A DNA stretch of 64,000 bases from Rhizophagus irregularis (taxonomy: Eukaryota). A model generated the notes under the pieces. The model was not told the DNA's origin. It made no database searches and saw only the letters and a list, made by a program, of their open reading frames with translations. Below are positions 1-64,000 of the stretch, piece by piece. A program made the position numbers and the translations under genes. Location: contig NC_089435.1 in assembly GCF_026210795.1 (NCBI RefSeq), positions 1,674,001 to 1,738,000 of the forward strand. The letters are read 5' to 3'. Every line of letters starts with the position of its first letter. Positions within the stretch are counted from its first letter, which is position 1.

Positions 1-74
1 AGGAAATGAAAATTATTCACAATCAGAAATTTCTTTTAGAAATAAAAAATCAAAATAAAATAATTTAAAACAAT

Positions 75-1211
75 ATGATGACAACTGAGGAACAAAGTTA
101 TAATCGTTCAGATATTCGATCAGATGTTTCCTGGGGAAATGATCCATGTCAACAACAGCAATCATCACGGCAAGTAAAAAGTCCGACCGTAAAAATTAAT
201 CCTAATTTTATTATAGAAGGTCAAGGGTTTACACCTAAATTATCTTTTTATATTAATAATAATGCAACCTTCTTGTCGTTATACAAATACAATGAATGGA
301 GTACAAAATCATTCGATTCTCGTTTGGAAATCATGTATGAAGGAAGAGATAATGATAAAGTAGTATCTTCTAGGCATATTAACCCTATAATTAGAAATCC
401 AAGGTTTAATTCATAGATAGGAATTCCAAAGACTATGTTAGATGTAACTTAGCAACCTAAAGAATTAAGAACAGAAGCTTCTAATTATGATAATCCCGGA
501 TATCCTTCTTACGGAGGAAATTTATATCAACGTAAACCAACTGATGAAAGTACTTCTTATTCTGGTACTAGGTTATAAATCAACAATACAAAAACATAAA
601 CCAAAGGTTTTTGTTGAACCACAAAGGAAAGTCTCTTCTTTTGCTCAATTGAATAAAGATGATGAGGATAATCTAGTAAAAATGAAGAAGAAAAGAAAGA
701 AGAACAAGATGAAGAGATAGAAGAATTAATTAATATGACAGACGATGAAAATATTTAGAGAAAGGTAAATTGTAATTATGTTTCTAAATTCAAATAAAAA
801 GCTTAACAAACATTTTATTTTTTCTTTAGTTACTTGAACTTCACCTTTCTGATAAGGAACTTCTTTCGTTAAATAAGCCACTTGAAGAACAAATTAATGA
901 ACAATCATCTGAACTCGAAAACCTTTCATCTTTGAGTCATTGATAAAAACTCAAAAAGAACAACTTGAACATATAACTAATCTTGAAAATATAATAAAAG
1001 ATTTAACTACTAAATTATTTGAGCAAGAAACTCAAATTAAAACGATTAATGATGACAATGAAGAAAATAAAAAGGTTAGTTATTTATTATTAAATAAGCA
1101 AATCAAATAAAAAATTTATGAAATATCTATTTCACTTAGACAAAGGCGACATTATTTTATGATCCGAGAAATCTTCCTCTTCATACTTGCCAAGAATTAT
1201 ATTTGATAGAG
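75..1211 (+). pseudogene. Degenerate multi-exon hypothetical gene (acidic/coiled-coil fragments)
   Basis: Coding-like segments (75-416, about 490-760, 830-1075) are broken by stops and frameshifts and separated by GT..AG intron-like gaps; no family recognised. Confidence 0.3.
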
Positions 1212-2360
1212 GTGAGTAGTAAATATATGTAATTTAAATTTTTATAATAAACTTGTAGATACTAACTAAAAATTTATACTTTAATAATTTATGACGATTT
1301 GTCCATTCTTTATTTAGTTATCAAATCACTTCTGTATACTTTTTATATATTTCCAATATTAATATTTTTTAGAGTTACAAGAAACTTTTATGAAAAATCA
1401 AAGATTAAATTTATGGAAATTACTGCCGAATAAATAAATATTTTATCTATCTATATAGAATAGTAGAAGTTAAATTTGGATTTTTTCTTTGTAAAGGACA
1501 TTTCTAATACGTTGGCCGGTATTTAGGTTTTTCGCTTAGTCCTAATAAACTTCTCGTAATGACGTATATTCATTAAAGATATTAATAATATTTTAGTCTA
1601 TGGCGGTCTATTAATTTAATAATAAAAGTATTGCGTCATTAATTAATATATTATTTATTAATTTGACAATATTTAATATTTAATTCCAAATAATTTAGAA
1701 CTTTGTAATATATACTGTATTTAACAAATAAACAAATTTTAAAATATTAAAATTGGGATATATTTTAAAAGTGTACATGATTACATTGCCTTATAACTAG
1801 ATGTAGTGGCGCGATGATACGATTCATTACTTGAATAATTAAATAATTAATTGATGATATTTACTTTTTTTTGCTAAAATTGAATTGAACCAATTAGGGA
1901 TTAGAAACTTGAAAGATTCGATTTTCAATTCCAACGCCTAAGAGGCAGTAAGAGCCAATATTTCTTAAAAACAATTAATTAATTCATTAATCTGAAAATA
2001 TTTATCTCTTGGCGTTTTTAAACAATATTTTAAATTTAGGTTCATTGTGAATGAGTCTATTGGCTGACATATAAGGCATTAAGGCTCGTATAACAAAAAA
2101 ATTGTAAAAAAAAACTCTTAAAAATAGGGTATTAAACGTAAAAGTACGAATATTACATGCATTGACGAGTGCTTAGTGAACCCATTTGTTACAATGCCCG
2201 CTTAAGTTGTGAACTTTTTTGTCAATAAATTCAACTAATTTTAGATTATTTGACTTATCAAATAGAAAAAAAAGAAAGGAAAAAAAATATATTCTTTTAT
2301 TATATATAATTAGTGTAATATATATTACAAGATTGTAATCTCGATTCATAAAGAAAAAAA

Positions 2361-4028
2361 ATGAAGTAACATTTCTAGTATTTCATCGAAATTTGATAAT
2401 TCTAAACCTCCACATCATGGAAAAGAAATATCAAGGAGTTATCTAATTACATTTAGTAGGGATGATTCTTCAGTTGTAGGTTGGCCGGTCAATGAAAATA
2501 AAATTTGGATAACTTGTTTATGATACTGAATATAAATCAGAAAAGATTATGTAAGTTCTAATCATAAACATGTTTTAGTAGAAGATTCAGAACCTATAAT
2601 ATTTCAAAAAATTAATTAAATTAAATCCTGTTGGGAATAATATTTATTTTGTTAAAGAAATTTCACGTATAAGATAAAGGAATATTTGTAAATGGAACAA
2701 ATGATTTATTTATGGTATTTGGAATTGATCCGATAGCTCACTTATATTCGAATTCTACTGGAAAATGGAAGATTAAAAAAACGGTTATAATATCAAAAAA
2801 ATTATTTATAGCATCACAATAGGACATAGCAACAATGACTTCTGAAAAACAACATTAAATTTGATAATTTGCATCCATCAACTGCCACTGATGTAGGTTT
2901 ACAAATTTACAATATAATCCTATTAAAATTGAATAACAAATTTTATTTAATGATTCAAAAACTTTAATGACAATTTATGGATTTAGTACTTATATTGTAG
3001 AACAAGTTGTAATTTATTCTACTCGATCATGTATTCGTATCGCGTCTGCTGCTGTCATGGATTATGAAACATATTCAGTGTTGCATTGAAATTTTCTTGG
3101 AGCAGATGAACATAATGAAAGTTTATTGATTAGAGAGAGAGAAATTTTTTTTTTTTTGTTGAATCTCGTTGATTTTAATAAATAGAATGCTCGGATCGAT
3201 ATTGAACAACTTTTTGTACAAATTCAGATGTAGAAGTAATTCTTCATACGGAAAAATCACTCATTATGATATTAATGGAAAAACACTTGAAAGAATTCAA
3301 GAAAAATTAAACATTCTTTACCCGAAAATCATATGTATTAAATAGAATCTATTACTTCCGGAAAGTTCTTCATTATTCAGGAACCGGAAGTACTCATATA
3401 GTTGCATACGAAGGAAAGAAAAAAATTGACGAATATAAATTTTTTGAACCAAGAAATGGATATGATGTGATTGTAGACATATTAATAATGGTGGATCACA
3501 AAGGATAGAAAGATACAAATGTGTTGCTTTTGGGTTAATGATAGATTGGAACAATTTATGGAAAGAAACAAGACAACTCACGAGCAATTTTTTCTAAATA
3601 AAAGTGAGGATGGACCATTTTTTTGGTGAAACAGCCATAAGGAATTATCAAAAGTATTACTTCCAATGGATATTGAAAGAATTATTATTGACGAATATGA
3701 AACGTGTTGTGTGTCAAATAGATATATATCTTTACTAAATTGTACTGATGACGTCTCTTGAGTATATTCATCTGAAGCTAACATCACATTTATGACGAAT
3801 TACCTAGATGATGTTGAAATTCTTGCCGAGCTAGGTGAAAAAGTTCTCAAAAATTGGCAATTAAAAAAAAATAAAGGAGAAGCCATGGATCTTGTTTATG
3901 ATTTAGTTGTCACCGTAATCAAGTTTTTGATTCATGTGTTGGATAAGAGTGAAAATTTGGTTTTGATTTTTATTCATTTCTGGATAACACTGAGAGTTCA
4001 ACTTTTTGTTGATGATCAGCTGATTTAG
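2361..4028 (+). pseudogene. Decayed gene of the Glomeromycota WD40-like/TRP-channel-like family (N-terminal part)
   Basis: Fragments KPPHHGKEIS and LITFSRDDSSVVGWPVNEN near 2400-2500 resemble the N-terminus I recall for this expanded family; many stops and frameshifts. Confidence 0.4.
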
Positions 4029-4029
4029 C

Positions 4030-5270
4030 ACGAATTTTTGGTAAATACCAAATATCCTCAGCCACACTCCAACTATCACCACTAGTCTTTGAACCAATTT
4101 CAAGTGTATGTGCTTAGAAGGAAGTTCTAAACGTTTGCACGTGGTTGATCAATATAAATCCACGATTCCCAATAATATTATGATCAAAAGGATGATGATG
4201 TAGTGAATCATAATAACTGCCATAAGTCTCCCTATCATACTCGTCACTTGAACATTTTAAATCAGGATAGAAATAGATGCCCACTAATCAGATCCTGGGT
4301 TGCAATCTTCAAAGTCAACCATATAAACAGTTGTAATGATAGCAGCAATTGATATATTTTTGTTTACTGGAGAAGTAATCTTGATTCCAGATCTATATGT
4401 CTCGAGCTGCATCCCTTGAGAAATACTAGGGGTATCAAGATCATAAATACGACTAGTACAAGCGTATATAGGCTCAAAAATAGTCCGAATTTCCGGGTCA
4501 AGTATCCATTTATGAAGCAATTTTATTGGCTCAGCTAGTTCATGATGTGAGGGTGGATTATTTTTTGGTTAAGTTATGAACAATTGACAATAAATCTTTA
4601 TCAAGATTTGAAAGCCGAAGGTAATTATCGATAGCAAATTGGCGAAACCAGTCTTTAGTCAAAGAAGTGCAAATTCTAATGAACGCTGAACTGTAAGAAG
4701 TTTCTTGATCCTTCAAGATCTTTGGAATAAGATATCTTTCAAGTGCAATAACCATCGCTTCTTCTTTCATACAATACTAGTTGTTTTTGATAGTCAAGTT
4801 TTTGAAAAAGAGATTTTTCGATCATTGCTTTAGACTTATCATTCTTTAAACCTTCATAAATTAGGTGATCTCCATACTTAACAAGTGTGTAATTTATCAT
4901 GAGGAACGACTCTATCTACAACAAAATCATCTTCACGATCCAAAAATTCTTCATCAGAATTATTTAAATTTACATGTACAGATGGTGTTGTTAAAGTAGA
5001 CGTGATGGGTTGCTATTTCCTTTTTCATACTATATATTTCGTCTTGCTGTTGTTTATTTGTTTCTTTCAACTGTAATACCACTGCAATACCTCTTGTTTT
5101 AGTAGTTGAATTTCACTAAATAAAGTATACGATTTACTTAAAGGAGTGTCTTTACTTTGAATATCTGATGCATGATCTTGAGTATGATCGTTATTTACAA
5201 TTGAACTTTGATAGGTTGAATAATCTCCTTTTCAATGTAGGTTTTGTATACAAATTACTTTATTCATTGG
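4030..5270 (-). pseudogene. Fragmented hypothetical protein gene
   Basis: Successive same-strand ORF pieces (4558-4770, 4284-4520, 3903-4103) with coding-like composition; family not recognised. Confidence 0.3.
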
Positions 5271-6352
5271 ATTTTTGTTTAAAATTATTAAGTACACCTT
5301 GTCTATCGTAATTAACCGTGCGCCCGTAAGGAAATGCCGTGTTGTATACGTTTTTTTATTTTTTTGATTTGCGGGTAGATTCATTTCTTTTATAAAACTT
5401 TCTGTAAGAATCTTTGAGTTTACATTCTTCTATAACGTGTTTGAGATTGCATCCCCCGATAGGATATTACCCTTATCAGTCTTGTAACTTGTTCTGAAAT
5501 AAATAAAATGAATGAGTGAATTGTATCATCATTGTTGCCATACAGAATGGACTCAAGGATGCCTTAGGATGGACACATCTATAGGACAGCATAACATGAT
5601 AACACTTTAGGCCCGGTTGTTCGACCACACGCCACCACAAAACATAGTATGACCTATATATACAGGTACCACCAGACTCAATACGGTTATGAACTTCATC
5701 TGAAGTAACAAGTATAGCCATATCATATTTTGCTGTGAAACCACCAGATAAAAGTAGTTTCTCTCAATATTTCATGAAAACATGAGAGCAAGGTACAGTA
5801 CATAACCTCTGCTTCTTAACGCAGATAAATATCTGGAGCCACGGAATGCATCTGTGAAATACCAATGTAATATGTGACCCAGTGCGTGGATGCATTGATA
5901 ACATATCCAACAACTCAACGAAACACTCACTTTACGCCGTATACTATAACATTTATCTCCTCAAACTTCTTCTTAACTTCGTATTCTAGAGTATCCCCTT
6001 TCACTTGAGTACTTAGAGTTGTGGTTGTAAACATATGATTACAGACTGCATAACGCGATAATTTAATTGTAACATTTATGGAAAGTTCGTGTAAACTGAT
6101 AGTGCATAGTTTTCATATTCAGAACCAGTATTGGCAAAACATTTTTTTTTTAAATCGCGTAAAATATTACATAATGTTCAAATAAAATCATATTCTTACT
6201 GTTAGTACATACGCGTGAATATTCTAATATGAATTATCATAATGATAAATTCATTTTTTTTTAGTAATAACTAGGCGTAACCCGTCGCGTTGCGGCGGGA
6301 ATGATACTTGCCCATCAAGTAAGAGAGTAATAAAGAGAGTAATAATAACACA

Positions 6353-6565
6353 CGTCTCCCATCACTCCTCTTCATCTTCTCATCTCCTTTTCGTCTTCCA
6401 TCACTTCTTTTCGTCTCCCATCACTCCTTTTTACCTCCCATCACTCTCTCATCGTCTCCCATCACTCCTCTTCATCTCCCATCACTTCTTTTCGTCTCCC
6501 ATCACTCCTTTTCGTCTCCCATCACTTCTTTTTGTTTCCCATCACTACTTTTCATCTCTCATCAT
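6353..6565. repeat. 21-bp tandem repeat (about 10 copies) inside the Helitron
   Basis: Unit approximately CGTCTCCCATCACTCCTTTT(T), repeated with variants. Confidence 0.8.
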
Positions 6566-8597
6566 GTCCTATTTCTCCTTTTTGTTTCCTATAACTTCTC
6601 ATTACTCTTTTTTTCTCTTTCGTCTTCTATTACTTTCCATTACTCCATTGTTATTTCATTTTTTTATTAGAATCTTTCTCCTTGGTCATTATAATTTATT
6701 TATCTTTTTATTTATTGTTATTGTTTAAATACGGTGATTTTTTTCTTTAAAATCGTAAATGTGTGGCTTAAATTTTAATATTTGCAAATAAAATTTCATT
6801 AAATAAGATTATTTTGAATAAATATGCAAAAAAAATTTTTAAAAAAATATCTTCGCAATAAAATTTTAAGTTTAACCGATCAAAATAGCTAAGTTAAAAA
6901 ATCAGCCATCATAAATTTGTACATCATGTGACATATTTGGAAAAAAACCCAGGCGGTGATCGGTTAGCAAAAAAATATCTCACAATCCCCAAAAATCAAT
7001 TATAACAATCTATTGCTATGAAAAAAAAAAAATTCCCCAATTATAACAATCTATTGTCATGAAAAAAACAATTTCCCATAGAATTTATTAAACCGATCTA
7101 TTGTTACAAAAAATAAATAAATAAATTACATGTCAGTCTATTTATATTGAGCCTAAAAATTAATTAGGGAAAATATTATTACTAATAATAATAATAAGAA
7201 TCGGGAAAAAGGCGATTACCGTAGTGCTACAGCGTCAATCCGATCACCGATCCAAATCTAAATGGTTTAAGAATGTGGTTTGGGAAAAAAAAATAACAAT
7301 GAAGAAAATTGAAAAAAAAAGCGAAAAATAAAATTTGGGGGAAAAGAAAAAGGATAAGGAAAGAAAAAAAAGGAATCCGTAAAAAAAATAAGTACCGAAA
7401 AAAATTCCGAAAAAAATGAACAATAAATCTGGTCCAAAAAAGACTGAAAAAAAAAATTTTAAAATAAATTAATAATACGGTCTAAAAAAAAAGACCGAAA
7501 AAATAATAATATAAAAAAAATCGGTCTTAAAAAGACCAATAAAAAAAATTTAAAATTTTTCAGTTTGGGAAAAAAAACCAATGAAATTCTCGGGTTGGAA
7601 AAAAAACCAAACCGAAAGAGAAAAAAAAATGAAAATTTTTTTTTTAAAAAAAAAAGGAAAAGAAAAAGGAAAAAGGTTCGAAAGAGAAAAGAGGAAACTT
7701 AAAAAAAAAGAAAGAACTGAAAGTAAAAGATCGATTCAAGGAAAAAAAAAGAAAATTAAAAAAAAGGGAACTGAAAGAATTCAATCAATAATATATATTT
7801 TATCGAGTTTTTAATTATCATTAACCTTGTGTTTATCTTAATAATAATATAGGATTCCCTATAATAAATTTATTCCGTGTTTTTTATTCTGTTATTTCCG
7901 TAAATGTATTATATTCACGGAATTTATAGCCTCAAAATGTATAGATTTTTAGTTAATTTTCCGTAATATAGAAATTACGGATAAATCTTTTACAGAAATG
8001 ATATCTTCTAACAAAAATGTTAATTTTTCGTTACTTATAAAGATGATCAACTGGTCCTAATAAATATTGTGTATTTGCATCAAAAAGATTTTTTTTCAAC
8101 CTCAAACTTGCCAAAATTATTAGAATTTAGAACATTTTAAATAATGAATTTAAAGATGTGATTTTATTTTTGTAATTTTTAGAATACACAAATGATAAAA
8201 TACAGATAGGTATGGCACGTAATTTAAAATAACATGTTCTAAAACAGTTTTCGTTTTATTATATATAAATTGATTTTTTAACCTAAATTTAAGATTTAAA
8301 GCATTAAGCTTATAATATCGAAGTGTTTTAAAACATTTTTTAACACATGTTTTAAACCACCGAAATCGGTTTAAAACATGTCCCTAAATACAGAATACAA
8401 GACAAAATATGTAATAGTGATTCGAATATTAAGTAATTTGATAATATAATAATAACGAAATATATATATATAAAGTACAAATGTACAATGTATTATTACA
8501 AATAAATAGATAAACTATAGACAAATGATTATTTAACAATACATAAATGTTTAATTTCCTGACGATAAAATTCGTAAATGTAAAGAATTTTATTTTA

Positions 8598-8699
8598 TTA
8601 CATAATTGTACAGCCACCAGATTCACCCGGTTTTTCAGTGGCTTCAGCAGTTGCGATAGATGGAATGGATAGTTTAATGGTAACTTCAGTCTGATTCAT
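8598..8699 (-). CDS. 33-aa CAAX-terminated peptide, resembling a lipopeptide (a-factor-type) pheromone precursor
   Basis: Translates MNQTEVTIKLSIPSIATAEATEKPGESGGCTIM*. It has a good ACAAAATG start context, higher GC than its flanks and a TATAAA-like motif about 145 bp upstream. It is below the ORF-track length cutoff. Confidence 0.6.
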   Translation of the reverse strand: MNQTEVTIKLSIPSIATAEATEKPGESGGCTIM

Positions 8700-11600
8700 T
8701 TTGTTAGGAAATTTAAAGAATTTAATTGATTTTAATGAGTTTGAATTATGCGAAAAAAACTATCAAAGTATTTTTTCTTTTTCTTTTTTTTTTTTGATTG
8801 AATTTTAATTTTTTGTCTTCTAAAGAAAATTTTTTGCTAATTTATACTTTTTCATACTTTTGGATTGAAAAATGTTTAATATTGTGTGCATTTACGCATG
8901 TCTCCGTGTTTGAAAAAACAATTAGTAATTGATCTACAATACGAATTTTTAGTTACACTTTTTAGGAGCTGAAACATCACAACATACAAAAGAATTTCAT
9001 ACAGACAATATTTTTACCATATTTGTGTGTTAACAATATTTTTTTAAAATTCAGTATAAGTATTGTCCTAAAATACTATATTATTATATATATATATATT
9101 TTTTTTTTATATTGTTTTATTATCTTTATCTATTATTTGAAATCATTGCAATCATGTGGTGTCACGTTAAGACTCCTTTGAATTGTGTAATTGTGTAGCT
9201 TTTCTCCCACTCGTCAGTTATATTACAAAACAAAAAATGAATAGTATTCCTAAGGAAAATTTTTGGTTACATTAATTTCCAAAAAGGAAATATCGTCTCA
9301 CGTCGCTTTTCAGCAACAGGCTATCTGGACAATTCAACGGTAAATGTTGATCTGTAGAATTTATATAAAATAGTCACCTTTCTTAGGTGACAATGTCAAT
9401 AAATGATCGGCAAATTCGTGATGAAGAAATTAAAAATTAAATGTAAAATTTTTTTAAAAGAAAAGGTGGATTTTTTTCGTCATGTGGGAAAATCCAAAAA
9501 AACTGAAAAATATTTTTTTTTTAAAAAAAAAAAAGAAAATTTGTCATATGGGAAAATTCAAAAAACTGAAATTTTTTTTTTAAAAAAACAATGACGATTT
9601 CTAAAAAGACAATGATGATTTCATTGTCACGATTAAATTATTTTTATAGCTTAACAAATTTTTTATTGGTTTAGTTTAATTTCGTTGCTATAAATCTGTC
9701 CTACGCCAATCATTTAATTCAAAATTGTATTAGGATTAGGGAGCTGCTAATAAATGGCAAATGATGCGCCACTCTGAATCCTATATAAGAATCTGTAGCA
9801 CAGGGCGCAGGCACATGATGCTGGACGATCTAATTCAAATCCACCTTTTTATGCGGGGTAGTCTAAACGTTACGGGCGCACAGGGATTTTTTTATAGATA
9901 TAGATAGAAGATAGAAGATAGATAGATAGATAATAATATAATAAAGTCCCCTAAGAATTCCTTAGAATATTCTAGAATCCTTAAAGATCCGATAATTTGT
10001 GGATTACAACTTTATATTAGATATTTTTATCTTCATTTTTGATTCCACGTGAACAAAATCACGATAAAGATTAAAACATACAAAGACGAACTAATAAGTA
10101 AGTCAAAAGCGCCACTCTGGTGTCGATAAAATAAACCTATGGTGTGTTGTGTCCCGCCCATGGGTAGAATGTTTCACACTATTCTAAATTGTTTTTTTGT
10201 TTTAAATGTATATCTGCTGACTAAAAGTTAAAGTTTTTAGTTTATTTTTAGTTATGTTACATAGAGATATTTTTAGTTATTTAACGATTAGATAAAATCG
10301 GAAGCTTAGCGGTGGGAAAGTGGCTGAATTGAAGGTGGCTTAATAGATAAATACGACCAATAGACAAATTTGGCGTTAGGCGAGATTGGCCAGGGTAGCA
10401 ATCTTTTCGATAGTCAGATTCGCACCAAATTTTTAACGATATATAAAGAAAAAAAAGTAGTTTATGTAGTTTGTGTAGTTTGTGCAGTTCATGTAGTTTT
10501 TATTAAGTTAAAAGATATCAGATATACGGATATTACAGAGCGCCGAAGCAGTAATATCGTATTTTGTTTATTAACGAATAAACCTGCCGATTTGTTTCCG
10601 AATTACTTATACACGTTTTATCATTTTTCATCATAGTATAAATTGTACGTTTAATTTTCTATCATATACTGATACGGCGTCTCTTTGTTATTTGTTCATG
10701 AAACCAATTTTGAGTAGTTCTATTCGTTTAACAGTTCCAATAAATGAACTGTATCCATTAAAATGATTAAGGAAGGTTGAACTAATTGTGGTTGAATTCT
10801 GTTCTGGGAAATAGTCCCTGAATGTGAAACAATAATATCTAGGATTATTTCCATTAAGAGAAAAGTCTTCTATCTCATTCATCCTCTGAAACGTCTTGAA
10901 GATGTTACTATCGAATTGCGTCGGGGTCACGTGATAGTAACAGAAATTCGTGCTATGTTTATCGTAAAATAAAGTGTATATGTGAATTTAAAGTTTATAT
11001 GTTTAATTTTTAAAGTATAAGTTTATTCAAAATAAATAATAAATCAAAATAATGAAACAATACAAATAAATAAATACTAATTCATAAATCATAACAATCA
11101 TAACAAAAACTGAAGATAAAATATTGCTGCCTCCACCGGCGATCTGCAATATTACCGATAAAACTAAACTAAACTAAAAATTAATACTCTATATAAAAAC
11201 CTTCTTCCTCACCATTCGCTCATTCTATATATATTGTTCGAAATTTTGGTATAAATTATACTATGTGTAAGTTAAACTTCGTATAAATTACACTGGGGTG
11301 TAAATTAAACTAAGTACTGTATAAGTATAAGTTACACCGTTACACCGCTGATCACTGGACTTTCGATGTGGCGCAAATCCGCGTAACAAAGATCATTCCA
11401 TTAGTCTTTACCTTTTTCAGTGTTAGTGTTAGGGGTTTGCAGATCATCTGATGCTGGCGTATTATCGATCGACATATTCGGATTATGAATTGAATGGTCG
11501 ATATTCATGATCCGTTAGATTGCTAGCTGTATCCGAATTATTATTGGGTGTAAACTGTAAAGATTTCTTGATCATGTGCTTCACTCATAGAAACGTCTTA

Positions 11601-11881
11601 GTTTTTTTTGATCGTTAACTATATCAATAGTTAAGTCCTGTTGAGTAGCGTTTGGGTTGGGGTTAGTTTTGTCATTTGGTTTACTTTTGGACATACTTCT
11701 AGTCGTTCTAGTGTTAGACGTTACTGGTGTCATTTTTATTTGTAAAATATCTATTTTATTATTTGGACTTTACTCTTTCTACGTCGTCTATATAGTTTGA
11801 TTTTTTTTTGAACAAAAACAATAAAATTTATTAATAGAATATTACGTTTTATATATGTTTTTAAATTATATCATAGACAAT

Positions 11882-14627
11882 TATTTATTTATTTTATTAC
11901 TAAAAGAGTGTTAAAACCCAGGCTATTACAAATAGAAGAAAAAAGAGTTCGGAAATACTTAAAACTAATATATGTGTATAGACCTTTGTTCGTCATCCCC
12001 TACGGGACCCCACTCTTCGATCTGTACTATTTGATAAAGTAGGACTACGCTAAAAAATCAAATGGCAACAATCAAAAAAGCTAATCTAAAAAAAAAGAAA
12101 AGTTAGTTGATCCGTATTTTTCTTTTGGCCTAAGCCACCACCTGTAAATACTGTCATAGGTGGAATGGTATACCCTATTCTTATTGTATATACTATCATT
12201 GTAAATTTAAAAACATAAAAAAGAAAATAAGAAATAGACAACATCTATATATAAAAATGATTCCAAAATAATGAAACACTAATCTATGAATTCAGATATA
12301 AGAACAATAATAAAATTATTTAGACGGTCCCGCCTGCTCGGAATCAAGAGCTAAAAAAGTATCTAGGCGAGAGCGTTTATGGATGCCGTGGGAACTCGAG
12401 TTATTATCAAAGGTGCGATCTTTACGTATTGAAGGACGGTATTCAATTTCTTTGGTGTCATCAGACGTGTATGGGTTGGTAGGAAGTATATTATCCTTAT
12501 AATCGAACCTTGATCGTGTGGTATCACACATTAAGCTAAGAGGAGATGATACGCCAGGGTAGTTAATGAGAAAAGAATCTATTTCCGATTGTAAGAGTTT
12601 CTTCTTTTTCTTTTTCTTTTTGTTTGAAGAGGTAGGACGTTCGGCATTCATCATACAATTATGATAAGAATTGCTCCACCTGGTTAAATCAGATGCCTGA
12701 CGTTGTCGATATTTAACGTGTTTAGGACTAGTGCCGTGGTATATGGCTAAATCATGAATCCTAATATCTTCTTGTCTTATGAGATCGGTTATATTCTTTG
12801 AACGTTCTTCGAGACACTGTTGATAACGAACTCTAGAAGCCTCACCCTCGGCAGTAAGTTCATCAATGTAAGCGGTAAATTTAGCATCATCTGCTTTTCT
12901 AAGGCGTTCATCACGGGTATCTAAGTCCAATTGATACATATAAGTAAACCATTCCCTAGACCCAGGGATAATAAAAGAACCAGAATTATCGTAAATAGGA
13001 TCGGGCGGTATTATATCCTGATATTTAAGAGAAAAAACCATGTCCGGAAAAGGATTATAAGGAGCGACCGTATATAATATTTCATCGTTAGAGACTGAAG
13101 CTGAAGTCACAGCTGTGGCAAGGGAAGTATTATATGTAGCCATAGGTCAGCGAGTCGTATTCGTATTAATACCAAAATAATGAGGAATAGTAAAATTATA
13201 ATCCTTTTGTTTGGGGATATCAACAGTTTTCTTATAACATAAGTGTCTGAGACGAGTCGTGAATTTTTGAGATGGTAAGAAAAGGAATCATCCTTTTTTA
13301 GCCGCGGCCAGTTTCGTTGATGTACTGGAGACAGCGCCTGGTTTAATAACTTCTCGTGATAAGATACGATGACAAGAGCGTTCGAATCTAATTTGCTGCT
13401 TTTTAGCTGTCCTCGGATTAGGACTTGGAGATAGTTGGAAGTTATTCATAAGTTTGTGATAAATGTGAGTACGTCCAGGTCTGAGTTTACGATTTGAATT
13501 GCAGACAATATATCTTGAGTTATAAGAAATGCCCGTTCTTAAGGAGAATATCGATTTCAATTCTTTTTTTATCCATCGGTCAAATGTCAAATTAGCGTGG
13601 AACTGTTTGTCATGTCATTGATTTTTAGGTGTAAAATCACCATGTTCATTTCGTACAAAAGCTATTGCAGCTGGGTATTTGTGAAAAAAATGTAAGCCAC
13701 ATCCATGCCTATTATTAGACATTACTATAGGACAAGGAACCTCACAAAGTCGAGGTGGAATAGGTAAGCCTTTTGCCTCAATCTTATGGTCGCAAGGGAT
13801 AAAGATGCCAAAATGAAATCTATATCTTTTGTACGAGAAATTAAAAAAAGTTTTTGTAGTTGTATTCTTATTGATGATCTTACTCTCACGTGACTTGATT
13901 AATGTGATTCTATCTAATAATTTTTGGCGTATCATATTAAAATATTTTTTTTGAATACGACGTGGAATAACTTTTTGTGAGGAAAAAAAATGCTGAAGGC
14001 CTTTGCTAATTTGATATTTGGCGTTCGGTAGTGCACTTGTGGAATGATACTTAATAGGGGTAGTTGACATGAGATAATCATTTGTGTGTATCCGTAAATG
14101 AAGTTGATTGGTGTCCAAATGGTGATCAACAATCTCAAAAAAGAAACTTTTTGAACGTCTAAATTCGTAAATCTTGTTATAACCGGCTTTGTGTATTCTG
14201 GTCACGTGAAATTTCTTGAAAGAAATGAGAAAAGAATTATCGACATTAGGTGGGGTCGTCGTTGAAGAAATGGAAGATATAGAAGAAAAATCTTTTATTG
14301 GATAACCATCATTATTATTATTTAGAGAAGTGTGAGAGTCAACGTCCGGAATTGGATAAAGAGAATTATCATGTGAAAATGAAGGGTCGTCGATGCGAAT
14401 AAACGAGTGTGTTGATGAAGATGAAGACCAGTCTATTACTATAGAGTTTGAAGAAGTCATATTCCCTTGGGTGTGGGTAAAATACTAACTAAAAACCTCG
14501 TATTCAACCAGAGGCGCCCTCTTGGGCCTCTTCCCCTTTAGCGTTTCAAGTCGAAACTGAGAAAAAATTAACTAGCGCAAAAATACTGCGGAAAACTAAC
14601 AAAAATAAAAAAAGGGGAAAGAGTTTT
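11882..14627 (-). mobile_element. Non-autonomous non-LTR retroposon (no RT) carrying one long ORF
   Basis: Perfect 16-bp TSD TTATATCATAGACAAT (11866-11881 and 14628-14643), a (TAAA)n-type 3' tail and a 5' end AAAACTCTTTCCCCTTT. Confidence 0.8.
12316..14460 (-). pseudogene. 714-codon ORF of unknown function, interrupted by three in-frame TGA codons
   Basis: Track ORFs 13615-14460, 13288-13590 and 12316-13143 share one frame. The linkers are open except for TGA at 13615-13617, 13288-13290 and 13147-13149. Homologous to the split ORF at 48994-55289. Confidence 0.75.
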
Positions 14628-15018
14628 TTATATCATAGACAATAACAGATAAATGTATTTTTAATACGTGGTTCGGAATAAGTCACATGACTTTCATGTA
14701 GTTGCAAATTTCCCTCTCAGAAGTCACTTTTTTTGGAACTAAGAACCTATAAGTTTGGGTTAGATTCATTATTAATGAGGAAACAAACAAATAAATCAAT
14801 TGATCTAATCTTATCTAATCAATAATCTGTCAATGAATAAAGTTTCAATAGTTCGTTAATCGAGATTACGATAAATAAATTTAATAATATATTTATTGAT
14901 ATAAAAGCTAATTTAATACATTTGTTAGTAAATAAAAAAATATGTATAATAACAAATAAAACATATATTTCAGAATATAATTTACTTTATAACTCATAAA
15001 AAAAATAAAATATTACTT

Positions 15019-17040
15019 TCAAGGATAAATTTTACCAAGTTTTTTAATACAAATACCGTAAGGTCTAATATCATCACTTTGTGGACTAATCCAATATTCG
15101 CCAATACTAGTGTTAATTTTATTTAAAGTTTGAGGATTTACTCTATTTTGAAATACAAGACAATAAACTTCGTTATTATGAATAAATTTATTAGCAAATA
15201 AAGCCGCAACATTGATATCAGGAGTAGAATAAATTCCATATCCAAATTTAAATCTTTTTCCCTTTGTAATATCAAAACCAGTTTCAGCAATTGATCTTGC
15301 ATTAAATTTATCTGTTCCATGATAAGAAACAGGCCATTCGTTTGGGTCTGATTCATAACGCCAAGATCCTTTTTTAGCTGCTTTACCTAACCAAGCATTA
15401 TCTCCATATTTATTTAATACTTTAACGGCAATTCGTTTCCAACCGCACGGTCTGCGATATTCGTACGATCCTCTCATAAATTTTATATCATCAACAATAT
15501 TCGTAAAATCACAATCATACATTGGATCAAGGAAATCTGAATCAATAAAATTAATAACTTCATTATTTTGGCCAATCAAATTAATCATTGCATTATTATT
15601 TAATATATTATAATCTAATAATGTTAGATTATCTTTTAATAAAATTCCCGAATAAATCAATCGTTGTTGATTTGATGGAATTCTAGTTTTACTTTCAATA
15701 TGAAATTTTATGACAGAAATTTTTGCGATAATTGGAACATTTTTAATTGGAATTATTTGTCCATTTAACGTGCAAATTCTAATGACTATCATGGTCGGTT
15801 TTTGAGAAATTTGATTAGAATTTTGCTGAATTTGTTTAGAAATTTGTGACTGTTGTGAATGCTGCGATTGAATTTGTTGAGAAAGTTGCGATTGTTGCGA
15901 TTGAATTTGTTGAGAAAGTTGCGATTGTTGCGATTGAATTTGAGAAAATTGCGATTGTTGCGATTGTTGCGAGTGAATTTGTTGAGGAAATTGCGATTGT
16001 TGCGAGTGAATTTGTTGAGAAAATTGCGATTGTTGCGAGTGAATTTGTTGAGGAAATTGCGATTGTTGCGAGTGAATTTGTTGAGGAAATTGCGATTGTT
16101 GCGATTGAATTTGTTGAGGAAATTGCGATTGTTGCGATTGAATTTGTTGAGAAAATTGCGATTGTTGCGATTGAATTTGTTGAGAAAGTTGCGATTGTTG
16201 CGATTGAATTTGTTGAGGAAATTGCGATTGTTGCGATTGAATTTGTTGAGAAAATTGCGATTGTTGCGATTGTTGCGATTGAATTTGTTGAGAAAATTGC
16301 GATTGTTGCGATTGTTGCGACTGAATTTGTTGAGAAAATTGCGATTGTTGCGATTGTTGCGATTGAATTTGTTGAGAAAATTGCGATTGTTGCGATTGTT
16401 GCGATTGAATTTGTTGAGAAAGTTGCGATTGTTGCGATTGTTGCGATTGTTGCGATTGTTGCGAGTGAAGCGCTTGCAATTGTTGAGATTGAATTTGTTG
16501 AGGAAATTGCATCTGAATTTGAGACAATTGCGATTGAATTTGTTGAGGAATGTGCGATTGAGCTAGTTGAAAAACTTGAAATTTTTGGGCAATATGCTGT
16601 TGAAAAGGGAAAATTTGTTGAGAAATTTGTTGAGGAAGTTGAGTAATTTGTTGCTGTAAAGAAGACATCATAAAATTATTCGGGTTTACAATAAAACACT
16701 GCGTATTATTTGCAGAACAAAAATGAGAAGATTCTTGAGTAGAAAAAGAGGTATCAGAAGCAAATTGGGAATCGGAACAATCAATATCATGTTGATTGAT
16801 ATTTTCGTTTCCTTGCGAAGAATAATGAGGATCAAGATCATCATTATTATTTTGTACTTCCCCACCAGCTAAATAAGAACTATGGAGTGATACTGGATTA
16901 ATGTTTTGATAAGTAGCGTTATTTATCCCATTGTGTATTTGATTCAAATACTCTGATTGTGATATAATGGATAAACCGGTCAATGATTTGAGGGCTGCAG
17001 CAACAAGTGATGAATTTGAATTATCAAAATTGTATGCCAT
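15019..17040 (-). CDS. Gln-rich repeat + ubiquitin-like domain + PARP/ART-like (NEURL4-C/Gig2-type) domain protein, about 673 aa
   Basis: Ubl segment IVIRICTLNGQII...IPSNQQRLIYSGILLKDNLTLLDYNI; ART-like motifs WPVSYHGT, GIYSTP, GEYW and IRPYGICIK. First ATG at 17040 (MAYNF). Confidence 0.8.
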   Translation of the reverse strand: MAYNFDNSNSSLVAAALKSLTGLSIISQSEYLNQIHNGINNATYQNINPVSLHSSYLAGGEVQNNNDDLDPHYSSQGNENINQHDIDCSDSQFASDTSFSTQESSHFCSANNTQCFIVNPNNFMMSSLQQQITQLPQQISQQIFPFQQHIAQKFQVFQLAQSHIPQQIQSQLSQIQMQFPQQIQSQQLQALHSQQSQQSQQSQQSQLSQQIQSQQSQQSQFSQQIQSQQSQQSQFSQQIQSQQSQQSQFSQQIQSQQSQQSQFSQQIQSQQSQFPQQIQSQQSQLSQQIQSQQSQFSQQIQSQQSQFPQQIQSQQSQFPQQIHSQQSQFPQQIHSQQSQFSQQIHSQQSQFPQQIHSQQSQQSQFSQIQSQQSQLSQQIQSQQSQLSQQIQSQHSQQSQISKQIQQNSNQISQKPTMIVIRICTLNGQIIPIKNVPIIAKISVIKFHIESKTRIPSNQQRLIYSGILLKDNLTLLDYNILNNNAMINLIGQNNEVINFIDSDFLDPMYDCDFTNIVDDIKFMRGSYEYRRPCGWKRIAVKVLNKYGDNAWLGKAAKKGSWRYESDPNEWPVSYHGTDKFNARSIAETGFDITKGKRFKFGYGIYSTPDINVAALFANKFIHNNEVYCLVFQNRVNPQTLNKINTSIGEYWISPQSDDIRPYGICIKKLGKIYP
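15846..16560 (-). repeat. Coding minisatellite encoding (SQQ)n SQF[S/P]QQI[Q/H] units
   Basis: Units of 33-42 bp built from 9-bp TCGCAACAA subunits. Confidence 0.9.
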
Positions 17041-18837
17041 CTTTGATATATTTTTCTTTAAAAAAGAAAAATATATCAAAGATGGCATACAGAGTTTATA
17101 TAAAAATTTTCCCCCATTCAACATTCAAATATTACTTAATTTAGAAAACTCAATGAAGGTGATCATTTTCATTAGAATTAAATTTTTAATTTATTAACAT
17201 AAAAATTTATTAAATTTTTATAAAAAAAATTCTTGACTTTTCGTCCAAACGGCACACCGTAGTCTTATATACATTGTAATGTGCTTAAAATAACCATATA
17301 TCATATATCTATTATATAATATAAAACATATATATTAGAAACTATTATAAAAGTGATATCCTCGATTTTATCAGTTTGGAAATTAAAACAATGCGGTACA
17401 AGCGGTAGTTCTTTCAAGGATTTCCAAATTAAGAAGTTCATTCAAAGTGGGATTGGATTAGAACTGCAAAAACACAAAGAAAAAAAAAATTAACGTTTAT
17501 TAAACTAAACATAGAAAATAGATTTTTTTGGTTAGATCTATTAATTTCAAATGAAGTAATATACAGTAATATTGTTTGTTAATAAATCTGTATATCTGCT
17601 ATTCATGCAGGAGTTCATTTAAAAAAAAACGGTTAAAAAATTATTTATTATTAAAAAAATGTTGTGTTACAAATAATCTGTTGATACTTTTGAATAATTT
17701 CTTTCAAATTGGCGATACATTGTAAAGCTTCCTTTTAGATAGTGTTTCAAAGAGTCATATTTTCTTTGAATTCATTTGATGGCAGATTATCTATTATATT
17801 TCAAACGGACTAAAAGTCAAACAAAACTACGATTACAATAAAATAAAGTAACAATCAAAGTATTAAGCACTCGGAGCGAAAGTTGTGAAAGAACCGATTT
17901 TCAACTCCGGTGACTCCGATTCACTGATATTCTCTGAAGCAATAATAATAAAAATTATAATTTCCGCAAAAATAAGTTTGAAGTATTCTCAGCAGGATAG
18001 CCAAAATAACGATATTTGAAGCTTAAACAATGAATAGATCCAGCTTATAAGAGTTCAATACTATATTTGCACTCCATAAGTGCATACCTCTCTAAGTGTA
18101 CACTTCCGCTATTTTTTTACTAAATGGTTTTGCAGACAAATTTGACTGCAATTTTTTAAAAAAAAATAAATAATTATTGAGGAATTTTCTCAATATTGAT
18201 CAGTTTCGCCAGCCATCAGATTAATTTATTACATTTATTTTTTATCATTAAAGACTTTAAAATTCTAATAATCAAAAAGATTTCTAATTTTTATTTTCTT
18301 GTAAGCTCTATTTAAAGTCGTCAAAATTCCACTTCTAGATCCAAAAAAATTACCATATTGAAGCTACAAATTTTCTTAAAATACTCAACAAAATCACCGC
18401 CAAAGATGAAGAATATTCAAAGAAATACATTTTTAGAAGTAAAAATTTTGACTAATATTTTTCAATATCTGGTTAAAAAACGAAGGTCATCATTATGTGT
18501 ATATATAAGTTGGTTTAGCTATTCAAAATTTTTTTTAAAAATTCTTTGATTCTTGATTCTGATTATTGAAAGTAAGCGAGAATTTATAATATAAGTTTCA
18601 TAAATTTTATTTAATACATTATTCGATACTAAATATACTAAATCCACCAAAATAAACTCGCTTTTTAACTATAACTAAAAAAATTTTTTTTTTTTTATAA
18701 AAAAAATTAATAAAAAAAAAATAATGTTTTATGAAATTAATTACATAATATTTAAATCTTATAATTACATATAAAATTTTGTGCATCACTTCTAAACTAA
18801 CTATATACATAGTTTTTACCAATTAACAGTTTCAAGC

Positions 18838-21800
18838 TTATCTACGTCTCACCCACTTTTTCTTCTCCTTAGGATCTTTAGCAGGCGCATTTGCTGCTTC
18901 ACGAGCAGCATTACGGGTGATTCGTTTCGTTGGAGGCTTTGGATAGCGTCTCCTATCATTAATTGGACGAGATCTTCGAGGAGCGATCGAATCCTCATCT
19001 GTAGAACTACTACTACTACTACTGAGTGACCCTTTACGAATTTCCTTCCTAAATTTCTTCCGTGAAGATGCAGCTATGGCCGCTTCTCTTTCTCGTTGAC
19101 GTTCTCGGGATCTTTTCTTGTTGATTGCGTCTTTAGAAATAGTAACTTCTTTCTTGCTTTTATTTTTTTTAACTGTTATTTGAATAGTTTCTGACTCAGA
19201 TGATGATGTCGATGACGTTGCAGATGAAATTTCTTTCCTCTTAGCTTTTGTTCTTGCCGACGATGAGGATATTTCTTCCTCCTCGGACGAGGAAGAGGAA
19301 GAATTGCTCGATGATGAACTTTGCGATTGCTCTTTTTCTTGTTCATCTTGAGGTTCTTCTATAGTTAAAGATGTAGTATTTTTCTCTTTTGTTATAATCA
19401 TTTCGCTAGTGGGGTTTTCACTCAAATCTTCTTGCAGGTTCGTTCTCACTGAATTTTCAGGGCTCACAGTATTATTATCTGCATCAGGGTTCTTTGATTG
19501 ATTGTTAATATCCGAATTCATTTGTTTCTCCGGATTTGTAGACGTAGTATGCAGGGGTTCATCCAATGGTGCACTGAACGTAGATCGAAATGGTAAGACA
19601 GGTGGCGCAAACCACTTTCTTGGTGGAGCTGTCGCGGGCTTTGAATAATCAGGATATGAAATCGTTGGTTCTGGTGGTGGTAACACTATATTGTTTCTTC
19701 GTGTCGCTGTAGTGACTAAAGGTGACATTGGAATCGTTGACTGATTAGGAGCCGTTGACTGATGGGGAATCGTAGACTGCATAGGAATCGTCGGACCACC
19801 TGTCGACTGAATGGAATTCATTGAACACGTCGACTTATTGGAGAACATTGTATTTGTCGATTGAATGGGAAACATTTGGCTGTTCTGTTGAATAGGATAC
19901 GTTTGATTTGTTTGCTGAATGGGAAACATTTGATTTGTCTGCTGAGTGGAAAACATTCGACTTGTCGGCTGAATGGTAATCATTGGACCTGTCTGTTGAA
20001 TAGGATACATTGAGCCTGCCTGCTGAATAGGATACATTGAGCCTGCCTGCTGAATAGGATACATTGAACCCGCCTGCTGAATAGGAATCATTGAGTCCGC
20101 CTGCTGAATAGGATTGCACAGTTGACCTACTTGTGGACTTGTCTGTTGAATGTTCGGCCTAATCATTACTGGACTTTTTGGCTGAATAGGAATTGTATTC
20201 GTCGACTGAATTTTAATTCGAGCCGGAATGTACCATGCGTAAGCTTTTTTTGATGAAGATGAAGGAGGAGTTGATCTTACATCTTTAATAGAAGATGTTG
20301 ATTGTGTAACTGATGCTACAACGGGAATCATTGAGCCCGCCTGCTGAATAGGATTGCACGGTTGACCTACTTGTGGACTTGTCTGTTGAATATTCGGCCT
20401 AATCTTTACTGGACTTTTTGGCCGAATAGGAATTGTATTCGTCGACCGAATTTTAATTCGAGCCGGAATGTACCATGCGTAAGCTTTTTTTGATGAAGAT
20501 GAAGGAGGAGTTGATCTTACATCTTTAATAGAAGATGTTGATTGTGCAACTGATGCTACAACTTTAGCAGCAGATGATTCAGATGATTGTGTAGCTAATG
20601 TTATATCTTTAGAAGTAGACGATGATTCCAGTGATTGTGTAGCTGATGTTGCACCTGTAGAAGATGATGATTGTGTATCCGGTGTGTTTTTTGAAGATGA
20701 AGAAGTTGATTCCAATGATCGTGTAGCTGATGTTGTTGCATTCGACAATTCTATTGATGGTGTAGTTGATGTTCCATCTTTAGCAGAAGATGATGATTCC
20801 GATGATTGTTTAGGCGATGTTACATTTACTAAATTAGAAGATACTGACACTACATTTGAAGCAGGTGATGATGAATCCAATGGTTGTGCAGCTGATTTCT
20901 CTTTTGATGACGAAGACGATGATGATTTTGCTGAAAGTGATGGAGCGATTGACTGAACATTTGTAGATGTTGATGGAGTAGTCGTTGGTGGATTATTTGA
21001 TGGAACATCTGGTGGAATAATAATTGATAAAACAGTATTAATAGTTGATGGAATAGCTGATGAAGTAGTAATTAATAATGATGAAGTAGTAGTTGCAGTT
21101 TTTGATATAACAGTTGATGGAGCAGTTAATGAAATATTTGGTGATGGAGCAATTGATGAAGTAGTAGCTAATGATGATGGAGTATTTATAACCAACGTTG
21201 AATTATCAATTGGTCGTGGCATTTTCGGTATTTTCGCCAAGCTACGCTCACTTGCTGCATTATACGGGCGAGCATTATCCCTTGCCTGAAGTTGACTCTT
21301 AAACTCTGTTTGTCTTGCCTTCATATGGATTGGATATATCGGAATAGGCCGATATAATGGAGGATTTTCACCAAACACGCCCAACTCCTTTATTGTTGGC
21401 AAGCTAATACCTAAAGTACCTGTAATACTTGGAGAATAATCCGATTTCTGATGTTCATTTCCTAAAAAAGGTAAATATATTAAAGACATCTTTCTATAAA
21501 ATGGCTTTCTTAAGCGAAACACACATGCACTTAAAATTTCTTACCTTGCTGCTGCTGCTGTTGATGTTGATGTGGTGGTGATGGTGGTTGTTGTAGTTGT
21601 GGATATGGTAATTGTGGTTGTGGTCCTTTACCTTTCTTATCTTTATCATTAACAAATGAATTTGGAAGCATATGACTAAATTGCGATCTTTGCTTAAGAA
21701 TAACGGGTCTATTGGTTTGTTTTTTATTAGATTGACGTTTTGGACGGTTCCCAACAAATCTGACAACGTTGATAATATTGCTAACATTGCTAATTTTGCT

Positions 21801-22769
21801 AATACTGGTAACATTGTTCTCATTATAATTGCTATATTTATGAATATCGGCAAAAATATTGCAACTAATGTCGTTAGCATTATAACCATTATTAACATAG
21901 CTGACAGAATTACTAATATTGGCAGGCTTACTAACACTGGCAACATTGGCGGCATCACTAATATCGACGGTATCACTAACATTGACATCATCGTTAACAT
22001 TGGTATTATCGCTAACTTCAGCAACATCGTTAATTTCGGCATCACCGTTAGCTTCAACATCACCGTTAGCTTCAACATCATCGTTAACGTCGACTTCATC
22101 ATTAACTTTGAAATTACCTTTGACATTATCGATATCATCATTAACTTCGATATCATCGTTAATTTCGGCATCATCGTTAATTTCGGCATCATCGTTAATT
22201 TCAACATCATCATCATCGTTAATTTCTATATCATCATCGTTAATTTTTATATCATCATCGTTAATTTCTATATCATCATCGTTAATTTCTATATCATCAT
22301 CGTTAATTTCTACATTATCTTTAAAATCGCTACATGAGTCATCTCTTGCACCACCATCAATTCCTCTTAAATTAACCATAAATTTAGCAAGTTCTAATTC
22401 TAAATCTTCAGATTTTCTTTGTTCAGGACCTGTTAATCTGGAACTTTCAGAACTTTTTGATTGTTCTAAACCAGAAGAAAAACCGGTACTAGAATGATGA
22501 GCGGGAGTGGAAGTAAATTGAATATTAGGTAAGCTTCTAGTTTCAGAAGGAGAAGAGACAGTTGAAATAATAGGGGGAGGATAAATGTAACCAACGTTAT
22601 GAGGATATGGTAAATAATCAAAAGAATTTAAATGGTAAATATTTGAATAAGGATATCTATTAGGCACATTAGGCATAATGGGAGTAAAAGCAGAATTTCT
22701 CTCATAACCATTAAGGTGCCTTAATTCTTCTTGTATTTGAGGGTCTTTATTATTATATACAGATTCCAT
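18838..22769 (-). CDS. Large low-complexity protein (about 1280 aa), downstream part of a Zn2Cys6 transcription-factor-like gene; intron 21462-21544
   Basis: A GTAAGA donor at 21544 and TTTTAG acceptor at 21462 join ORFs 21531-22769 and 18838-21522 in frame (QQ-G-NEHQK). Contains DDDIEIN repeats, S/T-rich tracts and a basic C-terminus. Confidence 0.7.
20083..20562. repeat. 240-bp in-frame tandem duplication (2 copies) within the CDS
   Basis: The block VAS..QSTSSIKDVRSTPP...CNPIQQA occurs twice with a 240-bp period. Confidence 0.9.
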
Positions 22770-22779
22770 ACGACTAGTT

Positions 22780-22963
22780 CGACTTCTTTATTACTTCTTG
22801 TCCAGGTGGTGGACCTCTTTTTTTTCACCTGGTTTACCAGGTTCACATTTTTATACAATATTTACAAGGAGTTTCGCCGGAACACTTAATCTCTCGTCTT
22901 TGACAATTTTGGCATGCGGTTGTAACTTTAAGTCGATAGTTATTATTATTCTTTTTTAGTCAT
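22780..22963 (-). pseudogene. Frameshifted fungal Zn(II)2Cys6 DNA-binding domain
   Basis: Reads RLKVTTACQNCQRREIKCSGETPCKYCIK, then a frameshift to CEPGKPG..KRGPPPG. The ATG at 22963 is out of frame across an A-run. Confidence 0.75.
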
Positions 22964-24059
22964 ATTATAAATGTTTTGGTGAAGCGTATATATATATATT
23001 TATTTATTTAAGCTAAGTAATATTCTATGTTTGTTTGTTTGTTTTCTTTTTTTTGGTTTTTTTTTTATTTCAAAGAAGAAAGATATGTGAAAAGAGGTTT
23101 CCAACAGAAACCGTTTGTAACAGTAACAAAGATTACCTGTTGGAGAACTTTCGCACTTTCCTAAAATTTAAAAAAAAAAGATGGAAAGGAAAAAAAAATC
23201 ATTTAAGAGCGGAAAAATCTCGGACTTGCTCGGAAAAATCTTCTTATGCCAATATCGATAATATATAGTACAATCCTGGTTCAGTTCAAGCGCGTGCATA
23301 GCAGAAAGTCAATACGCCTTATATATCCTTGCACTACACTCTAAGGGGAAATCTGATTAGCGAAAGAGGGATACGAAAGAAACACAACATCAGAAAATCG
23401 TGTTTATTACTAACCATCATGCAGATAATAACGGTGTCTTCATTTTTTTTTTAATTCGTGCATAAACCTGATGTAGACATGTGTACATACATAAACATAT
23501 ATATAGTACTATTGTAGATTTTCTCCCGATCCTGATGCAGATATATTTTTTATTCACGCACAAATCAGTATGTATTATTTGCTATTGTATTTGTTGTGTT
23601 TGTCTTTTATCAATTTTAAAGAATCGTTGCAAAGTATTCCACAATCTTCGACATGGCACAAAAATTTTCGAGAAAGGATAATACATAGTAACATTTTTTC
23701 AGTTTGCAATATGAGTTGGCAATAAGGACAAGCAACAAGGGAGCGAGTTATTATTTTTATTATTTCAGCAGCAATGGTATTACAACACCACCATAATGTC
23801 GAGACTTTCTGGGTGCATTTATCAACAAACTACCATATGTTCATATATTAACCATGGAAAACGGATTTGTTTTTATATCAATGTGCCTAGAATATATATA
23901 GGACTTGGATTTAGGAGCTGTTTCTTCGGTGGCTACTTTATTAATGACAAGGAGAGGATTATCGTTCTATAATCCTCTAGTATCTGCTTTTACTTTCTTA
24001 TACGGTCAAAATTTTTTTTTATCGTTCTTTTGTTCTTTTGAAGAAATTGGATTAATATA

Positions 24060-25760
24060 AAAATGGATAACGTGAAATTCCGTAAACATTGTTCACCGGA
24101 GAAGAATAAACTGTATGCTGATTTTTACGAAGTTGAGGCCACATACGACAGAGAGAAGTTGTCCACAATGTTGATAGTGCAAGACAACAATGCTCGTGGC
24201 TATAGAGCGTTTAACTCTTGTGAAGATTTTTAGGAATATAATGGAACTGTGCCTGAACATCATCGTTGTTTTCCTGAGGGGTTACCCGGTCACCTAAAAT
24301 ACAAGTAGATTTCTCTTCACGGTCGGAGATTCCAAGGAATGTGATCGTTGAAATTCTTGACAGAATGTTGATAGAGTTTCGTGCTAGTTTCAGTGACCGA
24401 AGAGATACACCCAAGAGTCTCAAGGATCTCGTGGTTATGGACGCAATACTCTTGATTTTTTGTCTTACAGTTACCATTTTCAACCTATCTCCTTTTAGGT
24501 AGCCTATTCAATGTGTCCGAACCATAGGTTCCACCCAGTATAAGCAGTCCCTTCACAAGAAAATCTCTCCTCTTAATCGGTCCTTAGGTACGGCAGTTGA
24601 TGTCCACAGAAATGATCTGTTCGTTAACAGACTTTCGGCTACAGATCACGATGACAATGCTCTAGCAAAAGCAAACGAGAGTACGAAAATAGATTGTGTT
24701 CCACCTAATACATCTATTCATGGTCCCCTTCAGATTCATGGTACTACGGACATTACATTAAGGATGCTAGCTGTGTAGTCAGTTTTATTCAACCTGAAAC
24801 TGTTAACGACAACTAATACAGATATTGGTCAACAGATAGTCCATGAGAAACAGTCGGCCATTTTACGATAACGAAAAATACATCATCACTTCGTGATCAC
24901 AGCTCAGAAATGGCGAACATTTTGTCACATAACACAGGTAATTACTCCAAAGATATTATTACTGCTCCGTCTAATTTCCCGAAAGAAAATCCCTTTGCAG
25001 GGAGAAAAAATTCTTTTCCATAATAACCAGGATCTTTCCGTTCTCTCTACTTCTCCATCATCTTCCACAGGAGATAACGCTTCGGACGTTTTAACAGAAA
25101 AAATAAGGGACGTTATCACAAAATATATCCATAGTTGTACCAGAGCGAGTTCAAGAATATCTTTCACGGAAAAAAATCTCCAACTCATGTGAGTAGACAT
25201 AGGATCAAACATCAAGACATTTATGGTGGAACGATAGCATGTGGTGGGAGATGGTTAAAAAATTTCACAAGAGACGAAAAGTGACTGCGTTAGACACGAA
25301 TGATGATTTCATGATACACTTATCCGGACAAGCCTAGGAAAATTGTTTGCAATATATCCATAACCAGAGAAAATTAATTAATCGGAGAAAAGGAGTGAAC
25401 ATTCTAAACTCAAAGGTGTCAAAGATCAGCGATAATAGTGGGTTATCCCGCATCATCATACGAGACAATTGCAACATCACACGTAGTTCTCATATAATTG
25501 GATGCCATTTATGGACGGAGTATTGTACTACTACATGTGGTAATTACCTTGCGGAAAAACTGTTGCTCAATATTATTCGGCTGGTGGAACACGAATACTG
25601 GAATGTATGCAGGAGATGTTTAGGGATCTCAATGACATCGCACCTTTGGTGGTTTCACTGATTCGTGAAAAGTATTAGCGAGAATTGCAATCGATCAAGA
25701 ATATATCATCTGAAGCGTTTACAACTTCTGTATGATAATGTTGGTAGGTTCATAATTCTT
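24060..25760 (+). pseudogene. Decayed virus-like primase/origin-binding helicase gene remnant
   Basis: Higher-GC intronless region. Fragments such as GYRAFNSCEDF*EYNGTVPEHHRCFPE and SSRISFT recall PrimPol/UL9-like genes; many stops. Based on recall only. Confidence 0.3.
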
Positions 25761-27163
25761 CTTGAGTAATGTAATTGTGGTATGGTGTTCTAATTTGTTA
25801 TTGCGTGTTACTTTTTTGTCTTAACTAAAAACATAATGAGTCATTACTAAATAGACAATACTTTCCTAGGCGAAGCCTATATTTATTTTGTTTGAGTAGT
25901 ACATGGCACTGCGAAACCTCAAACCCTTTCATGATCAATCAAAACAATAATCTTTTCAATGATCATTTTGTCTTATATCAAAGAGAACAGAAGTATGAGT
26001 AACACAGGAAATTTTCAACAAGTAATATTGAAATTATACAAACGTTAGCCGGTATGTATATTCATTTTTTTTTGAACGATACGAACTTCTTGTAGTTTTA
26101 CGTTTGTGTCAAAAAAATGTTATAATAGTCACAACAACAAGCTAGAAGATAATCAAAATTTTGAAAACGCAATGGATTTCCATGTTTGAAACATCTCCAA
26201 ATTGATATTTAACTTATTTCTGTAGTCAATAAGGTTTACAATTTTCTTGAATAATGCCGTATAAGTGAAATCCAAATGAAATAACAAAGTTGAAATGGTC
26301 AGAAAAATTCCATGGTCGAAATACGAAACCGAAATGAATGAATTTTGATAGGAAACTAGAGTCATACCAGTGGCCGGCCCTTACTAAGAGTATGATATAT
26401 ACCATATATACCATAAACTTTAACACTTATTTGTGAATATCCAAAATAAAAATGATTCAATAAAATTTATTTCACATGATTAAAAACATCGATATTTCAA
26501 ATCAAACTTGGACGATCCTATGTCCACAAATTTTTTTTTTTTAATAAATCAATTCGTGTAATATATATAATTTTTTTTAATAATATAATATATATTTTAA
26601 TAAGTAAATTCGTATACTTAATAATTTAATGTTTTTTAATATTTAATATATAAATTTAATAAATTCGGGTATATATTTTTTTTCAGATATATATTTTTAA
26701 TAGAATTTTTTTTTTAATAAAATTCAGATATATATTTATAGTACATGTATATATTTATATTTTGATCGGGTTCATTTAAGAACGTTTAAATTCTTTCATA
26801 TATTTAACTTCCTTCAACTCTTATAAATTATAATTAATCGCGAATAATAAATATTTCCTTGATGTTAATATATGGTATATGGTTAGCTCTCGGATTTTTG
26901 ATCAACCAATTCGGATCATGTTGCAGATCATGATCAATTTTTTTTTTTCTATATAAACGACCATTGTTCGCAATATTGATATCGTTTATCATTTTTTTTT
27001 TAAAAAAAAAAATCCTCGATATCAATATCTCAATATCAATATTATAAAATGCTCCCGTTAACTATATAGCGTGATCTGTATATGGTGTCAACGTATTATG
27101 AGGGTCGTAGAGGGTCGAAATGACGAAACGTATTACAAGGGTCAAAACGTCAAGCTTGCTCTC

Positions 27164-27781
27164 ATGTTTTCTGAGGCCTATCTGTATGGCAACAATGATG
27201 ATACAAATTTACTCAGGGTTACAAGACTAATAAGGGTAATATCCTAACGGGGGATGATGGAATTGATTTAGTTGGGGAGCACAGGGGAGTAAAATTCGTT
27301 GTTCAATACAAGAATTTTACCCACAACAAAGTAAATAGCTCCCTCGTTAGAGATTTCATTGTATGTATATTTATGATTATTTAGAATTAAATCTTATATG
27401 ACCTCAACTAACTAAAGTCAATAATTATTCAGGGAGGATTGTTAAAATATACTCCAGATACCCTTGGCATTTTCGTTGCACCATCTGGATATACGCAGTC
27501 ATCACTTGAGTTGGCGGAAAGTGCTGATTACGATATTTTTACTACTTAATACATCAAATTTAATTAAAAAGTTTACTCTATATGTAAATAAAAGAGTAAA
27601 GAAGCGCTCAAGTGATGACTGTGATACAATTACGATCGAAAATGCCGAAGTTGATAATATTGAAGTTGAAGAGGGCTCCACTTTGTCCCTATTTGGAATT
27701 GAAGTAAAGGGCAAAGTGTCCCTAAGTAATATAAAATTTAAGAACATAACCATTAAGAAAAGAAAGTTAGAAGATAATTAA
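27164..27781 (+). pseudogene. Mrr-like PD-(D/E)XK endonuclease pseudogene; intron 27361-27432
   Basis: The spliced frame reads DDGIDLVGEHRGVKFVVQYKNFTHNKVNSSLVRDFI|GGLLKYTPDTLGIFVAPSGYTQ, matching the Mrr_cat D-G-x-D...Q-x-K...V-R...G-I-F-V..S-G-[FY]-T pattern. There are stops upstream and a frameshift near 27545. Confidence 0.65.
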
Positions 27782-27981
27782 AAAACTTTTCCTTCATATC
27801 CCCCTTTCCCTTGTGCTCCCCTTTCCTTTTCATTTTTTCCCTTTCTAAAAGTTAAACAATAAAAATATTCTTTATTGATGTTACTTTTTTTGTTAAAATT
27901 GTTGGAAGTAGATGTTTGAGTAAAAAAAATATATTACGAAATTTTTTAAAACTTTAATACAAAATACAAAATATTGTACAA

Positions 27982-28450
27982 TTTATTTTTATTTTTATTT
28001 TTATTTCACAAAGTATACAAAGTCAAAGTACAAATTATAGGGACAAGTTAAAAAAAATGCCAAAAATAATTCTAACACTAACGACCAAATCGCACCTTGG
28101 CCTTGAAAACAATAGGAGACGGAGGTACTATTCCGAGAACACCGCCAGGACCCATGCAAGTCCGAGGAAAGAAAAGAAAGGGTGATAATAAAAATGATTA
28201 ATTTAAATTAACAGAACGAAAAATTGAAAAATAAAGAAAATAATTCTGTATTATCAAATAATAAACTATCTCTATTGGATTCCCAAGAACTAGCGCGTAA
28301 AAAATTGGCAGTAACTGCTATACTAAACCTAGTTTCGTCTGACTTTTGGACGAAACCTTTTAGTATTATTGTTTGCATCATTAATCAGATTACATCTTTC
28401 TATATTTAAGTAACGAAGAACCTTTTTGGATTTTACGATAAATTTATTAA
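27982..28450 (-). mobile_element. 5'-truncated LINE 3' fragment
   Basis: (TAAAAA)n tail at about 27982-28005. The minus strand encodes TANFLRASSWESNRDSLLF, similar to LINE ORF2 C-termini I recall from these fungi. Confidence 0.4.
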
Positions 28451-28726
28451 ATCAAAATATAAAATATTAAAAATATTAAAATAATAATTAGATGAATATA
28501 AAAATATATATATTTAATAAAAAACAATGATAAAAAAAGTATAAAAAAAAATAATAAAAAAGTATAAAAAACAATAATAAAAAATATAAAAAACAACAAT
28601 AATAATATAAAATAATAATAATAAAAAATATAATAAAAAAATTATAATAAAAAAATATAAATAATAATAATAATAATAATAAAAATAGTAATAAAAAATA
28701 AAATAAAAGAATATATAAAAAAAAAA

Positions 28727-29340
28727 TTAAGGCCGTTGATGTGTAGTGTTCCTACGTCGCCTCACTCGCCTGCGACTGTCACGGTTCTCTAAGAAATATA
28801 AATAAATTTAGATTTAAATATAAATAATATAAATTAAAAAAATTCTTGATAATTACCACCAGGTCTGTCCCAAAACCTTGTGCGAAACATTCTGTAATAT
28901 CTTTCCCCAATCCGGGACCACCTTCTATTTGGCGCACCATTTCTCCATTCACAGAATTCCTAAAAATGTTAATATTATTAATTTTTTTTTTAATTTGTTT
29001 TTTTATGGTTTTATTATTATTTTACTAACATTAAAACTCCTAACCAAGCTTCTCCACTTTCTTTCGACTTGTTGCGCTGTGAATCTAATATTATATCTTC
29101 TCCGAATTCTTCGGGCTGCGCCTGCCCAGAATTCAGAGCGATTTCTTCTGGGCATATTATGAAAGTAATCATTGTTCCTCCTTTACATTATTTATTTAAT
29201 TTTTAGATCAGAAAATAACGTAAGACAACTAAAAAAACAACTAGAATAAGATCGAAGTTATTTTATTAGTTTTCATTTATTTTTTACCTTCTGTATCTGA
29301 TTAGATACTCTGTTACTGCATCAGTCCAATATGCGGGCAT
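28727..29340 (-). CDS. 122-aa Myb/SANT-like (trihelix) DNA-binding protein, 4 exons
   Basis: Exons 29340-29288, 29180-29030, 28959-28857 and 28788-28727 total 369 nt and are open: MPAYWTDAVTEYLIRYRRRNNDYF...EFWAGAARRIRRRYNIRFTAQQVERKWRSLV... The W..FW..KW spacing fits Myb/SANT-like domains. Confidence 0.7.
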
Positions 29341-30525
29341 TTTAGGAAAAAAATATATAATAAAAAAAAACAACACCAAATTTGACTATAGAAAAATCTT
29401 TAAGTAATGATATAAAATGGCGTTTATTAAGAAAAATAAAAGATGAAACCTCGTTTTTATAAACAATTTTTTATCTAATATATTAATTATCCTTTCAAAT
29501 ACATTTCCGGAAATTTACATTGACATCAAGATAAAAAGTCAAATCTAAAAAAGGTAAAAATCTAATAATAACACAGATAAAACAGACTGCGTGAACAATT
29601 ACAATTTACAATTACAAATAAAACAGTTACGGATCCTACAATACAATACACAAAAGATAAAATCTAATAATTACAGACCTACAATCATCACAATTTACTC
29701 CTAACAGAAGTCACGTGATTACGCGTTAAAGAAGTTTTTCCGGTAACAAATTTTTTCTTCTTGAATGGATGCTGGGAATCCTGGACTGGACGAACTCCTC
29801 CCTAACCAACCGTCTTTTATGGCGAAACTGCTTTTTGCTTAGTGTTTAATATGGGAGTTTAAATAAATATATCCTTGAAACCAAACTAAATCTATAGAAC
29901 ATTTCTGACGATTTATTTTCGGTATTTTTTAATAATTAAATATGAATTGTTATGATTGTTATAATTATTTTAAATTAAAAATATCGAATTAAGATCCAAT
30001 ATGAGAATTATTTTTATCCCTAAATTACTTCAATTTTTATCTCAAAAGTTTTTAATAGATATAAATTAATTGTTTAGCTTATCATTTTTACAATAAAGTT
30101 ATTTATAGCATGATCAATTATATGAACAAATTTAAACTTTTAATATGATAAATAATTTTATAAATGAATGGGTACAAATAAATTACGAAAAATAATTAAT
30201 TTATTATTTATATTTGAATATAAAAGACGAAAAAAAAAATGTAATAATAAATAATAGATAAAGATAAATATAAAATAAAAATTAATAATTATATAAATAA
30301 ATTTATATTATAACAGATAATATACTTAAATTATATATATGACTTATCGTAGTATAGTACGTAAAATAATGGTATCCAGACTTTTCGCCAAAGTCCATTT
30401 CAGTGAAAGGACATTTCGCTAAAGGTATGGAATTTTTTAATTTTTCTTTTCTTTTTTGGAGTTATACATTGTATTACGCGTTTGTTTTTATGTATTTAGA
30501 TTTATAAATTTCTAATTGTATTAAT

Positions 30526-31374
30526 TAGGGATTGGAATCGATTCTCAAAATGAGAATCGATTTAAGAATCGATTAATCGCGATTAATCGAATCTCAAGAT
30601 TCGGTTCTAAGATTCGACTTTCGATTTCGATTAAATCGATTCTAATCGATTCTATGCGTCATAAAAAAAAATTTGATCATCATTCGTAATTAAATTTGTG
30701 GCGCAACAATTTTAATAGGCGAAAAATCTATTTTTTTTTACAGTAATTTTGCTTGGACGTTGCTAAATCTAACTGTTGGCGCTTAATTTTTGGCCAGAAT
30801 TATATAACCTATTTGACCTTTTTAGTTACAAGGTGGTATAAATCACTAAAATCTATTTCGTAATGGTTAAAAGTGGACTAAAAATGGTATGAAGTTTGAT
30901 ATACTTAATTGATGGATATTTGACCACTTTTAGGGTCATTTGGATCACTTTTAACCATCAACTAAGGTAGTTGATGGTAACATTTGACCACTTTTAGGTC
31001 ATTTAGAACACTTTCAACAATTAACTAAAAAGTCAAACTTTTTATTAGGTTATACAATTAACTCCGGCCAAATTATAATTCCGGCTGAAATTAAGCGGTA
31101 AGAATCACCTGCGGTGAGATTTAGCAATGCCCTAGCCTATTTATTTTATGTTTAATTAATATATAAATTAAAGTAATTTTACTATTCAATAACTAAAGGA
31201 AATAAATTAATTTATATAAAAATAATAAAAAATAAATTAATTAAATAAAAAAAATATTAAAGGCGAATTACTGCGCCACAATAAAGATTCGATTTTTTAA
31301 TTCGATTTTCGATTAATCGATTTAGATTCGATTTTCGATTAATTCGATTTTGCTAGAATCGATTCCATTCTCTA
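30526..31374. mobile_element. hAT-family MITE
   Basis: TIRs TAGGGATTGGAATCGATTCT and AGAATCGATTCCATTCTCTA, 8-bp TSD GTATTAAT (30518-30525, 31375-31382), and subterminal AATCGA/TCGATT repeats. Confidence 0.85.
30751..31136. mobile_element. Nested MITE inside the hAT MITE
   Basis: Imperfect TIRs GCTTGGACGTTGCTAAATCT and AGATTTAGCAATGCCCTAGC, with internal GACCACTTTTA repeats; no clear TSD. Confidence 0.55.
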
Positions 31375-31907
31375 GTATTAATTGTATTATAATGAGGTGG
31401 CACAGAGATTTAGTAGGGATTTGGCTATGTGAAAATTGAAAATATCCTTCAATTCTAAGATATAACATTGTTATATAGATATACTCAATTACTCATGCAT
31501 GTTGTATTGATCTGTATTGTTTATTTTCGGTATTTTAACAATTAAATATGAATTATTATAATTTTTATAATTATTTTCTAAAAATAAAATAAATTAAAAA
31601 TAACGTAATCACACGCTCAAATCGAATTAAGATCCAATATTATTGCTTGCATTTGAAATTGTTTTTTTGATTGGCTCGAAGTTTTCCCTTCTTTATGTTT
31701 AATGATTTAATCGATTTACATGAACAATGATAAAGATTGTATTATTTTTATCCCAAAATTACTTCTTTTTATTTCTAAAGTTTTTAATAGGTGCAATTGC
31801 ATGTTACAGATGATGCTTTTGTGCGCCTGGGTATATATTAGTTTGCTCAGTTTTATTTTAGATAGATTACTATGCCATATGATCACGTGACATTTTGGAC
31901 TGTGCCT

Positions 31908-32222
31908 GACGACCATAGCGTCGCCTCCAAAAAATGGTAGCCGGATTATTTTGCCGGTTCTTTAGTGTTAGGGTTGGGATTAGGGTTGGGATTAGGGTAA
32001 GGGGATTAGGATTAGGATTAGGGTAAGGGATTAGGGTTAGGAATTCGTCACATAATGTCACACCCTAACGTTTCTTTAATTTTATAATCATTCTGAGGAC
32101 TTAGAAAATTTTTTATACGTAAAGTACTAAATGTCACGTATTATTTATCACCTCTCAATAATATATGTAACCCGGCAAATTAGAACCGGCTACCATTTTT
32201 TGGAGGCGACGCTAGGGTGGTT
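31908..32222. mobile_element. Mutator-like MITE containing telomere-like repeats
   Basis: TIR core TAGCGTCGCCTCCAAAAAATGGTAGCCGG (perfect 29 bp), 10-bp TSD GACTGTGCCT (31898-31907, 32223-32232), and degenerate TTAGGG repeats at about 31967-32041. Confidence 0.85.
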
Positions 32223-34049
32223 GACTGTGCCTCATCTTCCCCAGTAACACCATCAAAAAAAGCTCGGGCATGTGATTTTTGGGCATGTGATTTTGTTACA
32301 TACGGCGCAGTTTGTGGCAATATTTATCGCGTATTTAAGCTATTATTTAAGCTTTCCTTTCTTTTCGCGTCTACATTACCAATACCAAAGAATACAAATT
32401 TTTTTTTTAAAAAAAAAAATTATAAATTTAATAATTATACAAATAAAACAATTACGGATCTACAATACGATACATAAAGTTCTTGAGCGAACGAGTTCTA
32501 TAATATTATACAAATCAAACCAATCAGATTTCGGGGTCGAATGTGTTTTTTTAGAAATACAATAGTTTGTTCAACTTCTATAATCAAAAAAGTATCCCTT
32601 TTTTTCATTCGAAGTAAAAATATGATATACAGTATATAGGGTGATTTTATAGAGGCGTGACTGTATTGGTTCAAATATTACAAATAATATAAAAATTTAT
32701 TATTATTGGATGTAATTTTGATAAATTTAATCATGCATAAATCAAGTGATTAAAGAAAAATTTTTTTTAATTTTTTTTTTTCTTTTATGACAAAATGAAA
32801 AGGGTTTCAAGTTGAATGAATGTAATATTCATTTTTACTAATGCAATGGCATATTATTTTCATCTTATTATATACAAAATATATACGATATGTACGAAAC
32901 TTAAAAAATTTCTTGTGGAATGTAAAAGACCATTTAATCCAATTTCGTCAATATTTTTTTCAATATTTTATTTACATTTTTTATAAATATTTTTTCTTGT
33001 TTGTTAAATTAGAAAAAATTAATTTTTATTTTTTTATTATTATTTTTTTCTTTATAGAAAAAAAAAATGTATGTAAATGAAAAGTATACACTTTTGTTTT
33101 ATTATTTAATACTTTAAGTTTCACTAAAGAAGGGAATTTGATGTATAGAAGAATGAAAAAAGATAAAATTATAAAGATAATTCCGTTTTTTCTTATCTTT
33201 TTCTTATCTTTTTTAATAAAAAAAAAAAACTTGAATGTTTAGATAATATGAGTTATTTATCCAAAAAGGGTTATAAATTAATTGTAAAAGGAAAAATTAC
33301 TTGTTAATTTCAAAGGGAAGTGGAAAAACCTCAATTCCAAAATTTCATAACTAAGTTTTATAAAATTTTATCATATAAATATTTTTATTATTGAATTAAG
33401 TCGAATTAGATAATATTAAATATCATATATATTATAAAATGTAATGCATCATTCGTCTGAATACGTGTCACATAAACTCACATATATTTGTTGAAAAAAA
33501 ATAAATAAACATAGTAAATCAATGATAATTATTGTACAATATAAACCCAAAATTAATTTATAAATATAATTTAAAATGATTTAAATGATTAATTTAATAT
33601 CGGGTTCATCATTATAAATTATGTATTGTAGATGATGATTATAATAAAAAATTTTAAGATGAGATAACGCTTGTGTAATCAATAATTTTATGGGATGGGA
33701 AAGATTTTGTACTAGAATATCTCTTATTATAATTTCTGAAATAAGAAAGAATTATTTTTTATTTAAATAATAATGGATATTACAAAATTATTAAAGATAA
33801 CGTCTTTCTTATCTTTAAATCGTGTTACCATACCTTTGAATAAAATCATTTTTATAATATTTTAATCTTGAAAGAATTCGGATAATAAAAAAAACATTGT
33901 AGGTTACACATGACATTTTTTTTTTTTTACAAACAATATTAGTAGTTATGATGTAATAATTAAAAATAAAATAACGTTTTCTTGTAAAAAAATTCCAAAC
34001 AGTTAATCCTTTACTTTTTTTTTAAAAAAAAAAATTTATTAAATTATGA

Positions 34050-35532
34050 ATGATAATAAATTTTTTACCGAAATTATCTCAAAATTTACTTGATATTTTA
34101 AATGATGAAGAATATTATGATGTTACTATTGAAGTTGGTAACGGCCCTCATATAAAGATATTTCGTGCTCATATGGTTATCTTACATTATCGTTCCACTT
34201 ATTTACGAAGAATTTTGTCTACCAATAAAAATAAAAATGATGGAACTTTGGTTCATATAAAATTATCAAATATTTTACCTGAAATTTTTCAAATAATTTT
34301 GAGGTAAGAGAATTTGAATTTAAATTACAAAATTTAAATCACAAAATGATTATATAATAATGTAATACTTTTTTATTTCAGATATATTTATGGTGGTAGA
34401 ATTTCTTTGGAGGAATATGATACTTCTGATATAATTAACGTCTTGCTTGCTGCGAGTGAACTTGGTCTCCAAGAACTAATCACTTATGCACAATCCTTTT
34501 TAATTAAAACTAAGGCAGATTGGATGGAATCAAATTTTAATTTGATATATCAAACGAGCTTTGAGAATGATTCTTTCTTGGAACTACAAAGATTTTGTAT
34601 TGATTTATCGTCTAAAGAGCCAGATAAAATATTCAATTCACCAAATTTTTCCTCAATTCCAGAAAATCTTTTAGTTTCACTTATTCAAAGTGATAATCTT
34701 CAAATGAGCGAAATTCAAGTATGGGAATATGTGCTTAAATGGGGACTTGTCCAAAGTCCAGAACTCCCTTCTGATACTACAAATTTCTCAAAAGAAGTTT
34801 TCAAAACTTTAAAGAATAATGTGCGTCAATGTATTCCATTTATCAGATTTCATAATTTATCTTCTGAAGAATTTTCGGATAAAGTATTACCTTACAGGAA
34901 GATTTTACCAAAGGATTTATTATATATATGAAGACTTATTAAAATATTTTATGAATCCTAATAAAAAATCAAAACCTCGTATGACTGCTAATGAAATTTA
35001 TATTAATTCCAAAATTATTACAATTCAACATGCTGAATTAATCTCAAAATGGATCGATAGATTAGAAATTACAGATGAGATAAAAAATGTGTACAAATTC
35101 CAATTGTTACTTCGTGGATCTCGTGATGGATTTACAACTAAAAAATTTCATGAAATCTGTGATAATCAAACTAGTACTGTAGCAATTATTAAAGTGAAAT
35201 ATAGTAATGAAATTCTTGGAGGATATAATCCAATTGCATGGGATTCTGATGAATTTGATGATGAACTTGATGAAGGAATTTATGGTACTACTAAAGATAG
35301 CTTTATATTCTCTTTTGAGAATAGTGTCGATATTAAAGTTATATTTTAAGTCGTGTAAAAACTGAAAAATATGCCACGTATAACTATAGTGGTTTTGGTC
35401 CATCATAACGAGGATCTTAATTTGCATGGAGACACCGGTTGTTGTAATGGTGTTGATTATGAAAAGCAGATCAGAGAATCTGCTGATATATTTTATATAG
35501 AAGAATATGAAGTATTTCAACTTATAAACTAA
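34050..35532 (+). pseudogene. BTB/POZ-BACK-TLDc domain gene, frameshifted; intron 34304-34381
   Basis: BTB motifs YDVTIEVG..FRAHMVIL, BACK motif SEIQVWEYVLKWG, TLDc motifs LLLRGSRDGF..FHEICD..ILGGYNP..EEYEVFQ. Frameshifts near 34925 and 35340. Confidence 0.85.
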
Positions 35533-37374
35533 CAATGGTTGAATTTGTAAAAAATTACAATACATTTGATTCTAAACATGCTAGAATTTGGTATGATGTT
35601 ATTTTAATATCTTGAATAAATTTAAAGAACTCTACTTTTGCTTGTTTAATTCAAAATATTTTGAACACAAAATAAGTAGATTTTTATTACATAATCCATA
35701 AATAAAGGAAAAAATATCTTTTTTAAATCATTTTAAGTTACCTCAAAATAAAATGAATTTGCTGAAAAACTTATTCACATCCACATAATATGATTTCATT
35801 GATAGAGATTAAATCAAAAGATGTCTTTAATATCATTTTAAACGGGTTTCTTTAAATTGAAATTGAAATTGAAATATAAGAAAAAAAAAAAGAATTGGTA
35901 TTCATCGTATTCATCGGAAAATTCATAAACGATTACAATTATTTTATAATTAAATTTTTTCTTATTTTAAAATAATTAAAAAATAAAATAGAAATATTAA
36001 ATGAAAATTTTATCAAATTAAATATCGATTTATTCATATAATCTTTTCAAATTTTGAATATCAAGATGATTTATTTAATACTCTACTTGTAAATTCTTAT
36101 TGGGCTTTGGTATTATTGAAAACTTTCTTTTTTCTTTTTCTTGTAATAGAGTTCTCTTAGTATTCTCTCTCATTATAATTATTTTTTTATGATAGGTTAT
36201 AGTCGACGAATTATGGAAGAAACCTACATGGAGATCACCTAATGTCTTTCATTAATTTGTAAATTCATCTACAACTTCTTTTAATTATGATAACTTTGTA
36301 CAACAAATAACATTTACATCATATCCTGAATTTTCTGAAAAATGTAAAATATAAAATATCTTACTTTTATATAGAAATGTTTTTTGAAAAATTGTCCTGG
36401 TTTAATTTATTTTGCAATTTTTAGTCATAAATATTCCTCATTAGGTATTGTATTAAGAATTTAAGATCAATTAGAGATGAAAATGTTCAAGACCCAACAT
36501 CTAGATTTACAGTATCGGAAATCTGAATGGAAACATGATATTTTAAAAGTTATTGGAAGTGGATGTCATTTACTTACAACCTTGATCATTTCTAGTTTAG
36601 TAACAAATACTTTGGCTGGTGAATTCTTTTCCTAATTTAAAAGGTTTACAATTACTGGTGCGAGTTTTACTATTTTAATATCAGGTTTCCCAAAATTAAA
36701 ATTTTATCCTTAGAATTTCCTTATATTAGGTAAGAAATAATATATTATATACATATACATATACATATATATATATATATATAATTATACTGTATATTAA
36801 TATAATAATGGAATCATCATTAATTAAAAATTTCATTCATATTTTATGTTTGAGACAGCTTTAGCTGTAGCAATGGATTTTCCTCCTTTAGAATCTTTTA
36901 ATTTAAGAATTAAATCATATAAAGGTTTTGATCATTTTGTTAGATTATGGGTACAAGGACAATCTTATCTTCAACATATTGAATTTGATACATCTCGTGG
37001 ATTATCAGATGATCCTTTTTTACCTATAGCACAATATTGAAATCTGTGGAATTAAGGTCTAGTACGAATTTAACTGATTCTTCCATAATGCAAAATATAG
37101 AAATATTATTATTATTTTGTCACATTTAGATTACCTGTATAAATTAATTTGAATTGTGTAATATTGAAAGTGTGATATTCTTGCATTCGATCTATTTCGT
37201 ATTTAACATAATTAAGGATTCCTGACTACACTAATACTACACTAATACATTTCCGGTTAATTAAAATTTTAACTGGATTTTTTTTTCATCCGGATAGATT
37301 AATACTAACAAAAAAAAAGTATAATTTTTCTTATTAATTGCATTTTTTTTGTGTTCATTTCCGCTCTCTTAGTT

Positions 37375-37616
37375 ACCGCGACTGCAATTTCAATATGTGT
37401 TGCATTTGCAATGACAATAAACAAATCACAGAGTCAGACATTAGTAAGCAAAATGGGCCTTTATTTACCATAACCAGTTTTCCATATGGCCAGCTATATG
37501 TTCCTTTATCAAGAGTTATATCATATCAGTATATTAAAATTCTTATATTGCATAATGAACAAGAAAACTATCAAACTGAAAACATTGTATATAATAAAAT
37601 ATTTCAAAATATTTAA
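37375..37616 (+). pseudogene. PIF1/Helitron helicase C-terminal fragment
   Basis: Across frames it reads AFAMTINKSQSQTL..MGLYLP*PV..YGQLYVPLSRV, the PIF1 helicase motifs V and VI. Confidence 0.8.
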
Positions 37617-38019
37617 ATAACATATTTTAAATACAATAATTAGATTATTTAATATTGTTGATATAATCTATATCATTCTAATTTAGTTATAGAATAAAAT
37701 CCGATTTACAAAATATCGAGATTTTACTAATAAACTCCGATATATCAAGATTCAAGACTGTTTTAATATAGATGATTTAGTTCCAGAAGAATAATCCGAA
37801 ATAGTGCCAAGATTTATCAAGGATCTGATTTATCAAGATTGCCTGTGTAATACCAATCGTAATTACAAAAGGAAATTTATTGGTTTGCTAGATAGAAATT
37901 TACATATCAGATAACAAACAAAATAAAATAACGCTTATACACTTAATACATTTAATAATGTTATACTAATGTTTATACGGTAATATCAAGAAATCTATAC
38001 TATCTAAACTTTATTGTCG

Positions 38020-39227
38020 GCTTTATATATTATTGACTTTATTATTGTCTTCTACCAATAAATTCAAAAAACCAGTATCAAGATAATTTACTTTAAGTAT
38101 ATTTTCAATATTTTGAACGCATCCTTCCAATGTACCATTTTTGGTCCTTCCACTAATGAATAGAATTGGTTCGTATTTATTTTTTTAAGTTTTCTTACAA
38201 GTTTTCTTCGAAATTCCGTACACAAATAATTAAACACATATGTTTGTAAAAATCCCCTATCAAAAGTAATAAAATATTATGAATAATATCAGATATAATT
38301 ACGAATTGTATAAAATCATTATTTAACTTACCATGGCACTAACTTAGTTGCTCCAAATAAAAATACGAAGACTCCTGACAAAAAGCTAAAGAATCCACTG
38401 ATGCTTGATAAAATTGAGGCAACTAAAGAGAAAAATAGGAAATAAAGATTTTAATTTTTATTTTCCTGAAATTAAAAAAATCAAGATAATTACGATCATA
38501 ATAAAATTCCTCTTGATAAAAAAATATCCTTTGATACTGGTCTTAATATAGGCATTGTTGTATTTGGGGTTGATAAATTTGTTAATATATGATCAGTATG
38601 TGCATTAAAGTCAACGAATTCTTCTTCCAATCCTCCCACAAGACCGTAAACATACTTGCTAAATATACGTTTGTTGATTATAGGTGAATAATATACGATT
38701 GCAGCTTGCTCATTCACAATAAATAAAGGAATAATAGAAATCAAATTAAAGCCAGAAGATGGATAAACTTTGTCTATTTTAAATCCATCTAAATAGGCTT
38801 CAGTGATATTGGGAGTTATTACTGTTCTATTCTCCATCAGATAATCGAAAGTATAGTAAACTTTCACCTCCATTTTTACAAATATGAGGGACATAACTAC
38901 TATTTATTATAGGCCCAGTTGTTTCGCATTGCTTTGGTTCAGGGTTAGTGTAGTTAAGATTTGAATTAAAATCAACATAATCAACGGACAAAATATTAGA
39001 AGAGTAATTACAATTTATAGGAATTATACTACAAATTCTGATAGCAATATTGCCATAATTTATATGTTTTATACTGGAAATTAAGTTGGTTTAGTAGTCG
39101 AAATAGAAAATTTTGAAAACTGATTAAGTATAAATAAGAATTGCAATTACAGTGAGAGAGAGCATAATCTCTTTAAAAAAATAAAAGAAAAAGGTTCAGT
39201 TGATGGTTTAGCTTCTGGAAATATCAT
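38020..39227 (-). pseudogene. Glomeromycota two-TM membrane protein family gene, frameshifted
   Basis: Hydrophobic N-terminal segment, a central ORF at 38496-38894, and a short exon IASILSSISGFFSFLSGVFVFLFGATKLVPW followed by GFLQ..YLD. Stops and frameshifts present. Confidence 0.45.
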
Positions 39228-39273
39228 TTTGAATAATTTCAAATTTAAAAAATAAACTGTCTAGTATAATGTA

Positions 39274-41250
39274 TTATCCGGTATCCCGTGATTTTTTCCA
39301 GTTTTTTTATAATTGTCGATCACTATGATAAATCATGTATTAAGCAATAAAATCTTTATATTGTATATTAGGCGTTATTTATATACTACAATATACATCA
39401 ATTGTTATAAATTGAACAATTATTATAGTAATATTTATTTATAATAATTTTTTTTCTTTTTTTCTTTTTATTATTATTAATATCTATATTTTTGTTAGTA
39501 GAAGTTTCCTGTAATGGCCGCTTGTTCTTATTTTCCAATAATTCCGAAGCCTTGCTAAATCCAGATAATACAATTTCTCCATGTTGCATATTGTCATCAC
39601 ATTGCACTTCATTATCATACTGTATTTCAGTTTTTGAGTTGATATCTGACGTATCTTCAGTTAACCTTTGCATAACCGAACCTAGAATCTTCCTTTTCTT
39701 TTCTTTTGTTACTTTAAGGTAATTACGCACTCCTGCAGATGAATTATGACCTGAAATTGCCATTGCTTCAACTTCTTCATTTCCGGCATCAAATATTGAT
39801 TGTATTGCCGTATCTCTTCCTGAATGGTTAGAAATATTTCTTCCGGAAATGTCAATACCGCACGCAATACAGATTTCACGAAACATCCCTCTAATCCGTT
39901 TTTCACCAAGTGCCCAATCATAATACCATTTACCTTTAGAAATTGCTAGTAAATAATATTAAAATTATAGATTTAATGTAATACAATAAAATAAATTAAT
40001 TTACCTGCTGTATTTGTTGAAATTCCTAAGTAAAATTCTTTGGTTATACAATCTGAGGGTCTCATTGAAATATATTTGCGAATATCTGCATTGGGTTCAG
40101 CTTTACCTTTAACATCTGATGGAAATGGAATTTCAAATGTATATTGGTTACTTTCCAACCCTCCTTGATCATTTTTTTGATGAAATTTCTTAAAAATAAA
40201 TCCATTATCTGTATCTTCAAATTGATTAATTAGTAAATTATAATGTTCACCACCTCGTGGACATCCTAATAAACATATCCATAAAAATACTCTTCTAAGT
40301 AATCCTTCAGGATTATTAAAAGACACAGCATCATGATCTAAAATAATTTTTAATTCGTCATTTGTCAAGCCTTCATGTGGCTTTGCCGCGCCTATTCCTA
40401 ACTTTTTCATCTCTTTTAATGTGCCATCAAGAGTAGCATGTAACTTTGGAAAATGATTTTTATCTAAAAGGTTATAGTTCCATTGTGGAATGGTGTCTTT
40501 AAGATGGCGGCTTATTGAAGCAACTGCATTTTTAAGTGAAGCTCTTGAATATCGCTCTCCAGATTTTGTTCTTATACCGTAAATAAACTCGCACATTTCT
40601 TTTTCAATTTGTTGATTAGAGGAAAGTGATTCTAATGTATATTTATAGCCTACATCTTCATGATTTCGCCAAGAATTTAAAATATTAATCCATTTTTTTG
40701 TACATTTAACTGTATTTTGTGGTACATGACTTTCTTGAACCTTTAAAAGTTCCTTAGCTGTAGGTTTAAAATAAGACTAAAAATTTATTAGTTTTTAAAA
40801 TATAATGATTTTAATAACAATCTGTATTTATAAAATACTTACTTCTTTTATATTCTCCATTATTTTACATTGAAATAATGTGCATAAAGAAATTATTGAA
40901 AGAGGTTAAAGAGGTTTATGTAAAAAAATATTAAAGGAGGTTATATGTAAAGAAATTATAAAAGAGGTTCGTGTAAAAAAAAAATTAAAAGAGGTTACAC
41001 GTAAAAGAGATTATGTGAAGAGAAAAAAAGCTTAAAAAAGCTTAAATAAATGATTTGTAATCACATAATCACAGGATACCGGATAAATCACTTATTCGGC
41101 ACTTCGAACCGAATAACTAACGCCACCTAAAGGTAGCTTATTATATTGGGAATCAAATTTGATCAGTTGATCGCGGAGCCCGGATCAACCAATCAAATTT
41201 GATTTACCCAATATAACAGTTATTCGGCACTTCGTGCCGAATAACTATTA
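39274..41250 (-). mobile_element. Crypton-type tyrosine recombinase transposon
   Basis: The recombinase gene is bracketed by a 20-bp inverted repeat (39274-39293 and 41067-41086, one mismatch), with hairpin-rich DNA at 41091-41250. Boundaries are approximate. Confidence 0.7.
39398..40860 (-). CDS. Crypton tyrosine recombinase (DUF3504/ZMYM-like region + catalytic domain), 445 aa, 3 exons
   Basis: Exons 40860-40843, 40776-40005 and 39945-39398 total 1338 nt and are open. Catalytic-type residues lie in PRGGEH, NHSGR, SGH and VRNY. Confidence 0.85.
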
Positions 41251-41489
41251 ATTATTGATCAGTCATTCGCATTCTTGATCAACGATCACCTGGCTCTGAT
41301 ATAGGTGTAATTCCTATATTGGTCAAAATATTTAAATAAGATTAAAATAAAGTCAATATACTTACGAATCTTGGTTTTCCATTCTTCGGAAGTCCACCCA
41401 CAATACAAACTAAATACAATCCGCTATTGAAATAAGTATAACAAATTTTACATTATTCATTTTTAATTTATGTATTAGAAATGGGTTTA

Positions 41490-41722
41490 TATACTTATTA
41501 TTTGATAATTTATAAAAAAAAAAGATTTATTTAAATTACAAACTAAGAAATTTGTAAAATATTTACTACTCTAGTCCTAGTGTTTAAATAATTCTAAGAA
41601 GAGAATACTTATATTTAATATTTGATAAAATATAAAAAAAAGGAATTATTTAAATTACAAACTAAGAATCTTTAAAATATTTTACTACTCTAGCCTTAGT
41701 GTTTAAATAAATCTAAAAAGAG
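41490..41722. repeat. About 117-bp tandem duplication downstream of the kinase stop
   Basis: TTTAAATTACAAACTAAGAA...TACTACTCTAG..TAGTGTTTAAATAA occurs twice. Confidence 0.7.
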
Positions 41723-41908
41723 TAAAGTGAAGAACAATTTTTTGTTAAATGCATGATATCAAATATTACAAAAAAAAAAGCTATATCTTTTTAAAACACA
41801 AATAATTAGTTAATTTTCATTTGTTTTAATATCTAAATATTAAATAAATAAATTAATTAATTTGTAAATTAATTTATTTTATATTATACCAGCTAAATTA
41901 TATACAAT

Positions 41909-44900
41909 TTACATACCTAATTTCAGCATACATTCATTCAAGTCTTCGCTTACTAGCATTTCACTCACTTGTACAGTAGTTTGTGAATTTTTACTTTCAA
42001 GAATTTCATTCAATTGTTTACTAGTAAAATTAAGTAAGCGACTTGTATAGCAAGCCTGTGAGTGAGATTCAGTAGCAAGATTGTTATGCCCAATTGGTGC
42101 ATTTATAAATTCCATAATATTGCATTTTAATTCTTCATTAATATCTTCAATTTTTTTACCACGAGGAAGAGAAGTCCATTCAAGAATAATTTCTAAAACT
42201 TCCTTAGAAGATGGTCTTTTTAATGGATCTTCATCCCAACATTTTTTCATCAAATCAACATAGCATTGTGGAGTATTTTCAATAATTTCAGGACGTTCAC
42301 CTTCACAAATACTTAAACTAAGTTGAATATCATGTGCTCTATTATTAAATGGTGGTATTCCAGATGTAAATTCCCACATAATCATAGAAAAACTATATAT
42401 ATCACTAGCTGGAGTATAAGGTTTGCCTCTTAATACTTCAGGTGCCATAAATGGTACAACACCATAAATATTATGTTCTTCCAATAATGATTTTACAGGT
42501 TGACATAATCCTAAATCACTAATAAAAATTTTACTCTCATCATGATTTAAAATATTGCCATCATGAAAATCATGATGGATAAGATTTTGATTATGTATAT
42601 TTTTAAGTCCAGAAATAATTTCATACAACATGCATAATTTTTGATCCCAACCACTTTCAACTATTCTTGTTAAGTTTCCTCTTAAATTACCTTTGTTTGC
42701 ATAATCCATTACCGCCATATATTTCAAAGTATCTGGATTTTTTGTAAATCCATAAAAATAAATAATTTCATATGAATCTAAACAACTTTCATGATATTTC
42801 CACTATAAAAAATAATAATATATTAATATAAGTACATTATAATTTAAATTAAAAAAATAGTAATATACTATCATACTTCATTTAAAAATTCATTTAAATT
42901 TTCATTTAAATTATCATGACATTTAAGAATTACTTCTCTATCTTTATTATTATACGACCAAATGGCTTTGTATATAGTACCAAATCCTCCTTTATTAAGA
43001 TATTCAACATTTTTAAAATTATTATAAGGAATCCGTATTAACTTTTTTTCAAAAATAAATTCATCCATGATTTTGTTTTCACTTTGTCCAAATCTACAGT
43101 ATAAATTTAAATAATTAAAATTATATAAAAGTTTATAATAAAATTTACACTAAAATTTAAGATTAAAATTAACACTTACTCTAAAATTTAAATAGGAATT
43201 TGAGATAATTTATGTCTTAGTTTTTGTATAAATATATAATAATAAGCTATATTTCATAACTTACCAACTAAAGTAATAGAAATTTTAAAAGAATACAGTT
43301 AGCAAATAAATATCTAGCAATAGAATTAAATAAATAACGTACCATCTATAAAATAATTTTTTAAATAAAGAAATTTAGTTAGTTTAAATTATATGTAAAT
43401 ATTATAACAATAAGTTAATAATAGAATTAAATAAATAACTTACTCCCTATATTATTTAAATAATTTTTTAAATAAAGAAATTTAGTTAGTTTAAATTATA
43501 TGTAAATATTATAACAATAAGTAATAATAGAATTAAATAAATAACTTATGACTTACCAACTAAAATAAATTACAAAATAATTTTTTAAATAAAGAAATTT
43601 AGTTAGTTTAAATTATGTGTAAATATTATAACAATAAGTAATAATAGAATTAAATAAATAACTTACGTTCTATTAGTAAATAAATAAAGAAATTAGATAG
43701 TTTAAATTATATGTAAATATTATAACAATAAGTAATAATAGAATTAAATAAATAACTTACTCCCTATATTATTTAAATAATTTTTTAAATAAAGAAATTT
43801 AGTTAGTTTAAATTATATGTAAATATTATAACAATAAGTAATAATAGAATTAAATAAATAACGTACGATCTATAAAATAATTTTTTAAATAATAAAATTT
43901 AGTTAGTTTAAATTATATGTAAATATTATAACAATAAGTAATAATAGAATTAAATAAATAACTTACTCCCTATATTATTTAAATAATTTTTTAAATAAAG
44001 AAATTTAGTTAGTTTAAATTATATGTAAATATTATAACAATAAGGAATAATAGAAATAAATAAATAACTTACTCCCTATATTATATAAATAATTTTTTAA
44101 ATAAAGAAATTTAGTTAGTTTAAATTATATGTAAATATTATAACAATAAGTTAATAATAGAATTAAATAAATAACTTACTCCCTATATTATTTAAATAAT
44201 TTTTAAATAAAGAAATTTAGTTAGTTTAAATTATATGTAAATATTATAACAATAAGTAATAATAGAATTAAATAAATAACTTACGAACTATATTATTTAA
44301 ATAATTTTTTAAATAAAGAAATTTAGTTGGTTTAAATTATATGTAAATATTATAACAATAAGTAATAATAGAATTAAATAAATAACGTACCATCTATAAA
44401 ATAATTTTTTAAATAAAGAAATTTAGTTAGTTTAAATTATATGTAAATATTATAACAATAAGTAATAATAGAATTAAATAAATAACTTACGAACTATATT
44501 ATTTAAATAATTTTTTAAATAAAGAAATTTAGTTAGTTTAAATTATATGTAAATATTATAACAATAAGTAATAATAGAATTAAATAAATAACTTACGAAC
44601 TACATTATTTTAAATAAAGAAATTTAGTTAGTTTAAATTATATGTAAATATTATAACAATAAGTAATATTAGAATTAAATAAATAACTTACGAACTATAT
44701 TATTTAAATAATTTTTTTAAATAAAGAAATTTAGTTAGTTTAAATTATATGTAAATATTATAACAATAAGTAATAATAGAATTAAATAAATAACGTACCA
44801 CCTATAAAATAATTTTTTAAATAAAGAAATTTAGTTAGTTTAAATTATATGTAAATATTATAACAATAAGTAATAATAGAATTAATAAATAACTTACGAA

Positions 44901-47900
44901 CTATATTATTTAAATAATTTTTTAAATAAAGAAATTTAGTTAGTTTAAATTATATGTAAATATTATAACAATAAGTAATAATAGAATTAAATAAATAACT
45001 TACTCCCTATATTATTTAAATAATTTTTTAAATAAAGAAATTTAGTTGGTTTAAATTATATGTAAATATTATAACAATAAGTAATAATAGAATTAAATAA
45101 ATAACTTACTCGCTATATTATTTAAATAATTTTTTAAATAAAGAAATTTAGTTAGTTTAAATTATATGTAAATATTATAACAATAAGTAATAATAGAATT
45201 AAATAAATAACGTACCATCTATAAAATAATTTTTTAAATAAAGAAATTTAGTTAGTTTAAATTATATGTAAATATTATAACAATAAGTAATATTAGAATT
45301 AAATAAATAACGTACCATCTATAAAATAATTTTTTAAATAAAGAAATTTAATTAGTTTAAATTATATGTAAATATTATAACAATAAGTAATATTAGAATT
45401 AAATAAATAACTTACAAGCTATTATTTAAATAATTTTTTAAATAAAGAAATTTAGTTAGTTTAAATTATATGTAAATATTATAACAATAAGTAATAATAG
45501 AATTATATAAATAACTTATGACTTACCAACTAAAATAAATTACAAAATAATTTTTTAAATAAAGAAATTTAGTTAGTTTAAATTATACAGTATGTAAATA
45601 TTATAACAATAAGTAATAATAGAATTAAATAAATAACTTACAAGCTATTATTTAAATAATTTTTTAAATTTAGAAATTTGGTTAGTTTAAATTATATAAT
45701 ATTATAACAATAAGTAATAATAGAATTAAATAAATAACTTACTCCCTATATTATTTAAATAATTTTTTAAATAAAGAAATTTAGCGTTTATTATATGTAA
45801 ATATTATAACAATAAGTAATAATAGAATTAAATAAATAACTTACTCCCTATATTATTTAAATAATTTTTTAAATAAAGAAATTTAGTTAGTTTAAATTAT
45901 ATGTAAATATTATAACAATAAGTAATAATAGAATAAAATAAATAAATTTCTACAAGCTATTATTTAAATAATTTTTTAAATAAAGAAATTTAGTTAGTTT
46001 AAATTATATGTAAATATTATAATAATAAGTAATAATAATAGAATTAAATAAATAACTTACTCCCTATATTATTTAAATAATTTTTTAAATAAAGAAATTT
46101 AGTTAGTTTAAATTATATAAATATTATAACAATAAGTAATAATAGAATTAAAATAAATAATCTTACTCCCTATAATATTAAATAATTTTTTAAATAAAGA
46201 AATTTAGTTAGTTTAAATTATATAAATATTATAACAATAAGTAATAATAGAATTAAATAAATAACTTACGAACTATATTATTGGGGCCACTTTAAATAAA
46301 GAAATTTAGTTAGTTGAATATATATAAATATTATAACAATAAGTAATAATAGAATTAAATAAATAACGTACCATCTGTAAAATAATTTTTTAAATAAAGA
46401 AATTTAGTTAGTTTAAATTATATGTAAATATTATAACAATAAGTAATAATAGAATTAAATAAATAACGTACAATCTATAAAATAATTTTTAAATAAAGAA
46501 ATTTAGTTAGTTTAAATTATATGTAAATATTATAACAATAAGTAATAATAGAATTAAATAAATAACGTACCATCTATAAAATAATTTTTTAAATAAAGAA
46601 ATTGTTAGTTTAAATTATGTGTAAATATTATAACAATAAGTAATAATAGAATTAAATAAATAACTTACGTTCTATTAAATAAATAAAGAAATTAGATAGT
46701 TTAAATTATATGTAAATATTATAACAATAAGTAATAATAGAATTAAATAAATAACTTACGTTCTATTAAATAAATAAAGAAATTAGATAGTTTAAATTAT
46801 ATGTAAATATTATAACAATAAGTAATAATAGAATTAAATAAATAACTTACTCCCTATATTATTTAAATAATTTTTTAAATAAAGAAATTTAGTTAGTTTA
46901 AATTATATGTAAATATTATAACAATAAGTAATAATAGAATTAAATAAATAACTTACTCCCTATATTATTTAAATAATTTTTTAAATAAAGAAATTTAGTT
47001 AGTTTAAATTATATAATATTATAACAATAAGTAATAATAGAATTAAATAAATAACTTACTCCCTATATTATTTAAATGATTTTTTAAATAAAGAAATTTA
47101 GTTAGTTTAAATTATATGTAAATATTATAACAATAAGTAATAATAGAATTAAATAAATAACTTACGAACTATATTATTTAAATAATTTTTTAAATAAAGA
47201 AAATTAGTTAGTTTAAATTATATGTAAATATTATAACAATAAGTAATAATAGAATTAAATAAATAACGTACCACCTATAAAATAATTTTTTAAATAAAGA
47301 AATTTAGTTAGTTTAAATTATATGTAAATATTATAACAATAAGTAATAATAGAATTAAATAAATAACTTACGTTCTATTAAATAAATAAAGAAATTAGAT
47401 AGTTTAAATTATATGTAAATATTATAACAATAAGTAATAATAGAATTAAATAAATAACTTACGTTCTATTAAATAAAGAAGAAATTAGATAATTTAAATT
47501 ATATGTAAATATTATAACAATAAGTAATAATAGAATTAAATAAATAACTTACGTTCTATTAAATAAATAAAGAAATTAGATAATTTAAATTATATGTAAA
47601 TATTATAACAATAAGTAATAATAGAATTAAATAAATAACGTACCATCTATAAAATAATTTTTTAAATAAAGAAATTTAGTTAACTTAATTGTATTACAAT
47701 AGAAATATAGACATCATATAACTTACACCCTGAATTATTATTAATTTTTAATTAGTTAAATATAGATATAAATATAATAGAAAGATATTCACTATAAATT
47801 GAATATATTACTTACAATCTATTTATTTTAAATTAAGAATATAATTAGTTAAATTATATTAAAATATTAATAAATAAGTCTAATATTAAATATAGCATTC

Positions 47901-48196
47901 TTAAGTATTATAACTTACCAGCTGTAATAATATTTAAACATAGAATTTAGTTATTTGATTATTATGTAAAATAAATAGTAAAAAACTAAAATTTAAATAA
48001 CTGATAACTTACAAACTTATAGTATTATTAACCATAAATAAATTATTTAGTTACATAGAATATAATGATAATAATTAATTTTTAATATAATTTTTATATA
48101 ATATGATAGTTAGTTTATATTTGCAAAATTGTTTAAAAATTTGATGGGATAATTCTAATTTTATTTTATAGCTGTATGATTACCTTTATGATCCAT
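41909..48196 (-). CDS. Tyrosine-kinase-like protein kinase (predicted 422 aa, 52 exons) whose N-terminus is assembled from microexons
   Basis: The kinase exons 43093-42877 and 42802-41909 are solid (KGGFGTIYKA, VILK, HHDFHDGN, DLG, APE, DIYSF). The upstream model is inferred from splice signals: exon 48196-48184 (ATGGATCATAAAG), 48 three-nt exons and a 1-nt exon at 43180. Total 1269 nt, in frame, no stops. Confidence 0.75.
43180..48015 (-). repeat. Tandem array of ~80-115-bp intron units separated by 3-nt microexons (homogeneous core about 43320-47680)
   Basis: Every core unit reads YAG-NNN-GTAAGT or GTACGT on the minus strand (two donors are GTAGAA and GTAAGA), and most carry AACTAAC about 35-40 nt before the AG. 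Confidence 0.9.
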
Positions 48197-50444
48197 TACT
48201 ATATCAAATTCTTCCTAATTGGAAAGATAAAGTGAATATGTATATCCTTTTTTCTTTTTTTTTATTTATCTTAAACGCCTTATTAGTACAGATATTAAAA
48301 TGGTAATAATATTTATGCAAAACGCATTGTATACAAAATGTTGATCGCAAGTACAAGTTGTATGACGCATGTCCGGAATGCATGTTGTAAGACCTAAGTC
48401 CGTATAATAATACGTTTGCCACCTTAGGACTTAACAAAATAATACTTTATTAATAATATAAATAAATACAATAATATGCTTAGTAGTTTAACAATACTAT
48501 AAAATAATAACTAAATATTTATCCAAATATTTCCCTAAATTCGTAACCTGATTTTCCACAATGTCGCCTTTATACAAAGAAACTTCTGCGCATCCCTTTT
48601 TATTAGTTTAACTGCAAAATCTGAAAATATCCTTATCTCATATAACTTTATACTCATAAAAACTACAAGTATTAGTACTTGTTATTTTTCATGTTTTTGA
48701 AATTTCCATTTTTCTTCGTTTTTGATCTTCAAAACCCTTTCCTTAAATGTTAATATCCTAATTATAGATTCTTTCATCATGATCTACAAATCAATCACAT
48801 GATTTCCAATCATCTGATAATCATCTGACTTAAATCTTTCATCTTGGACGTTACATTTCAATATTAAATACTAAAAATTTTAGAAAAAAAAAAAAAACTC
48901 TTCCCCCTTTCCGTCTGATTTCATAGAAATCCGCAGTATACACAAATTTTTTATTTTTTAAAATTTTTAACCCTTTACGTTGGTATAAAAGGAGTGAGGA
49001 CCACTTGGTGGCCTCGACAGAAAGTTCTCCTTAATACACCCCGTTGCTTTTGGAGAGTATTTTATAATAGTATACCAAATATTTTTATCATTATAACACC
49101 TTTGAATATTTTACCTTCCTTTGGGAAAAAAAACCCCTCTGACGCTTCTGCTTCTAAATCGCACGTGACCGTTCCTGATAAGGATGGTTACAACAAAAAA
49201 TCTTTACACAAAATACGTAATATTTTTGCTTATTCATTTCAAACTCACAAGCTTAATCCATATATAGTTAACGATACACGAGGTAGTGGTACCTTGTATA
49301 ACACCAAAAAAAGTAGATACTTCCTTATGGAGTTACACCCAAATGCTGATCTTTGTTTAACAAAGAAAAATTCTTTCAACGTCTACACCAATGATATTGA
49401 TATGCATAATGATCATCAGAGGATCTTCAACTCAACTAGTAAAAAAGTTAATCTTAATTACTTGATAGGGACATATCTCGCTTTTATATTCACAGGTCGA
49501 ACAGATGTCATTGTCGCAAAATTTGCCTGGAATTTTTCTGGCAAATTGAGAATTATCCCGGTAAATTGGGGTAAATTGTGTTACAATTTTGGGATAATGG
49601 AGGACTTACAATTTGGCAAATTTTGTCAAAATGGCGGAATTCCTACAGAATTCCTAATTCAAATATTGAGAAATTTTTCAGTAAATTATCATTAATTGTG
49701 GGAAATTTTAGGTAAATTTTTAGTAATTTTATGTAAATTGTAGTGAATTTAGTCAAATTTTTAGTAATTTTATGTAAACGTAATGTGAATTTAGTCAAAT
49801 TTTTAGTAATTTTATGTAAACGTAATGCAAATTGTGGTGAATTTAGTCAAATTTTTAGTAATTTTATGCAAACGTAATGCAAATTGTGGTAAATTGTAAT
49901 GTATTTTTAGTAATGTTATATAAATTGTTGAAAATTTAGGTGAATTTTTCAGCAATGTTGTGCAAACGTAATACAAATTGTGGAAAATTGTGGTGAATTT
50001 TGCATTTTTTCGGTAAATGTTAGCTAAACTTTTGATAATTTAGTGAAATTTAGGATAATTTTGGACAATTGAGTGAAAAATGTTTTACTGATTTTGTACA
50101 ATTGAGTGTAAACAGTATAAACGCAACATTTTCGGAGACAATTTAGTGAAATTTTGCAATAATTTCGGACAATTGAGTGAAATTTTGCAATAATTTCGGA
50201 CAATTGAGTGAAATTTAGTAATAATTTTAAACAATTTAGTGCAAATACCATGACAATTTAAAACACTGGTTTAATAATTTTACATAATTTATTACAATAT
50301 TATTTATTAACAAATGCACAATTATTATTTAACGATGAGAATCTATATTAATCTATATTCATCAGATATCCAATGATCCATGGGTAATCCGCACATCTAA
50401 TTCATTCATGTATCTCCGATGCCAAAGTAGAAGCTGGTGAAAAC

Positions 50445-52080
50445 CTACAAAAAAGAAAGTAAAGAAACGTTAGTTAACGTTTCTTAAAAAAAAATTAATA
50501 AAAATTAAGTTTCACAACCAATGTTGCGAAACTCACCGGTTCGTTTTGATTTCCATTATCCAAACGTCCGGAACCTACAAAAAGTAAAAAAGAAATGTTA
50601 GGTAATATTTCTTTTAAAAAAAAAGAACAAAAATTAAGTTTCGCAATGTAACATTGCAAAACTTACCGGTCGTTTCATTCATTCTAACATCTGGAACCTA
50701 CAAAAAGTAAAAAAGAAATGTTAGTTAACGTTTCTTTTAATAAAAAAAAAACAAAATTAAGTTTCGCAATGTAACATTGCGAAACTTACCGGTCATTTCA
50801 TTCATTCTAACGTCCGGAACCTACAAAAGTAAAAAAGAAACGTTAGTTAACGTTTCTTTTAATAAAAAAAAACAAAAATTAAGTTTCGCAATGTAACATT
50901 GCGAAACTTACCGGTCGTTTCATTCATTCTAACGTCTGGAACCTACAAAAATTAAAAGAAAGAAACGTTTAGTATCGTTTCTTTAAAAAAAATTAATAAA
51001 AATTGTTTCGCAACACAATGTTGCGAAACTTACCGGTTCATTTCGAAGTTCATTATCCAAACGTCCAGAATCTACAAAAATTAAAAGAAAGAAACGTTTA
51101 GTATCATTTCTTTAAAAAAAAATAATTAAAAAAATAAGTTTCACAATACAATATTGCGAAACTCACCGGTTCGTTTCGATTTCTATTATCCAAATGTCCG
51201 GAATCTACAAAAAGTAAAAGAAACGTACGTTAGTATCGTTTCTTTAAAAAAAAACATAATTAAAATTAAGTTTTGCAACAATTGTTGCAAAACTTACCGG
51301 TTCATTTCGAGTTTCAAACGTCCAGAACCTACAAAAAAAAAAGAAAGAAACGTTAGTTAACGTTTCTTTTAATAAAAAAAATCAATAAATTAAGTTTCGC
51401 AACGATTCGTTGCAAAACTCACCGGTTCGTTTCATCCAAACGTCTGGAACCTACAAAAAGAAGGAAAGAAACATTAGTTAACGTTTCTTTTAATAAAAAA
51501 AAAAATTTAACAAAAAAAAGAAAATATTACCTTTCTTCCAAAGTCCGGGTCATAATTTCGTCCGGCGTTCTTACAAAAAGAAGAAAGGAAACGTTAGAAA
51601 CGTTTCCTAAAAGAAATTAAAAAAAAAAGTAAGTTTTGAACACGAAACTTACCATTTCACTTTCCGAAGTTGAAGACCTACACAAAAGAAAAATAGGAAA
51701 CGTTAGAAACGTTTCCTTACAAAAAAGAATTAAAAAAATTTTTTTTAAAAAAGTTTTGAAGCGAACGCTTCGAAACTTACCATTTTCGTTTCCTCGTTTC
51801 CTAAGTCAAAAATACCGAAAGACCCAAAAAAAAAATAAAGGATCGTTAAAAATGATCCTTATAAAAGCAAAAAAAAAAATTTATTTTAAAGTTTCAAAGC
51901 GAAACGCTTCGAAACTTACCATAATTTCAGTAGTCAAAACATCGAAAATCCTACAAAAAAGAAAGAAAGGAAATGTTAGAAACGTTTCCTTACAACAAAG
52001 AATTAAAAAAAAAAAATTTAAATTTAAAAAAGTTTCGAAGCGTTTCACTTCGAAACTTACCATTGTTTTTCTGAAAGACG
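50445..52080 (-). repeat. Array of about 13 units (~125 bp), each a hairpin-containing intron plus a short exon
   Basis: Units have GTAAGT/GTGAGT donors, TTTTGTAG acceptors and two palindromes. Exons include 50537-50574, 50667-50697, 50790-50820, 50912-50942 and 51034-51071. Confidence 0.75.
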
Positions 52081-52084
52081 GTTC

Positions 52085-52357
52085 TGGGAAGGGGAAAGGG
52101 AATGGGGAAGGAGTGGGAGGAAAAAGGGAAGGGGAAGGGTGGAGGAAGGAAGGAAGGGGAGGAGAAGGAGAGAAAGAGGGAAGAGGAAGGTGAGAGAAAG
52201 AGGGAAGGGGAAGGCGAGAGAAAAAAGAGGGAAGGGGAAGGTGAAAGAAAGAGGGAAGGGAAAGGTGAAAGAAAGAGGGAAGGGTAAGGTGAGAGAAAGA
52301 GGAAAGGGGAAGGTGAAAGAAAGAGGGAAGGGGAAGGGCAAAAGAAAAAAGAGGTAA
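52085..52357. repeat. Purine-rich tract with ~24-bp units (GGGAAGGGGAAGGTGAAAGAAAGA)
   Basis: Almost purely A/G on the plus strand. Confidence 0.85.
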
Positions 52358-55300
52358 AGGCGTGAGAAAAAAAATATTAAGCTTTTGCTAAAAAAGCTTA
52401 ATTTTTTTTTTTCGTTATACTGCAGCTGAAGCTGCGGTAATTATTAAGTAATATCACGTGACGCACATGATATATAATTTTATATAAATAGGGGCTTTCT
52501 CCCACCCCAGAATTTTTTTTTTTTATTTTAATAATTTTAAATAGATGTATATATATGCTTATATATACATATATATATATCTATTAACTAATACTTTACA
52601 AAAAGCCCCTCCTCTGTAAACAGGTAGAGGTCATAAAGTACCTATAGGGGGAGAGCCATTGCTGCTCCCTCCACCTGTTTATAGTGACAAAAAGAGAGAG
52701 TCTTCAGTAGTAAGGTTTAGTATTAAATTACATCACAACACATCGTGTTATATTAACAATGTGTTTAATGTTAAATAATGCATTTAAAATATAAATATTA
52801 TAAATTTAATAATGTACGTAATTAAATAAATAAAAATTATCATCAATTTTTAATGTAATTAAGTGTAATGCTACGTTATCCAATGTAATTGTAGTATTTT
52901 TTTTGTGTTTTTTAGTGCAATTCCGCGTTTTTTAGTGCAATTCCGCATTTTCTAGCATAATGTTACATTTTCCAGTATAACGCGAAATTTTTTTAAAAAA
53001 AAATGATAATTGTGGTACTTTTTAGTGTAATGCTACATTGTCTAGTGCAATTGTGGTATTTTTTAGTGCAATTCTGAATTTTCTAGCATAATGTTACATT
53101 TTCCAGCATAACACGAAATTTTCTAAAAAATATGATAATTGTGGTACTTTTTAGTGTAATGCTACATTGTCTAGTGTAATTGTGGTATTTTTTAGTGCAA
53201 TGCCACATAATCTAGTATAGTGCTACATTTTTTAGTATAATTTAATGTAATGTGGAATTTTCCAAAAAATGAGATAATTGTGATGCTTTTTAGTGTAATT
53301 TGGTGAAATGCTACATTTTCCAGTGTAATGCTATATTACTGAGCATTTTCAAAAAAAAATGTAAAATCTTAACATTCTGACGAAAATGAAACATTTTGAC
53401 TAAAAAAACATAAAATTTGCTGAAAATATGCAACATTTGACAGAAAATATAGAATTTTCATAAAAAAATATACCATTTGCAAGAAAATCGGAATATTTGA
53501 CAAAATTTGAATTTAATTGACAATGTTATAACAATTTTATGAAATGTTGTTACAATGATATCACATTGAAGATAAAATGTGGCATTTTCATAAAAATGCA
53601 CCATTTGCAAGAAAATCGGAACATTTGACAAAAAAAAAGCAAAATTTGATTTTAATTGACAATGTTATAACAATTTTATTAAATGTTATTACATTTGAGG
53701 TGAAATGTGAAATTTTCATAAAAATGCACCATTTGCAAGAAAATTGGAACATTTAACAAAAAAAAAGCAAAATTTGATTTTAATGACAATGTTATAACAA
53801 TGTTACGAAATGTTACAAAAATGTTACATTTGAGATATAATGTAGCATTTTCCTAAAATTTCATAAGATTTGCTAAATCGGACAATGTTGTAACAATGCT
53901 ATTCCAAAAAATTGCTTAGCGTAATGCAGCATTTTCCACAATTTCCCACCATTTTCCAGGAAAATGGGGAATTTGCATTTTTTGAATTTTGGACAATGGC
54001 GCCCCTTCGACCTGTGATTTTCTATCAACAGACAATTTTCACCTGATACTGTGAAAAAGTATTTTAAACGTTTACGCCAACTATTAATAGATAAATTAGT
54101 AGCGATTAAAAATAGACTTTCTTATTCGGCTAAAAATAGACAAACCAAAACTTATATCCGGTTCAGTTCTGGAACTCACGTGATCTATCTTGGATTTTAT
54201 TTTCGCTGTAGTGACACTTGCACCCAACCAGTGGCCTTTGTACTTCCGAATAATCAATGGCAATGCAATAAACATTTTACTCCTGTACCAGGGTTAAGAT
54301 CAAAAACCACACAACGGAAAGGAAAAGATTACAAAACTGTTAATTTTAATCCAGGGAAAGAAGTTCACTCAACACATTTAGGTTTGAAATATAACGTAAT
54401 TGTCAAACGTTATAATGAATGGAAAGGAAAGAATAATTCCAATTTAAAAGAAGTGATGGAACCTATTATAACTAATAGAAATGGTAAATCTACAACTAGA
54501 CCATTTTACAAAGAATACAAAAATTTTGAGTTTTACGATAATAGAACACCACAACAAGTCAAAAGATGGAATCGTTTAAAACATCGCATCATCAATCATG
54601 AAGAATACTTATATCATAGTACACCCTTTTTATTAAAAGAGAATTCTACAGTATTTAAAAAAGTATCTCATCTTGTGGAACGGGAACCCTCATATGAGAA
54701 ATCTGAGGAGGATAAATTATTGGATCAACTTACCCGGAAACATGCCAAGAATTGGCAACGACGCGTTAATAATCGTAATAAACTCAAGAAAAAATTACCT
54801 GCACTACCTGTTGATTTTAGGGGTGATGCTCGGAATTATTATTTTCAAACATATAACATCAATTTATTCGCTTATAAAGTTAGAAGGCGATATGATTTGT
54901 CCAACATTCCTCAATGTCAATATGGCTACTTGAAGGCCAAGAGGCTTTATAATAATTATATGGATCGCAAAAGTTTACGTCCTCCTATTATTAGACAACC
55001 ATCTCCTCCTCAAATTATTAGTCAACCCACACAACCTCAAATTGATCCTCTTGCGCATAATGCCTTGAGGGTCGCTCAATATGAAAATGCACGAGCTATG
55101 TTAGCTTTTCATCAAAATTCTACTGCTTTTAAGACACTTGCTTCGTCAATTGTTAAACCTACATTGCCGCCAATAGTTTATCCTAGTGCAAAAGAAAAAG
55201 CTCGTTTAAATGCTTTGGCTAATGATGACACACCCTCACCTAATTCTAATCAAACTACTAACAATTTATTCCCGAGACAAATAGCATGACCTCGGTCTAA

Positions 55301-57313
55301 AAAGATTACCCCTTCTACGAATACCGTTGATAATTGTAATACACCTCCATCTGGTCCTAGTCGAACCACTACTGATTCACCCCCGAGACCTATTGCGCGA
55401 CCTCGGAGAAGGAAAACTGATTTACCACCTACGCCTGAGTCGGACATTTACCCTTTTAAATAATAGTACACTTAAATTTGAATAGACACCCAAATTTTAA
55501 AAGACATCTAAATTTTAATAGACACCCAAATTGAATAGACACTCAAATTTTAATAGACACCCAAAAATTATATACACCCAAACAAAAAACATTTACGGAC
55601 CTTTTTATAATACATCATTTTGTATATGACAGTATTTACATACAATAGCTAGTAATAGTTAAAAGAAAAATACGCATGATAGATTAGAACTCCCTTTTTA
55701 GTTTTGTTCATCCTTGATTTCATGGTTTACCTGCTCCTTCATCGGTCGTGTTGTTGGAGCAGTCTATCATATATAATAATTAGATAGGGTCTGCCCCTCG
55801 GGATAGATGATGGACTAAATGTTGGGCACATTTCTTTTGATAAATGCCCTCTTAGAATAGTTCTTCCGACTTTACATAAAATAAATAAATAAATAAATAA
55901 ATACTTAAAATTTTATCTAAATATAATACTACGCCTCATAATTCGGCATTATCTCATTGTTACGTATCAAAAATCACAAAATAGAGAAAATTTTCTTAAT
56001 ACATATTAAATATATAAAATTTTTTAAAAGTCATTAAGAAAATGATCGGCATATACTTAATTTTTTTATCATACTTAATGCTTATAAAACTATTATAAAT
56101 CAATAATTTAATGAAATTATAATTATTTAAATTATATTGTTAAACAGATGTATTATTTTTTTATTAAATATTTATATTAAAATTATTTACAATTAAGTAT
56201 ACGCAAAATTTTTTTAAGTAAAACTAGAAAATAAGAATCTGCTGTCGCCACAAAGACAAGTCAATTTTTAATTTTTATCAGAAGGAAAATTAATAATGCA
56301 TTCAAAAGCTTTGGTTTTTCTGCTATAAAATACTACGTAACACTTTCATTTTGTTGCACTGGATGCAGCGATACTTTACGATAGTAATTTTTACTGATTT
56401 ATAGCCAGATCTTAATTATAAAAATATAAGTTGCCGAAAATCAAATTCAAATTACATATATTGCTCAGTCTTAATATATATTTTCTCGAGTTTAAGTCAA
56501 AAAACTTGTGGAAAGAGTTCGCTGATCTTTGTATCGTTTCTTTAAGTATATGTATCGTTAAATTTCACTAAAAATATAAGTTAAAACATTAATGATAATT
56601 TTATGGTATAGTGAAACTTTAAGTATTAATTTTCATAAAAGAAAAGGAAACAAATATTTTGTTTAAAGTAATAAATTTTTTGTATACTTCGTTTCTATAA
56701 ATTCACATAAAATTAATTTTTTTAGTATTTCCTAAACTTAATTGGTAAAATCAGTTTGATAAATATTTACTTTATTATATTCAAATTTTTATTATTTTGG
56801 AGAAAAATATCTCAATAAATCCATTAATAACTTTAGTAACTTTTTGACCTCATGAAAGACGATTAAAGTTGTATCTATATATACTATTTAATTACATAAG
56901 TTTTTATTTTTTTAAGCGAAGCATAGTTAAAATTACTGATACATGATTTTATTTATTGTTTTTTCCAATAGTAGAAGTCAGAAGCTTCTTGCCGGAAAAA
57001 GAGATTATAAAGTTCAACCAAAAATTCGGAATTTATACCAATTTTGCATTATTTAGGTTTAACAAGTATAGCTATTAACTTTATTAAAACTAATAGAACA
57101 ATTTTATTGTTTACATTATTGCTTATTGTAAAAATAGAAATTATAGGTAAGCTGTAACCGGATATTTAAATATTCTCATAACAAAATGTGGCAGTACAAA
57201 AATGAAAAATAGTAACTGTTGATCTGTAATTACTGATTTTGAATATATTATTTCTTTATTTAGGCTTACCAAACTGATTTACAATTACATTACGTAAATT
57301 TTTATTTATAGTA

Positions 57314-57615
57314 CTAGCCGTTAACCCGTTGCTTTGCAACGGTATATATATATATAAAAAAGCGTGACCTGTATGTAACAATTAATTCTGGCCGGAATTA
57401 TGTGATCGGCGCAGAAATTTCCTTTTATGGAGTATTTGTGAAACCAAAATTTCCTATTTTGTGGGAAGCAAAATTTCCTTTTTGAAAGTTGGTGTAATGT
57501 CATGTGATAAAGTGCCCAATAGGAGCGATGTTACGCAATTCAAATTTATTTATACAGGGTAGTCTAAACATTACGGTTACACACAAAAACAATTATTATA
57601 TAGTATAGATATAGA
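57314..57615 (-). mobile_element. 302-bp mini-Helitron
   Basis: Minus strand A|TCTATATCTA...hairpin CCGTTGCAAAGCAACGG...CTAG|T; shares the GGGTAGTCTAAAC-TTACGG motif with 6271-9930. Confidence 0.75.
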
Positions 57616-58367
57616 TGTACTTGAATAGTAATGCTTTGTATATATTTCTATTACAATATTACAATATGAGATTATTACCGCTTAAATTTTAGTATTAAAT
57701 TTTGTAAATTATATTTATAGGGACGCGTTTAATAGTTATATTGTTCATTTTTCTTAAATCAAATTATAAATCAAATTATAAATAGTATTGCTAAATATCA
57801 CCGCTGGTGATTGTCATCTTACCAGAATTAGGGTAGAATTTTGGGCAGAATTAAAAATGACATGAAAATCTGGTCATTTTCATTATAAAAACCGATAACT
57901 TTTTTTCATTATAAAATTTTTTAGTCCTTTTCTAATAGATAAATTAGTGATATAGTAGGGCAAACTTGGGGGTTCTGGGACAGCGGCTATCACATAGGTC
58001 TAACCATAATTTAGTGTACCCCCAGACCACCTAGCCTTGTTTTCTGATATGATAACACTATACCTGTTTTTCTATCCCCAGACCACCTAACCTTGATTCC
58101 CGATATGTTAATACTTGATAGCTAAAAAAGAACCCCCAAGTGTTGTAGATAAGATTAAAATCATATATTCCTAGGCATTATTACCACGCATGGATCCATT
58201 CCAGGGTATCATAATTTTATGCTATATCAGATTGCCTTTATAAGTGCCAAAGGTATGAAGGACACGAAGTGTCTGTAATACCGATAGCACGATTCAGCAA
58301 TCTATTGTGGCATACTATTTTTATGATACTCTAAAATGGATTCATTCGATGATTTAAGCCATTCATG

Positions 58368-58800
58368 CTCTAACCAAAAATTTTTAACAGGAAGGCAACT
58401 AGACATATTGTAAAGCTTTTCCTGCTATACGAAAAAATCTGGGACAGCGAAGTCTAACCAAAAATCTAACCCAGGTCTAACCAAAAATGTATAGCAGGAA
58501 GGCAACTAGATATATTTTAAAGCTTTTCCTCCTATACGAAAAAATCTGGGACAGCGAAGTCTAACCAAAAATCCAACCCAGGTCTAACCAAAAAATGTAT
58601 AGCAGGAAGGTAACTAGACATATTGTAAAGCTTTTTCTGCAATACGAAAAAATCTGGGACAACAGGTCTAACCAAAAGTCTAACCAAAAATCCGTCCAAG
58701 GTCTAACCAAAAAATATACAGCAGGAAGACAACTAGACATATTGTAAAGCTTCCCCTGCAATACGAAAAAATCTGAGACAATGAAGTCTAACCAAAATTT
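58368..58800. repeat. About four copies of a 107-119-bp repeat upstream of the pPolB gene
   Basis: AGGAAGGCAACTAGACATATTGTAAAGC and GTCTAACCAAAA recur; there is an internal inverted pair TATAGCAGGAAG / CTTTTCCTGCTATA. Confidence 0.85.
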
Positions 58801-58935
58801 AACCCTAATCATAAATTGCTCTGATTCTTTGACGAAGCCTATTTTCATACCGATTTTGATAGTAATAAGATGGGAAACATTTTAGAATTTATTAATTGAA
58901 GAAAAAAATTTTTAGGTTATTAGTACACAACCAGT

Positions 58936-61521
58936 ATGGCAACAAGCAATCGAACTTGTGATAGATGTGGAAAGGCTTTTGCAACTCCACAAAAGCTTCG
59001 TGGGCATCAAAATAGAAAGTTTCTATGCAAGCCTGCAGCTAAACCTCAGGATCCCACACCTGAGATTGTACAATTGCAACCACAACTGGAGCAATTCCAG
59101 GATCCCACACCTGAAATTGTACAATTGCAATCACAACCGGAGCAACTCCAGGATCCCACACCTGAAGTTATCCCAGCTCATGCAGAGAAAACTCCTAACT
59201 TAACAATTGATGAACTAGCAAAATGGTTAGCAGAACCTGGTGATTACAATCAATATACTCCACGAAAAAGAAGAGCTCCCCAAACAGATAATGAATGGTT
59301 TGCTTATATGCAAGGAGATTATAGAGGAAGATGGTGTGATATTCAATTTGTAAAAAGAGTTCATGATCCTGCACGTTCACATAAATCTCTAAAACATAAG
59401 ACAGTATGGCAAGCTAATCTTAAACCAAATGTTAGAGATATACCATATTTTCCAAGTATAATAGCTGATACCCGTCAGAAAATAACAGAAATTCTTGAGA
59501 GTGAACTTGAAGAAAAAGGGCAAATCAAATCAGCTATCACTATATTGGCTACATATACAGATAATAGTGGAACAAATAAACAAGTTTATCATAGAGGAGT
59601 CATGCGTGTACTTCTTTTAAAGAATGATATAGATGATCATTTAACAAAATCAGCAGTGGATATCACGGATAAAATTGTCAAATTTATGAAAGGAGGGTCT
59701 GGTTGGAAAATTGTTAGTATAGATATATTAACTATTGAGACGTATACTTACCGCCGAGCAGAAGGAAGCTCATACATTCTTACACCTAAGGCACTTGCAA
59801 ATAAGAAGTGCACTATCAATCCGGATAACAAAGATCTCATAGATCCGGACACAGGCTTGCTCTCTGAAAAATGTTTGCAAGGGGCTTTAGGTGCTTACTT
59901 TGCATATAAAGATGGGCATACACAAAAACTTGAGCGAATCTTTCGGGCAGAAAAATTTAAGCCATACTTGGAACAAGTCAATCTCAATGCAATTCCCATG
60001 CCCACTCCTGTTTATCCACGCATATTTAGCAAGATTGAGGACCTCAATCCTGAGATCTCCATTAATGTATGGGAATGGGAGGAGAAAACTGGTATTCCAA
60101 AACCTGTTATTGCAAGTAAGAATTACAACCGTCAACATATCATTCACCTCATGGCCCTTACAGATATTACAAAATCAGATGAAGGAAAGTATGGTCAGAA
60201 GAATCACTTCCTTTGGATTAAGAATCCTGATGCTTTAATATACAAAGATACATCCCACAAGGGAAAGAAGCATCTTTGCAATCGGTGCTTCCAAAGCTTT
60301 CCATTGTCTAAATCTTTAACTAATCATCAGGAATGGTGTTTTGGATTAGGTGAGACACCACAAAGAGTTGAGTTACCAGTTAAAGGTAAGAATGATTTTG
60401 AGGAGTTTAAGAATTTTAACCGAACAATGTATGCTCCATGTGTAATTATTGCAGACTTTGAGGCTGATAACAGAAAGTGTAATGAAAACTATGGTGGAAA
60501 TATGCATAAGATTATGGAGCAAAAGGCTAATAGCTTCTGCTATATGGTCCACTGGATTGAAACTGATGAGACATGGGGGCCATTCTTATACCGAGGACCA
60601 AATGCAACAGAAGAGTTTGTCAGCAGACTTGATAAAGAATTAAGAAGGATTAATGATGTTTTAGAAGTAAAAGTAGAACGTATTATAACAGAGGAAGCTA
60701 AAAAGGAATTCACTGAAGCAGTTAGTTGTTGGATATGTAATGGAAATTTCAATCAGGGCATGCAAGACAAAAAAGTTTGGGATCACTGCCACATCACAGG
60801 TAAGTTTCGTGGGGCTGCTCATAATGCATGCAATCTTAAGCTTCAAATCGAAGCATGGAAGACTCCAATTCCTGTAGTATTTCATAACTTCCGTGGCTAT
60901 GACTTCCATTTAGTTTGTGAATCTGTTGGACGATCAATTGGAGCATATCAAATCAAAGTTATTGCAGAGACATTCGAACGTTACAAATCCATGAAGGTAG
61001 GGCAATTCAAGTACATTGATAGCATGCAGTTCATGTCCTCCAGTCTTGCAAACCTTGCAAAGAATTTAGGGACAGATAAACCCCTCACAAAGCGACACTT
61101 CAAAAACTTCTCGTCTGAACATATTGACTTAATCACACGTAAGGGGGTTTATCCTTATGAATATATTGATTCACATGATCGTTTCAAGGAGACAGAACTC
61201 CCATCTATTCATGACTTTCATAGTACTCTTGGAGGAAAGATCACTCAGGATAATTACAAACATGCACAAAAAGTTTGGAAGGAATTTGGCTGCAAGAACT
61301 TGGGCGAGTATCATGACCTTTATCTTAAGACTGATGTTCTTCTCCTAGCAGATGTCTGGACAAAGTTTCGACAGACAGCGATGCATCATTATGGACTTGA
61401 CCCAAGTCATTATGTCTCTGCTCCAGCACTTTCATGGGATGGCATGCTTAAGATGACTGGAGTCAAAATAGAGCTATTCACTGACATGACCATGCATGAT
61501 TTTACTGAAAAGGCTAAACGT
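58936..61521 (+). pseudogene. Polinton/Maverick-type protein-primed family B DNA polymerase, truncated before the polymerase domain
   Basis: N-terminal C2H2 finger (CDRC..H..), a second Zn finger, exonuclease motifs ADFE, HNFRGYD and YLKTDV, endonuclease-VII-like DHCHITGKFRGAAHNACN, and RKGVYPYEY. Homology stops at EKAKR, where RGG and the polymerase motifs should follow. Confidence 0.85.
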
Positions 61522-64000
61522 TGTAAACGGTCGAATATCAAGCATGAGAATATGATAAAATTCAATCACCAAATGTAATTGTCAAATATTAAGAACGAAC
61601 AAACTAATTATGAATTGGCGTGGATGGATAAATAATTAGCCAAAAAGGATAAACATTTAGAAAGAGTAATGATCTGCATGATGTAATATTTATTGAATGA
61701 TTGACAAAGAACCAATAGGATAAATAGAGTCGATCAATTGGGGCTTAGCAATCTTTAACAATAAGAACGATAAGAAAGAATAATTATAAGCCACAAAAGA
61801 TAGATTATAAGTAAAACATATAAAGCGGATTAAAAGAACATATAAAATAATGTCAGAAAGATTAAAGAACGTAAAATAATATAAAAGATAATATAAAAAG
61901 ATAATACAAAGATACTATAAAAGATAATATATATATATAAAAGATAGCATATTAAAAGATAGCGTATTTAAAATATAGATAGTATATTAGGAAGATAGTT
62001 CAAAGATAATATGTAAAAAGAACATAAAAGATAGTATATAGATAGAATAGAAAGTAGCGTAAAATTTGTATAAATAGAGAACAGAATTCAAAGTAATTCC
62101 ATAGTTCTCATCCACAGAACTCAATAAAAATATAAGTTTTATTTAATTATTTGTTAATGAAGTTTAATGTTAATTAAAGGTAATAGGTTCGCCCTAAACT
62201 TTAATTAATGTTCGCTTAATTAATTTTAATTAAACAAATGAAAATTTTAAGATGAATTAAATATATGTTTTTGAAAAGTAATAATTCGTAGCGAGAGCTA
62301 TCGAAGTTTGAAATTAAAGGTAAAAGTGGATATAATTTGGGGAAAATTTAGAGAAGTTAATTTTATTTTATATCGTTCAACGTTTTATATTACTAACGCT
62401 ATTTATTTTGTGAACCAAGAATGTTGTTGTATGTTGTTCGTTAATTTTGTTGTTTGTTAATTATGTTGTTGAGTAATCGCTTGTTCGTTTATTTGTTTGT
62501 TTGTTTGTTTGTTTGTTTGTTTGTTTGTTTGTTCGTTCGACCATGAGAAAGCCCGTTCGATGTGGTAACTCTGTAAATTGATGACAGGGGGAATTGGGAG
62601 ATCTCATATGGTGCATGCTCGCAAGAAAGGAAATGATCATCATCACATGATTATTATTATAATGAATATGAAAATTTAATTTCGTTAGTAAGTCACTGAT
62701 AGGTATTATTAATCAATATTTTATTTTAGAATTTATTTTTAGATTTCAGGTTTTGACGAGTTCAAAAGGAACCAATAAATCAATGAGGATTTAACGTGTT
62801 AAAAACTTGAAAAGGTGAAAGATTGGGGTTTGAAGTTGTGCAAGTAATCATTTAATCGATAGAAAGCACAAGAATATTTCTTTCGGGAATAAAGTACCTG
62901 AGAAATTTCATAAGGAGATGGGGAAGCGAAAGATGAATTTTAGAATAAAGATTAATAATGGGAGAACACCAATGTATTATCTGGGGTTCATCTGTGTGGT
63001 ATGGGTTATCTCTGAGTTTGAATTTTGGATAAATGCTCGAGATTGGAAAACTTTTATTCTTCGACATTAAAGATTATAACGTATGGGTTACATCAAATCT
63101 GGATACCCAGCTCAATAATGCGCAAATTGCTTTGGGGACAGGGAATGAAAATTGTAAAGACACCTACTATCAAGAAATATTGAAAGAATAAAATAGGACA
63201 AACCTGTAAACTATCATGCTTTTACCCAATGGGAAAAAGATAGAGATAAGCCCAGTATAGGTCCACCAATTTGAGGAAAGATAAGTTGGTTTAGATGAGT
63301 TTTATGGATAGCTGATGACTTTTGAAACTGGATTTTGGAAGGTTAGATTCACCCGTTAAGAGACGAGTCGGCCAACGAAGGAGGAGAAGACGGATACGTT
63401 GTATTGTTACAGGTCCTAGGCTACATTTCAGATGAGGGTTCCTGGTGTAGTGTGCTAGGTCACGTTCTCATTACAATGTTCTGTTAAAAGAAGATAACAT
63501 AGAAGGATATTTACACATTAACGAGCCGTATAATGAACATTACGTGCAGTATTTAATAATAGAGTAAAATCCGAAAAGAAGGACATTTATTTAAAAGAAG
63601 AACATTTGTTTGAAAAAGAATATTTATTTGAAAAGGAACATTTATTTGAAAAGAAGGATATTTATCTGAAAAGAACGACATTTTGTGTGTTATAGATTAA
63701 TTTATATAATATAGAATATATAGTAAGAAGGATTTATGTGGACGATAAGAAAGATTGAAAATTTGCAAACTTTAAAAGTTATGAAAATTTTGGAGTTTGT
63801 GATATGTGATATGTGAAATTATGAATCTCGGTGATAGAAGATAAATTTTAGAATGTGATATTATAGATCTCGGTGACAAAAGATAAACTTTGTGGAGCAG
63901 TAAAAATTAATAGTAAAATATGGCATAGTAAATATATAGAACCGAAAGATGGAATCTAAAGATTGAAAGAAGCAATCTACTTAAAGATAAAAGAATGTTT
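61522..64000 (+). mobile_element. Probable LTR retrotransposon (LTR and leader) inserted into the pPolB gene
   Basis: Abrupt start TGTAAAC exactly at the pPolB break. Candidate LTR ends TTACA at 63091 or 63475. No gag/pol visible in the window. Confidence 0.5.
62482..62537. repeat. (TTTG)n microsatellite
   Basis: Directly visible. Confidence 0.9.

Follow-up and report, generated by a model that had tools for sequence, protein, structure and literature searches.

Architecture of the intron array

The question raised by this locus is whether what looks like an AT-rich satellite within a protein kinase gene of Rhizophagus irregularis is a series of introns separated by exons of a single codon. 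Our analysis of a 64,000-nt stretch of DNA (hereafter, the window) supports this interpretation: the apparent satellite consists of approximately 50 short introns, 3-nt exons, and one 1-nt exon on the minus strand. An earlier note, made from the sequence alone, had listed 48 AG-NNN-GT triplets, and re-extraction returned the same triplets in the same order, from 48015 to 43265. The site pattern AG-NNN-GT[AT][ACG]G[TA] matched 47 positions on the minus strand (48015 to 43265); the 48th triplet, CTT at 45956–45954, is followed by the weak donor GTAGAA and lies outside this pattern. The RNA data comprised polyA reads (X23 and X24) and RNA contigs (X2 and X3) from three studies, which were in agreement. 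The features of the gene, in the order of transcription, are as follows.

48184..48260 (upper end approximate), minus strand: exon 1, a short 5′ UTR and 13 coding nt, ATGGATCATAAAG
48016..48183, minus strand: first intron, 168 nt, GTAATC ... AACTAAC ... AAG; RNA depth about 0 in 48039–48172
47727..48015, minus strand: four diverged 5′ units, TTT 48015–48013, CTG 47921–47919, ATT 47818–47816, GGT 47729–47727
43343..47646, minus strand: core tandem array, 43 microexons, ATG 47646–47644 to ATG 43345–43343
45954..45956, minus strand: microexon CTT, predicted to be included but possibly skipped; followed by the sole weak donor (GTAGAA)
43265..43267, minus strand: last 3-nt microexon, TTG, present in the RNA loose end
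43181..43264, minus strand: 84-nt intron separating TTG from the 1-nt exon, GTAAGT ... TTTTAG; RNA depth about 0–2
43180, minus strand: one-nucleotide exon A, flanked by AG 43182–43181 and GT 43179–43178
43094..43179, minus strand: intron between the 1-nt exon and the kinase exon, 86 nt, GTAAGTG ... CTGTAG; RNA depth 0.4–0.6 (43092–43178)
42877..43093, minus strand: kinase exon, 217 nt, A + FGQSENKIMDEF ... NEFLNE; AG acceptor 43095–43094
42803..42876, minus strand: intron, 74 nt; joint 42802–42877 in 23 X23 reads, 35 X24 reads, and X2 and X3 contigs
41917..42802, minus strand: main kinase exon, 886 nt
41833..41916, minus strand: intron, 84 nt, phase 1; X2 and X3 contig pieces 41700–41832 and 41917–42120
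41810..41832, minus strand: last coding exon part, AT ATT AAA ACA AAT GAA AAT TAA; stop 41812–41810

Tandem Repeats Finder reported a period of 106 nt with 32.2 copies and 88% matches at 43319–46668, with overlapping rows extending to 47682. The inter-triplet introns are 75–112 nt long; those of the four diverged 5′ units are unique (80–100 nt), whereas those of the core array are near-identical (87–112 nt); the core array has five junction classes. All 42 core introns have GT and AG termini, their donors being GTAAGT (30), GTACGT (10), GTAAGA (1), and GTAGAA (1), and in 32 of them CTAAC occurs among the final 50 nt. At the average column rate, approximately 5.1 cells with non-consensus GT/AG would be expected, but none was found in the 42 introns (P ~0.006), which supports selection on their splice sites. 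A three-unit pattern (ATAG-NNN-GTAMGT, gap, AG-NNN-GTAMGT, gap, AG-NNN-GTAMGT) had 31 matches in the window, every one within the array, and none in 100 shuffles. A search of the array introns for an intron-borne RNA family in Rfam gave no matches at E-values up to 1.

RNA evidence for splicing of the microexons

The earlier note had predicted the spliced string, and in the RNA reads and contigs the 10 triplets at either end of it were joined exactly as predicted. At the 3′ end, the kinase exon edge at 43093 was joined to the last 10 triplets and the 1-nt exon A in reads and contigs of the three studies. The loose end behind 43093 was carried by 42 reads in X23 (agreement 0.98) and 37 reads in X24 (agreement 0.95), and corresponded to the reverse complement of TCAACATTCCCAAGTTTCCGATTCCTCCTC, that is, the string GA GGA GGA ATC GGA AAC TTG GGA ATG TTG A. 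In addition, one X3 contig had 161 loose letters at 43093, and an X2 contig had 94 letters upstream of the kinase exon. The RNA depth was approximately 0.3–2 in 43092–43352, compared with 15–35 within the kinase exon. The reads showed ...TTG-A-ATTTGG, with a 1-nt exon between TTG and the kinase exon, which we placed at 43180 because ttttag-A-gtaagtg is the only source of the extra A.

At the 5′ end, the loose end before 48184 gave the first 10 triplets, TTT CTG ATT GGT ATG AAC AAC AAC GTG TTC (6 X24 reads, agreement 1, median length 89 nt; GTG appears there as GVG), and two X23 reads represented a splicing intermediate in which exon 1, TTT, CTG, and ATT were followed by a retained intron; the support at this end thus amounts to 6 reads from one run and 2 intermediate reads. 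All four triplets of the diverged 5′ units were therefore read in RNA, as were six triplets at the start of the core array and eight at its end, and the other core triplets are predicted. Reads were placed at 92% likeness, and many derive from paralogues. Because the loose-end agreement was 0.95–1.0 over 30 letters, microexon inclusion looks constitutive at both array ends. These data rule out a transcript start downstream of approximately 43200, since reads and contigs run from 43093 into the triplet string, and also rule out the one-piece removal of 43094–48183, since triplets are present after 48184 and before 43093. We consider it probable that the tandem units of approximately 100 nt in 48183–43094 are removed as separate spliceosomal introns, with the first and last 10 triplets read and the middle 28 predicted; translation would start at ATG 48196 and pass in phase 1 through the resulting string of 145 nt into a TKL-type kinase.

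Reading frame of the kinase gene

The RNA depth was 5–8 in 48173–48239 and 1–2 in 48240–48306, beginning at approximately 48240–48300. The 13 nt (48196–48184) that had been taken as the whole of exon 1 are therefore only its coding part, preceded by a 5′ UTR. The ATG at 48196–48194 has A at −3 and G at +4 and is in frame with the kinase; no upstream ATG was seen when 48197–48300 was read. Exon 1 ends in phase 1 at the donor GT 48183–48182, as had been claimed, but the claim that the downstream junction is also phase 1 did not hold: the kinase exon has a phase-2 acceptor, which is reached from phase 1 through the 1-nt exon A that was included in the predicted string. The ORF from ATG 48196 to TAA 41810 (13+144+1+217+886+23 = 1284 nt, a multiple of 3) runs in frame through the PF07714 kinase. 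The kinase exon at 42877..43093, for which homologues were found, contains the glycine loop GGFGTIYKA; the main kinase exon matched Pfam PF07714 (2.8e-33) and PF00069 (2e-31), and its product is 96% identical to a Rhizophagus irregularis protein. The C-termini of paralogues end ...DIKTNEN, and the motif FGQSENKI, common to paralogues, is located upstream of Met 43068. The phase-1 peptide of the window array is indeed stop-free, but taken alone this is not significant, because shuffled triplet orders had 0.87 stops on average, with no stop in 37% of them (P = 0.37).

Related arrays in metagenome contigs

When metagenome contigs were scanned for such arrays, 37 AT-rich arrays with variable triplets (313 triplets in total) were obtained. 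AG/GT is kept around the variable triplets of these arrays, although this conservation is partly built in because the pattern used to pick them was splice-like; the stop test is unaffected. In the phase-1 frame, there were no stops among 276 junction codons, whereas shuffling the triplet order within arrays gave a mean of 10.1 stops (minimum of 3 in 5000 shuffles) and pooled shuffling a mean of 14.5; the X2X3Y1 frame had 54 stops in 276 codons. Units of one array and contigs of the same projects are not independent. Eleven loci had 400 nt or more of sequence downstream of the array, and 9 of them have a kinase exon there on the same strand. Entry into the kinase exon was in phase 1 at all nine junctions inspected (L004, L012, L042, L002, L049, L055, L105, L045, and L076) and also in L007 and L054, giving 11 of 11, and the Met exons of L002 and L048 likewise finish in phase 1. 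Thus, the phase-1 reading was borne out by the related arrays and their flanking exons. The closest named relatives of the array-linked kinases are from Glomeromycota; these kinases include some approximately 45–54% identical to Rhizophagus ones, as well as a second kinase type, and two of their exons (L049 and L045) contain in-frame stops. GC-richer arrays with unrelated intron families also exist.

In the window core, the per-site difference was 0.687 for triplets versus 0.058 for introns (approximately 12 times), and the triplets were more divergent than the introns in 17 of the 17 arrays compared. The GC content of the triplets (0.34–0.44) is above that of whole arrays (0.11–0.20), supporting an exon-like composition. 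The array-coded peptides are of low complexity and wholly different between loci, with Trp and Asp each as high as 12.3% of residues. Translation of the microexon string probably gives the kinase an N-terminal tail that evolves fast. This product would be a low-complexity tail of variable length, Arg-rich here and Trp/Asp/Asn-rich in the related arrays.

Possible mechanism of splicing and evolution

Each unit would bring its own donor (GTAAGT/GTACGT), a CTAAC-type branch site approximately 35 nt from the end, and a TAG acceptor, and would be recognized by intron definition, like other short fungal introns. With just 3 nt between neighboring splice sites, intron removal is probably sequential; the few intermediates seen had lost 5′ introns and retained a later one. 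Each unit would comprise an intron and a single codon, with every intron in phase 1, so that duplicating or losing one by unequal recombination would change one residue and never cause a frameshift, and selection would need only to purge stop-creating neighbors and broken splice sites. The intron interiors may be homogenized by recombination or gene conversion among units; the triplets do not become alike, possibly because conversion tracts end at a heterology of 3 nt.

Alternative explanations

The array may instead be a tolerated, essentially neutral minisatellite that happens to have complete splice signals and would expand within the gene because its copies are spliced out at a cost of one functionless codon each. 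We regard this as possible but rather unlikely. Forty-four of the units are very young, as judged from the intron difference of 0.058; the low-complexity peptides differ completely between loci; two array-linked kinases resemble pseudogenes; and the GC-richer arrays of unrelated intron families suggest that the form arises easily. However, arrays precede kinases of only ~45–54% identity and a second kinase type, so the architecture has persisted or spread with the family; the triplet diversity is far above that of the introns; and the abundance of Trp and Asp is hard to obtain from drift alone. A further idea of the earlier note, that units are skipped in combinations to give many N-termini per gene, is improbable. 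Skipping of any unit would keep the frame, one unit has a weak donor, and variant strings are present in the reads; however, the loose ends agree closely at both ends of the array, and the variants differ in exon 1 as well (e.g., GAGCTC or ATGTATTAAAG before the triplets) and therefore fit paralogues or alleles better than skipping.

It is more improbable still that the spliced string serves merely as a 5′ leader, with the kinase starting from Met 43068 and the frame from ATG 48196 being incidental or a regulatory upstream ORF. Met 43068 is in frame, several short annotated relatives begin MD.FI, and the stop-free frame of the window is by itself not significant. Against this, no other leader ATG was seen, ATG 48196 is in frame and in the context described above, the related arrays lack phase-1 stops where 10.1 were expected, the flanking exons hold phase 1, and Met 43068 is preceded by the family motif FG.S.NKI. 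An artefact, in which reads come from a retrocopy or paralogue carrying the string as one exon, or the assembly is in error, is scarcely credible: paralogous transcripts do cross-map, but both 30-letter strings match the triplet order of the locus exactly, in the intermediates spliced triplets are followed by an unspliced intron of the same locus, the three studies are concordant, and a retrocopy would itself prove a spliced mRNA.

Comparison with known systems

A literature search found no description of such arrays in the library covered. In the micro-exon genes (MEGs) of Schistosoma, exon skipping keeps the frame. MEGs have very short exons (3–81 bp; bioRxiv 10.1101/2023.06.21.545858) and share with the array frame-preserving exons, frame-neutral gain or loss, and fast-evolving products; however, their exon sizes vary, their introns reach 5 kb, and a small secreted protein is for the most part encoded by such exons. 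In the array, every exon is one codon, the introns are approximately 100 nt long and are tandem copies of each other, the string accounts for just 11% of an intracellular kinase ORF, at its N-terminus, and skipping was not seen at the array ends. Isolated 1-nt exons occur in Arabidopsis (PMC4674806) and Fusarium CYP621A (PMC12940212), and microexons of 15 nt or less in plants (PMC8831610) and a 3-bp exon in Drosophila hth (PMC7392893) have been described. These resemble the array in having exons of 1–3 nt that are spliced by the normal machinery and missed by annotation, and the window likewise has both 1-nt and 3-nt exons; but they are isolated and conserved in ordinary genes, whereas the window has 48 consecutive ones in a tandem repeat.

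Duplication of a genomic segment in tandem can yield a new functional intron, and the gains described are single events producing one intron from exon sequence with AGGT (PMC3265369, PMC4974935). Tandem duplication of a unit of intron plus 3 nt gives exactly the structure of the array, but here the repeat unit is a whole intron, amplified ~44 times and kept homogeneous. The snoRNA host SNHG14 (SNORD115/116) has dozens of tandemly repeated introns in one transcript, as does the array (PMC11608373, PMC3413130). Each SNHG14 intron carries a snoRNA and its exons are non-coding, whereas the array introns have no Rfam match and the exons keep an ORF. Recursive splicing proceeds stepwise through juxtaposed acceptor and donor sites at zero-length exons and leaves no exon, and introner-like elements are near-identical intron families dispersed singly, not in tandem within one gene. 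The array shares juxtaposed sites with the former and near-identical introns with the latter; unlike recursive sites, it leaves 3 nt in the mRNA per unit.

Structure of the array

The apparent AT-rich satellite on the minus strand at 48196–43093 was confirmed from the sequence to be a chain of intron-like units following a short first exon, and the 48 triplets listed in the earlier note were recovered identically and in the same order. A pattern search returned 47 AG-NNN-GT sites with good donors; AG and GT flank all 48 units, with a GTAAGT-like donor in 47 and GTAGAA in one. The features of the gene are as follows.

48196–48184, minus strand: exon 1, from the ATG
48015–43265, minus strand: array of triplets (3-nt exons, the middle 28 predicted) and short introns
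45956–45954, minus strand: the 48th triplet, CTT, with the weak donor GTAGAA
43180, minus strand: one-nucleotide exon, A
43093, minus strand: start of the kinase exon (exon 2)
42803–42876, minus strand: kinase-gene intron, confirmed by RNA
41833–41916, minus strand: kinase-gene intron, confirmed by RNA
41812–41810, minus strand: stop codon, read from the sequence

The introns between triplets are 75–112 nt long, the first intron being 168 nt, and the branch motif CTAAC lies within the last 50 nt in 32 of the 42 introns of the core (the 43 microexons at 47646–43343). The introns of the first four units are unique, and the remaining 44 are near-identical. Tandem Repeats Finder (TRF) reported a period of 106 nt with 32.2 copies and 88% matches; with head-to-tail units of approximately 100 nt, the array qualifies as a minisatellite or tandem repeat, and it is a repeat and an intron chain at once. 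A three-unit splice-like pattern matched 31 times in the window, always within the array, and never in 100 shuffles. A higher-order repeat as the origin of the triplet diversity was rejected, as the TRF periods of 206 and 312 (87% and 86%) were no better than that of 106. Recursive splice sites, in which the exon has zero length, were ruled out, since 3 nt (once 1 nt) stay between the sites and in the RNA. Tandem intron arrays are also described for snoRNA host genes; in contrast, a search of 42500–48600 against Rfam (E up to 1) gave no match, and thus no snoRNA or other known RNA in the introns.

Triplets in the mRNA

RNA reads from two raw polyA runs of one study (X23 and X24, matched by species label) were placed on the two flanks of the array, and a 30-letter consensus was taken of the loose ends, that is, the parts of the reads beyond the exon edge. 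On the 3′ flank, 42 X23 reads and 37 X24 reads go from base 43093 of the kinase exon into letters absent nearby, with the plus-strand consensus TCAACATTCCCAAGTTTCCGATTCCTCCTC (agreement of 0.98 and 0.95, respectively). The reverse complement of TCAACATTCCCAAGTTTCCGATTCCTCCTC, GA GGA GGA ATC GGA AAC TTG GGA ATG TTG A, reproduces the last ten triplets in their genomic order and ends in one further A. Contigs of two further studies concurred: in a contig of set X3, the loose part, of 161 letters, starts identically, and a 619-nt contig of set X2 has 94 letters upstream of the kinase exon. The extra A in the reads is explicable only by ttttag-A-gtaagtg at 43180 and therefore represents a one-nucleotide exon. 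The RNA depth at 43092–43352 was about 0.3–2, compared with 15–35 in the kinase exon. On the 5′ flank, six X24 reads run from 48184 into GAACACGTTGTTGTTCATACCAATCAGAAA (agreement of 1, median loose length of 89 nt), the reverse complement of which, TTT CTG ATT GGT ATG AAC AAC AAC GTG TTC, is the first ten triplets. Upstream of exon 1, the RNA depth begins at roughly 48240–48300, and no ATG was seen in the leader before 48196 on reading the sequence.

The spliced string predicted in the earlier note was thus found in mRNA reads for ten triplets at either end of the array and for the one-nucleotide exon, each between its neighbouring exons. The units at both ends of the array are separate introns, and their triplets are present in the mRNA. 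With AG/GT flanks, this presence in the mRNA and a preserved frame, they are microexons. These results confirm the array as observed and support its interpretation as a series of one-codon exons. We infer that all 48 triplets (or 47), the middle 28 among them, are included; the loose part of the X3 contig has a length (161 = 145 + 16) that fits inclusion of the full array without proving it. Two X23 reads represent a splicing intermediate, in which exon 1 is joined to TTT, CTG and ATT and the following intron is retained. Splicing may proceed stepwise, by intron definition.

Reading frame and the kinase

Exon 1 contributes 13 coding nt and hence ends in phase 1, as had been proposed, and the array and the one-nucleotide exon add 144 nt and 1 nt. 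The accompanying proposal of phase 1 at the downstream junction did not hold for the window, where the kinase exon begins with one base completing a codon (phase 2) and the one-nucleotide exon forms the bridge. The open reading frame extends from the ATG at 48196 to the stop at 41810 (13 + 144 + 1 + 217 + 886 + 23 = 1284 nt, 427 codons and the stop). The phase-1 peptide is stop-free, as claimed, although for the window alone this is not significant (shuffle mean of 0.87 stops, 37% without any). The array string is probably translated as an N-terminal tail of the kinase.

Exon 2 encodes a PF07714/PF00069 kinase (2.8e−33 and 2e−31; PF07714 score of 115.8 bits versus a cut-off of 23.1). Its closest relatives are Rhizophagus irregularis proteins with 96% and 92% exon identity, and R. 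diaphanus and R. clarus were also matched. On the basis of the domain score and the Rhizophagus relatives, the kinase was assigned to PK_Tyr_Ser-Thr (PF07714), a group expanded in Glomeromycota. Annotated Rhizophagus paralogues have short, mutually unrelated Met-leaders directly before a shared FG(K/Q)SGNKII motif, as would be expected had gene prediction extended backwards into an intron; for many kinases of these fungi, the annotated N-terminus is therefore probably wrong. No array-coded N-terminus was found among the database protein relatives, all of which are genome-model or fragment proteins.

Two database proteins bear on this region. The start of the R. diaphanus gene model P0009, ...HTCNTCTCDQHF, resembles the frame MRHTTCTCDQHF at 48340–48430 (minus strand), just upstream of exon 1, so that this upstream region seems to be conserved and to have been mis-joined to exon 2 by the annotation; reads across 48412–48481 have other flanks, and the piece therefore occurs elsewhere too. 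The 405-aa protein P0205 runs from the end of one kinase into the beginning of the next, and this beginning includes a Cys-rich stretch, KCIECNQ...WCQTCNSK, directly before RFQLNFNNWTSGN. Family members like P0205 have a zinc-finger-like motif in place of the array-coded tail.

Related arrays in metagenome contigs

When the array pattern was scanned over metagenome contigs, at least 113 stretches were found and 111 loci were fetched; the total is estimated at ~410 stretches, ordinary satellites included, suggesting that arrays of this kind number in the hundreds in public metagenome contigs. When a stricter chain rule was applied, at least 77 of the 111 fetched loci have three or more units in a row.

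Loci under the stricter chain rule, by type
At least 39: AT-rich, variable triplets
At least 4: AT-rich, few triplet types
At least 13: GC-richer, variable triplets
At least 21: ordinary satellites, invariant triplet (e.g., ATC ×9 in L025 and CAG ×6 in L014)

The 21 invariant-triplet satellites were rejected as arrays and are chance matches. With a chain rule allowing one weak donor, at least 37 AT-rich arrays of 4–21 units were found in 34 loci (313 triplets). Their introns are 58–112 nt long, mostly with GTAAGT and ATAG, and the units of related loci shared 67–85% identity with the window's unit (blastn). Introns within an AT-rich array are on average 66–95% alike (global alignment), so most of these arrays are older than the core in the window.

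Phase 1 was upheld in the related arrays: none of 276 junction codons, each made up of the last base of one triplet and the first two of the next, is a stop. When the triplet order was shuffled 5000 times within arrays, stops averaged 10.1 and never fell below 3; with pooled shuffling they averaged 14.5. The other junction frame contains 54 stops in 276 codons, and the triplets themselves, read as codons, 4 in 313. The earlier note had proposed looking for arrays elsewhere and for the domains beside them, and a kinase comes next in 9 of the 11 loci with at least 400 nt downstream. In seven, it belongs to the same family and lies on the same strand, 74–214 nt past the last unit; in L007 and L054, the kinase downstream of the array is of a second type, having a GSGNFG loop; and L010 and L044 have no kinase within this sequence. 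A kinase is present in L105, L045 and L076 as well. At all nine first-type junctions read, the large exon opens with two codon-completing bases, indicating phase 1, and then encodes ..FQQNF.NWTSGN.FIDKFIQ... The L007 and L054 junctions are also in phase 1, as are the ends of the Met exons of L002 and L048, and L048 has a normal 46-nt phase 1-1 exon ahead of its array. The window's kinase exon differs from those of the related loci in starting later, at FGQSENKI, and in phase 2 instead of phase 1. The array-linked kinases share 45–54% identity with the Rhizophagus ones, and all named relatives among the matches listed are Glomeromycota (Funneliformis geosporum 65%, Rhizophagus 53–60%). These results show that a Met exon, a one-codon exon array and a kinase exon, all in phase 1, recur in this order in related loci under ORF constraint.

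In L049 and L045, the kinase exon after the array has in-frame stops within ..NWTSGN..FIDKFIQ.. (a stop inside FI*KSQ in L049, TGA instead of TGG in L045), and both loci are probably pseudogenes in which the array persists. In L055, the final intron ahead of the kinase exon contains, at ~1430–1600 (plus strand), a GC-rich insert bounded by long inverted ends, catatggggcctttgcaatagaaagg ... cctttctattgcaaaggccccatat, which resembles a miniature inverted-repeat element. The GC-richer contigs L071, L073, L111 and L061 (also L017 and L020/L056; GC 0.42–0.60) show the same arrangement of tandem 70–100-nt units with GTAAGT donors, TAG acceptors and variable triplets between them, but built from unrelated intron families. 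Phase 1 of L071 and L111 contains TGA, so another frame would be used there; none of the ORFs listed on the flanks of L071, L073, L061 and L017 was interpretable.

Divergence of the triplets and competing explanations

In the aligned core of the window, the per-site difference was 0.058 for introns and 0.687 for triplets, and triplets were more divergent than introns in all 17 arrays tested (1.8- to 12-fold). Triplet identity tracks the final ~15 nt of the intron before it and donor position +4, which define five junction classes. In the largest class, GGA and TTC occur between identical flanks yet share none of their three bases, and we could not account for this contrast by point mutation at an equal rate. 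We tentatively suggest that the intron interiors are homogenised by recombination or conversion, which would halt at the 3-nt heterology; unequal recombination would lengthen or shorten the array by one residue per unit. GT and AG are kept in every core intron, whereas some five changes would be predicted from the average column rate (P about 0.006). The GC content is 0.34–0.44 in the triplets versus 0.11–0.20 in whole arrays, and the phase-1 peptides contain 12.3% Trp, 12.3% Asp and 9.1% Asn, with 27.7% Arg in the window's tail.

The array has the repeat structure of a minisatellite, and a neutral one is conceivable, if rather unlikely. Purely neutral evolution is considered less likely than a kinase tail that evolves rapidly and is probably disordered. 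Alternative splicing or exon skipping as the source of diversity is not supported at the two ends of the array, where the loose ends agree at 0.95–1.0 (30 letters each); the variant 5′ strings (...GAGCTC TTT CTG ATT GGT TTC GTG TTG ATT; ATGTATTAAAG ATT GGT GG) differ in exon 1 also and resemble expressed paralogues or alleles with their own arrays. Reads common to the 5′ leader (48184–48196) part after ATGGA or bear other strings, such as ...AAAG CCC TTT CTG ATT, and loose ends before 48192 agree at only about 0.7. The expressed transcripts seem to include those of several paralogues or alleles, each with a microexon string of its own.

On a speculative and, on balance, doubtful joint reading, the one-codon exon arrays of Glomeromycota would be a conserved, heritable generator of diversity, in which homogenised tandem introns serve as recombination handles and unequal exchange rewrites the N-terminal tails of a hugely expanded kinase family codon by codon, with the frame never broken; other soil eukaryotes would have acquired the same architecture independently, on the basis of unrelated intron families.

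Comparison with known systems

Schistosoma micro-exon genes (MEGs) are described as having frame-preserving exons of 3–81 bp and long introns (10.1101/2023.06.21.545858). In the gene studied here, the array supplies 145 of the 1284 coding nt, so that microexons do not make up most of it, and instead of a small secreted product it encodes 427 residues that include a PF07714 kinase domain; the gene does not qualify as a MEG. Exons of 3 nt and 1 nt are known as single cases (PMC7392893, PMC8831610, PMC4674806, PMC12940212), and tandem duplication can create an intron (PMC3265369, PMC4974935). A literature search without most subscription journals found no paper on tandem one-codon (3-nt) exon arrays or on microexons in Rhizophagus, and the array was therefore filed under microexon-built coding sequence.

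If the middle units are included like the ends, 48 3-nt exons and one 1-nt exon would follow one another in a single transcript, a series of minimal exons far longer than any other for which splicing has been shown. The array tests ideas on the minimum size of an exon and on how neighbouring spliceosomes handle sites just 3 nt apart. It also offers a route of protein evolution, the growth of a tandem repeat within a gene by exactly one residue per copy, and intron gain by tandem duplication appears to be ongoing in it. For annotation, one-codon exons are invisible to gene predictors.

Other observations in and near the window

A 41-nt piece of the intron unit (43351–43391, 44087–44127 and 47074–47114), from the branch-site region to just before the acceptor, also lies inside another, fairly abundant transcript with unrelated plus-strand flanks, GAAGATACGG... 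before it and GTTCGTAATAAATGG... behind it. This transcript is represented by about 32–57 reads per side per run in X23 and X24 and by contigs in the RNA contig sets X2, X3 and X7; the piece may represent a solitary unit copy within the leader of another gene. At 39401–40776 (minus strand), there are two adjacent open frames of 186 and 267 aa, the former with a weak Phage_integrase match (E = 0.0063, under the cut-off), which may belong to a mobile element of the tyrosine-recombinase type adjoining the kinase gene.

Follow-up and report, generated by a model that had tools for sequence, protein, structure and literature searches.

The kinase locus and its tiny exons

A protein kinase gene was found on the minus strand of the window, the 64,000-nt stretch of Rhizophagus irregularis DNA analysed here (contig NC_089435.1, positions 1,674,001 to 1,738,000). 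The predicted protein matched the Pfam families PF07714 (E = 2.8e-33) and PF00069 (E = 2e-31), and it displayed the kinase motifs GGFGTIY (glycine loop) and HHDFHDGN (catalytic loop). Its closest protein matches were from R. irregularis (96% and 92%) and R. diaphanus (90%). No public protein entry was found for the exact gene, the best being the 96% match, and no public protein was found that shows the chain of tiny exons of this locus. Judged by its sequence, the gene is a member of an expanded Rhizophagus kinase family. The features, in the order of transcription, are as follows.

48184..48268, minus strand: exon 1, 5' UTR and 13 coding bases ATGGATCATAAAG (coding 48196-48184); from RNA depth and read ends at 48184
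48183, minus strand: donor of exon 1, GTAATC; from the sequence
48016..48183, minus strand: intron 1, 168 nt, acceptor ...ctataag ahead of the first three-base exon TTT; in RNA, exon 1 runs straight into TTT CTG ATT
43265..48015, minus strand: chain of 48 predicted three-base exons, each from AG to GT; from a pattern walk, with both ends in RNA
48015 (TTT), 47921 (CTG), 47818 (ATT) and 47729 (GGT), minus strand: first four three-base exons, with unique introns
43319-47682, minus strand: tandem array of units of about 106 nt, holding the other 43 of the 48 three-base exons
43267-43265, minus strand: last three-base exon, TTG, with a unique intron
43181..43264, minus strand: intron, 84 nt, GTAAGT..TTTTAG, between the last three-base exon TTG and the one-base exon; missing from the RNA junction
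43180..43180, minus strand: one-nucleotide exon A, middle base of the codon G-A-A; RNA reads ...TTG A ATTTGG
43094..43179, minus strand: intron, 86 nt, GTAAGTG...CTGTAG, from the one-base exon to the kinase exon; zero RNA depth at 43100-43151
42877..43093, minus strand: first kinase exon, A and 72 codons, FGQSENKIMDEF...GGFGTIYKAIW...LNEFLNE; from RNA depth and contigs
42803..42876, minus strand: kinase-internal intron, 74 nt; joint 42802/42877 in four of four RNA runs (14 reads in run X22)
41909..42802, minus strand: second kinase exon, to the stop TAA at 41911-41909; from translation and RNA depth

The end given for the second kinase exon assumes that GTATGT at 41916 is not used as a further intron donor. 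The chain was found by a simple pattern walk from 48015 to 43265, which recorded every site with exactly three bases from an AG to the following GT donor. The three-base motif context is far beyond chance: YAGNNNGTAMGT has 45 matches in the window against 0.71 expected, none of 100 shuffles reached 45, and all 45 lie on the minus strand at 43259-47924. Two of the predicted three-base exons have weak donors (GTAAGA at 46169 and GTAGAA at 45956). Each tiny exon is followed by an intron of 75-112 nt (49 introns, median 99 nt), and in 41 of these an ACTAAC-type branch motif lies 19-43 nt ahead of the 3' end. The predicted total is 50 introns inside 5 kb, by which about 53 residues are encoded.

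RNA evidence at both ends of the chain

The 5' end of the message (47690-48700) was evaluated with the polyA runs X22, X23 and X24 and with the contig run X3, of which no contig matched this stretch. RNA depth was detected in the bins 48166-48267 and was nearly nil past 48268, and the transcript starts at about 48268. At 48184 the reads continued into a loose end, GAACACGTTGTTGTTCATACCAATCAGAAA, which was observed in six reads of X22, five of X23 and four of X24 (agreement 0.73, 1.0 and 0.8, respectively). It reads TTT CTG ATT GGT ATG AAC AAC AAC GTG TTC, which are exons one to ten of the three-base chain in their genomic order; an extra CCC was present in two reads at this end. Two reads contained exon 1 joined to TTT, CTG and ATT followed by the next intron in unspliced form, and two further reads extended to GGT before an unspliced intron. 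The first-pass annotation had proposed an exon 1 of 13 nt. Its 13 coding bases hold, and in RNA they continue directly into the ten leading three-base exons, whereas the exon itself is longer, as some 70-85 nt of 5' UTR precede these bases.

At the other end of the chain the minus strand reads ...aaattttag-a-gtaagtgtt..., the lone A being position 43180, so that in TTTTAG-A-GTAAGT a single base stands directly between the AG and the GT of two separate introns. This arrangement had been singled out earlier as a one-base exon flanked by introns of normal size, and both introns were indeed found to be of the GT..AG type, with 84 and 86 nt. By itself the one-base motif is not beyond chance: 0.50 matches of YAGNGTAAGT are expected in the window and one was found, and at least one match was present in 43 of 100 shuffles. 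As the motif alone is insufficient, it is the RNA reads that settle the one-base exon.

The kinase end (41800-43340) was examined in the contig runs X1, X2 and X3, which come from different studies, and in the raw polyA run X22; 20 listed runs contained half or more of the words sampled from the kinase stretch. In all four runs the matches break off precisely at 43093, where the first kinase exon opens with ATTTGGACAA, and the sequence then goes on with letters that do not adjoin this position in the genome. The consensus of this loose end (plus strand) is TCAACATTCCCAAGTTTCCGATTCCTCCTC. It was obtained from 42 reads of X22 with an agreement of 0.98, and X1, X2 and X3 each contributed one contig with the identical loose end, of 94, 161 and 171 letters, respectively. 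When reverse-complemented, the 30 letters beyond 43093 read GA GGA GGA ATC GGA AAC TTG GGA ATG TTG A. A script comparison with the predicted chain end identified them as nine complete three-base exons, the last of the chain, preceded by part of a tenth and followed by the A, all in genomic order. The cDNA junction predicted in the first-pass annotation, ...TTG A ATTTGGACAA, is thus the one seen in the polyA reads and in the contigs of three runs.

Each loose end was read over 30 letters, with an agreement of 0.73-1.0 for the 5' one and of 0.98 for the 3' one. In this way 19 complete three-base exons and part of a twentieth were seen in RNA, the middle 28 of the 48 being predicted only. All 48 would be included in the message, with skipping of some of them possible. 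The length of the X3 contig tail is compatible with the full chain, of which it is not proof: with all 48 exons, 26 of its 171 letters are left for exon 1.

That the joined reads might stem from a processed, intron-less copy at another genomic position was considered and found to be most improbable. The reads that have lost the first three or four introns retain the next intron of this very locus, the order of ten triplets at one end and of more than nine at the other equals that of the locus exactly, and the libraries are polyA RNA in which the kinase intron is removed as well. A stwintron reading was also rejected, since the A is retained in the mRNA. The A at 43180 is shown by the RNA reads to be a real one-nucleotide exon between TTG and the kinase exon, where it very probably acts as a frame adapter for an out-of-register chain of three-base exons.

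The effect of the A on the frame had also been predicted, and it is as claimed if translation starts at the first AUG, as is assumed here: with the A, 422 codons are read through the kinase, whereas without it a stop is met after 70 codons. By this frame break, skipping of the A could in principle turn the kinase off, and a regulated on/off switch had been suggested on these grounds. Against it, the junction agreement in X22 is 0.98 over 42 reads, the same A-containing form is present in the contigs of three other studies, and no form lacking the A was found above the listing thresholds at the 43093 junction in X22, the one raw-read sample. The switch is therefore left unsupported, and regulated inclusion is considered unlikely.

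Reading frame of the chain and the kinase family

The ATG of exon 1 is the first AUG of the message, it stands in the context atagtaATGG (A at -3 and G at +4), and no ATG is present in the 79 nt upstream of it. Ribosomes would be expected to start there. In the resulting frame, phase 1, the exon borders fall after the first codon base, so every codon of the chain is split by an intron and consists of the last base of one three-base exon and the first two of the next. The codon G-A-A is then assembled from three exons, in agreement with the first-pass annotation. The predicted N-terminal tail is basic, with 13 arginines in the first 58 residues and 16 Lys and Arg against 7 Asp and Glu; as deduced from this translation, an arginine-rich tail of about 50 residues would precede the kinase. 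The openness of the phase-1 frame was rejected as strong evidence for it, because 30% of shuffled exon orders are equally open.

Alternatively, the chain and the A could be spliced in and still belong to the 5' UTR, with the kinase translated from an internal AUG at 43069-43067 (the M of KIMDEF) and the A neutral for the frame. This AUG opens a frame of 361 codons, and 23 of 120 listed models of related proteins, which are automatic predictions, begin at the equivalent Met. However, eight AUGs lie upstream of it, the first of which has a favourable context and shares the kinase frame. Counting from the first full codon of the kinase exon, F1, G2, S4, N6, I8 and D10 are invariant in nine of nine aligned family members, and F1 to I8 lie upstream of the internal Met, which itself is replaced by Ile or Leu in the paralogues displayed. 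Moreover, nine of the 120 models are "partial" and start right at FGxSxN without any Met. At the other end of the tail, exon 1 and the first codons of the chain give M-D-H-K-V-S, and several paralogues begin M-A-(L/H)-S-N-D-K-V-S. The invariant residues F1 to D10, the Ile or Leu at the internal Met and the match of the K-V-S start all argue for translation upstream of the kinase exon, and a purely untranslated chain is accordingly given a low probability.

A further alternative is that the chain was meant to be read exon by exon, in phase 0. The product would be a hydrophobic peptide rich in G, M, L and F, and the copy in the window would be frame-switched, decaying, or a source of a small peptide made by leaky scanning. 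This reading draws on the composition of the phase-0 peptide, which is like that of the N-terminal stretches of the paralogues P0165, P0138 and P0170, and on seven ATG micro-exons that open phase-0 frames of 20-62 codons. Raw local scores against the N-termini of P0165 and P0138 were also higher for phase 0 (41) than for phase 1 (13-17). Nevertheless, the phase-0 likeness is compositional only, being no better than that of composition-preserving shuffles (z from -0.6 to 0.6). The phase-0 frame of the window copy ends 18 codons into the kinase exon, whereas the first AUG lies in the kinase frame, which is open throughout. A decaying copy would also be at odds with a kinase that is intact and expressed, and it is the phase-1 start, with its K-V-S, that agrees with the paralogue N-termini. 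Phase 0 is thus regarded as improbable for this copy, although it may be the more usual frame in other members of the family. Alignment of the chain to paralogues was discarded as frame evidence in either direction, as |z| did not exceed 2.0 in any of 16 comparisons.

Conservation of the one-base exon was evaluated in one paralogue locus, L001, a 1,740-nt contig obtained in a metagenome scan. Its exons are 87% and its introns 75-83% identical to the window. It contains ...AAATTCCTATTTAAATTTTAG-A-GTAAGT, then an intron of 72 nt and then TAG-ATTTGG, so the arrangement TTTTAG-A-GTAAGT is kept; a check of paralogous kinases had been proposed in the earlier annotation. The 3' part of the 84-nt intron (43181-43264) is conserved in L001 as well, and the contig stops 51 nt upstream of the A. 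Since L001 carries the same one-base exon, this exon is older than the duplication that separated the two loci. Paralogue DNA was also searched for in prokaryote genomes, where only an unrelated 38% match was found (L002, in a Bacteroidota MAG), and among viral contigs, where nothing was found.

The N-termini of the listed relatives differ. Besides the nine partial models, which are cut at FGxSxN, and the 23 that begin at the internal Met, 11 have a Met and one to three residues before FGxSxN, 27 have longer and mutually inconsistent N-termini, and 50 are without the motif region. Such a spread is expected if gene finders miss tiny exons. Some paralogue models also appear, from their sequences, to read an acidic "EFEGS" region in a shifted frame as "NLKNLK". 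The models that begin at the exon border and those that begin at the internal Met point to a systematic annotation error in Rhizophagus caused by tiny exons, and the N-termini of this large expanded kinase family are probably wrong in databases.

Proposed array growth and splicing order, and comparison with known systems

The 43 repeat units of the array differ mainly at their exons. Mean entropy was 1.71 bits at the three exon bases and 0.40 over the 30 nt that follow them; over the 30 nt that precede them it was 0.91, a value partly inflated by length differences. In addition, 17 units with identical flanks of 14 nt and 12 nt carry differing triplets (GGA in 11, TTC in 5 and CGA in 1). These patterns suggest that the introns of the array were homogenised by unequal crossing-over or conversion, with the triplets kept different, which is expected if the encoded residues matter.

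The array may have grown by tandem duplication of units made of an intron and three bases. Gain, loss or skipping of a unit would leave the frame intact, and the one-base exon would be the sole element of the chain whose loss shifts it. This exon, which is shared with a paralogue, may be older than the growth of the array. A more speculative view, which is possible but rather doubtful, is that the array is a reshufflable cassette read deliberately out of register. A change of one unit would then alter two residues, the conserved one-base exon would be the phase adapter of the family, and the phase of exon 1 would set whether the tail is hydrophobic or arginine-rich. If this were true, many of the hundreds of Rhizophagus kinases with models starting at FGxSxN would hide fast-evolving N-terminal tails. 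Whatever the reading, protein diversity would arise from the array if it differed among nuclei or isolates.

One-base exons are known from a few other genes. In the available text of its report, the APC11 gene of Arabidopsis is described as having a constitutive one-base exon between GT..AG introns, which is essential for the frame and had been missed by annotation (Guo & Liu 2015, PMC4674806). The exon at 43180 resembles it in its position between two GT..AG introns and in its need for the frame. As far as that text goes, the two differ in that the plant exon is isolated, whereas the one described here closes a run of three-base exons and contributes to a codon spread over three exons. APC11 had been cited in the first-pass annotation for the great rarity of such exons. 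This view of their rarity needs revision, as further cases have been reported, in fungi. The CYP621A P450 genes of Fusarium contain a one-nucleotide exon, called in the accessible part of that paper the second example and the first in fungi (Nelson & Syed 2026, PMC12940212), and a long-read annotation of Coprinopsis cinerea lists, in the portion available, 13 exons of one nucleotide (bioRxiv 10.1101/2024.05.10.593147). These are likewise fungal one-base exons supported by RNA reads, the omission of which breaks the frame. According to the same partial texts, they are single tiny exons inside conserved domains, from Ascomycota and Basidiomycota. The exon of the window belongs to a kinase of the Glomeromycotina and lies where a variable N-terminal chain meets the catalytic domain.

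Codon-sized mini-exons in the nank genes of Tuber melanosporum are said to have been described by Iotti et al. in 2012. In the sections available from four reports (PMC4986451, PMC3689799, PMC9815663 and PMC13449251), these genes, which encode NACHT-ankyrin proteins, have dozens or tens of 3-bp mini-exons and undergo alternative splicing. The likeness to the window lies in dozens of consecutive 3-bp exons, an expanded gene family and a mycorrhizal fungus; tens of three-base exons, each with its own intron, are predicted here, 19 of them seen complete in RNA, in a host that is not a NACHT-ankyrin gene. On the evidence of those sections, the nank genes are NLRs with the array in the recognition domain, unlike the kinase described here, in which the array is N-terminal. 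A second difference, seen against the same sections, is that the chain of the window is predicted to be read across the exon borders and ends in a one-base exon.

One-base exons (APC11, CYP621A and Coprinopsis) and arrays of codon-sized exons (Tuber nank) are thus already known, as far as the available parts of these sources show. No report on microexons or three-base exon arrays in Rhizophagus or Glomeromycotina was found in a literature search of incomplete coverage. What appears to be new is that a long chain read across exon borders and a conserved one-base exon at its end occur together, with RNA at both ends, in one of the kinase families of an arbuscular mycorrhizal fungus. It would bring a codon assembled from three exons to a fungus outside Dikarya, and the RNA-supported serial joining of exons of one and three bases offers a natural substrate for the study of exon definition and of the order of intron removal.

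Regarding this order, the introns may be removed singly and mostly from 5' to 3', because two spliceosomes would hardly fit on introns that are 1-3 nt apart. Each removal would set the growing 5' exon beside the next GTAAGT, and the tiny exons would never be recognised as exons. Every short intron would be self-sufficient, having its own near-consensus GTAAGT, ACTAAC and TAG, and recognition would proceed intron by intron. The four partly spliced reads (two and two) fit an order from 5' to 3', the reverse order being undetectable by the method.

Long introns of Drosophila are spliced recursively at zero-length exons (ratchet points), in steps that proceed from 5' to 3'. The sites of the window are similar in that an AG nearly abuts GTAAGT, which turns into a 5' splice site after the upstream intron has been spliced out. 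In contrast to ratchet points, of which nothing is kept in the mRNA, one or three bases are kept at each site here.

Variant transcripts at the start of the micro-exon chain

In the polyA RNA reads over window positions 47729-48200 (minus strand), an extra CCC separated exon 1 from the first three-base exon, TTT, in two reads of run X22. In the same two reads it was accompanied by a 12-nt duplication in exon 1, and the lengths of the insertion and of the duplication are both divisible by three. No AG/CCC/GT site was found in intron 1 of the window. The reads with the extra CCC may represent another allele, another nucleus type or a paralogue, having one additional micro-exon. Four reads of another raw polyA RNA run, X23, matched the intron after the ATT exon as far as 47803 and differed from the window beyond this position, a pattern suggesting that the intron region following ATT exists in a second copy, which has diverged and is also transcribed.

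Upstream of exon 1, RNA depth with loose ends at both sides was observed in three runs over about 50 nt (window 48430-48481). This segment is probably a fragment common to the present stretch and a transcript from elsewhere.

Exon bases of the array and frames of the paralogues

Within the intron array (43319-47682), the highest variability was found in the three exon bases. Units with identical flanks carried GGA, TTC or CGA at this place. The array also displayed periodicities of higher order, at 206 and 312 nt.

When the public paralogue protein models P0084, P0165 and P0170 were compared with P0092 and P0097, N-L-K repeats were found at the start of some models. Judged from the sequences, these resemble what a one-base shift of the reading frame would make of the acidic E-F-E-G-S repeats present in other paralogues, and the annotation of the N-terminal frames in this kinase family appears to be inconsistent between models.

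Flanking repeats and other open frames

Downstream of the kinase (window 41490-41722 and 41100-41300), a 119-nt unit is repeated twice, and short, GC-richer palindromic blocks of the ttattcggcacgaagtgccgaataa type lie directly past the 3' end of the gene. These blocks could be a small mobile element. Other repeats and long open frames were located as follows:

49671-49991, tandem repeats (42-94 nt), located upstream of the promoter region of the gene
15019-17124, minus strand, long open frame
58936-61578, plus strand, long open frame
18838-22769, minus strand, long open frame

Two long open frames, of 894 and 412 aa, had no match in Pfam. Among the long open frames, Pfam identified a ubiquitin domain in one (E 2e-12) and an endonuclease VII domain in one (E 7.8e-07).

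Follow-up and report, generated by a model that had tools for sequence, protein, structure and literature searches.

Within the window, a 64,000-nucleotide stretch of Rhizophagus irregularis contig NC_089435.1 to whose positions all coordinates below refer, a 4.4-kb minus-strand repeat precedes a gene that is, judging by its sequence, a Rhizophagus tyrosine-kinase-like kinase. The best explanation, which we regard as reasonably probable, is that the repeat consists of coding triplet exons spelling a variable N-terminal peptide and evolving by whole-unit duplication and exchange. The triplets are probably spliced into the message as coding exons. The N-terminal part of the kinase would then likely be spelled in steps of three bases, and it could be reshuffled quickly. 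We identified 48 AG-NNN-GT triplets on the minus strand (43265-48015), 43 of them within the repeat core (43320-47680), and the whole array sits between a short candidate upstream exon and the kinase exons. The predicted features of the locus are listed below.

48335..48370, minus strand: possible earlier coding exon, speculative, of 12 codons with a weak donor, resembling the start of model P0009.
48184..48214, minus strand: candidate upstream exon proposed from sequence only, with an in-frame ATG at 48196, a phase-1 end and a candidate acceptor at 48215.
47727..48015, minus strand: four 3-nt exons (TTT, CTG, ATT, GGT) upstream of the core, with unrepeated introns.
43320..47680, minus strand: repeat core of 43 three-nt exons with near-identical GT-AG introns of ~87-112 nt and five acceptor classes.
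43265..43267, minus strand: final 3-nt exon (TTG), outside the core; TTG is likewise the last triplet in the related loci L006 and L010.
43180..43180, minus strand: 1-nt bridge exon, indicated by a stop at residue 70 without it, one contig joint and bridges in related loci.
42877..43093, minus strand: kinase N-lobe exon with the Gly-rich loop, Lys and helix-C Glu; an internal Met at 43068 is the start of the public model.
41917..42802, minus strand: kinase C-lobe exon (PF07714, E 2.8e-33).
41833..41916, minus strand: last intron, indicated by contig pieces in runs X1 and X2 and by the C-terminus of P0192, with a short final exon below 41833.

The composition of the array agreed throughout with the original prediction, with GGA present 13 times, ATG and TTC 7 times each, AAC 6, CTT and TTG 3, and ATT and GTG twice, while TTT, CTG, GGT, CGA and ATC each occurred once. 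The 48 triplets form a consecutive series of predicted 3-nt exons flanked by canonical splice sites, all 47 inter-triplet introns reading GT..YAG and 42 of them carrying CTAAY near the 3′ end (absent from the other 5). In a chance control, AG followed by 3 nt and GTA[AC]GT was found 46 times on the minus strand of the array against 0 on its plus strand, and once on both strands of the remaining ~59 kb of the window; the same pattern at other spacings (1-8 nt) had 0 occurrences in the array. The perfect retention of GT/AG in the core, considered as a further line of evidence, was not significant (2.0 hits expected, P0=0.135). A scan of positions 41000-50000 at the Rfam gathering score gave 0 matches and hence no known structured RNA family.

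The kinase scored 115.8 bits against PF07714, compared with a curated cut-off of 23.1, and among its best 120 matches all those bearing an organism name were from Rhizophagus, the best at 96%. Inspection by eye located the Gly loop, Lys, Glu, the catalytic Asp and Asn, the Mg-binding Asp and the APE motif; the HRD and DFG motifs are represented by HHD and DLG, respectively. The best sequence matches among solved structures were an EGFR-labelled chain, RIPK1 and MLT/ZAK. The C-lobe exon matched kinase families only and the N-lobe exon matched none, so that NACHT and ankyrin domains were absent from the gene model. The public protein OCT59_027178 is 100% identical to the N-lobe exon over 89%, and the corresponding model omits all of the microexons. 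The intron at 42803-42876 was spliced in 4 of the 4 sequencing runs examined, which we guess to be RNA; these counts cover runs X1, X2, X4 and X5 and leave out runs X15-X24 (shares 0-0.15). In the same runs, zero-mismatch contigs align up to the acceptor at 43093 and carry 94 (X1), 161 (X2), 171 (X5) and 22 (X4) extra 5′ letters. No contig or read with a triplet was observed, and the unplaced letters could derive from exons lying upstream of a skipped array. Among the matches listed from the protein collections (one listing comprising 44 of 150), no phase-1 string was recognised in transcript-derived proteins.

The predicted array layout is family-wide among related kinases, with 3-nt exons in 28 of the 40 related loci examined and 85 of the 95 small exons found there measuring exactly 3 nt. 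In a midpoint-rooted tree of these loci, the arrays fell into two groups (93/70 and 89/93, both unstarred). At the place of the array, 6 of the 40 loci carry a Cys-motif exon, one of them together with a triplet. Strings rich in G, I, L and M were also observed in 10 of 47 public Rhizophagus models having an N-terminus of at least 20 residues, against 1 of 436 background blocks, which would fit triplet arrays read in phase 0 by the public models.

The core units resolve into a small set of cassettes, largely along the lines of the original prediction. All 11 core ATG/GTG/ATC/ATT units combine a GTACGT donor with a B-type acceptor, the donor-side insert is shared by the two TTG units of the core, and the AAC units are spaced by 90-94 bp, in keeping with the ~91 bp proposed. 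The acceptor thought to be common to GGA, TTC and CGA units, AATAATATAG, was exact in 18 of 21, the other 3 lacking an exact match. The proposed linkage of each triplet to its own intron haplotype held insofar as every core triplet has a single haplotype; it is not one-to-one, as 10 triplets share five acceptor classes, with one haplotype common to GGA, TTC and CGA and another to ATG, GTG, ATC and ATT. Shuffling gave 22.3 triplet-haplotype combinations on average, whereas the core contained only 10 (p=5e-5). The runs of identical units that had been noted also exceeded expectation (12 adjacent identical pairs against 6.5, p=0.015), whereas higher-order block duplication, sought as repeated words of 2, 3 and 4 units, was not significant (p=0.45, 0.12 and 0.08, respectively). 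Variability among the core units was far from equal across columns, with a diversity of 0.60-0.73 in the triplet against an intron mean of 0.029.

These patterns also bear on an unlikely but serious alternative, in which the exons are real and coding but yield an unstructured leader peptide that is simply tolerated: neutral tandem duplication would enlarge the array because symmetric 3-nt units leave the frame unbroken, and selection would remove only stops. The very uneven usage of cassettes and the presence of runs are what such growth would leave, and decayed units were seen by eye in the related loci L005, L050, L065 and L066. Between loci, conservation of the array introns hardly differs from that of ordinary ones (0.79-0.81 vs 0.78 in L006), and a special between-locus conservation of the array intron was not supported except in L005 (0.91 vs 0.70). 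Arguing against a mere leader, change inside the cassette classes is concentrated at the triplet, as originally proposed, with 7 changes at 6 triplet sites against 29 at 190 intron sites, a 7.6-fold excess (p=1e-4) that is based on minimum change counts and scores three linked GGA/TTC differences as three events. Splicing may constrain the intron bodies and leave the triplet free, which alone would raise this ratio. No base is common to GGA and TTC at any of the three positions, yet the introns flanking them are distinguished by a single majority column on each side. Differences between neighbouring units in the relatives amounted to 118 of 174 triplet bases against 351 of 2218 intron bases. 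The layout has, moreover, been retained across kinases sharing only ~50-70% identity with the query, which speaks further against a tolerated leader.

The reading frame constitutes the next line of evidence. From the ATG at 48196, a frame including all 48 triplets and the bridge stays open for 422 residues; the 1-nt bridge is required because this frame otherwise meets a stop at residue 70. In one contig (depth 4.3, from a run of unknown kind), 43093 is spliced directly to 43180 and the 86 nt in between, bounded by CT..AC, are missing. With every triplet included, the predicted N-terminal peptide has 49 residues, 13 of them Arg, and a net charge of +10. The open frame within the window was rejected as evidence of selection, 46% of shuffled triplet orders being equally stop-free. 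Some paralogue models imply a 5-nt exon at 43176-43180 that is read in phase 0. This is disfavoured because the donor lies at 43179 according to the contig joint and because the upstream exon, read from ATG 48196, finishes in phase 1, a case that rests on one contig together with the family pattern. In the relatives, stops at phase-1 junctions numbered 0 of 58 against 4.09 expected (p=0.004), and 0 of 54 (p=0.005) after the removal of three more similar loci, compared with 12 of 58 at phase-2 junctions. The earlier assignment of the introns to phase 1 is thereby upheld by one contig joint, by frame bookkeeping and by stop avoidance in relatives; the 10 core triplets can reach 19 amino acids in this phase and 8 in phase 0.

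This avoidance of stops in phase 1 only would go unexplained if the array did not code for protein, whether as a minisatellite or as a string of 5′ untranslated sequence, and the kinase began at the internal Met 43068, which we judge improbable even though the public model OCT59_027178 begins at that Met and many family models begin at its equivalent. Several relatives lack a Met at the corresponding position, and bridge exons of 3n+1 nt occur exactly where the next exon requires them: 8 of the 10 small exons in relatives that are not 3 nt long are last-place bridges of 1 or 4 nt, each preceding an exon with one leftover base, although acceptor choice favoured a non-zero leftover and the leftover column is accordingly biased against phase 0. 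An alternative acceptor leaving two bases, 29 nt before the anchor, recurs in 18 of 31 loci. Least credible of all is that variation comes mainly from alternative splicing inside a single nucleus, by which near-identical introns would let donors pair with further acceptors and yield many peptides per allele: skips seldom create a stop (1 of 48 single-triplet and 29 of 1176 block skips), CTAAY is missing from some introns, a 168-nt intron predicted in the same gene brings a skip of ~200 nt near range, and the Tuber nank family provides a published precedent, but no isoform was observed, and contigs extend 161 and 171 letters past the acceptor unbroken, where frequent skipping close to the 3′ end should tend to fragment them, provided the letters derive from the array. 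Such splicing as a lesser contributor is compatible with the coding-array explanation.

Under the explanation by coding, exchangeable triplet exons, each short intron would be removed separately, 3-nt exon by 3-nt exon, as is general in fungi with short introns, and therefore a 3-nt exon would need no exon definition. Since every exon would be 3 nt long and in phase 1, duplication, loss or skipping of any unit would leave the frame intact, and the codon of each residue would begin with a single base of one unit and be completed by two bases of the following one. Unequal crossing-over and conversion would homogenise the intron bodies while reshuffling a few old cassette types. The resulting peptide may act as a specificity or docking segment, a tentative role, somewhat short of an even chance, that we propose because of the analogy with Tuber nank receptors and because the array occupies a site where several relatives have a Cys-motif exon; the in-frame Met 43068 could start a kinase without it. 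More doubtful is the broader idea that split-codon peptides form a large, overlooked kinase repertoire in arbuscular mycorrhizal fungi, written in a ten-letter cassette alphabet, in which new residues would arise through exon skipping and through recombination involving different nuclei or alleles, providing combinatorial receptor diversity with which a largely clonal, multinucleate symbiont could tell self from non-self hyphae, microbes or hosts. The array would give a kinase subfamily, whose gene models miss or appear to mis-frame the triplets, a variable segment that is concrete and can be counted. It bears on the role of the kinase expansion and on self/non-self recognition in mycorrhizal fungi, and it offers a natural test of the spliceosome on dozens of consecutive 3-nt exons plus a 1-nt exon.

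A literature search that covered few subscription journals yielded no report of comparable arrays in mycorrhizal fungi or their kinases. The closest known system is the nank (NACHT-ankyrin) family of Tuber melanosporum, whose microexons were reportedly described by Iotti et al. 2012. According to other papers, these NLR genes contain codon-sized 3-bp microexons, with alternative splicing as the reported mechanism of diversification (PMC4986451, PMC13449251, PMC10197012). On those accounts, the two systems have in common dozens of 3-nt exons, predicted ones in our case, within a mycorrhizal fungus and one of its expanded gene families, read as a segment diversifier, whereas the present gene encodes a kinase with neither a NACHT nor an ankyrin domain in its model, belongs to the Glomeromycota, and carries an N-terminal, phase-1 array built as a homogenised minisatellite with cassette classes. 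Beyond the NLR family of an ascomycete, one-codon exon arrays would also occur in a remote lineage of fungi and in another class of protein. The expansion of tyrosine-kinase-like kinases in R. irregularis is described in PMC4219462, and the present gene falls in the same family (PF07714); in contrast to the array described here, the matching public kinase model lacks microexons and others appear to read the triplets in phase 0. Fungal NLRs are also described as having highly conserved internal repeats (PMC13449251). On that description, near-identical units, reshuffling by recombination and variation confined to few positions are shared with our array, but each NLR repeat codes for a domain tens of residues long, while the Rhizophagus unit is ~97% intron and would contribute a single residue. 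Strings of small symmetric exons also occur in the micro-exon genes (MEGs) of Schistosoma, where they are mostly longer and encode secreted proteins that are varied by skipping. Compared with these MEGs, the Rhizophagus exons are uniformly 3 nt long and stand ahead of a kinase.

The repeat upstream of the tyrosine-kinase-like gene is a genuine feature, namely a phase-1 array of predicted one-codon exons that recurs family-wide on Glomeromycota-type kinases, and the version in the window is a homogenised repeat of 43 cassette units. It is a tandem repeat with a period of ~106 bp and a GC content of 11-14%, in which every unit, read on the minus strand, consists of one GT-AG intron and, 3' of it, exactly three bases. 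The features concerned are:

43320 to 47680, minus strand: core of the tandem repeat
48015 to 43265, minus strand: 48 triplets, 43 of them in the core
42877 to 43093 and 41917 to 42802: kinase exons downstream of the array (PF07714, E 2.8e-33)

A recount of the 48 triplets equalled the counts in the original prediction. The strict triplet pattern occurred 46 times in the array and once in the remainder of the window, and versions with other exon lengths (1-8 nt) were absent from the array. The donors were GTAAGT (34), GTACGT (11), GTAAGA (1) and GTAGAA (1), and a CTAAY motif was located 10-60 nt from the intron 3' end in 42 of 47 introns. The retention of intact splice sites in the window's array was not significant (P0=0.135). 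At 46273-46290, the acceptor tail of one TTC unit carries a GC-rich patch found in no other unit.

Starting from the ATG at 48196 and reading through all 48 triplets, a single base at 43180 and then the kinase exons gives an open frame of 422 residues, which meets a stop at residue 70 when the single base is dropped. The triplets are read in phase 1 because the upstream exon ends after one codon base. The openness of this frame was not significant within the window, as 46% of shuffled triplet orders were open too. Four of the 24 listed runs were compared with 41700-43340, all of them contigs whose RNA status is guessed or unknown; in these contigs the kinase exons are spliced, with the intron 42803-42876 skipped in all four runs. 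Mismatch-free contigs stop at the acceptor at 43093, beyond which 94 (X1), 161 (X2), 171 (X5) and 22 (X4) further letters follow. In X4, one contig joins 43093 to 43180; the 86 nt it skips have CT..AC ends. This puts the donor at 43179 and supports a probable 1-nt internal exon at 43180. Inclusion of the triplets is predicted: if complete, it would give 145 letters ahead of the upstream exon, with which the contig extensions are compatible without proving it.

Among the best 120 matches, all relatives with an organism name were from Rhizophagus. The N-lobe exon was 100% identical over 89% to the public R. irregularis protein OCT59_027178; the model of this protein begins at the internal Met at 43068 and includes no microexon. 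That model (41909-43068) also omits a large central part of the C-lobe exon, a part spanned unjointed by the contigs, and this gap looks like a mis-prediction.

The family-wide distribution emerged from a metagenome scan that yielded 179 related loci, the best 80 of which were taken; the 40 examined were those whose match begins close to the N-lobe exon and has 100 nt or more of upstream sequence. Three-nucleotide exons were present in 28, three carried only a last-place bridge exon on short flanks, and nine had neither. With three loci left out as repeats (L020, L040 and L060), 85 of 95 small exons measured 3 nt. Of the ten exceptions, two (L056) are probably false matches and eight are last-place exons of 1 or 4 nt, each followed, as in the window, by an exon that has a single base left over. 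These bridges, from eight loci, occupy the position of 43180 and fall within one 10-row tree group. In the 23 loci ending on a triplet, two leftover bases were assigned in 19 and one in four by a script that favoured non-zero leftovers; a separate listing of alternatives showed that 18 of 31 loci share a two-base acceptor at a constant position. Phase 1 is implied by either arrangement, bridge plus one base or triplet plus two bases. Phase-1 junctions held no stops (0 of 58 in 19 loci, 4.09 expected, p=0.004; the loci are related and the junctions not fully independent) vs 12 in phase 2, and the count was 0 of 54 (p=0.005) once three more similar loci were left out. Between neighbouring units of the relatives, triplets differed at 68% of bases vs 16% for introns. 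Of the longer N-termini in public Rhizophagus models, 10 of 47 are G/I/L/M-rich, which, judging from the proteins alone, is likely a trace of triplets read in phase 0.

A Cys-motif exon was found in five of the nine loci lacking small exons. One further locus (L053, 1-436) holds it together with a 3-nt exon and is possibly an intermediate between the two N-terminal types. Another related kinase (L049, 7200-8500) has the Cys motif upstream, no microexons there, and repeats that we take to resemble Sel1 repeats. By eye, units decayed through loss of GT or AG were seen in L005 (30-240) and as the last units of L050, L065 and L066. Conservation between loci was no higher for array introns than for ordinary ones, except in L005 (0.91 identity to an intron of the window's array; 0.70 for its kinase intron). 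In the upstream 300 nt, L036 and L040 share a last unit and intron near-identical by eye, yet the tree does not group the two kinases as sisters; either the paralogues exchanged sequence or the assembly is chimeric.

The prediction that each triplet is linked to its own intron haplotype held in one direction. A given core triplet always comes with a single type of acceptor and of donor, and the 10 triplets form 10 combinations, where shuffling gave 22.3 on average (p=5e-5); the relation is not one-to-one, since two classes are shared:

Class A, 21 units: GGA, TTC, CGA
Class B, 11 units: ATG, GTG, ATC, ATT
Separate own classes: AAC (6 units), TTG (2), CTT (3)

Diversity was 0.60-0.73 at the three triplet sites vs a mean of 0.029 at 95 intron columns (42 introns). 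Counting inner units only (class A 21, class B 9), the minimum was seven changes at six triplet sites vs 29 at 190 intron sites (7.6-fold, p=1e-4), three of the seven being the linked GGA/TTC difference. Identical units were adjacent 12 times vs 6.5 expected (p=0.015), and longer repeated unit words in the core were not significant. The pattern, read from one haplotype, fits unit-wise duplication and exchange.

Elsewhere, the window contains an 884-codon frame (58924-61578) with C2H2 finger and endonuclease VII matches, which we guess to be a Polinton-like polymerase; a frame with a ubiquitin domain and a long Gln/Ser repeat (15019-17124); two overlapping frames (34350-35349) that encode BACK and TLD domains and reflect either a frameshift or an unseen intron; a short interstitial TTAGGG/TTAGGA telomere-like repeat (31968-32042); and two frames (39398-40776) resembling a Crypton-like tyrosine-recombinase, with no Pfam match for the one scanned.

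Most likely, the short introns would be removed singly and the triplets joined into a variable peptide ahead of the kinase, and gain, loss or skipping of any unit would leave the frame intact. Skips created a stop in 1 of 48 single and 29 of 1176 block cases, and the ten triplets reach 19 amino acids because codons straddle units. Kinase expansion in R. irregularis is already described in PMC4219462. The main text of the preprint 10.1101/2022.10.19.511543, as far as accessible, uses 'microexon' and 'kinase' 0 times, and none of the publications listed in the literature searched concerned one-codon exon arrays in mycorrhizal fungi. In Tuber melanosporum, codon-sized microexons diversify the NACHT-ankyrin (nank) NLRs via alternative splicing, according to PMC4986451, PMC13449251 and PMC10197012. 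From this precedent and the position of the peptide, we tentatively suggest, at slightly less than an even chance, that it might be a specificity segment. The window gene is predicted to work like the Tuber arrays, yet it is not a nank gene.
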